A stretch of DNA of 62,912 nt, counting the filler, from Octopus bimaculoides (Eukaryota), in assembly GCF_001194135.2 (NCBI RefSeq). It is 5 parts of 4 records of this genome, joined end to end, with 100 filler letters (N's around TTAATTAATTAA, not from the genome) between each part and the next. Parts side by side here need not be neighbours in the genome. Positions count along the whole stretch, not along the records: positions 20,398 to 50,527 come from NC_068999.1; 4 more parts are not named here. One strand, written 5' to 3'. Below are positions 1 to 62,912 of this stretch, piece by piece. A program made the position numbers and the translations under genes. Numbering within the stretch: position 1 is the first letter of the stretch; each line of letters starts with the position of its first letter. The notes beneath the pieces are model-generated. The model ran no database searches and was not told where the DNA came from. It saw nothing but the letters and a program-made list of their open reading frames with translations.

Positions 1-1528
1 CCGTCAAAAAAACCTATCTCCACAAAGAACAAAACCGCCACCCACAATACAGACAGATATAGGTGAGTGAACACATACAAAAGTATGCTAGGAAGCTTAA
101 TCCTAATTTCCTAATTTTCCTCTTCTATCAATGTTCTCAGAACACCTCAGTACAACAATGAATGAATAAAGAGGCAACTTTCATCAATAAATATCTTCCA
201 CAACTCAATATGAGCACATAACGTAATACAGAACACTACTAACCTTTTAATTAATTCCACCCACACATCCCATACACCATTCACAATACAAATCTATATC
301 TACCCTAATTGCACCAGATCCAGAACTACTTACCTTCCTTATACATAATCTTTTTTACTCAGGGACTAGTATACCCGACACCGTTCGGTAATCGGTGTGT
401 ATTCAAAGTAGTGATCAGCAATTTTACGAAACCGGTATGCTTTTGTATCTATTTAACAATTCACAATAATGAATTTATTACTTTTATTCATACCTGAGTT
501 CATCTAATTGTATATATCTATCGTTATTTTTCAAAGAAAGCCTTTATTTATTTATTTTATAAATTATTTTTTAAAATTTCCAATGTGCATTTTCGCTTAT
601 TTTTCGTCTAACTTTCCCTTTAGTTTCTATTTTCTTTTTGTAACACACACACACACACATATATATATNNNNNNNNNNNNNNNNNNNNNNNNNNNNNNNN
701 NNNNNNNNNNNNNNNNNNNNNNNNNNNNNNNNNNNNNNNNNNNNNNNNNNNNNNNNNNNNNNNNNNNNNNNNNNNNNNNNNNNNNNNNNNNNNNNNNNNN
801 NNNNNNNNNNNNNNNNNNNNNNNNNNNNNNNNNNNNNNNNNNNNNNNNNNNNNNNNNNNNNNNNNNNNNNNNNNNNNNNNNNNNNNNNNNNNNNNNNNNN
901 NNNNNNNNNNNNNNNNNNNNNNNNNNNNNNNNNNNNNNNNNNNNNNNNNNNNNNNNNNNNNNNNNNNNNNNNNNNNNNNNNNNNNNNNNNNNNNNNNNNN
1001 NNNNNNNNNNNNNNNNNNNNNNNNNNNNNNNNNNNNNNNNNNNNNNNNNNNNNNNNNNNNNNNNNNNNNNNNNNNNNNNNNNNNNNNNNNNNNNNNNNNN
1101 NNNNNNNNNNNNNNNNNNNNNNNNNNNNNNNNNNNNNNNNNNNNNNNNNNNNNNNNNNNNNNNNNNNNNNNNNNNNNNNNNNNNNNNNNNNNNNNNNNNN
1201 NNNNNNNNNNNNNNNNNNNNNNNNNNNNNNNNNNNNNNNNNNNNNNNNNNNNNNNNNNNNNNNNNNNNNNNNNNNNNNNNNNNNNNNNNNNNNNNNNNNN
1301 NNNNNNNNNNNNNNNNNNNNNNNNNNNNNNNNNNNNNNNNNNNNNNNNNNNNNNNNNNNNNNNNNNNNNNNNNNNNNNNNNNNNNNNNNNNNNNNNNNNN
1401 NNNNNNNNNNNNNNNNNNNNNNNNNNNNNNNNNNNNNNNNNNNNNNNNNNNNNNNNNNNNNNNNNNNNNNNNNNNNNNNTGTATGTGTGTGTGTGTATGT
1501 ATTATATATATATGTATGTATATATGCT

Positions 1529-1556
1529 TAGATAGATAGATAGATAGATAGATAGA
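1529..1556. repeat. (AGAT)n microsatellite
   Basis: Perfect tagatagatagat run, preceded by a GT/AT compound repeat that abuts an N-gap. Confidence 0.95.
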
Positions 1557-1978
1557 TTCATTTTATGTCGTATCTTTCTCTGTTTGCACATAATGCATGA
1601 CATTATTAATTAAAGAAGAAAATTAATAAAGTTATGAAGTTCAGCATACAGTATAATCAAACAGTGTAGGAAATGAGCAGTATTAATATAAGTAATTAAT
1701 ATTTAAGAAGTCCCAAGACATATGCTGGAATGCAATTAATTACGAGATATGATGAGAAATTCTTCAGAAGTTTATAAAATGTCATATGATTGGCTAGACA
1801 CTCACACACACAAAAATACATCCACAAACTTACATGCATGCGTTTATATATATCTATACCTATTTATATGTGTGTGTGTGCATGTGTGCACGCGCGTGTG
1901 TGTGTGTATAACCCTAGTAATCTATCCCTCTAATGATCTTGCTCTCTCTCTGTCTCTCTCTCGCTGTGAATACATACA

Positions 1979-2017
<39 letters not shown>

Positions 2018-2374
2018 AGAAAAAGAGAGAGAGACAGACAAAGAGCGAAAAGCATTATTATTCACTGAATATTTTAGTTAATTAAAGGCAAATGTGGATT
2101 TTATGATGAAACATTACGGAAACGCTGGTTGCCATATATTCATTGATGTGTTGAATAATTTTTAATATATTTAATTCAACTTATCTGTGATCGGTTAGGC
2201 GTCCAGCGGAATATTTTACTGTATTGAATTTGGTCCATCTATGCTCTGAATGAAGATCACGACAGACTTGATTAAACCGTTCGTCCGTCCACATTTTAAT
2301 AAAAGTACGCATATAGCACCATAAAACTAATCACGTATTAATCCACTCTATTTATCTATTCAGTTGACTTATTT

Positions 2375-2930
2375 AACCGGACCGAAGCAATGCATCCCAG
2401 CCAAATACCCGTTCTTCCTCATTCTGATATCCAGTGCCTTCCACAAATTCGTCGCTATATGGTCTTCTTGGTTGGTCGATACATGTATGTCTATGCTTGG
2501 GTGTCCAGAGCATGAAATCGCTTGATGTTTGGATGCTTTTACAAAAGTGTTCCTTTTTTTTTTCTTTTCTCTGGTTACTTTGATGATTGCAAGAAGGCTG
2601 GCATAGGGTCAGTGCTTTGCATATTTTTTTACTGTCGAGAAAGACTGAGAACTGCATGAAACATTTTGAACCCTCAAGCAGTGTAAATTGTGAAAAAAAA
2701 TAAACACAGTAAAGTACAGACTCAAAGACTCCTTTTCATGTTGTCAGGAAGGAAAAACTTCTATATAATTCTGAGTTTTGTCTAAGGTATTCCATGCTTT
2801 TCCCATTCCTTACTCCACTCAAATCTCTTCAAACGTGTGAACGTGTCAGATCGATTTTTAAAGAAGCTTCTAGTGGTGTTGACCGATCCCCAATCACAAA
2901 ATTCCTTATCTCACTGAATACAATCATATC
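2375..2930 (-). mobile_element. Decayed RTE/RTE-X-like LINE, 3' part of ORF2
   Basis: Frameshifted minus-strand pieces read GKAWNTLDK, FESVLYC and SDFMLWTPKHRHTCIDQPRRPYSDEFVEGTG. These resemble the post-RT region of RTE-type LINEs (RIxKAWxxL..ESVLLYG..LLWxPxHG..GRPxxTYxD). Recognised from memory only. Confidence 0.55.
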
Positions 2931-5445
2931 CACTCTCTTTCTCTGGCTCTCTGTTTCTCTGTCTGTTTCTCTCTCTGTCTCTGTCTGCCTGTCTGTCTGT
3001 CTGTCTCTCTCCTTGTCTCGCTCATTCTGTTTGTTGNNNNNNNNNNNNNNNNNNNNNNNNNNNNNNNNNNNNNNNNNNNNNNNNNNNNNNNNNNNNNNNN
3101 NNNNNNNNNNNNNNNNNNNNNNNNNNNNNNNNNNNNNNNNNNNNNNNNNNNNNNNNNNNNNNNNNNNNNNNNNNNNNNNNNNNNNNNNNNNNNNNNNNNN
3201 NNNNNNNNNNNNNNNNNNNNNNNNNNNNNNNNNNNNNNNNNNNNNNNNNNNNNNNNNNNNNNNNNNNNNNNNNNNNNNNNNNNNNNNNNNNNNNNNNNNN
3301 NNNNNNNNNNNNNNNNNNNNNNNNTATATATATATATATATATATATATCAAGAGTTTGATGCAGTTATTTCTATCATAACTTATTGCGTGGGAAAAAAT
3401 TCCATATAACTTTATAGATATTTTCTACGTTAAATTTTGCATTAGTTATTTCTGAAAAACAAAATTGTCTATGCCAGTAATATTTACAATTGTGCATTTG
3501 AGAATAAAACATTTATTCACAATTTTGTTCAAATTGTTTTCTGACTGACTATAATTGATGTCTTGAAATAGTATTTCACATGCTCATTTCTGTTCGTAAC
3601 TGTGTGTATGTGTGCGCGAACGATTGATCATGTGTAAATATATAGATATGTTATAATGCTTGTGTGCGTCTATACGCATGTGCACGCGCGCCAGCGCGTG
3701 TGTTAATGCACAAGTACACAACGCACACACACATATATATGCATATACATATACATATATATGCATATATATGTTTGTGTATAATCATGTGTGTGTAAGT
3801 ATGTATGTGTCTGACAAATGTTAAGGGAAACATCGTGTCTTATATTGCCATATAAAACGTAGCGTGGCAAATAAGATATCATACATCGAAGAATGATTGC
3901 AAAATTCATGAATTCCAATTTTTACTAAGATTAAATGCGTACATGGATTGTTTTTTTCAGTCTGTTTGTTGAAGATAAACTTTAGAAATTGCAACCAAAA
4001 CGATTAAGACAGTTATAGGTAGACATTTTTATGATTCCAATTTTACAGAAAATAAATCTTAATTTAGTCTTAATTTAAATGTTTTAAAGTAATCTACAGT
4101 GCAAGACTATAAGAATATAAGTAATTTAATCATCATATATCTTAAGTTAACATTCCTTATAAATCAACATCGCATTTCATCGATAGAGGCCAATATAAGA
4201 TTCCCATTCAGAGCTGTAGATTGGTAGAACTCTGAGGACGCCAACCCTTATGATTCATGTATTTTTGTGAGTCACTGTGTTCCGATGTCAATTCCCATCC
4301 AGGTTTACTTGAGCAGTACCTATATTAGGTAGAAATATATAACACAATCACCCGGCAACGTGGGTACCCTTCGCAACGACTGCTCTGTTGCTAATATTCC
4401 ACCCGAATATTCTGTTTGAGGATATTTTCCTCCCTATCTTCCACCAAATTTGGAAGAATGACAATTATTCTGCAGGCCCAGCAAAAACACACATAAAGCA
4501 TTGTATATACACAGCTCCTGAACTCAAGTGAAGTGTTGTTTTTGCTCGTTTTATAAGGAAAATATTTCTTGTACGACTTCAAATATCGAGCAGGAAATTA
4601 ATATTTAGATGGCGGTGCATTGTACTAAGCAGATATTACTCTAAAATCTAAAACTTTCCAACTGTTTCTGGTCAGGTAAGAAATTGACGGTGTGACTGAT
4701 TAGAATTCTGAGGAAAACAGCCTCCCAAAAATCTTCAAGGAATCAAAAGAGTTGTCATGAAGATGAAGTTACTATCAGGTATATTTGAATGCTACTCTCT
4801 CTATGATATTAACTTTCAGATATCAAATTATATCTATATTCAAAACTGTTCAGAATCGCAAAAGGTGTAACTACTCGATAGCCTGATGGCTACTGGACAG
4901 AGAACATAATAAATGAGAAGGGACAATACCAGAGAGAATGGTACATCGAAGCATATAACTAACAAACTGACAAAATGAGACTGACGAAATACGAAATTTC
5001 ACAATTAAAAGAGTTATAGAGTTATAGAGAAAGAGGATATCATTATGGAACTTAGCAGAGAAAGCCATAGCGAGAGCAGATGATAACATACCTACCACAA
5101 AAAACGTACGACTACAATTATAGATATAAAACAAATATAACACCAGATATAACAGCAAAAACAGTGAATTAAAATAGATCAACCAACGAAAGATCAAATC
5201 CCAAAAACAACCACATACAAGCGCTTAATAAAACCGAAGTAAGCAAAAGCATAAACTACTTCTGTGTAAAGGAATCGATCTGAAATTATCGACTAAGAAC
5301 TTTAGAGTTTACATGAATACGAATTTAGTTCAAATAAGTATGGCATGTAATAAGTATAGCATATTTTATTCGTTGACAAATTAGATCATTTAAAATTTAG
5401 AGACGCACATAAAAAGGCATATGCATACACACACAAACATATATT

Positions 5446-5479
<34 letters not shown>

Positions 5480-5480
<1 letters not shown>

Positions 5481-5540
5481 GTTTCTTTATTAGCCACACA
5501 GGGCTCAACACAGAGGGGACAAAATACAAATGTAGAGTTT
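5480..5540 (-). mobile_element. SINE 3' tail fragment next to an (AGAT)n run
   Basis: tttctttattagccacacagggctcaacacagaggggacaa is the approximate reverse complement of the 3' end of the SINE copy at 31028-31265 (ttgttccctct...ttagcccgttgtgggcaataacgaaata). Confidence 0.65.
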
Positions 5541-6342
5541 TTCTTTTCGAGGGGGTCGAAAACAAAGCAGAAAAAAAAAAACAAAAGTGGGGACAACGAT
5601 GAAAAAAAACATCGCAAAACGTTTGGGGTATTTACAAAAAATACGANNNNNNNNNNNNNNNNNNNNNNNNNNNNNNNNNNNNNNNNNNNNNNNNNNNNNN
5701 NNNNNNNNNNNNNNNNNNNNNNNNNNNNNNNNNNNNNNNNNNNNNNNNNNNNNNNNNNNNNNNNNNNNNNNNNNNNNNNNNNNNNNNNNNNNNNNNNNNN
5801 NNNNNNNNNNNNNNNNNNNNNNNNNNNNNNNNNNNNNNNNNNNNNNNNNNNNNNNNNNNNNNNNNNNNNNNNNNNNNNNNNNNNNNNNNNNNNNNNNNNN
5901 NNNNNNNNNNNNNNNNNNNNNNNNNNNNNNNNNNNNNNNNNNNNNNNNNNNNNNNNNNNNNNNNNNNNNNNNNNNNNNNNNNNNNNNNNNNNNNNNNNNN
6001 NNNNNNNNNNNNNNNNNNNNNNNNNNNNNNNNNNNNNNNNNNNNNNNNNNNNNNNNNNNNNNNNNNNNNNNNNNNNNNNNNNNNNNNNNNNNNNNNNNNN
6101 NNNNNNNNNNNNNNNNNNNNNNNNNNNNNNNNNNNNNNNNNNNNNNNNNNNNNNNNNNNNNNNNNNNNNNNNNNNNNNNNNNNNNNNNNNNNNNNNNNNN
6201 NNNNNNNNNNNNNNNNNNNNNNNNNNNNNNNNNNNNNNNNNNNNNNNNNNNNNNNNNNNNNNNNNNNNNNNNNNNNNNNNNNNNNNNNNNNNNNNNNNNN
6301 NNNNNNNNNNNNNNNNNNNNNNNNNNNNNNNNNNNNNNNNNN

Positions 6343-6376
<34 letters not shown>

Positions 6377-6410
6377 TGTATGTATGTATGTGTGTATGTA
6401 TGTATGTATG

Positions 6411-7685
6411 TATAGGATCAGCCCATAAATAATGCGGTTTTTTTCAATTGTGTGAACTAAAAGTCGGAGGTGGGCGAGAAAACTACGTGCATCAACTTGC
6501 TATAAAAGCAGGTAGTAATTTTACCTTGTATTTATTCTTAGTGCCTGTTTCGATAAGTGTAGTTCGATATTATCAGTTGTATTTTCAAAGCTATAATGGA
6601 ATTGACAAAGAAGCATATTCACCACATTTTGCATTATGAGTTCAATAAAGGCAACAACGCAACGGGAGAAGCAAGGAATATGAATGCAGTATAATGGGAT
6701 CGGACATTAAGCGTAAACCAGTGTCAACGGTGGTTCCAGAGATTCCGAGCCAGAAACTACAATCTAGAAGATGAGCCCCATCCTGGAAGATCTATAGTGC
6801 TCGACGAGAACGTCTTGCAAACCCTGGTGGAACGAAATCCCATTATAATTGTTGAGTAACTAGCAGAGAAGCTTGGATTTTGTCATTTACTATTCATCGA
6901 CAACTGCGTGCCATCGGGCAAGTCAGCAAATTGGGTCAATGGGTTCCTCACGAACAATCTGAGTCTAATTGCGTGCAGTGAATAAATGTGTGCTCTTCTT
7001 AGCTGTCACGTCTCACGATTGAACCTTTTTGGACCGAATAATGAATGGTGACGAGAAATGAGTTTTCTATAAAAACATCAAACGCCGAAGACTGTGGGTA
7101 GGGAATGGAGAAACACCGGCACCCCAGGCTGATGAAGGTCTTCACTCACATAAGGTGTTATATGCTTGCTGGGATATGAAACGTTTAGTAAATTTGAACT
7201 TTTATACCCAAACCAAACGATAACACAGGAGATCTATTCCGAGTAGCCTGAGCGGCTTCTGTTAACGCTAGAAGAGAAACGACCATCTTTGGTTTCAAGA
7301 CGAAAGGTGTTCTTCCATCAGGATATTGCTCTGCCAAGGATGACATTCCAAAGGCTGGAGCAGTTTGAATGGCAAACCACGCTCCGCCCACCATATTGGT
7401 TGAACATTGCCCCATCTGATTATCAGTTATTCTGCAGTCTTCAAAATCATTTGGACGCAAAAAATATGAATTCTGTAGACGAGGTCAGAACAGTAATGGA
7501 GGAGTATTTTTCGTCACAGTCATGTGAATTTTGGAAGAGGGATTTTGCAAGTCTACCAGACAAATGGAGGAGCATTGTAGAAAATGAAGGAAAGTATATT
7601 TTAGAATAAAGAAGAACTTTGGTTATCTCAATTTTGAAAAATAAAGAAAGTATGAGGAAAATTGCATTATTTATGGTATGACCCA

Positions 7686-7688
<3 letters not shown>
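6411..7688 (+). mobile_element. Full-length defective mariner (Tc1/mariner) DNA transposon
   Basis: TA flanks at 6411-12 and 7687-88. TIRs are taggatcagcccataaataatgc and the reverse complement ttgggtcataccataaataatgc. The element is about 1274 bp and carries a transposase remnant. Confidence 0.95.
6596..7609 (+). pseudogene. Mariner transposase pseudogene with several stops and frameshifts
   Basis: ATG at 6596 gives MELTKKHIHHILHYEFNKGNNA..QRWFQRFR..LEDEPHPGR, then GQWVPHE, GDEK (D at 7050), HQDIA (D at 7322), PPYWLNIAPSDY (D at 7418) and the end LPDKWRSIVENEGKYILE*. Confidence 0.93.
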
Positions 7689-7729
<41 letters not shown>

Positions 7730-7919
7730 GTATATATGTATTATACATATATACATCCATGCACACATAAATAAGGCTATGTTAAACGAAACCAAAAAGA
7801 AAAAAGAAAGCAAATATGACTGAAGCCGATTCTCCAAATGCAATCCGTTAGTGGCATAGTGAAGATTTGTTTAACATTCCAATGTTTCTCCATCTGAGAT
7901 TCATTAGGTGAATTCGGTC

Positions 7920-7961
7920 GAGCTGTCGATGCACACACTTGGGTGCGTGCATCGACAGCTC
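7920..7961. other. Isolated GC-rich hairpin: 15 bp perfect stem plus 3 bp inner stem and 4 nt loop
   Basis: gagctgtcgatgcac-a-cac-ttgg-gtg-c-gtgcatcgacagctc. Confidence 0.85.
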
Positions 7962-8524
7962 AACAAGTACAACAACTGAACCACATGTTTTCAAACACTG
8001 GGAACTCTCTAGTTTCCAAAATCGTTTCGCTTTGCAAACAACCGCTTTGAGCTCTCTTAAAAACTTAAATAAAGCTCAACGAAAAAACATACACACTCAC
8101 AAATATATAGCATCGATTATTTTATGGAAACTATAAAATAGATTCGACTTGACTTTATTCCAGGAAATATTTCGATGTTCTTTACTTATTGTTACTCTAA
8201 AAGTCACATATGTGTTCCAAATTGGTTTTCTCTTCACAAATACAATGGCATTGAATTTACAACATTCTACGCTGCCCGTAAAGTTACACTTCCGGAATGC
8301 TTCCTAGAATGATTTTTATGTATGGTTCATATTTGTGAACAGTTAGCAAACGATATTGAAAGAACTATTCATTATCATCACGCTTCAGTGAACCAGTCTG
8401 TAAACATGCTGTTCCTGTTTTCTATCTCTTATGTTGCTATTATAACGCTTCCCGCTAGTCTAAACTGCATTTACACTACCACCCAAAGATATATGTATAT
8501 ATATATGTGTGTGTATGTGTGTGT

Positions 8525-8564
<40 letters not shown>

Positions 8565-10015
8565 GTGTGCGCGCGCGCGCGATACAATTATTTCTCTTTC
8601 CGTCATCTGTCCGGTATTCTTCCCCTCCTCCAAATACTGCAAAAACTTATCATTATAGATTGAAATTATACAGGAAATGTTTGCTTTGTTGAAAAGGCAA
8701 TTAAAGTTGAAATTAATCATGCTTGACCAGAGTAATTTAGGACTGACTGAAAAAGTGATGTATCATTGTAAAATACTCTATAAGCATTTGTTTGTTTATA
8801 ATGTTATAGAATAGCATAACATGGCTGTACATTACGTAAATGTTTTAGCTAAGAAATAATTTTCGCTTCTTACTTTTATTCTACGTTTTTTATTCTCTTT
8901 TATTCTATTCCCATCCACTTCGTTTCTGAGTCCATGTGTATTTCCTTATGTGTGTTCAAATAATTTCATAATACAGAATTACTTATCAAAAGTAAATATG
9001 TTTGTCTTCATTTCCTTTATCCAAAACATTGTGGCATTGCTTGTATATAATTTAGCTTAGCTTACCAAAATTTCCGTTAAAATCAAGTGAAGCTAAGAGA
9101 GAAAAAATATGAAATTATTACGTATGCTTGTTGAATATCATGCTTTTCAGAGAGCATGGAATAAATAAGGCGTTAAAACAAAGTATTGAAAAGATAGAAA
9201 CCAAAAGAAAAGAACGTTGTATTAACGTTTTTGACTTGATATTCTGGACTATAATCACCCACAACCAACCTTCAGTTTCTTCCGCGTCTTTTAGAGAAGA
9301 AAAAAACATTTTAGATTTCCAAAGAAAATCATCAAAATAGTTTGTAATACAAATAATATGACCATTAAAACAATAAGCACAAACAGAAATGCAATACTAC
9401 AAATAGAAGTGTCCATGTGTGTTGAAGCATGATATTTCGGAAATGTAACAGTATTTCTTGAGGAAATTTCAACGATGATAATATTGAGTTATATTCTAAA
9501 TAGACAGATTTAGTGAAACATATTTACAGTGACGATGAAAATGTGAGTGTAATAAGCAGAAAGATAAAGTAAGAGTGACAAATAGAATGTGTTACAGTGA
9601 GGTGGGTAAAAATATAGAGAAATAGAAAAATTGGAATGTGCATGCACATAAGCAGAGATACACACAAAATACACATACAGACTCGAGCATAGATATATTT
9701 GTATTTATATGTGTGCACTTGTTATCAATACAATATTGCTTTTATGTACACACATACGTATCTTTTCTCTCTCGCTCGCTCGCGTTCTCTCTCTCTCTCT
9801 CTCTTTCTGTATATATACTTTTTATGACTCGTATTTTGAATATACGAGTTTCTCGCTGTGAAGGGAATTCTAAAAATAGAAAATGGGCATAAAACAATGG
9901 GATATTTTAGGTGGGCCAGCAGTTCTCCGAAAGCCACTCACCTGATAGCATGCACAACTACTGCTGCATCATATTACTATAATATTTATGAAATAATATG
10001 TATAATATGAAAGAC

Positions 10016-10195
10016 GGCGAGCTGGCAGAAACGTTAGCACGGTGGGCGGAATGCTTAGCGGTATTTCGTCTACTGTTACGATCTAAGTTCAAATACAGAT
10101 GAGGTCGACTTCGGCTTACATTATTTTGGGGTCGATAATTTAAGTACCAATTGCGATCTGATCGACTGGCCCCCTCCCCAAACTAGAAAAGAATA
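10016..10195 (+). mobile_element. tRNA-derived SINE with a CORE-like segment (octopus OR-like)
   Basis: ggcgagctggcagaaacgttagcac..gcttagcggtatttcgtc..gaggtcgact..ggggtcgataatttaagtacc, homologous to the copy at 31028. Confidence 0.8.
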
Positions 10196-10717
10196 TGTAT
10201 AATGCGAGACGCTGAGAATCTTACTACTGGCCTTAATGCAAAAATCAATTGTGATAAGGACTAAACCCACTCCGTTGCATTTACTTGTATTATACTATGA
10301 ATTCCGCGTATACTGATCGATTTCCAAACGTATATCCAGAAAAATGAGTATTCTTGGTGTATGTGAGCATATAATAGCTGATAACCGTAATGGACCTTTG
10401 AAATGTTCATTTACCACTCAGATTATATATATATATATATATATATATATNNNNNNNNNNNNNNNNNNNNNNNNNNNNNNNNNNNNNNNNNNNNNNNNNN
10501 NNNNNNNNNNNNNNNNNNNNNNNNNNNNNNNNNNNNNNNNNNNNNNNNNNNNNNNNNNNNNNNNNNNNNNNNNNNNNNNNNNNNNNNNNNNNNNNNNNNN
10601 NNNNNNNNNNNNNNNNNNNNNNNNNNNNNNNNNNNNNNNNNNNNNNNNNNNNNNNNNNNNNNNNNNNNNNNNNNNNNNNNNNNNNNNNNNNNNNNNNNNN
10701 TATATATATATATATAT

Positions 10718-11050
10718 GCGTACGAGTGGCTGTGTGGTAAGTAGCTTGCTTAATAACCGCATGGTTCCGCGCTCAGTCCTACTACGTGGCACCTTGGGTA
10801 AGTGTCTTCTACTTTAGCCTTGTGAGTCGTATATATATAGACATGTGTATATGTTTGTGTGTCTGTGTTTGTCCCTCGTTTGATGACCGGTGTTAATGTG
10901 TTTAGGTTTTCGTAACCTAGCGGTTCGGACAAAGAGACCGATAGAATAGGTTCTAGGCTTACAAACAATAACTCCTGAGGTCGTTTTGTTCGACTAAAAG
11001 GCGGTGCTCCAGCATAGCCGCGATCAAATGACTAAAACAAATAAAAGAGT
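10718..11050 (+). mobile_element. tRNA-derived SINE, second family
   Basis: tRNA-like head (tggctgtgtggtaag..ggttccgcgctcagtcc), then ggcaccttgggtaagtgtcttctact, an internal GT repeat, and a 3' ggcggtgctccagcatagccgc..aaaagag end. Parts recur at 11165, 46570, 55400 and 60678. Confidence 0.8.
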
Positions 11051-11164
11051 GTATATTTAATATGTTTGTTAATGTTGATGTAACATCTTTTAAGTAACTA
11101 ACACGATTATGAAACGACAGTAAACGAATGGAATAAACATCGACTCTCTGTTGGATTATTTCTC

Positions 11165-11392
11165 TTATCCGTTCTATTTGTGTTCTATGCCTGTCTTTGT
11201 ATCTGCGTTATACCCCGTTTCACCACTTGAATACCGACGTCGGTGTGTTTATTTTCAAATAACTTTTACAGTTCGCCCAAAGTGACCGACAAAATTACTG
11301 ATATCGATTCGTTCATCTAAAATTATTCAAGGTGGTGCCCCAGCATGACCACAGTCTAATGATAGAAAGAAATGAAAGATAAAAGATAAACG
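11165..11392 (+). mobile_element. SINE 3' half
   Basis: ggtggtgccccagcatgaccacagtc..aaagataaaagataaa matches the 3' end of the 10718 family. Confidence 0.65.
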
Positions 11393-12000
11393 TCCAATAT
11401 ATGATTGTATGTAATGTTGACACATGTATCAGGTGCCAGTTTCAGGGGCTTTTGGGGTTTTTTTTTTAATGCAGTAATTTTTTACACCATGGCTTATGTT
11501 AAAATCTTAGCGAAAGCAGTTTCAAATATTGACCTAACATAAAGGAATCTACTTCAAATAACATGGCTGGTGACTGGTAATATCAACACCAAATCTACTG
11601 AAGATCCACCAAATGAAAATATCAAAAGCTGAAGAACTGAATCGAAAAATTGAAGAAGTGGCTATAGGAGAGATCGTAATTGGAAAGTTTATTTTTCATG
11701 CAGTGATGAATTCAATAATGACTTATTTAATTGTTATAAAATTGCGAAAGAAAATCCCCTGAAGGCTGTGCGGAAATAATTAAATCCTACGGCGATTAAC
11801 TTCGTCTAGAACTGAAACATTTTACGGTGTAACAATTGTATCAACAGGGGACATTTGCTAAAATTGCTTCATCAGTTGATTTGTAGTAATCTTTTTATCC
11901 GAAAATGACAAATATAATTTTATTCTGAAAAGAAAAAAAAATACACAAAACTATCACACGAATATTACTCTAGATCAGGCACGATGTCCAGAATAAATAA

Positions 12001-12022
12001 CGCTGCTGAACTGCTGCTGCTG

Positions 12023-12087
<65 letters not shown>

Positions 12088-12123
12088 ACTACTACTACTA
12101 TTACCGCAACAACCATTACTACA

Positions 12124-12161
<38 letters not shown>

Positions 12162-12350
12162 TAATACTACTACCACCACCACTACTAATACCACCACCAC
12201 CACCACCACCACTACCACCACAACCACCACCACTATTACTACTACTACTACTACTACTGCTACTACTACTACTACTGCTACTACTACTACTACTACTACT
12301 ACTTCCGCTGCTGCTATTATTACCACCACCTCTATTATTATGACTGCTAC
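12001..12350. repeat. Compound trinucleotide array (CTG/CTA/CCA/TTA)
   Basis: Continuous triplet tracts with switching motifs. This is the source of the poly-S, poly-V and poly-L ORFs. Confidence 0.95.
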
Positions 12351-12879
12351 TGCGATGTCTGCTTAGCAATCCAGCTGACCGCACTGTGTTGGCATGAAAC
12401 CAAACTGACTGCCAACACGCTGTCAGCGATTTTACCAACGACAATGACAATAACAGAAAAAATATTCCACTTGTTGGCAGAGTGAAGAGTATAAACGTTT
12501 GAAAGAGAAGATTATTTTATTTGTAAAACTATCTTTTGAGAAAAGACATCGAACAAGTATAAATAATACAATAAGCATATGAACTGACTCTAACAGAGCT
12601 TAAAGAAACAGGGGACAAAAAATTTCAAAAATGTTGCAAGCTCCTCATTTATATTACATTTTGATAACGGGAAATAAATTATTTGGAAAGGTAGAAGAAT
12701 TAAAGAAAATGCAAATCCATGTAGCAGTGCCATCCTTGGATTTGAAGATGATGAAGAGGACAGTTGTTGATCTACGATGAGCGATAAGCCATGTTGCGTG
12801 CTTATCGCATGCAAACATAAAAATTTGTTCACCCCCCCACTAACTTAGACTGAAAATTATTGTGGAAAATTCGTTAGAA

Positions 12880-14080
12880 AAGAGAAAAATGCGAGTAATG
12901 GTATACAGACTATTCCTTCTTAAGTACGAAGTGAAAGCAAAAAATAGCAGTCGAAAGTAAAATGTTTAACAAGAAATTCAATTGAAACCAATCAGTAGTT
13001 TACCATGGGATGAATGGACAAGCTATAAATATCACAGTGACACCGTCACAGGAAGTTACAGGGTAATTTTGGAGAAAAATCTAAAATGAAGCGAAGAATT
13101 TTAATCAAAGAGCAACGTAGCTGGAAGAAATCCGCCAGAAATATTGTCGATTTATTAAACAAAATGCATTGAGTATAGAGATTTGTTACCCAATAAATTC
13201 AGTTAGAAAACTAGTAGGTTACAGGAACAAAGACTGAAATTTATCTGCGATATCTGATTTAACTTTATTAGCGAACTCTCAATAAAAATATGAATATAAT
13301 AAGCTTTTAATGCCGGTTGAAACAACAAAATTGAATCCGTCATTACCTGGTGGAAACCTACCAGCCAATGTCTTGCTGAATGTCATGTATGAAAGACGTG
13401 GAACTTTCCTGAGACTGAACCTCGCATTAATCTGGAAAATAAAAAGGGGTCGGAATGCAGATAAACCATTTACAAGCGACAAGCGTAGAAGATTTGTGGG
13501 AGAAAATTTGCAGGATGTCTCGTACATTATAAGTAGCTGTCGTAAAATATGTTTATGGTGTTATCTACATACGACACATGGGCTCGGGATGAGAAGGCTA
13601 CATAATGTAATCAGTAGAAAAGGCAATCGTGAGGAAAAAAGAAGAGAAGCCAGATTGATGCAGGGGGACAGGACCAAGTAAAATATGAAAGAAACCTAGT
13701 GAAATGACACCGTCAATTCTTCTATGACATGGAAGCACAATAGACGAGACAAACTGATTGGGGATGAGGGAAATATACTATGCACAATGTTTGAAATCAG
13801 CTGCCCAGCAGTTGTCAACATGGATGACAGACGTGAAGGAAAAACAGAACATCTATGCTGAACTGGTGAGTAATCCGCAGGTACTCTGACCGGGCAATAA
13901 ATTTAGATTTCTACCAATAATTTTTGAAGTACTAAGGTAAGTGAATAACCATCTCAGTACCAAGCGTGAGAAGCTGATATTCACAAAACCAGAAAGATCA
14001 CGCTCTATTAGAAGATTACAGTTACAAGCTGTCAGCTGCATTGCCAAAATAGGTAAAACATTCATAACGTCGAGTCTGTA
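12880..14080 (+). mobile_element. Decayed RLE-type non-LTR retrotransposon (R4/NeSL-like), C-terminal region
   Basis: KRRRFVGENLQDVSYIISSC looks like a degenerate CRLC..HIISSC zinc knuckle. RRDKLIGDEGNILCTMFEISCPA (E at 13793) looks like the PD..D/E restriction-like endonuclease. KQNIYAELVSNPQVL*PGNKFRFLPII follows. The 5' boundary is uncertain and may extend to about 12400. Confidence 0.7.
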
Positions 14081-15161
14081 ATAAGCTCTATGTAAGCGAT
14101 AGCATTCATGCTTATGTCATTGTGTACATGCGCAGATACATATGTACATGTAGACATTCATACATTAATTCATGTGCCCATGCATATATATGGCGGATTA
14201 CAGCTTGTCATTATGCGTTCTGAATGCCTGCAAATTCACTACCTTGGAAATACATAAGAATTAAAGAAAAGCAAATGAATATATAAGTGCTATCATGAGT
14301 TTTGAAAATGCTGGAACGGACCGCTGTCGATCTATGGTGAACTATTAGTCATGTCGCGTGACTTATCACATGCAAACATGCAAATAAATACTAATGTCTA
14401 CCAGAAATGACTGAAAAATTATTAAGATTCATCTGCACAATACGATTCATGCTTCCTCTAATATGTATATGTGCATATTCGTATGTATATTCATACATTT
14501 TTACATGAATAAATGTGGGTATACATACATAAATATATATACATGCATAAATATCTATAAATATCTACAACCATGCAAGAATATATTCATACATGACTAC
14601 CTAGCCTGTGATCTAGGTTACAATGAAAGGATCTTATTCCTAGGCTTGAAAATGACTTTTCATCTCTTCTGAGAAGGAACGCGAAAAGTAAAACCAAAAT
14701 CAAGCATAACTACATACATACATACATACATACATGCATGCATAGAAACATGCACCCATACCCACATATATGCATACATACATGATGTATGAAATTTGCA
14801 AGAACATTGTAAATAATTGTTTGCGGAAAGGATTTTAGCAGAGGATTCAATAAATATGAAAATAATTTCGTGTTCAGAGCGATAACATAATGGTGACAAG
14901 ATGAAAAGACTCTGCAGTAAATACTGTCAACTTACATTAGAATAAATGCATTCATATATTTATATAGAATTCTCTCTCCCAGAATCATATTTGTAACAGA
15001 TAAAGTAAATCACAGGTTATTGTCCCTAGCGGGATATAAAAAAGAAGGATTCATAAGATATATAAGATATATATATATATATGTGTGTGTGTGTGTCTGT
15101 GTGTGTGTGGGGGGGTGTATGTGTGTGTCTGTGTGTGTGTGTGTGTGTGTGNNNNNNNNNN

Positions 15162-15204
<43 letters not shown>

Positions 15205-15207
<3 letters not shown>

Positions 15208-15830
15208 AGCAGAAATACCCGACGTTGCCCGAATTAACGGAAATAATGAAATTTAAAAACGCCATCTAGATTATGCATGTCTCACCTACTAGTAGTTAAG
15301 ATACCAACTTTCTACATTAATAACTCTACAACCTGTTCCAGCATGGAACATAGGTGTTGAGTGAAGTATTAAAAGGAAGTTCTCGACATATATGTATATA
15401 AAGTAAATACACGTAATTCAAAAACACGTTTTGATGTAGCTTATTTCGTAAGCAAAAAAACTGGTACAGATTATAAACAACGAAAGGCCTATTTTGGGGA
15501 TTCATTTGACAGAGGTAATAGAGCCAATCCGATGATAGATCTAACCTTGGATTTTGAAAGTCTGCATGAATCCTGGCTCAGTTAAGAATCTCTTGTGTTT
15601 CCAAATGATGTCATCTGTTGTGCAGCGTTGTATTGTCTAATTTTGTTTTGGAAGTCCTTGGAATCTTCATCAGTTGATCAGAACAGTTTCTTAAATGACT
15701 CTGATTGTTGGGGGATTGCAGTGAGTTTAACATTTCCACCACCGCAGCGCAGCTCAGGAATCTCTCCAAGCTATTTCCTTGCTTTACAATGTATGCTCTC
15801 AGTTGTAATTGCACTAATTGCAAGTCGGAT
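15205..15830 (-). mobile_element. Helitron deletion derivative: RepHel N-terminal remnant plus 3' terminus
   Basis: The minus strand reads CGGGNVKL (15723-48), DFQNKIRQYNAAQQMTSFG (15600-56) and EPGFMQTFKIQG*IYHRIGS (15520-79), all typical of Helitron N-terminal domains. A 3' CTAG|T lies at 15209-15205, preceded by a degenerate GC hairpin (cccgacgttgcccg). Confidence 0.8.
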
Positions 15831-16029
15831 CTAATTGTGAGTGGATTGGGAGACGGAAACTGGAAGAAGCCTATCGACACGTTTGAAAATCCTTGGAGAA
15901 TACTAGATAGAGCTCGCCTGTTCACCGTCGTCTATGAAGTAGTCTCAGCGCATGTATGTGCATCATCTACCACAGCATGCCTAGCCCTCCATTAAGCGGA
16001 TGTTGGCAGCAAATGGATCGTCTAACCAT

Positions 16030-16052
16030 CAGATAGATGGATAAATAGATAT

Positions 16053-16119
<67 letters not shown>

Positions 16120-16212
16120 TGTAGGTAGGTAGGTAAGTAGGTAGGTAGATAGATAGATAGATAGATAGATACATACATACATACATACATACATACATAC
16201 ATACATACATAG
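16030..16212. repeat. Compound tetranucleotide array (AGAT)n-(AGGT)n-(ACAT)n
   Basis: Directly visible. Confidence 0.95.
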
Positions 16213-16879
16213 ACACAACTAGTATAGTTTTAATGAATTATTATGATTAATATATGTAAACGGTTTAGTTATTTTGTCATAACACCAAAACAATACGAAG
16301 TATAAGAAATTAATAACACAGTTCGATGGTTTGTACTTTTACCAAGTTATTTCAATACTATAAGTTTACAACTACTTCTTTAGTATTTCCCTACTAACAT
16401 TTTCTAAACAACAGGTCCAAGAACAGACATATTCAAATAGCATATAAAAGTGCAAATCACCGCAATATAATATTAATTTTTGATAAGAAANNNNNNNNNN
16501 NNNNNNNNNNNNNNNNNNNNNNNNNNNNNNNNNNNNNNNNNNNNNNNNNNNNNNNNNNNNNNNNNNNNNNNNNNNNNNNNNNNNNNNNNNNNNNNNNNNN
16601 NNNNNNNNNNNNNNNNNNNNNNNNNNNNNNNNNNNNNNNNNNNNNNNNNNNNNNNNNNNNNNNNNNNNNNNNNNNNNNNNNNNNNNNNNNNNNNNNNNNN
16701 NNNNNNNNNNNNNNNNNNNNNNNNNNNNNNNNNNNNNNNNNNNNNNNNNNNNNNNNNNNNNNNNNNNNNNNNNNNNNNNNNNNNNNNNNNNNNNNNNNNN
16801 NNNNNNNNNNNNNNNNNNNNNNNNNNNNNNNNNNNNNNNNNNNNNNNNNNNNNNNNNNNNNNNNNNNNNNNNNNNNNNN

Positions 16880-16910
<31 letters not shown>

Positions 16911-17210
16911 CGTGCGTACAGTGTGTCTGTGATTTGGTGTGTCTGTGTGATGCGTGTGTGCGTTTGTGATGTTTATGTGTGAGCACGTGTGTTTCCGTTT
17001 CTATGTCTGTGTACCTCAATATGAATGATTATATTAATGTCACATGTATTACGCTGTAAGTCCTTGCACAAAAATTTGTCATTTGTGGTTTTGAAAATCA
17101 AATAGTTTGTTATGCATATTGTGTGTAACACAGGTCTTGTCTTCTGAGCAGTAATATCATTATATATTTCAATACAAACGCATGCGAACATAAACACACA
17201 CATACGGAAA

Positions 17211-17257
<47 letters not shown>

Positions 17258-17259
<2 letters not shown>

Positions 17260-17728
17260 GAAATTAAGAGGAATGACCACTAAAGTGGATTCCTAATATG
17301 CTAAATGAAGACGTCAATTCGCCACTTCCACGAAGAGTGTGTTCTCAAGAAAAAAAAATTCAGCAGACGCCAAAATGTAAAAATGAGCAAGACAAATGAA
17401 AAATACACGGAATGAAAAACGATTACCTACGTACCATAGCTTCACTTGTTAATATTTACGTATGTAAATATCTGCAAGATCATCAGCCTAGTCTGTCGCA
17501 TGCAAAACACAATTTCCAGAACTAGACGAAGAACGTTCACCCGAGAGAGAGAGAGCATGTATTAATTTCTAAAAATTATATTTGGGTGCATTTTTCAAAT
17601 ATCTTCCCTTTGGCGCGCTGAGGCCGGAAATAACTATGCAGTCAATAAACTCTTTGTGGTAATGGTGATTTGACGTATATATCTAGCATATTAGAATCCA
17701 CTTTAGTGGTCTTTCCTCTTAATTTTGT
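17258..17728. mobile_element. MITE-like element with about 80 bp imperfect TIRs
   Basis: The left end gaaattaagaggaatgaccactaaagtggattcctaatatgcta..acgtcaa..ccac matches the reverse complement of the right end (aaaattaagaggaaagaccactaaagtggattctaatatgcta..acgtcaa..ccac). The interior is non-coding and the TSD is not clean. Confidence 0.8.
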
Positions 17729-17871
17729 CTGTAATATAAATCTTTCAATTTTTTAATTTCTACCCTCATTATTTAATTTTTTATTTTTTATGTATATATA
17801 TATATACGTTCATTTACGTATATGTCTATAGGTATGAATATGTATTTGTATGTGTATATATACACACATAG

Positions 17872-17911
<40 letters not shown>

Positions 17912-19374
17912 ATTTGTAACGCCTGCATATGAATACGAAACTACGCATGTGTATACAAGGAGCATATGGTTAGGCGAGTGACATCAAGCAAGATGCATGC
18001 TAGAGCAAACGGAAACCAGACCTTGGTTTGTCGTTCTGCAGCAGAGAAAAATTCACTTTTGACCGTTTTTGACCACTAATGCCCATTGGCATGGATATTG
18101 TAGCTTCTTCCTTATCAAGGGAAAAGAGAAAAATATGTTTCTGTGCATTCAAATATGTTTATAAATTCGTCTCTATACAAATCGTGTGTATCCATGTCTA
18201 TATGTATAATATATCTGCATATTTTATGTGTTTTGTATGTCATTTGTATACAAATGTTGCTTATATCTAAAATGAATGTGTGAATTATGATTATATATGT
18301 GATTTTTATGCCTTTGAGTTCGTGTGAGTTCTATGTACTTGTGTGTTTCTGTATATATGTATGAGTATGCTTATAAGTTACATACTGTGCATGTATGAAC
18401 GGGAATGATGTTTAATATGTATAAAGAATATTCAGATAGCTAAATGAGAGGGAAGTGGGGAATCGTGTAATAGATAAATGAAAGAAACAAAACAATTTCT
18501 AAAGAAAAATATGTAAGTGGGAATAGTATGGTAATTCACAAATAGACGTTTATAGGAATTCTTGTATTACAATAGCAAAACCACATCCCGAATAGAGATA
18601 CATAAAGGAGAAGTGAACAAACAAAAATTATACAAAACAGAAAGATAAGTGCCATCTCTGTATCAAATCATATACGAGCGTTTGTGGTAAAAACTGGCTT
18701 CTGTAAGATGAATGAAAGACTTAGTGTAAATGATAGTAGGTGCGATAAGAACGCCAACAAGTAACATCTATGTAAAACATTAGTGTTTATGTGAGTGTGA
18801 ATGTGGTTCTTAATGTGAATGTGGTGAATAAAAGGGGATAAAATTCCCAATTGCTAGAGCCTGAATATAATGAAAGAGGGGTATTTAGATTGCGTTTTAT
18901 GTGTAAACATGATGCCACAAGCGGGAAGAATGTGAATACGTATTGAATATCTGGTTTAGATTTATGAACACTTCATTGAAATGTGTATTTTATGTATAAT
19001 TTATAAATCTGTATCAGAGTTAGTGAGGAACACAGCTGCGTGTTATCTATGAAGAAACCTTGTAGTCTGGTTTCGATATTCGTTTAGAAAGAGTTAACTT
19101 CTCAAATGTTCAAATATTAGGTTAAAATATATGCTTAACCGACAGTTTCGCAAGTTCCTGAAACTCTAACCTCAATGGTTCTATCCATGTATAAGAAACG
19201 TTATAACTAACATGATTAAGTCTCTTGCAGCCCCAACAATAACCTGATGCACCTGTATATGCCCACATCTCACGAGCTATGCTTGATATGCAAAATGCTC
19301 TCTCCAATTATGTCACACTGCTAGACTTAGTAGGTATATAAGTAATGCGTTAGTGGATAGTTGATGCATTTGCT

Positions 19375-19418
19375 GTGTCTGATGAAAGAGCAATAACTCT
19401 TGAAATATGTATATACAC
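19375..19418 (+). ncRNA. Minimal hammerhead ribozyme-like motif with one extra nucleotide at the cleavage junction
   Basis: GTGT-CTGATGA-AAGAG(caataa)CTCTT-GAAA-TATGTA-TA-t-ACAC. Confidence 0.5.
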
Positions 19419-20259
19419 CCTGTCTTTGATCGCATTGTTTACTTGAACATATTCATATAAGAAACATTGTACCTCGTAGTGCTGTCTCTGGATTCTAGAG
19501 AAAATCTATAGAGATAAACTTAAAAGTAATATAGTGTAGTGTTCTCTTATAGGTAATATCAAGTACAAACTATTCTATCCAACAGTGAAAGCGTTATATC
19601 TACTAACCGAAGGCCTATAAGTCTTTATAAGACGAGCTTTCATATAGTTCCAGACTTTTCTGTTTCCGTCTGCTAAATTTCTTTCACAAAACTTTATTAA
19701 TATAACATTATCATATAATAAATTTGCCCAAGCTACCACAGGATGTCACCGAACTGTCAGCTCTGTAGATACAATCAAAGCAAGATATTTCTAATTTCTA
19801 TTTCTATGTAAAACTGCATTTACATAAGTCGCATAATGCTGAACGAACATAGACTAGAATAAGGAATGAACTTCAAAGATATGTAAAAACATGTTCAACA
19901 CATATTATTGATTGTTTCTTTAACATTCATGAAAATGTCTTCTTCAACTAATCATTGAATTTATTGTCTGAATATAAGTTGCACAATACAAATGCTTCGC
20001 CGTATCCAGTTATTCATGTAATCTCTTAATTGTCATTATTGAAACGAACATTTTTGAAAGCGTCTGTCGCGTTTCTGAAGTAGCGTAATGCCAATATTAT
20101 TTCTATGGTCTTTCAAATGTCAACTCAGCTGAGTATGTATAAAGAGATATCCGAAGTTCGAACTAACATTTCCCCATCTTCTCATTCCGCGATTGTGTCT
20201 TTCCAGTAGACGTGTAAAAATATCTTACATAGATGCGTTTGTCACGCACTCACACACAC

Positions 20260-20297
<38 letters not shown>

Positions 20298-20397
20298 NNN
20301 NNNNNNNNNNNNNNNNNNNNNNNNNNNNNNNNNNNNNNNNNTTAATTAATTAANNNNNNNNNNNNNNNNNNNNNNNNNNNNNNNNNNNNNNNNNNNN
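20298..20397. other. Assembly join marker 44N-TTAATTAATTAA-44N (also at 50528-50627, 58549-58648 and 60577-60676 approximately)
   Basis: An identical 12-mer with stops in all frames is centred in 100 bp N blocks at 20342, 50572, 58593 and 60621. Confidence 0.95.
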
Positions 20398-20954
20398 ATG
20401 TACATGTACGTGGTGGAAGATGAAAGGAGGAATAAATTTGCTATGAATAAAAACACTATGATATTGTCTAGATGTTTGATTTTTATCATACTCAATACAT
20501 GTCCTCAGATTGCACTGTCCTCAGATTGACTCCCAAACCCTGGGAAATATCTGTATTGGAGCTTCCGGCGCGAATGCCAAGCAGTGCACTATGTCGTTTT
20601 GAAATGTTTGGAAGAGTTAAATGCATCATACTGCTGCTTTTCTCACAGGTTTTGCCAAACAAGCCCGGCTATGCTGTGTAGTTGACAAAATCCAAAAGAA
20701 ACAATGCGCGTGCGCAAAATAAAGAATATGAAATAGCGACAATTTACCAATCGCAATCAGTATCAACGTTTGGTCAAAAGTCACCCGGCAGTAAATCAAA
20801 ATTCCATGAATACTATCTGTAATTCTGTATTGACCCGAATGGAATAATGTGTCACTCGAAGACCAGTTTGAACAATTTTCATGATTTTTCATGTTTAAAT
20901 GCTTTTATTAAATTCGTTCAGTGTTTCAACAAATAAGTCTTGGAGATAGACACT

Positions 20955-21055
20955 GAGCCGGTAGAAATGTTAACACGTCGCGCGAAATGCTTAACGGTTT
21001 TTCATCTGTTTTTTACACACCGAGTCCAAATTCCGCCGAAGTCGACATTGACTGT
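20955..21055 (+). mobile_element. SINE 5' fragment (10016/31028 family)
   Basis: gagccggtagaaatgttaacac..gaaatgcttaacgg..aaattccgccgaagtcgac. Confidence 0.7.
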
Positions 21056-21130
21056 CAAGTCACATTTGGCGAACCCTGAATATACATGTTCATGTGTGTG
21101 CGTACGTGCGTGTGCGTGCGTGTGTTAGCA

Positions 21131-21161
<31 letters not shown>

Positions 21162-24100
21162 NNNNNNNNNNNNNNNNNNNNNNNNNNNNNNNNNNNNNNN
21201 NNNNNNNNNNNNNNNNNNNNNNNNNNNNNNNNNNNNNNNNNNNNNNNNNNNNNNNNNNNNNNNNNNNNNNNNNNNNNNNNNNNNNNNNNNNNNNNNNNNN
21301 NNNNNNNNNNNNNNNNNNNNNNNNNNNNNNNNNNNNNNNNNNNNNNNNNNNNNNNNNNNNNNNNNNNNNNNNNNNNNNNNNNNNNNNNNNNNNNNNNNNN
21401 NNNNNNNNNNNNNNNNNNNNNNNNNNNNNNNNNNNNNNNNNNNNNNNNNNNNNNNNNNNNNNNNNNNNNNNNNNNNNNNNNNNNNNNNNNNNNNNNNNNN
21501 NNNNNNNNNNNNNNNNNNNNNNNNNNNNNNNNNNNNNNNNNNNNNNNNNNNNNNNNNNNNNNNNNNNNNNNNNNNNNNNNNNNNNNNNNNNNNNNNNNNN
21601 NNNNNNNNNNNNNNNNNNNNNNNNNNNNNNNNNNNNNNNNNNNNNNNNNNNNNNNNNNNNNNNNNNNNNNNNNNNNNNNNNNNNNNNNNNNNNNNNNNNN
21701 NNNNNNNNNNNNNNNNNNNNNNNNNNNNNNNNNNNTACATATATATATATATATACGCATATATGTGTGTGTGTGTGTCTGTGTATGTGTATGCGTGTGT
21801 GTGTGTGTGTGTGTGTGTGTTTGTGCGTTATATGTTTATCTTCCTGTATATGTATGGAACATACAATTAAGCTGTAGAATAAATCATACTGCATTACTTG
21901 GATAAGTTAATTCTGCAATGAAAATGTGCATAAGACCTTAAGATTTATTTGGAATTTTAATATGATATCTCAGTGACACATACCCTATGAACATGTAGAA
22001 ATATGAGACTATATCACGACAAATGACTACAGAGCCCATGTTCAGCAAATATATAATCCCACATCTTATGTGACACTAATCCAAATGCTGTGAGACAACC
22101 ATCTTTTATTCTTAGAAGATACAGCTCTATATGTATAGGTTTTATATTTCTTAAAATGATCAACGAATCAAGCACAATTCAGCGTTTAGATGATTCGAGA
22201 ATATCCCAGAGAAATCAGCTTTCAGTCAGCAAACTTTGCCAGATTATCCATTTTAGCTTTGGGATTTTTAAAGTGTCTATAATTAAAATTGAATGTTGCT
22301 ATAGGAATTAGTTCAGTGCTGTACACATCCTTAAGAGAGACAACAAAAACGCCATGTTTTTTAATGTACACAATAACATTTTGAAACCTTTGACTTGTTA
22401 CTTTAAAGAAGACTGACGTTCCATAAACAGAATCGTGGTTTGGGTCCGAAAAAAGAGAGTATTTCATTTGTTTATGCTATTTCAAACAATGTCTCAGAGT
22501 TCGTAGCTGACTAGAGTCACCTGTCATTGACGATGCAGTTGCCGCATGACTAGATTTCCTTTTTGTTTTTAATCAGTGATATGTGACAGGCATGCGGTGA
22601 TTGTTTCCGGTTTATTTCTCATCACTCCAATAAAATGATACCACGCCTAGGTAATTTTAATTATTAGGATTAATAAGTTTACGAAAGCACAAATAATACA
22701 TTTGTAAAAAAAAAGAGTTTTGCTTGTTAGATTTGTGAATTATGAAAGGAAATTGTCGTCTAATTTAGAATATTATTCTAATACAGCAGAAAACGGGACA
22801 ACTGGCATATCTTATATAAAATGTCCTTTTGAATAAATACATATCTTTAGTAAATTACGTAGAATTTTATGCAAAATATAATCAATATATTCCAAACCAA
22901 ATCATCCCACTCTTGGTATACCAAAGCAACTCTACGTTAAAAAGAAAAAAAAATGAATAAAATGTTTAATTTGCTTTAAATTAAAATTTATGTCTTCAGG
23001 CGAAAGATAAATTTAGAAAATTATTTACTGCAACAAGTGTAGAGCTGAAAATATAGCGCAATGCTTCGAGTTTTGATGACAGGCCTTGTCCAATATTTGT
23101 AAAACAGATGCAACCTGAGCTGGTATTGCGTAGGTATACTGACAATTGTTATGCGGCTGGGTAAATGCGTTACAAGGCAGCATATATGGAGATCATAAAA
23201 ATAAATACTCAAATAAAAATAAGAAATATAATATTTTACCCATACAATATCATATCTGTAGTATATTTTCTCATAGAAAATAAAAACGCAGAGAGTTTAG
23301 TACATAAAATCTTCTTCAAAGGAAAGTACAGGCGTAAAATAGGAGCGGTAAAGAGTTCTGAATGAACGTTAATGAATAAACTCCATAGGTTCAACTTGGA
23401 ATGAAAAGGGACTGTTTCGAACATCTGGAATCAGATGCGCATTCATAAATGTGAGATATTGTATGTGTTAATATTTTTGTGTTTGTGTGTAGGCTTGCAG
23501 ATGATTTCAAATTGCACCATATGAAAGTCCTTCTGTTTTCTTATATACTTCAGTTACAGGAATGTATAACTTCACTGTTACACAACGGCAGGTGTCCATA
23601 ACAAATTTCTTGTTATCACGTGAGTCCACTTCTTCTGTTTCATATGTGTGTCAATATTACCAAAGTGTATCTAGAATGGTTATACAATAAGGAGAGAGTC
23701 CGACGACAGGAACTGAACTTGTATATATGCATCGTCAAACGTAGTATAATGTAGTCACAATTTAAGCAGTTTTACATGCACAACTCGGAACCTTAATTCT
23801 CTTTAACAGATTACATTCGTCTGTTAGTCCCCTCAATTCATCTGCCTCCGTCAAAAATTCCATAGTTATTCTGGCCGGTTCAACTTTGAAATCCGGCCAG
23901 CAAAGTCTTACCTGTATTCCACTAACACTCTCTCCACAAATATTTACCGAAATGTGGTCTTCCTTTGGTCTCTGTATGATTTCGAATGCAAATCGGTTGC
24001 AGAAAGCCCAGTTATACGGTGATACTCTTAAAACACACCATTATGTTTGAAACACTACACTGCCCGGCGTCCTATTTCTTCTGGACGCTCTATCACATAC

Positions 24101-25019
24101 ATATATTACAAGGCATAACTTGGCTATCATTTGTTCCACTTCCTATTTGTGTTTCCCTACTCGCCAGCTCATGGTGTTACACTACAGATGCAACACATTT
24201 TAACTAGCCAAAATTTCGTTTATTCCTCGTCATTACTTGGTGCTTAAGCTGTTTTTATTCGGACAAAGTAGTACAGGAGCACAGCACAACTCAATCAATG
24301 ATACCGTTTGTTTTTATATGGTTACGGCTTTGAATCAGACTAGGGTTTATCTACCTTCAGTATGTCCCAATGAAAAAGGTTAAAATGAGAGAAACGCGTT
24401 TGAGAATACGTTAGGGAGAGACACTGGTCAGATATGGTGCTTCTACACTTTTGGTAACATATAAGAGAAATTTTTCAAACGGCAATTTCAGTGAATTTAC
24501 CTTTAGAATTAAAATTATATCACAAAAATCATTTCAACCAACGTTAGTTCGTTTATTCCTCATCACAGTATATACTATTGATAAACAATATGAACTGTAT
24601 AATATCTATTGTATAATATATATACTGTATTAACGTTCAACTATATTCAAGACGTTTACAAGGTCTCTCCGTTAGCTTCATTGTTTACCAGGCTATCGAA
24701 CACTTATTTGCAGAGAATAGAACATAAACATCTGGTTCTATTGTCCATTATATCACCATCAACGCGAACTTTCGCAGATGGTATTATAGTGGTGTTAGAG
24801 TACGTAACGTCAATAGATGTTAAACACTGGAAGCATAATCATAAGAACATTTTCTTTCGACATTCCATTAGAAATACATGATATTTGTTATGTCTGCAAT
24901 TGATGTATTCTCACGTTAGTTGTATGTGAAGTATGTTTATTTCTCATGAGTCACTTATATGTTCTTTCAATGTTTGCTTATATAATTTGGTTTCAATTGT
25001 TGGGACAAGTCTAGACATC

Positions 25020-25128
25020 GCATGGGGGTGGTAAGACGATTAGTTCAGCCCATTGTTCGACTGATACCAATTTTATCAAAACTAAAAGGATGAGAGGCAA
25101 AGTAAATCTCGGCGGAATTTCAAATTAG
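25020..25128 (-). mobile_element. SINE CORE-like fragment
   Basis: aaaaggatgagaggcaaagtaaatctcggcggaatttcaa is the approximate reverse complement of ttcaaattccgccgaggtcgactttgcctttcattcttt at about 31090-31147. Confidence 0.65.
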
Positions 25129-27634
25129 AGGGATGAACTCAAAGCGATGAAGTGATAGGGATGAGATGGTGAGTATCTTTCCCGGTCTGCTAAAACAGCT
25201 CACCGCCTTATATGCTTATGTAATATGGATATGTTACCTCATTCTTACTTTGGCGCAAATTGGTCTATTATGAAAAATGCCCTTAGTTTTCACTTTTGAG
25301 GAGTTTAAAATATTCTTCAGTGTCATATTTATGTATCCTATAAATTAAATATACACACGGTCTAAGAGGCTTTTCAATTTATGGCAGATATTCTGGGGTT
25401 TTTTCCGCCAAAGTCCAACGAAAATAATGGTAAATTAGTAAAGCCCACAGAAAGATAACAGCAGAACACTACACTATTTTTTTCCAATGATATTGTAGAA
25501 GGATAAATTAACGATTGTTGCTCTGAAACACTTTTATTTTTTTGCACCATATCTGATAAAAAACTATGTACTTAACTTCGAAAATGATGGTCAATTACTA
25601 TCAAGAACAATAAAATCGTTCAGCATATTTCGAATTTTGTTTGAAGTCAGACTTCAAGGATTCAAATAAACCGTTTTTCACCTGACCTACCTATGCTTTC
25701 ATAATGTGAAATAGGCAGGAATACATTATACAGGTGATAATTTTACCTGAATACGTTACTAGAGTAGGATCTTTCATCCAATTCAAAGACAGGGGTTATA
25801 ATTATTGAGACCATTGATATTTTAGTATCAAAACAAAAGGGAAGAGGAGAGAAGCAGGCTATAATAAATTAAATCAGCGTAACTGGTTGTTTAAACACTA
25901 CAATAATGTTACATAAAACTTAAACACATATGAGATATTAACAGTTTACGTTCCTCCAGGTTTAATTATGTCCAAGCATAGTCTATAAGTCTATATATGG
26001 TTAGGGACATAATATACAATATAGTGGATGAAATGCTTTAAACAATTAATCAAACAGAAGATTGATTATCCTCTCTCAGTAATTTAAAATCAAATCAAGC
26101 GTTTTTATTCTCATATGAAGAACAACCGGAAATATTTCTTACAAAAATCATCAAACATTCCACACAGAGCTGTTTCCAATGAATGCTTGTATTGAATGCA
26201 ACAGAAACAGGAAAAATATTTCGGGTTTATTAGATTATATTCCTCTTAGTTAACGAGAAGAAACGCTGTTAATGTTTAAATACATAAAACCATGGGCACC
26301 ATCTTTACGAAAGGGACAAAACAGAGCAATGTGCAATATTATAAACAAAAATACGTTATGGAATGATGGATGAGTGGTAGGCAAATTATATAATTAATGT
26401 AATATATTATCAATGAGATAATTTATATTTATCTTTATATAAGAGCGTAGCACCGAAAGCATATTTCCTTCAACGTCACATTGCATAAAGTATGATACAT
26501 GAAACCATCGCAGTCAAAGTTTCACCTGTGTAAACTAACTAGCGAAAGTGCAATAAATAACAAATAGCTCCATGATGACGTTTTGTTACTAATTAAGATT
26601 AGACACAAAAAAAAATAATATTTTGGAATATAGGCAAATTTTGATGATTAGTATTTCAAAATAGAATGAGATTGAGTGATTATCTTGGTATTCTGTATGA
26701 TTACAAATTCAGTAAAACATAAATTGCACTTTATTTAAATATATTTGGAGTAGTAAATAGCATCAGCATTAGCAAACACTATTCAAGATTATATTCACTG
26801 GAAATAAAATTATGCTGTTTCACATCTGGCATACACATAATATGAACATATATAACACATATAAGTGGTATCTGCCTCAGCTGATACGTTTTTCATGCAT
26901 GGAAACTATGTACGCACCGTACTTCGTATATCGAGGTGGACATTAAAAAACAAAAAAAAAAACATGCTTTACTTTGGTGACATTTAAGTGAAGAATTGTA
27001 TGTACGTAACTAAATTTAAAAAAATGTCTTCACTTCTTTCGCAAAAATCGTCCCACACGTCCACGAGAAAAACCTATTAGACAAAGAAATATTAATGAAA
27101 AAATGACACAAAAAAGTTCCAAGTCAGCAATTGGAGGTATATATTAGTCATATTTTGGGGAAAGAAAGTCTAAGATAATTGTGTTTCAATGACGTTTTAT
27201 GTTTGTTTATCTATTTATTAAGGCATAGCACATTTTGACATGATAAAGTTCGATTGTGGACGAGTTGCACTTTAGATTCAGACTGACATTGTACATGACT
27301 CTTTACAGGATGTATGTGTCCTTGTGTTTTTTATGTGTCCATATATATATATATATNNNNNNNNNNNNNNNNNNNNNNNNNNNNNNNNNNNNNNNNNNNN
27401 NNNNNNNNNNNNNNNNNNNNNNNNNNNNNNNNNNNNNNNNNNNNNNNNNNNNNNNNNNNNNNNNNNNNNNNNNNNNNNNNNNNNNNNNNNNNNNNNNNNN
27501 NNNNNNNNNNNNNNNNNNNNNNNNNNNNNNNNNNNNNNNNNNNNNNNNNNNNNNNNNNNNNNNNNNNNNNNNNNNNNNNNNNNNNNNNNNNNNNNNNNNN
27601 NNNNNNNNNNNNNNNNNNNNNNNNNNNNATATAA

Positions 27635-27674
<40 letters not shown>

Positions 27675-28681
27675 ATGTGTGTGTATGTGTGTGTGTGTGT
27701 GTGTATAACTAATTCAGCTATCAGTAGAAAGAAAGAAAGAGATAAAGAGATAAACGTATGTGAATATATACGTACATATATGTGTGTTTATGTGTGTATG
27801 TGTGTCTTTGTGTGTGCATGACTTTGATATTTGCGTGTAAGAATGTATGAATATGATAGTAGCTATAGATACGAGAATAATATGTTGAAGGAAACAAATA
27901 TAGTACATCAAAAACGTTGGTTTATTTCATGACTGGATTTTTCTATAATACAAAGAAGATTAGGTTTATGATTTATTGACAATATTTCAGCTTGAAGCTA
28001 GCCCAGTTTTCTAAACTTCTAACGATAATAAAGATATTTTCAAAGAATGGCAAAAGTTTTAAATGAATTCTCAAAGCTAAATATTCACTACTTGTCTTCG
28101 TTTGAGATTTCAAGCACACTAACATTTCAAAGATATGAGATCTCAAAAACATGACAACTGACTCTGGTTAATTCTTTCTCCCTTACATTTTCTTCTATTT
28201 TTTTATGAATATTGTTTAGTTAGGCTTCGTGACATTCAAGATTCTAGGGATGCTGGCATAGTTGCTGTTGTTGCGGCTATATTTTTATCATTTATATTTC
28301 CTCTCTTATTTTATGTTACTTAAAATTTTTCACGATATTCTTTCTAAAGATTCATTATATATATATATATTTTTTTTTTCGCTTGTATAGTTACTACAAC
28401 TATTCCATTACTACTCGTGGTGTACAGTTACTGTTATACATCGGTTTGGTCCCTAAAGGCCCGATAAAACAAAGAACATTATGTGTGATGGAGATGAAGC
28501 AGCCTAACATAGGTTCTCTTAACATGCGTAGTTTGTGGCATTCATGTTCTTGTAAGGTATATGTAGATATACGTACAACACTTTGTATATAATCCTGTAT
28601 CGTATTTCCGCTTTTGTTTTTCGGCTAGCACGACCCATATGCTTTTACAGTCCATTATACTATAAATCTTATCCACCAACT

Positions 28682-28729
28682 TTTGTTTTAGTCACATTCA
28701 TGACATTTGTTTTAGTCACATTCATGACA
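28682..28729. repeat. Perfect 24 bp tandem duplication
   Basis: tttgttttagtcacattcatgaca, two copies. Confidence 0.9.
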
Positions 28730-31027
28730 TTAGTTTCACTTGGACGCAAACTAATTCAATACAAACAAATAGTTGCTTTAAATAAGATTACAATTTATAT
28801 TGAAATATCTTTTGTCATACGTCAATACCAAAAATATAAATGTAATATTTAGATAGTTTTCATTTATACCGAAATCTGCATGAAATCATAGAGCAAAACT
28901 ATTTGATCTGAGGAAGATATATGAATCTCATTAAGCTGGCATTACTTTACAACGAAACACGTTTTGTTAAAAAGATGGGTTAATTTCCCATACTAATGTA
29001 ACTGAGTTACATAGTATTTGCTTATTGCAGCATTAACTTTATATGTCTTCAGCAATAAATAGATTGATGGATATACATTAACAATGTTGTATTTTTTTAT
29101 TAATTAAGACTAAGCATTAAATTTAACGAAAACTGACTGGATTGAAATAACTCACTGAATTTTGATTTTCGTTAGAATAAAAACGAAAAAGAACATGAAA
29201 ATTCTAGCTGGCGTCAACTTTCCATTTACGAATGTATATAGAGTTGTCCACCTTCATTTAATTGCAACTATATCTGGTTTATGAGAGGGCAAGTGGAAAA
29301 TATTAAGTAATGCATAAGGCGCTATCTGAAATATATAAAATCTACAATGAAATGGTAGACATATTACTTGGCTAATGCACAGTGCATACTTGAGGAAATT
29401 GCTTAAAGAAAAAGAAAATGGTTGTTGAAAGTGTACCTATGCATTGAAAATCTATCTATATCTATTTATACGTACATACACACAAACACTCACACACACA
29501 CATATGTAAACCTATTTAGAAATGCATACATATATACACACACCTATATATGCATGTGTGTATGTATGTATGTCTGTATGTATGTATATGCGTGCATACA
29601 TATACAAACATACATCTTTTATATCTACTGCACTCACATATATGCAGGTAGAGAGAGAGAAAGACAGGGTGGTTTAGATATGTATATATAGCTACATTCA
29701 GAATATTGAGTATATTTGTTATGATTATGGCGATGAAAAAACATATACTTATTTGTTTTTTTCTTTTTTTTTTACTAGTAAACATTGATAACGTTAGCAG
29801 AACAATGTTTGTCATGAAAATATATTGATAAACTTCTAAAATTTTACAAACGTCACTTTAATAACTGAATATTAGTCAACAGAATTTAAATTGATTATTC
29901 AAATCCGATAAACGTAGTAACGATTGTAATATAACTAGGTCGTAAAGCCAATCTATTTGCGTTTATATTTCACATCATAGAGAACCAACATTAAATGAAC
30001 AAAAATAATATACAAATGATAACAAAAACTATTCTAAAAAAATATTTTAAAAAATATTGCTTCCTCAGTTTGATGAATTGGTGATAGCGTAACATTTGCA
30101 CAAATTCTGAAGATAATAATTGTACTTAATGAATTTGAATTGAAGTGAAAGTCACTGCTACAGAAGCGGTTTTCACTGTTGTTTGGATAGCGGCAGAAGA
30201 TCAATTCATTTGAACTCTTTTAACATTGCAGACAGATTTATTGATTTTTTTTATTATATAATGTTTTATAAATTCTTTTTTATGTTGTTGATTTGAGTTG
30301 CCTTCTTATTTCTGTGTGTATTGTGATTTGAGAAATTTGCATTTCTGGTAATTTAAGTTATTTCTCAAATGGCGAAACCTAACATGAAATAGAAATGGAA
30401 CGGGGAAGAGGTTGAATATTAATTGATAGCAGATGTTGTCGAGGTTGCCGATTTAGTATGATAATTATTTAGATTCTATGCAATACTGAAAGCAAAAAAG
30501 GATATTTCATTAAGAATATGTTGTATATGTTTTCTTTTTTTTTTTTGCTGTCTTTTCAAATGTGTATGTATACATGTTTGCGTGAACGAGACTGGGGCAA
30601 CGATAAAAATAAAAATAATATAACGTAATGAAATGCTCATGTTTAATTAATGATCTTTTCTGAGTAGTGATATGAAGATCCTCTTGGAAAATTTCATCAT
30701 GCAGCAATACTTTTGTCTGAATTCAAATAAAAATCGAAAATTACAGATTTAGTCTTGAAACGTTTTTAAAAACTGACCAATATTTTATACTTCTTCAAAT
30801 CTAAGAATATACATCATATCTTCATAAAAACCTACAATGCCATAAGGTTCACCATCTTCAAAGAATGCGGTAATGTTTTTCCTTGTCCTCTTGAAACAGG
30901 GAAATATCTGTGAAATTATCTGTGTTTTCCCCACACTGCACTATAATATATAACTTTTAAACTATTTAATTAGTTGCTGTCGACAATAAATCGCATTATT
31001 TCAAGTTTTATCGTTTTATAATAATCC

Positions 31028-31265
31028 AGGTAAGGTGGCGAGCTAGCCGAATTGTTAGCACACCAGGCGAAATGCTTAGCGGTATTTCGTCTGGCGTTAC
31101 GTTCTGAGTTCAAATTCCGCCGAGGTCGACTTTGCCTTTCATTCTTTCGGGGTCGATAAATTAAGTACCAGTTACGCACTGGGGTTGATGTAATCGACTT
31201 AATCCGTTCGTCTGTTCTTGTTTGTTCCCTCTAACGTTTAGCCCGTTGTGGGCAATAACGAAATA
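31028..31265 (+). mobile_element. Near-complete tRNA-derived CORE-like SINE (octopus OR-like)
   Basis: tRNA-like head, then gagttcaaattccgccgaggtcgactttgcctttcattctttcggggtcgataaattaagtaccagtt, then the 3' tail ..ttagcccgttgtgggcaataacgaaata. The family name is from memory. Confidence 0.85.
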
Positions 31266-31267
31266 TG

Positions 31268-31435
31268 TATTTCGTCTGCAGCTAAATTCTGATTTCAAAT
31301 TCCGCCGATGTCTACTTTGCTTTTCTTCCTATCGAGGTCGATGAAATAAGTACCACTTACACACTGGTGTCGATATAATCGACTGTCCTTTCCCCCAAAT
31401 TTTCAGGTCTTGTGCTTACAACACAAAGGATTATA
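31268..31435 (+). mobile_element. Second, 5'-truncated SINE directly in tandem
   Basis: tatttcgtctgc..aaattccgccgatgtc..gaggtcgatgaaataagtacc, with a different 3' end (cccccaaattttcaggtcttgtgc). Confidence 0.75.
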
Positions 31436-34400
31436 ATAATGCAGCTAGCTTACACACGTTCAATATATTTGCTATCGTGGGCGTCATGAAACATATTCCG
31501 TCTTTAATACAACCCTTAGAAAATGAAATTGTGTGCAGTCTAATAAGAATTTATAATTCTGGGAGGAGAACTGCATGATGTCATTCCAATTACTATAACT
31601 AAAGTATTCAGATACGTCTCCTAAAATCACAAGAGCAGATTGACTTCTTAAGAAATTCTAATGTAATATGAGAATATGCAGTTGAACTAAGTTGAGCCAG
31701 ATATAAACATGCAGGAAACATTCATGACATGTAGTGTTAAATAGAATATATATTGAATATATACTACATACGCACGCGGACACTCACAGTTACATACATA
31801 CATACGCACACACATATATGAATGCATATGGACATATATATCTATACGNNNNNNNNNNNNNNNNNNNNNNNNNNNNNNNNNNNNNNNNNNNNNNNNNNNN
31901 NNNNNNNNNNNNNNNNNNNNNNNNNNNNNNNNNNNNNNNNNNNNNNNNNNNNNNNNNNNNNNNNNNNNNNNNNNNNNNNNNNNNNNNNNNNNNNNNNNNN
32001 NNNNNNNNNNNNNNNNNNNNNNNNNNNNNNNNNNNNNNNNNNNNNNNNNNNNNNNNNNNNNNNNNNNNNNNNNNNNNNNNNNNNNNNNNNNNNNNNNNNN
32101 NNNNNNNNNNNNNNNNNNNNNNNNNNNNNNNNNNNNNNNNNNNNNNNNNNNNNNNNNNNNNNNNNNNNNNNNNNNNNNNNNNNNNNNNNNNNNNNNNNNN
32201 NNNNNNNNNNNNNNNNNNNNNNNNNNNNNNNNTATACATATATATGAAGACAACAGAAGTTTGGGGATTTTACAACACCTGTGTCAGACGTGTTTTTCCT
32301 GGTGAACATAACTGTTACATTATAAAAAAATAATGAACGTTTTTAACAGGTTACAATTAACAATTAGAACTCCTCAAGCAAAAGAACATAGGGTAAGATG
32401 ACTCAGCCGACACAAATTTAGTAAGAAGTATTTGGGCTGGTTGTGTGATCAGGCAGTTTGTTCTTTTTCTTGAAAAGTTCTAATTGTTAATTACTATCTG
32501 TATTCACATGTTCATGCATAAGAGACTCAAACAGCTGTAGCGAACTGCAATTCTATTGTTGTTCTTATTTCTTTTTCACCTTATTCGGAACCGACAATAC
32601 ATTTGGATCTGGTGTCTGTAGTCGATGGTGTAATTGGTGCAGTGAGTGTACCCATGGATGTTTCTGATTACCCGATGGGATTTCCTTCAGCCCCTTATGA
32701 ATATATGCGTAACTAGATGAAGAAGTCTATATTTGCTTTAGTGAGTACGCATATGTCATTATACAATATTAGTACGAGTCGGGCTTTCACCATTACCATC
32801 TTGGTGATTTATGGATTTACATCCCAGTAGAGGTTTGCCATTTCTGTATCCACTTTGTAATGTACGTTTTATAATTGATATACGCCATATATTCAGGCAT
32901 ATAACACAAATTTTCTGTACATAATGATGTATTACGAATGAGAGACTCACCTATTGAGGCTGTATTACGAATGAGAGACTAAATCTTGTTGACCACGAAG
33001 ATGGGTGACAAAAGGTTATTCGATAAATCGATTGTTAATGATTATAAATAGATGTTATCATCATTACTGTATAAGAAGTGCAGGAACAGAGACGGAAATT
33101 TCATTGCTTACATATATTTTTCATTTCCGACATTAGGGATTTCGCAAAATACATGGAGCTCCTTCGATGGAGAGACCTATATTTATTACATCTTCATATG
33201 TATACCGGATGAAATGACATGGAATCATCATTTTCAGTCATCAAATCGAACAATACATAAATACACAATGTTTTGTACTTAGAACGGATTAATTGATCAG
33301 ATGAGAAATCATGATGTATTTTTCGTTGCTCTGCTTCCACTGTTAAGCCGATCTAGGAAGCGCAAGCATATTTTAATTTTAAATAAAATTTATCTAAATG
33401 TTTACTAATTACTTGTACTAGTCATAACAACTCATGAATGTACCAATGCGAAGGAAATATAAGTTGAATAGTTGTTGATTGACGGATTTCAATAGCAATT
33501 TCATTGCAAACTCAGAACTAGGCAGTTAATAAGACGTTTAAATAATTAAAAAAAAAATAGAATGAATTCTAACAAATAAGCTCATGACATAATTACGTTT
33601 CGTATACACAAATACCAGTGGATGTTGTACGGCAAATCAGATGAAAGTATTTTTCAATAAATGAAATACTGGAAAACTTACTAAAGTATCTTAACAAAAT
33701 CCTTGGCGGTATATGGAACAATGCCATTAAGGATATAAATGCATTATAACGAATACTAGAAAGACACCCTGGAAAGAGTCGTCAACTTTCTTTGAAATAA
33801 TATGTGGCAAAGAAATCGGCTTAGAATTATATTCTTCCTTAAGGAAGACATCAAACATCTTTTCGATTTCAAGTGGTTTTATTCACGTTTCTCTTTCGGG
33901 TTTTGTGCGTAAATGTTCCAAATGTCTGCTAACAAAATATTGAATAAAATATTTCCATTTTTTTAATCTTAATTTTGTCAGTATAGAAATGTTACTATTT
34001 GGATATAAGCGTATGCCTTTTATATGTGCGTGAACGAAAGACACACGTAGAGACTGAGATAAAGAAAAATGAAGTGTGTAGGTCTATCTACCTGTGTATA
34101 TGTGTGCATGTATATATATATATATATATAATAAAGTAAAGTTGTGGAATACCGTACGAGTGGAAATATATATGAAAGAAAGTTTGAAAATGCACTTATT
34201 TTTAAAAAATATTTATTTNNNNNNNNNNATATATATATATGTATATATAAGCAGGCTGAAATTAAATTGCATCATGTATATGACACGCTTGACATTTTGA
34301 TTTGCCTTTGGTAGCATTCTTTAGTAATTAACTCGTAGTGTTTATAACTGATAATTAATTGTCACTATACCTTTTCCATGCTTGAATTTTAAGTTTTTCA

Positions 34401-35339
34401 TGATGATAAATGAATAAAGTGTATCTGCGTATATCATCGCCGCATTTATTTCATTTCAATTTTATGCAGATACATATATTCTCTATGCTTTAATATATAG
34501 AATCAACTTTGGAGTAGTTAACGCTATATTTATGTATCATTATAAAATATATTTACACTCGCAATACACTTGATTGGCCTTTATTATTCCTATGAAGAAA
34601 TTATCTTGAAATTATCATCAAGTTCATTAGGTCATACTGAGGCGCACACTGCATACTATTAGAAGGTGAAATATCTCAGATTTGGGGTATAAGAATTGAA
34701 TATATTCCTCATAAACTATTCAAGCAAACACATACATACAGGACTCGACTTCTTGTCATAGCTCACGCAAAATAAAAAAAAAGAAAATCAAAATTTATTA
34801 ACGAAGAAATTTATTGACAACATATGTACTAAACTCTGGTTACTTAAATTCCCCCTGTTGTAATCCGATAGATTATTATGTGTGTATGTGTGTGTGCGTG
34901 GGGGGGGGCATTTGAGAAAAACACCGGCCGTTCTGCCTGTAATACTAAGACCGCGCCGCTTGTGTCAGTGCACTTGACACTTATTAACTAGGAAATTTGA
35001 TTACATTTTTCATTATACCATTCTGGTGTATGCAGTTATGGTGTCTAATCCTGTAATCACTATTTCTTGTCTTGTAGTTTTCTTACGCAAGTGTAAGGCG
35101 AATACTAAAGATTAAGCAGGAACATATTGAAGAACGCATGCTCCTCTTATATTTTCCCTCGTAATGTTTATCTTCGTTGATGGTTTAATTTAACATGATT
35201 ATGGTCAGTCTAGAGTTATATTGGGCTGGAAATAGCCAAGCATTTTGAAGTAGTGCCCGGTGTGGTTACCATGTCCAAAAGAACGAAACAAACATGGAAG
35301 ATTGTATCTTGTATAAAAATTAAGTGACAATTGCATGTC

Positions 35340-35535
35340 AAATTTAGCCTCAACGGGGTAAATGCTCAGCGTCATTTCATCTGTCTTTACGTTCTGAGTT
35401 CAAATCCTGTAGAAGTTTGTTTGACATGTCATCATTTCCATTTCGATAATATATGTACTAGTTGAGTACTGGGATTGATACAATCGTCTGGCACACTTCA
35501 ACTAAATTGCTGGCTTCATGCCAAAAATTAAAACT
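35340..35535 (+). mobile_element. Diverged SINE
   Basis: aaatgctcagcg..ttacgttctgagttcaaatcc..gttgagtactggg..aaattgctggc. Confidence 0.65.
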
Positions 35536-36539
35536 AATATCTATTCCCGATCATCAAGCTGAAATTGGGTCACATTAGCTTTGCCATTTATTCCTTATAA
35601 ACACCGTAGTTATGTAATGGATATATTTATGTTTATATGGTCCCCACCACAACATTCCTGCCTTTCGTCTTATGTATGGAATTAATTTTATACGTCTTAA
35701 ATACCGATGTTCGTCTTACATACCGATGCATGTACAAAATATAAGTTTTTAAATTCAAACATGGCCAGCGAAAAATATTGTATTCATGAAACTAGGAAAA
35801 AGGTAAATACCTGTCTACTAAGCACCAGTTCATTATTCAGTCAACTATTCAGGTCATTTTACCATCGCTCTTACTAAATATGTGGACTTATGTCAGAACA
35901 GATCATTAGAAACGGATGAACATTACCAGAAATTGTATTTTCCTTGCGTTGGAAAGAAGACATGAGATTTATTGCACAAGCGATCTTAAAATCGTCAGTT
36001 TCTTTCGTTGTTCAAATGTAATATCTTTATATATATATCTTCGATCTGTTATATGTGATGAAGAATTAATTGTCCTGCATCTTAGCTACGGGAGTAATTT
36101 TATATGTGTTGGGGTTTTTGTCTGAATTTTAGATGAAATACGTTTTGCCTTGATCAATGTCACTCCCTTATTTTGATATAACTACACATGACATTTATGC
36201 ACCGAGGCTTTTTAATTACATTTTTCATTGTACTGTTCTGACGTTTACTGTTATATCGCCTAATCCAGCTATAAATGTTTCTCGTTTTTGTAGTTTACTA
36301 CAGTCAGTACGGCACGAAGACAACATTAACGACTTCTTACAGCCAATATAGAGATAGCACCAGGTGATGGTCACTATATGTATGCATCTGCGTGTCTGTG
36401 CACATGTGCGTGTGAATGAATATGTATGTACGTATGCGTATTGTGCATCGGGGTGGGGTGATTTTCACAATAATAATCGTGTGCGCTTGTTCTAGTTCAC
36501 TTCATTTTGTTACTGCTGCTGTTATTATTGTTGTATTTG

Positions 36540-36670
36540 TTGTAGCTTTATTGTTGTTATTATTATCATTATCATCAACATCAACAACACCATAATCATC
36601 ATGATCATGATGATGATGATGATCGCCATCATCATCATCATCATTATCATCATCATCATCATCATCATCG

Positions 36671-36735
<65 letters not shown>
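36540..36735. repeat. (ATC)n/(ATG)n/(ATT)n trinucleotide array
   Basis: Directly visible. Confidence 0.95.
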
Positions 36736-37309
36736 TCGTTCCACACCGAACCATATTTTTTCCTACAAAATGCCGGAGATAGTACCAATCCATGCACTTA
36801 TATTAATACTTATATTAATTTTCATGTGTGTAAATTGTTTCACGGTTTGTACATCAGTTCAGTGTTATAGAACCAAATTTATCAGACATTTTTCTTCAGA
36901 ATCTTTTTTTTATATATAATCCCTGAGTGAAGTTCAATTCTATGCCAGATTTCCAATTTCATTTACTTTTCATTGTGTGCAGTTCAAATCGGGATTTTTA
37001 GCATTGTTCCACTGCGTGAGATCCGGATCCGCCTCGCCAGTAAGATGTCTCTCTCCATGACGACGTATTTCGTCGTCTGCGTGACTCGCCCAAACAGCGT
37101 ACTTCGCTGACAGTATTTCTTTATTTAGCACATACGCCATGATACAGAGGCGGACGGCACAAGGACAGACATAACACCACAGTGGAGACAAAGAACGTAA
37201 CGTGATTGAATGAAGGATAAATAATAATTAATGAGAATGTAATGGTTGCTTGAACCTCACTCTTAGGCAGTACCATTTAACTGTTTCATTAAAAAGTTTT
37301 TTATATCAT

Positions 37310-38850
37310 TTCTTCTCTTCTTTTCTTTTTTTTTCTTTTTTGCATCGTATGCGTAGTCTCATTTAACAAAATTGTAAAAGCTTACTAAAGCTTTACCAGT
37401 TCATATATTGCTTCAAACCTTCATAATCTACTACAGGCGGTAGGTCGTGGAGCACTATCGCCACTCTCAATGGGTCTATGTTGGTTCCAAACCATTATTT
37501 CAATTTTCCATGCCTCTCTTGGTCTATTACTGTTTAAATCTCCGCTGGTAATTTTACTCTAATTACCAACTTGAATTTGGTTATTTTCCTTTCTATCGCC
37601 GTATGTTTATATATGTTAATATACCATTTATTTTTCCTGGGTGTTTAACTGTTTGTTTCTGCGGTGAACTTGGATTGTCTAGGTAGGTTTCCGTTTTGTT
37701 TCCTATTGCTGGTGATTCTGGTGGAGATGTGTACCACATAATCTCTGCAATGTCCATTTCATTCTTCTTTTTTTTTTGGACTCTTCGGAGGTGAGTTCAC
37801 CAGTTCTTTTCTTTTCTCCTCGTCACCTCCGTAAATATTTCTTCTGGTTCCTCCGTGCTTTTCTCACTTACTAGGACCGTCATTTCGGCACTCTGCTCCT
37901 GATGCCTCTCCTCATTTTTTTATGTCTCTCTATAGGCACCTTATTCTCATGTGTCCCTTCTCTCTGCATTGGTTACAGGTTGCTGGTTTTCCTTCCAACA
38001 CCACTCTCAACTATATGGCCTCCAGTAGAATCACCTGTACAGCGATTTCAAATCATTTTGTCCTTTCTGAATGACAATTTCTAAGCCATATTCCCAAAAA
38101 ATTACCTTCTTTGTCCTTGTCACCTTTAAGATTTTGGCATCCTCTTCGGTTTTATGCATTACGGCTGCCACCAGCCACGTTACTTTGATTTCCGGGGATA
38201 ATCTGCCTATTATCACTCTGGTGACCCTTTTGCCGCAGTCGATTGATTTAGTGCCTCCTGTTCATTGGCAAACCTCACCTCTTCTGTGCCGTATGTTCTA
38301 CCTCTCGTGTAGAATGTTGTCAGGTTATCTATCTCTTTAAGACGTTCTTCTATCGCTTCTACTGTGGCTATTTCGATTGTCTTAGTTGCTGTAGACAGTG
38401 TTCTACAAACCACTGTTCGTTGTAGCGGTTGTCACTTCATCTGGCAGAGTTAGTCTGAAACTGGGTCCCTCCTCCTGAATTATCCTGTTATACTTTTTCA
38501 GCTTCTTCTGTTCAATTTTGACTTCTCGTACTTCTAGTGTATCTGTATGTGTACCTTTTCCAGCCGCTGAAGCATAACTCGCAGTGTGTGCTGGAACTGA
38601 TTTCAAACCATTTCTCTTCTTTCCCTTCGCTGCAAAATGGAGAAGAAGACAAACTAAAAAATTACAAGCCCACAGGCAAAAACAGGAACGGTATTTACCA
38701 AATTCGAGAATTTAAATTATAGGTTCACTTCGCACGCGGAGAACCTTTAACAAATATACAACAAAACATGACACAAGTTACGTCCACCAGAATCGGAAAT
38801 GATTTAACACCAACCAAAATACCTCGCTGACTAACACTATTTACTGCTTG
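37310..38850 (-). mobile_element. gag/ORF1-only retroelement-like unit, decayed
   Basis: A broken ORF runs from about 38611 to a stop at 37393-95. It reads SYASAAG..TLEVREV at the N-terminus, IIGRLSPEIKVTWL (possibly RRM-like), VLEGKPATCNQCREKGHMRIRC (CCHC knuckle, 37977-37936) and FTEVTRRK. An A-rich tract follows about 50 nt after the stop. No endonuclease or RT motifs are seen. Confidence 0.7.
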
Positions 38851-38934
38851 CGTACATTATTTATTAGGAGTAAACCAGCTCACTTCTCATCTGGGGACGT
38901 CCGCCACAACATTATTGTTATTAATATTTTCATT

Positions 38935-39019
38935 ATTGTTCTTGTTGCTATTGTTGTTGTTGTAGTAGTAGTAGTGATGCTGGTGGTGGTGGTAGTAGCA
39001 GTAGTAGTAGTAGTAGTAT

Positions 39020-39066
<47 letters not shown>

Positions 39067-39067
39067 A

Positions 39068-39104
<37 letters not shown>

Positions 39105-39120
39105 CGCAGTAGTAGTATAT
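38935..39120. repeat. (TAG)n/(TTG)n trinucleotide array
   Basis: Directly visible. Confidence 0.95.
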
Positions 39121-39689
39121 GCAATATCATATGCCACTTTATTTCGTTACGATCGTTTGCCAAACAACAAAAATAAGCGATAGATCCGTATACAATAAGT
39201 TCCCCATTCATGTGAAGTTTTCAAATACGACGTAAAATGTTTAGATAATGAGGAGTGTTGCGGATTTTATTTTACCTTTTTAGATTCAAATATCTAATGA
39301 TGTGCAATTAAAGTGGAAATTTCTTGTATAATCATAGGATTTCTCTATCATGAATTAATGTGAATGTTATTATTGAATTAGAAACATATATATTACTCGA
39401 AATCAAATTAATTACACTAGGATAATGATATTGTCAAGGTTATACGAGATTATACTAAATTTCAGTTAAATAGGAAAACAATTTATGAAATTATTCGTTT
39501 AATACTGTAACATTCTGTGAATTAATTCATATTCGTTTCTTGATCATACATTAATCTTTTACATTGCAGAAATGAAAATTATGATATTCCGTATATATGA
39601 TTGCATGTGGATTCATATATGCATACATATATATATCGTATGTATACATTCAAAAGGCGTTGAGCAGGCTGAACCTTTACCCCCACCCC

Positions 39690-39872
39690 ACCAGGCAAAA
39701 GGCTGGGTGGCATTCCTTCGGACTCTACGTTCTGTGTTGATATTTCGCTGAGATTGGCTTTACCTTCCATTCATTTTGGGGTCGATAAAATAAGTCCCAG
39801 TTGAGCACTGGGTACAATGTGATTGACCTGTCGTCCGACATACCTGCTGGCCTTGTGCAGAGAATTTGAACC
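39690..39872 (+). mobile_element. Diverged SINE abutting the foldback
   Basis: tacgttctgtg..ttttggggtcgataaaataagtcccagttgagcactggg..gctggccttgtgc..aatttgaacca. Confidence 0.7.
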
Positions 39873-41019
39873 AGTATATTTATAACTGTTAAAGGGGACA
39901 ACAAATGATAACGCAAGATAAACTTCTCAAGTCATATACGTTATTATTATTAGAAAAATTTCAAGACTTACACCTGTTTCTGTGATAACCCGAAATATGG
40001 GAGAAAATAGGGAAAATGTGATGGGCATAAGATGAAGGAAACACGGAAATAAAGGACTGGAGAAAAGGAACGAAGGAAAAGAAGAAAAAAGAAGCATAAA
40101 AGTTCAAAGTTCAATTTCCCAATTTTGTAGATGATAGCCAATAAGTCCTTAGGTGCAATCCAATATATATATATATCCATGTACGGTTACAGCATTCATA
40201 TTGTAAATGTTAAGAGATAAACGCTAATATATCGATGGTTCATAAGAGAATAATATCTGAAGTGGCCATTGAGGGATAAAGATAAAAAAAATTCAATAGT
40301 AAGAAAGAAAGGTACTGGTAGGGAAGGTGGAGATACAGAGAGTGGAGGAGGAATGCAAGGATTGGTATGGAGGATAAGTTATGTAAAGATATTCTGTAGA
40401 TGATAAATAAAGAATTATATTAGGGTAAATAAATCTGGATTATCTTTATTTACCTGTTTAGTTTTGTACGTTATAATCATTATAATTTTATATACCTTAT
40501 TTTATCCCCCATACCAATCCTTGCATTCTTCCTCCACTCACTGTATTTCCAGCTTCCCTACCAATACCTTTTTCTCTTTCTATTTATTTCTTTTTCTCTG
40601 TCCCTCAATTGCCAATTCTGCTATTGTTCTCTTATGAACCATCAATATCTTCGAGTTCATCACTGGATATTTACAGTATGAATGCTATAACCATACACGG
40701 ATTTACATAGAATTGCACCTAAGGACATATGGAATAACGTCTACACTATTCGAAAGTTTAACTGTGACCATTTATGCTTCTTCTTTCTTCGTTTACTTAA
40801 TTTCTTTATTCCTTTTCTCCAGTCCTTTATTTCATCATTTCCTTAATCAATATTCTTCACATTTTTCCTATATGTCTCCGATGACGGGATATCGCATATT
40901 TTGGGATATACCAGAAGCAGGTGTAAGACTTTAAATTTTTCTAATAATAATAGCGTATATGACTCGAGATGTTTGTCTTCCCTTACCGTTTGTTGTCCTC
41001 TTTAACAATGATATATCTG
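39872..41019. repeat. About 1.15 kb diverged foldback palindrome (arms about 560 bp, loop 11 nt)
   Basis: Mirror blocks run throughout: tgttaaaggggacaacaaa/tttgttgtcctctttaaca, ccttaggtgcaat/attgcacctaagg, gatggttcataagagaa/ttctcttatgaaccatc, gaatgcaaggattggtatgg/ccataccaatccttgcattc. The innermost stem is ggtaaataaa (40424-33)/tttatttacc (40445-54). Confidence 0.92.
40874..40929 (+). ncRNA. Degenerate hammerhead ribozyme in the right arm of the foldback
   Basis: GTCT-CcGATGA-[ggatatc..gatatacc]-GAAg-C-AGGT-GTA-AGAC, with two core transitions. The mirror arm keeps GAAACAGGTGTA intact (39980-39969, minus strand). Confidence 0.55.
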
Positions 41020-44000
41020 CGACATCGGAAATATACAATGCTTCTATAACACGCGTCTCGGATATAAGCTTACAGCCCTAGTAATCTATTATAACACTTC
41101 CTCAGCGCACCTAGTCGTTTAGATATGTTTCGTGTTTATGGACTCCATCAGGTTGCCTGCTTCCAGATGCACTCTGTGCTCGTGGTCGAAAAAAAAAGTG
41201 TTAGTTGAGTTTTACATCGTCTGAGTTTAAAAACGAAACAGAGAATAAAAAAAAAAATACTCGGTCCATTTGAGAAGTAACAGGGCCACCTGAGCTGTAT
41301 GCTTGCACAAAAGAATGTATGTTTGAAGAAACAAGGAAATGTTAAAGAAATTTGAAAAAGGATTGAGAAAAATGGAACATATGAATAGATACAGGTGTAG
41401 ACGGTTGAAAACTACATGAAAACATTAAGAGGGAGTGTAGGAGTGGAAGGAAAAGCGTTCAGTTTATGTTGTCGATGACAAGGTGTGAACTTTGTATACG
41501 AAACGTTGTTTAATCCGTTTCCCCTTGAATGTGAATCCATCGTGCGAGGAGCTTCACACAAATGAGTGAGCGATGGAATGACCTGTAGTGTTGAAATTGA
41601 GAGCAAGTTTCCCAATCATACTATGTTTTAGAATCTTCAAGAAAGCACGCAACAATTTAGGAGGGGGAAATCAGTTTCTTTCTAGTTGTCAGTGACAAAA
41701 TGGTGGATATTGTGTGCTGTAATTGAAATATCTAGAAAACTAACAGATATATCAGACACGGTGCAGATAAGTTAGAAAGCAGAGTGAAAACCGTTACCTT
41801 TAGAAATAAAAGTGTTGGACTTTTGTATGACAAGTGTGGTGACACGGTACAGTCATTAATATAACGACCACACACTTCTGGGACGATTCAAGTGAACTGA
41901 GAAAATATATCATCAATATAGTCTACAAAGATGTTGGCATAATCCTAGTATAAAGAGCAACGCAGTTCAATTGTTTATAATCTTCTGCAAAGAACGAACT
42001 TTTGAAGTTTAGGACGAGCTCGGTTGGGTGAAAAAGTGTAATGGCATTGCATTCGCAAAGGGAACGAACGTATACGAAGTATTTAAGGGCTAGTAAGCCG
42101 TCGTTATGAGAGAAGATTGTGAATTAACTTCCTCGAAGAAAAAGAGTTTGTGCATCCAGCTGGAACAGGGAATAAGCTGAAGGGATTTAATGATTGGAAT
42201 GTTTAATTCGAAAGGGTAAGGCATCAACGAGAAGTAATAATAATTTTTTTATGACTAAGTTAAAATGACACAACATCTGTGTTGCAGTTCCATGCTGAGA
42301 CGCTCGGGGACCTGGATCATATCCGACGTGTTCAAGTGATCCTTTTTTTTTCCTTTTACTACACCTATTCGTAATTTTTAAAGCCTTTCTTTACATACCG
42401 CTTACCTATTTTCTCCTTTATAACAGTGACGTCCCTGCTTGCTACTCTTCATTCCATTACTATTTCTCTCACCATTCTTTCATATTTCCTTTTACCACTT
42501 CATTTTCTCGTATGTACATCAGGTGGTCCTGATTTTCTTATCAGTTGCAAGCATTCCTTAAAACTTAGAGCATGTAACACTATGCGGCCTATCATTAATT
42601 TGTCGTCTTTCAGCTATTATCCTTGAAGAAAGACTGCGTAAAAAATAATGAAGTTTGATTATATATCCACAAACGTGCGCGCATACACACACACACGCTC
42701 ACACGCACACACACTCACGGATACACTCACACACACACACACGTAACCCGTTTTTACGGTGAAAGACAAATACTTCAATACACATCAGAAATTATAAAAT
42801 GCACCTCTGCCTCGATACAATATATTCGTAGGTACATAAAATGAAAAGATAATACAGACCGTATGTTTGAAATAAAGGTTTAAAAAACAATATGAAGGAT
42901 ATATTTTGGTGATTTCCATCGTTTTATTGCCTTGTGTTTTTGGATTGTAAGCCCCAATAAGATTATAGGAATTTGTTTCAGAAAAATGTTTACCATTGCT
43001 ATAAAAGCTATGCATTTGACTGTTAGATAGATGAACTTGATGTCATACATAATCACTTTTTTATGAAACGTGTTAAAACAACTTAAGAATCTTAAGCAGA
43101 AAGCAACTCCTCATCGTTTGACAGCGCACACATTAGTGCGATTTTAACTCGAACAATATTTGTTAGTAGTTTGAATGTTTGATGCGAAAATATTTGAGGG
43201 GTATAATATACCATTTTATCATGCTTCATTAGTGACAAAATTTTCCAAGGTATACCATACTTCATTTGTAAACTGCAACTCCATCAAAAACTTACAATGG
43301 GAAATTTCTGACAGTCCTTCTAAATATATTACTGGATGATATGTCTTCCTTGACAGGCTACAAACACAAATTTAATTTCAATTGACCTCAATAATGATTT
43401 ACTTTCAACAAAAGAAGAACTTTATGTAGAGAGCAAACAACTTCAAAACTGACAGAAAATGCCGCTGAAACTTCTTCAAAGTAGTTGTTGTGGAACTAAT
43501 ATTCATAACAAGGATTTTACCATACATTCACTTAATCGAAATGGAATAAAAAAATATGCGACAGGTGCAAGTATGTGCAATGTAGCTAACGATATTGAAA
43601 GTTATACATAAAATATGAGCTGTGATATTTCCAAAAGTTAATGAATTAACGGTTACAGGAAACATTGTGTAATCCTCGACATATTCGATCATTGACACAT
43701 TTCATTAGTGTAAGCAGGAGTTTAATTAAATACTACAGACTGTCAATCTTGATCTTTTCTTTTCCCTTTTTAACAGTAAATTTCAGATTTAATTATGACA
43801 GGGACGATTTTAAATGTTAATACTTTAATTTTCATCTCAAGTTTCAAGAAGTTTAAACATTTAAAATAACATTCTTTCCATTTATTTCGTGTAACTTGCA
43901 ATTGAAACACGCATCACATCGAAAGAGCCTGTTGAAATAACTAAAAGTATAGCATTTTTCCATGCTACTGAGATTATGAATTATATTAAGAATCATTATT

Positions 44001-45550
44001 AATATTATGCGTGGTGTGTATGTGGTTAGTACATATTTCTACACAATTATTTTGAGTCAATTGATATACATTCGCCGTCATTTTATTTTATCCCTGAGTC
44101 TCAGGGATAAAATGTGCATACATTGATTGTAACAGTGCATTCCTGCCTTCTGAATTGATGTATATAAGGTTGATACAATAAGCGTACATTCTATGCAGAA
44201 ACTTTGAAGTCACAACATTTTTTATGTTAGTAAATGTGAAATATTTATATTTTCGGTTGTATCAGAAACGAAAAGGAAATGTTTACTGTAAAAGCATTTT
44301 CCACAGTATATTTTCGTCGGAACGTTTATATAAGTAGATTAGGATGACGAAATGTCATTGAGGAATAGTAGCAGATCACATTATTTTAGTTTTTGGAAAT
44401 TTTTACACATGTAAAACAGATTTGTTTCCCGATTCTGTTAGCAGAAATGCCATTATGTCACATATGACTAGCAACCGAAGTAGATTACGTATAATATCTT
44501 TTAGTGACAAAGTATAAAGAAGAAGAAAACGATATCATTTGGTCTGATGTAAAATGACAGTTATGAGCTAGTGAACTTAAGTAGTTTTAAAACAAATATA
44601 ATGGTTCCGGCATGTTCATGAAGAGGAGGAAGATATCGAGGAGAGTAAGTGAAGATGAGGGGGAAAAGAGGAGGAGGTAGGCATGTGAAGGAAAAGAGAA
44701 ACGAAGGAAAGTAAAGAGGAGAATAAAGAGCAGATGGACAAAAACGGGTTCGACAATGAGGTGAATCAAGAAGCGGAGGGGAAAAATCAGAAGAGGAAGA
44801 GACATTGGAAGAAGGAGGAAAAAAGGAAAAAAAATGAAAGAGTTAACAAGAGAAGACGGAAATAGAAAAGAAGGGGGAATGAGAAAAGAAGGGGGAAGAA
44901 GATGAATATGTTGAATTTGTTTTTCATGAAACAGATGATGTTGATGATGGGGCTTATCTTCGTGAAATTATTTTAGATAATAATAACAGTAATGATGATG
45001 TTCATTGCGAATTATTAGGATGAAAATGTTTCCTATATGAAAAGAATAACATTTGTTTCATTGAGCTTTCAGTCCACAAAAGCAACAGTGTTCTATCCCG
45101 AATGAAAAGCATATCTTCATTGGTTGGTTCTAAACTCCCCAAAATAAACGCAGCTTATCGAAAGTGTTCGAAACAATTATCAAATAGCAGACATAACTGT
45201 GTGACAAGAAGTATGTTTCTCAATCACACAATTTTCAATAGGTGGCACGTTCGGCAAGTGTGTTTCAAGCTTGGGACAGAAAATGCCTTGCAAGTGAATT
45301 TGGCAATTGATATATATATATATCAATTGAACAGGGATGAGCACGTTAGACAGCTATTTAATAAACACTACACGTTTCGATACAACATAGATCCACATAA
45401 ATACAGGATTTAAATTAAGCAACGGTTTACCTCTACAATGGGATCCAGCAGTATCTCCTCAGGTGATATATAATAGCCTAGACTAAGGCTGAAAGAGCTC
45501 TACTTTGTACTCTAATACGTTCCTAACAGAGCACACCTTACATTTAGAAG

Positions 45551-45595
<45 letters not shown>

Positions 45596-45737
45596 GATTT
45601 AGAGAAAAACTGCCATTAAATAATTCAGTAAAGAATATAATTCATACCCTCCAGAAAATAAGTTTATCATGAACACCTTATTCTAAAAATACAATGCTGT
45701 ACATAAAAGCAAAATCGGCAGTAAATGTTACAAGAGT

Positions 45738-45863
45738 GACTACGGATGTTTCGTCGCTATATTTTCAAATACATAACTAATAAAACAAATCCGATTATTA
45801 ATTCTAGTAATAATCAAATTGATCTATAATTAAATGTATTTAAAAATAGTCACTCGTCAGGTC
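45738..45863 (-). ncRNA. Type I hammerhead ribozyme-like motif with a complete catalytic core and a long stem II
   Basis: The minus strand reads GAC-CTGACGA-GTgaCTATTTTTAAATACAT..ATGTATTTGAAAATATAGcgAC-GAAA-C-ATCC-GTA-GTC. The predicted GUA cleavage is between 45741 and 45740. Confidence 0.65.
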
Positions 45864-45978
45864 TAAAATAAAATAAAAATAATAACAATATAGAAAAACA
45901 ATTTACCTATTGTAACTTACAATAACTATGAAAAAAGAATATACAAAAAAAATTGTTTTAGCAATAAATAAACAAATG

Positions 45979-46418
45979 TTCGAAAAGCATTTAACGATCT
46001 TTCTTAAAATCAAATCATAATTTATATACATATATTTTATATTTGGAAATTTGATTTAGTTTTGATAAATTGAATTTTTTCCCTGTCAGTTTGGATTTTA
46101 TTCCCTAAAATTATTATTATATATATGTAAAAATATGTCACACTTATTCGGTAGCAACGATAAAACTCCGAGTTTCGGATGCCGTAATTTTCAATGGCCA
46201 GATATCTGAAGAGATGGTGGCGTGTGTTTCCACCCCAGCATCCGAAACTCGGAGATTAATCATGGTTACCGAATATATAATAATAATTTTAAGGAATAAA
46301 ATCCAAACTTACAGGGAAAAAAATCAATTTACCAAAACTAAATCAAATTTCCAAATATAAAATATATGCATATACATTATGATTTTATTTTAAGAAAGAT
46401 CGTTAAATGCATTTCGAA
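45979..46418. repeat. About 440 bp foldback (arms 45979-46182 and 46238-46418), probably an inverted Penelope-type terminal repeat pair
   Basis: ttcgaaaagcatttaacgatctttcttaaaat..ctccgagtttcggatgc is mirrored by gcatccgaaactcggag..aagaaagatcgttaaatgcatttcgaa. The arms are only lightly diverged. Confidence 0.93.
46198..46265 (+). ncRNA. Degenerate hammerhead-like motif at the foldback centre
   Basis: CTGAAGA (46206-12), GATG..CATC, cGAAAC (GAAA at 46244-47), TCGGAG. The stem III junction is disrupted on this strand but intact (GAAACTCGGAGTT) on the mirror strand. Confidence 0.4.
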
Positions 46419-46569
46419 GATTTTCAAAAATACTTTTACACATAAATTCCTCTATTTACAATATATCGAGGTCTCTTTCTTTCTTTAGTCGTCTTTTCTA
46501 TCAATATATACGTACATACATATATACATACGTATAGAAAACAATGTGTATGCTTTCTAAATATGTGAT

Positions 46570-46760
46570 ACCCCACCACCACTTGACAAGTGGTACGAGT
46601 GTGTTTCCGTCATCTTAACTTTAATAGGGTAAGTACTAGGCTCGTAAAACTATAACTGTGGTCGATTTCTACGTCTAAACCATTCCAGTTGGTACTCCAG
46701 CATGGCAGCGCTTTAAAGACTAAAATAACCAAAGGGTGAATGAAATAAGATAAAAGACAT
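46570..46760 (+). mobile_element. SINE 3' half (10718 family)
   Basis: ccaccacttgacaa..taagtactaggct..ggtcgatt..ctccagcatggc..aagataaaag. Confidence 0.65.
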
Positions 46761-48231
46761 ATATCACTCACCATCAGTAGCTGCACGAATGTTAATAAAA
46801 TAGTATTATATATTTTTTTTCTAATGCTATTTTGCAAAATGATCAACACAACACCATAATCACATTTATTGCTGCCAGCTAAGCAGAATCACCGTCGGTC
46901 ATTTTACTGACAAACAAATCATTGACATCTAAGAAAAAACAAAATCGTCAACGATATAACCACTGCCACCACTGTCAATGTCAGTAAATCCGACAAAACA
47001 TGTATCAGCACTCACGTCTATCATCGCCAGATATATAACAGCAGCCACCACCCCCAACACCACCACGATCAAATCTAGCATCAATAACGTTACCTTCAAA
47101 TACGCTTCATGCATGGAGAAAGAATGTAGAACATCCATAGCATTATATCTACGTCAAAACCACTCTCCTGTATACAAAAAGCCTATCCCTTTAGTTAATT
47201 CTCGTTCTGCAAATTCCATCAGAATAAATGTCAGAACATCTAGGAATTAGCGAATAATTTGATCGTTTGGTGTACATCTATAAGACGCAGGTGACCTATT
47301 CCGATGTTACTTGGAAAGATAATTTGACACAAACATGTTGGAATATTCCAATGTATTTCCAGACCAAGAAATAATACAGTAAATAACATTATGGTAAATA
47401 AGGAAGAACCAGAAAAGAAGGAAGAAAGGAAAAGAAGAAATTGCAGAGGTTATAATCACGAAGCAATTCAAGCAAGAGTAGACCATGATTTTCTCGATTA
47501 TGCATATATATATATATATATATATATATANNNNNNNNNNNNNNNNNNNNNNNNNNNNNNNNNNNNNNNNNNNNNNNNNNNNNNNNNNNNNNNNNNNNNN
47601 NNNNNNNNNNNNNNNNNNNNNNNNNNNNNNNNNNNNNNNNNNNNNNNNNNNNNNNNNNNNNNNNNNNNNNNNNNNNNNNNNNNNNNNNNNNNNNNNNNNN
47701 NNNNNNNNNNNNNNNNNNNNNNNNNNNNNNNNNNNNNNNNNNNNNNNNNNNNNNNNNNNNNNNNNNNNNNNNNNNNNNNNNNNNNNNNNNNNNNNNNNNN
47801 NNNNNNNNNNNNNNNNNNNNNNNNNNNNNNNNNNNNNNNNNNNATATATGTATGTATGTATTATATGTTTCTGCATGAAGCGACTGAGGACATGGCGGCA
47901 TCAAAATAAAACCTGGTTATATATGTAAAGGTCAAGCAAGTTAACCCTTGAGGTAAGTTATTTCAAAATACCCAGTAGCATGACACATGATTTGTATAAA
48001 AGAAGTGGAGTGTTTTTAAAATAGTTGGAATGATGTTCAACAGCTAAACAGAATGATTGATAGAAGCAATGTATGCGAAAGAAACCACAAAAATATATCT
48101 TTAAGTGCGTATGCTTCCATACATATATTACATTGCATAGATGCATATATACATGCAGGCGTACACACGTACACGCCCGCACACACACACACACACATAC
48201 ATACACACACTCTCACACACACACACACACT

Positions 48232-48293
<62 letters not shown>

Positions 48294-48735
48294 TGCGCAT
48301 TTGTTAACGTGCTATTACGGTTGTCTCCATCTCTTGTTATACGTGTAGGATATGTGTACGTTTAGACATGTAATTGTTTACATTCATTTCTCTATTTATA
48401 TCTCTCACTTTACTTGCATACATAACTGGTACATAAATACATACATAGTGCCAACAAAGTCATGGTTAAGACGAAATATGTACTTGTGATATAAAAGAGC
48501 TGCGGTATACAAATCTTGAAATGCAATCGAATAAATTACACTTAATTTAGAATATAACATCTTATCGATTTTCATTGGTCAGTATTTCATTCACATTTCA
48601 AATTATCGCCAACAGTCCTATTGGATCGAATATTGAAGTTCATATATCTTCGTTCTCGTATTGTGATTTTAATTATGGGCTTGCCGACATTTTATGAGTA
48701 ATATCTATCTTTCATAAAACCATCGCCTATATCAC

Positions 48736-48766
<31 letters not shown>

Positions 48767-48799
48767 TGTATGTATGTACGTATGTATAAAAAAAGCAGG

Positions 48800-49012
48800 T
48801 AAGGTGATGAGCTGGGAAAATCCTTCTAACGGGCATAAATCTTAGCGGCTTGTGCTCCGTCTATACGTCCTAAACTTAAATTCCGCCGAGTTCGACTTGT
48901 CAGCTCAACTTCTCAGAGTGGATAAAACAAACACTACTTGAGTACTGTATTTACTGAATTCGATTTACCCCTCTCCCAAAATCCCAGGCCTTATGCCGTA
49001 ATTAGAAACCTG
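48800..49012 (+). mobile_element. Diverged SINE
   Basis: gatgagctgggaaaatc..cttagcggc..aaattccgccgagttcgac..cccctctcccaaaatcccaggccttatgcc. Confidence 0.65.
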
Positions 49013-50495
49013 TATATGAACATGAAATGTTGATTGTTATAAGAGAGCAGAGATGTAATAGAAGTAAGCGTTAGGCATGGTTTGATGTGTTTAGGACAGA
49101 ACGGAATTTTTATTGATGTAAAGTCTCGAAAATTGAATCCTAAAGTTGTTTTGCTTTCTTTAGGTGTCTCTGAGACATTGGTCATACTCGTGACTTTCAA
49201 TATATGTCTGTATCGTTCTGTAAATATTATGCCTATCACAGATTTCCCTTGCGTACTAGCACATATTCTCTCGAAATATTTGAACCTTATCGCTGGCGAT
49301 AATTTTTACAGGATTAATCTATTTTCTATATATGCATGCGCGCGCGTGCGTATCTGTGTCTGTTTGTGGGTGGGTGTGTCTGTTTGTGGGTGGGTGCGTC
49401 TGTGTTTGTTCCCGCACGTGCAGTCATAGATTTAATGTAGACTCTCACCTATTCATTCTCCGGTGTGTTTTATCACTTATATATATTTTGTACATGACAC
49501 GAGTTGTAGGTCTAAACTGTTAGCTGTTTAACGCTCAACTCGCAGTTCTTCTGTTCAGGGTAAATCTGCCTCTCGCATGACTTTCAACATATCATAAGAG
49601 AGAGCATGTAAACTTTACGTAAACATTTAACTAAATGAATAATGGAAGTCATTAACACAGGAATTAATGTGCATTGTAACTAAATTTTAGAGCGATAAAA
49701 TCGTAGAAATGTAAATAATCCAGTTTTACCAAAATTGGAGGCATTCTTAAATTATTCTTTGTAAAACCTGCAAAATATTTCACACGGCATGTCAGCGATT
49801 AAAACGAAAACGCAGAGATAAGACAATAGCATTCCAAATTACGTTTCTTTATGTAATTTCACAGAAGGATATTTAGTAGAGATAGTGCAAAGAATGTTGT
49901 CTTTTTTATATCTTCAGCAAACAAAGGATGTGGAAAGGTAAGGAAACATATGTTCCTATACATATACGCACATACACACACACACACACACACATACACA
50001 TTTACATCATACGCACACACACATATACATATGTATGTATCTATNNNNNNNNNNTGTGTGTGTGTTTGTATATATATATCTATATATACAACCATTGCAA
50101 ATCAAATGATGCTATTAAAAGCTAAAACGGTGCATGTCTAGACAAACTAATTTCAGAATCGGAAAATTTTGTGTGCAATTATATGAAATAGTTTGCTTTG
50201 TAGAGTTATTAAGTTGTTAATTCTGTTGGGAAATATCAATACTTATTCTCTTATGGAGACAATATGGCAGACAATTTGTCGCTTTCTTGCTTCTGGTGAA
50301 TATGTTACGACCATTTAACATGCGATTCAACGCATTTGGCTTAGGAAGAAAGAGAATTAAAAATAAATATTATTGCATCCATGAGTACACATTTGGATGA
50401 AAACACGTATACATGCACAAAACCAAACTTATATAGACGCAGGTTTCTAAACATACACTAACATGTTCACACGCAAATACGCATTCATATATGCA

Positions 50496-50527
<32 letters not shown>

Positions 50528-51130
50528 NNNNNNNNNNNNNNNNNNNNNNNNNNNNNNNNNNNNNNNNNNNNTTAATTAATTAANNNNNNNNNNNNNNNNN
50601 NNNNNNNNNNNNNNNNNNNNNNNNNNNATATATATGCACATACACACACACACATACACGTATTATATGTGTGCGTTCGTGTGCGTGCTTGTGCGTAATC
50701 TTTAGTCTTCTTATTGGCTTAAGATATGATGAAGTTTATTTTCGTCTTTTCACTCCAAGGAGATAATCTTTGCAGTAACAAGAACAACACCAACATTAGC
50801 AGCGGCAGCAGCAGCAGCAGCAACATTACTACCAACTCCACCACCACAACTACTTGCAGTAACAGTAAGAAAAAACATCACTAATATATAAAAAAACAAT
50901 CAACATGAATACAATGTAAAATTCACTATTGCAAGTTTATTATAAGCTTTATAAATTTTTTTTTACGCCTATCTAGTCATATTATATATAGACACTTTCA
51001 AATACGCATGAGGAGCCAGATATTCGCTAATATGAAATACACATATATACATTGTTTCATATGCGCTCACACGTACACTCAAATCTAGATACACACACAA
51101 GTGAGTACATATGTGCGCGTGTGAGTGCGA

Positions 51131-51169
<39 letters not shown>

Positions 51170-51598
51170 ATGCGTGTTTGTGTGTGCTTGTGTATGTGCG
51201 TGTGTTTGTGTCTGTGTGTCTATGCGTGCGTGTTTGTATATGCATGTGCATATAAGTTTGTACATACATTCATAGTGCTTTTCGCCATATACTAATGCCA
51301 AATATTACTATTTAGTGACGGTCATTCTTTCAACGAAACACACGACCTGGCTGTAGGTCACTTCTTTCTGTAATAATGATTATTTGATTTTCGAAAGACT
51401 TCCTATACACAACCCAAAATTTTTTAGTAAATTCTCCGTATCCTCTTTCACTTTACATTTGATAATTATATGGATCTTGATGGTGTTGTGTGTGTGTGTA
51501 TGAGGAGAGGGGTATTTGTGTTTCATTTAATTCATTATTTCTCTCTTTCCCTTCGCCCTTACCTCTCTGCCTTCCACTGTCTCTCTTCCTCTGTCTCA

Positions 51599-51637
<39 letters not shown>

Positions 51638-51639
51638 CT

Positions 51640-62912: not shown

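What the first reader, a model, noticed from the sequence alone, without database searches (positions are those of the whole stretch)
39872..41019. Giant, old, ORF-less foldback palindrome with an 11 nt loop
Seen: two arms of about 560 bp are collinear from end to end and meet at an 11 nt loop. They are substantially diverged, with frequent mismatches and indels by eye, and one arm is purine-rich while the other is pyrimidine-rich. Known: long palindromes with tiny loops are usually unstable, and coleoid cephalopods edit long imperfect dsRNA extensively through ADAR. Inference: an old inverted duplication that would form about 0.5 kb of imperfect dsRNA if transcribed on either strand.
Basis: partly seen in the sequence, partly recalled or inferred. 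Interest (0 to 1): 0.7.

Follow-up and report, generated by a model that had tools for sequence, protein, structure and literature searches.

The report
Old non-coding 1.15 kb foldback palindrome
This is a real but decaying 1.15 kb inverted duplication with no coding capacity, most likely a dead foldback-type repeat or a one-off replication error, and it is one of three such hairpin-forming stretches in 30 kb, so it is ordinary.

Summary
Window 39872-41019 is one imperfect palindrome. Its arms are 562 and 575 nt, with 82.7% identity at aligned positions, 16 indel events and a K2P distance of 0.197. They meet at a perfect 10-bp stem around an 11-nt loop that lies on the symmetry centre of the outer arms. 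Either strand folds into one hairpin of about 470 bp (-551 kcal/mol on the + strand, z = -39). There is no ORF over 73 aa, no Pfam domain, and no Rfam family at gathering score.

Nothing suggests selection for the structure. G:U-compatible mismatches are balanced between strands (23 vs 20), transversions outnumber transitions, and indels create bulges. It is also not exceptional locally: two unrelated foldbacks lie in the same 30 kb (45974-46423 and 32346-32501).

Its origin is unresolved. It is either a degenerate copy of a palindromic non-autonomous element inserted in the TA-rich tail of the adjacent SINE-like repeat, or a local fold-back duplication. The only target-site-duplication candidate is low-complexity TATAT, and no collection available here holds the host genome.

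Transcription, ADAR editing and the host taxon could not be tested. Published work already reports that octopus is unusually rich in such dsRNA-forming loci, so interest is low.

The parts
39872..40433 (+). Left arm (purine-rich: 42.5% A, 22% G). The first 8 nt (39872-39879, CAGTATAT) probably belong to the tail of the adjacent SINE-like repeat.
   Evidence: Global arm alignment, local alignment, SINE copy alignments.
40445..41019 (+). Right arm, the inverted copy of the left arm (pyrimidine-rich).
40424..40454 (.). Apex: perfect 10-bp stem GGTAAATAAA / TTTATTTACC around the 11-nt loop TCTGGATTATC (40434-40444). Its centre (40439) matches the symmetry centre of the outer arms (40439.5).
   Evidence: Predicted as the terminal hairpin on the + strand (MFE and centroid); on the - strand it appears in the centroid only, the MFE closing with a wider stem and 29-nt loop.
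40378..40423 (.). Inner left segment (46 nt, AT-rich) whose match to its partner 40455-40501 is not above chance.
   Evidence: score 20 against 17.7 +/- 3.8 for shuffles.
40455..40501 (.). Inner right segment (47 nt), partner of 40378-40423.
40880..40894 (.). 15-nt stretch (GATGACGGGATATCG) present only in the right arm. It is the largest of the 16 indel events and forms a bulge or side hairpin in the predicted fold.
   Evidence: Alignments; fold.
39875..39879 (.). TATAT, the left copy of the only candidate target-site duplication. Low complexity, so ambiguous.
41012..41016 (.). TATAT, the right copy of the candidate target-site duplication.
39660..39879 (+). SINE-like dispersed repeat abutting the left arm. 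Other copies lie at about 20964-21057, 31049-31199, 31267-31384 and 35360-35489.
   Evidence: Self-BLAST; alignments.

Best explanation
The block was made in a single fold-back (inverted-duplication) event and has since decayed neutrally. It codes for nothing. Its most likely identity is a dead copy of a palindromic, non-autonomous DNA element (foldback or MITE-like) that landed in the TA-rich 3' tail of a SINE-like repeat. Shown: one collinear inverted duplication, arm-to-arm distance of about 0.2, no coding capacity, no strand-biased preservation of pairing, and strong predicted hairpins on both strands. Inferred: mobile-element origin. Also inferred: an age of about 25-30 My, obtained by applying the octopus repeat clock of PMC13282606 (JC 0.09 is about 25 My, 0.2 is about 56 My) to about 0.1 substitutions per arm. 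Consequence, not purpose: if the region lies in a transcript, either strand would fold into about 470 bp of imperfect dsRNA with helices up to 32 bp. In an animal with active ADARs that duplex would be a hyper-editing substrate, as described for self-folding palindromic repeats.
For: Both arms have the same end points and run collinearly to an 11-nt loop, so there was one event rather than two insertions. Divergence looks neutral: 43 transitions against 51 transversions, 16 indels, and G:U-compatible mismatches of 23 on the + strand against 20 on the - strand. No ORF exceeds 73 aa, and no Pfam domain was found among the stop-to-stop ORFs of at least 40 aa that were scanned across the whole piece (low-complexity ones excluded). 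No Rfam family reaches gathering score. MFE is -551 / -544 kcal/mol, z = -38.9, against -201 to -260 for neighbouring stretches of equal length. Two further, unrelated, discrete foldbacks of MITE-like size lie in the same 30 kb: 45974-46423 with 151-nt outer arms at 94%, and 32346-32501. The left end abuts the TA-rich tail of a SINE-like repeat, and TATAT flanks 39880-41011 on both sides, as expected for insertion into a TA-rich target. PMC13282606 places a burst of TIR elements at JC 0.09 in Octopus vulgaris, close to the ~0.1 per arm seen here. PMC5625713 documents hyper-editing of self-folding palindromic repeats and the high density of such loci in octopus.
Against: No second copy of the arm exists in the 30 kb piece, and no host genome could be searched, so multi-copy status, the defining property of a mobile element, is untested. 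The TATAT 'duplication' is low complexity and self-complementary in register, so it could equally be part of the palindrome or chance. No terminal motif of a known superfamily was recognised. At 1148 bp the block is larger than typical MITEs. The arms contain no tandem subrepeats such as classical foldback elements have.
Confidence: 0.5

Rival explanations
1. A local, single-copy inverted duplication. During replication or break repair the nascent strand folded back at a pre-existing short inverted repeat (the 10-bp stem and 11-nt loop now at the apex) and copied about 560 nt of its own strand. It then switched back near the TA-rich stretch at the SINE tail. The product never transposed.
For: A perfect short inverted repeat sits at the symmetry centre, as fold-back priming models require. 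There is no convincing target-site duplication and no recognisable terminal motif. No other copy lies in the piece. The outer end lies in TA-rich, self-complementary sequence that could mediate the second template switch.
Against: The coincidence of the arm end with the SINE 3' end within about 8 bp needs a special explanation. This reading does not explain why two other unrelated discrete foldbacks lie within 30 kb, unless the genome is generally prone to such events. Immediately after such an event the arms should be perfect right up to the apex stem, yet the inner 46-47 nt are now the least alike.
Confidence: 0.38
2. A functional long-hairpin RNA gene, either an hpRNA-like source of small RNAs or a structured non-coding RNA maintained as an ADAR substrate.
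For: There is very strong hairpin potential on either strand with a short loop, which is the geometry of Drosophila hpRNA loci.
Against: Pairing is not preserved in a strand-biased way (23 vs 20 G:U-compatible mismatches). Transversions exceed transitions, and 16 indels include a 15-nt bulge. Rfam gives only sub-threshold, generic hairpin matches to plant miRNA models. PMC12479628 found no evidence of a dedicated endo-siRNA pathway in molluscs, including O. bimaculoides. No similarity to any other sequence in the piece could serve as a target.
Confidence: 0.05
3. Two independent insertions of the same dispersed repeat in opposite orientation, like an inverted Alu pair.
For: Inverted repeat pairs are the commonest source of dsRNA in animal genomes (PMC5625713). 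The A-rich, C-poor composition of the left arm resembles a retroelement sense strand.
Against: Both arms start and end at the same positions, are collinear over about 560 nt, and are separated by only 11 nt with a stem at the centre. Independent insertions would not share truncation points or abut so precisely. No third copy lies in the piece.
Confidence: 0.04
4. An assembly artefact, such as a chimeric read or a collapsed hairpin.
For: The piece is a draft assembly with several N gaps.
Against: Artefactual palindromes have near-identical arms. These differ at 17% of aligned sites and by 16 indels.
Confidence: 0.02

Closest known systems
Self-folding palindromic DNA-transposon repeats, e.g. 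the ~200-bp palindromic Harbinger repeats of Xenopus tropicalis (Porath et al. 2017, PMC5625713)
   Same: The whole unit is an approximate palindrome with a very short loop. It is non-coding and folds on itself into tight dsRNA without needing a neighbouring inverted copy. That paper shows such repeats are hyper-edited by ADAR.
   Different: The block is five times longer (1148 bp). Arm identity is 83%, not near-perfect: the best 40-column window is 92.5%, below that paper's >95% over at least 40 bp criterion. Family membership, copy number and editing are untested here.
Drosophila Foldback (FB) elements and foldback-like transposons
   Same: Long inverted arms make up almost the whole element, with no coding capacity.
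   Different: FB arms are built of tandem subrepeats and are flanked by a 9-bp target duplication (my knowledge). Here Tandem Repeats Finder reports only one 16-bp, 2.3-copy array inside the arms (40099-40114) and nothing resembling FB subrepeats, and only an ambiguous 5-bp TATAT flanks the block.
Drosophila hpRNA loci (endo-siRNA-producing long hairpins)
   Same: Inverted arms of several hundred bp with a short loop, thought to arise by inverted duplication.
   Different: hpRNAs are transcribed, diced and matched to target genes. None of that is testable here. Molluscs show no evidence of an endo-siRNA pathway (PMC12479628).
Inverted duplications from fold-back priming or template switching at short inverted repeats (palindromic amplification, FoSTeS/MMBIR-type events; my knowledge)
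   Same: A short inverted repeat sits at the centre of a larger palindrome, with no target-site duplication.
   Different: Those events are usually described as large or chromosome-scale, or somatic. This is an interstitial 1.1-kb germline product that has persisted for roughly 0.1 substitutions per site per arm.
Inverted Alu/SINE pairs as ADAR substrates
   Same: Imperfect long dsRNA formed from repeat-derived sequence, with the same expected fate of hyper-editing if transcribed.
   Different: Those are two separate insertions with a variable spacer. This is one unit with an 11-nt loop and identical arm end points.

Membership tests
MITE / non-autonomous TIR transposon (palindromic type) | Terminal inverted repeats | tested here: met
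   The arms are inverted copies over about 560 nt. The outer 100 columns are 86% identical.
MITE / non-autonomous TIR transposon (palindromic type) | Target-site duplication flanking the element | tested here: inconclusive
   The only direct repeat at the ends is TATAT (39875-79 / 41012-16). It is low complexity and also compatible with being part of the palindrome.
MITE / non-autonomous TIR transposon (palindromic type) | Multiple dispersed copies in the genome | not testable with these tools
   There is no other copy in the 30-kb piece. The metagenome, prokaryote-genome, viral and protein collections do not hold the host: control searches with the SINE-like repeat also found nothing.
MITE / non-autonomous TIR transposon (palindromic type) | No coding capacity | tested here: met
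   The longest ORF is 73 aa and there are no Pfam hits.
MITE / non-autonomous TIR transposon (palindromic type) | Small size (usually under about 800 bp) | tested here: not met
   The block is 1148 bp. The two other foldbacks in the piece, at 450 and 156 bp, do fit.
Drosophila-type Foldback element | Arms composed of tandem subrepeats | tested here: not met
   Tandem Repeats Finder reports only a 16-bp, 2.3-copy array inside the arms.
hpRNA / long-hairpin small-RNA locus | Transcription and Dicer-phased small RNAs, with homology to a target gene | not testable with these tools
   No expression data are available. No similar sequence occurs elsewhere in the piece.
hpRNA / structured RNA under selection | Pairing preserved preferentially on the transcribed strand (excess of G:U-compatible changes) | tested here: not met
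   23 (+ strand) against 20 (- strand) G:U-compatible mismatches, transitions/transversions 43/51, 16 indels.
Curated RNA families (Rfam 15) | Score at or above the family gathering threshold | tested here: not met
   No hits at gathering score. Only plant miRNA hairpin models appear, at 24-39 bits against thresholds of 64-85.
Fold-back (template-switch) inverted duplication | Short inverted repeat at the centre of symmetry | tested here: met
   A perfect 10-bp stem with an 11-nt loop is centred at 40439, against the arm symmetry centre of 40439.5. Only 3.8% of shuffled spacers hold any 10-bp stem.
Fold-back (template-switch) inverted duplication | Single-copy locus; the ancestral or orthologous locus carries one arm only | not testable with these tools
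   No related genome is reachable.
ADAR hyper-editing substrate (as defined operationally in PMC5625713 and PMC9989829) | Reverse-oriented match within 2 kb at >=65% identity, or >=80% over >=50 nt | tested here: met
   Ungapped arm segments of 125 nt at 84%, 98 nt at 87% and 123 nt at 80%.
ADAR hyper-editing substrate (as defined operationally in PMC5625713 and PMC9989829) | 'Nearly perfect' dsRNA: >95% identity over >=40 bp | tested here: not met
   The best 40-column window is 92.5%. The longest exact run is 23 nt.
ADAR hyper-editing substrate (as defined operationally in PMC5625713 and PMC9989829) | Clustered A-to-G mismatches in RNA reads | not testable with these tools
   No RNA-seq access.

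The most novel reading that the evidence does not exclude
The hairpin is a transcribed long-hairpin RNA locus retained across octopod species. It could be, for example, a dedicated hyper-edited dsRNA that titrates or reports ADAR activity, or a mollusc counterpart of hpRNA loci. In that case its imperfect pairing would be tuned to avoid dsRNA sensing rather than being plain decay.
Probability: 0.04. Interest if true: 0.6.

Novelty: new member of a known kind. Interest (0 to 1): 0.15.

Why it matters
This single locus matters little. It is one more long imperfect inverted repeat in a repeat-rich animal genome, with no sign of constraint. Its modest value is as an example. If the window is from an octopus, loci of this kind are the raw material behind the exceptionally high hyper-editing signal reported for Octopus bimaculoides (PMC5625713). 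Three unrelated foldbacks in 30 kb raise a question: is that abundance due to palindromic mobile elements or to a high rate of fold-back duplication? A genome-wide census could answer that, but this locus alone cannot.

Tried and rejected
1. Exact-pattern scans with blocks conserved between the arms. The metagenome and viral collections gave 0 hits. The prokaryote genomes gave one 20-mer in a Planctomycetia MAG, with no similarity beyond 21 nt, so a chance match.

2. Recovering other copies through ORF calls. Exact look-ups of the 73-aa and 70-aa arm ORFs and a homology search with the 73-aa ORF found nothing.

3. Positive controls with the abundant SINE-like repeat. A 23-mer against the metagenomes and an 86-aa SINE-derived ORF against the protein collection also found nothing. 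The collections therefore lack this host, and all the negatives above are uninformative. The host taxon could not be confirmed.

4. A full-text search for the SINE core sequence in papers gave 0 hits.

5. A search for exons or transposon proteins anywhere in the piece, to anchor orthologous loci. No Pfam hit was found among the 204 stop-to-stop ORFs of at least 40 aa that passed a low-complexity filter (of 285).

6. Rfam and tRNA scans found nothing meaningful.

7. Testing whether the palindrome continues beyond the SINE, or the SINE continues beyond the palindrome, which would prove insertion. Scores were at shuffle level.

8. A piggyBac-type TTAA duplication was rejected. The TTAA near each end is internal, because palindromic similarity continues for about 11 nt outside it (read).

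Full report
**Observation.** The sequence at 39872-41019 is a genuine imperfect palindrome.
- Ungapped seeds already give four collinear arm segments at 72-87% complementarity.
- A local gapped alignment pairs 39878-40377 with 40502-41016, with 408 matches, 82 mismatches and 35 gap columns.
- A global alignment of 39872-40433 against the reverse complement of 40445-41019 gives 450 matches, 94 mismatches and 49 gap columns in 16 indel events. That is 82.7% identity at aligned positions and K2P 0.197. The local score is 473 against 27 +/- 3 for shuffled arms.
- BLAST of the piece against itself aligns 39878-41016 to its own reverse complement as one HSP.
- The apex is the perfect 10-bp stem GGTAAATAAA/TTTATTTACC around the 11-nt loop TCTGGATTATC at 40434-40444.
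- The left arm is 64.8% purine and the right arm 35.7%. That is simply what inverting a strand-asymmetric sequence produces.

**Corrections to the observation.**
- The 46-47 nt on each side between the well-matched arms and the apex stem are no more alike than shuffled sequence. Collinearity through the centre therefore rests on three facts. Those stretches are of equal length. The apex stem is centred at 40439, against the arm symmetry centre of 40439.5. Only 3.8% of shuffled spacers hold any 10-bp stem at all.
- The first 8 nt on the left (CAGTATAT) align with the 3' tails of other copies of the SINE-like repeat that abuts the palindrome. The arm proper probably begins near 39880.

**Structure.**
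- As RNA, each strand folds into a single long hairpin, at -551.3 kcal/mol (+) and -544.1 kcal/mol (-).
- The + strand value is 38.9 standard deviations below 60 dinucleotide shuffles. Neighbouring stretches of equal length give -201 to -260 kcal/mol.
- The + strand fold has 468 base pairs in 68 helices, the longest being 32 bp.
- The best 40-column window of the arm alignment is 92.5% identical and the longest exact run is 23 nt.
- The duplex therefore meets the '>=65% identity' and '>=80% over >=50 nt' definitions of potential dsRNA used in PMC5625713 and PMC9989829. It does not meet the 'nearly perfect' criterion of >95% over at least 40 bp in PMC5625713.

**What it is not.**
- No ORF exceeds 73 aa.
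- The 204 stop-to-stop ORFs of at least 40 aa that passed a low-complexity filter (of 285 in the piece) give no Pfam hit at E <= 0.1. There is no exon or transposon protein nearby.
- No tRNA was found, and no Rfam family reaches gathering score. In E-value mode only plant miRNA hairpin models appear, far below threshold, which reflects generic hairpin shape.
- The arms contain no tandem subrepeats.
- It is not an assembly artefact, because artefactual palindromes have near-identical arms.

**Constraint.** With only two arms, the available test is whether mismatches preferentially keep pairing on one strand.
- G:U-compatible mismatches number 23 on the + strand and 20 on the - strand.
- Transversions (51) exceed transitions (43).
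- There are 16 indel events, including a 15-nt insertion at 40880-40894.
- This pattern is unconstrained decay. It does not exclude transcription, but it gives no support for a maintained RNA structure.

**Age (inference).** Each arm is about 0.1 substitutions per site from the ancestor. On the repeat clock used for Octopus vulgaris (JC 0.09 is about 25 My, 0.2 is about 56 My; PMC13282606), that is about 25-30 My, near the reported burst of TIR elements. This assumes the window is from an octopod, which I could not verify, and it assumes no gene conversion between the arms.

**Context.**
- The palindrome is not unique locally. Self-BLAST and the inverted-repeat scan reveal two other discrete foldbacks unrelated in sequence. 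One is 45974-46423, with 151-nt outer arms at 94% and a predicted hairpin of -227 kcal/mol. The other is 32346-32501, with 72-nt arms at 74% and a 12-nt loop.
- A SINE-like repeat with at least five copies in the piece ends where the left arm begins.

**Origin: shared ground.** The equal end points of the arms and the 11-nt spacing show one fold-back event, not two insertions. Whether the product was mobile is unresolved.

**Origin: for a palindromic non-autonomous element.**
- It has discrete boundaries.
- Other MITE-sized foldbacks lie nearby.
- It is positioned in the TA-rich tail of a SINE.
- TATAT lies on both sides of 39880-41011.

**Origin: against a mobile element, and for a local template-switch duplication.**
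- The TATAT is low complexity.
- No terminal motif was recognised.
- There is no second copy in the piece.
- A perfect short inverted repeat sits at the centre, as fold-back priming requires.

**Origin: tests that failed.** Attempts to show that the SINE continues beyond the palindrome, or that the palindrome continues beyond the SINE, gave scores at shuffle level.

**Origin: weighting.** I put the mobile-element reading at about 0.5 and the local duplication at about 0.38.

**External evidence.**
- No reachable collection holds the host genome.
- Conserved arm blocks found nothing in the metagenome or viral contigs. They found one chance 20-mer in a Planctomycetia MAG.
- Arm ORFs are not on record and have no homologues.
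- Controls with the abundant SINE-like repeat were also empty, so these negatives say nothing about copy number.

**Likely behaviour.** The locus probably has no function of its own. If it lies in a transcribed region, the RNA would fold on itself with a very short loop.
- Porath et al. (PMC5625713) show that approximately palindromic repeats, such as the Xenopus ~200-bp Harbinger repeats, are heavily hyper-edited without needing a neighbouring inverted copy.
- The same paper reports that O. bimaculoides has the strongest hyper-editing signal. It also has the highest fraction of loci with reverse-oriented near-identical matches within 2 kb (4.4e-3) among the 19 species compared.
- PMC12479628 found no evidence of an endo-siRNA pathway in molluscs and suggests editing as the fate of long dsRNA.
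- If the host is an octopus, ADAR editing is therefore the expected fate rather than dicing. This is inference.

**Verdict.** The feature is real, old and non-coding. It belongs to a known and, in the presumed host, very common kind of locus, with no evidence of selection. Interest is low.

Noticed in passing
window 45974-46423: A second discrete foldback, unrelated in sequence to the focal one. Its outer arms are 151 nt at 94% complementarity, with a central region of about 148 nt that is itself partly palindromic. The predicted hairpin is -227 kcal/mol. It looks like a younger MITE-like element.
   Followed up: partly
window 32346-32501: A third small foldback of about 156 bp, with 72-nt arms at 74% and a 12-nt loop. 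TTAA lies at both ends of the core CAATTAGAAC...GTTCTAATTG, which could be a piggyBac-type target duplication or simply part of the palindrome.
   Followed up: partly
window 39660-39879; also about 20964-21057, 31049-31199, 31267-31384, 35360-35489: A SINE-like dispersed repeat with at least five diverged copies in 30 kb. The conserved core is ...GGTCGATAAAATAAGTACCAGTTGAGCACTGGGG.... Two copies (31049-31199 and 31267-31384) lie head to tail. ARAGORN calls no tRNA in any copy.
   Followed up: partly
window 38962-39117: A long (GTA)n microsatellite of about 51 units, 750 bp upstream of the palindrome.
   Followed up: no
window 21162-21735, 27357-27628, 31849-32232, 47531-47843 (also 10-N runs at 34219-34228 and 50045-50054): Assembly gaps (runs of N). 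The four long ones are each bordered by TA/CA-type microsatellites, typical of a short-read draft that breaks at simple repeats. The repeat finder reports these N runs as spurious 'inverted repeats'.
   Followed up: no
window 36502-36870: A block of trinucleotide-type simple repeats that translates into long runs of I, N or D in different frames. It is low-complexity DNA, not a gene.
   Followed up: no
L001 6263-6283 (Planctomycetia MAG CAYZNX010000015.1): A 20-21-nt exact match to the conserved arm block GAATGCAAGGATTGGTATGG. About one such hit is expected by chance in 596 Gb, and there is no extended similarity.
   Followed up: yes
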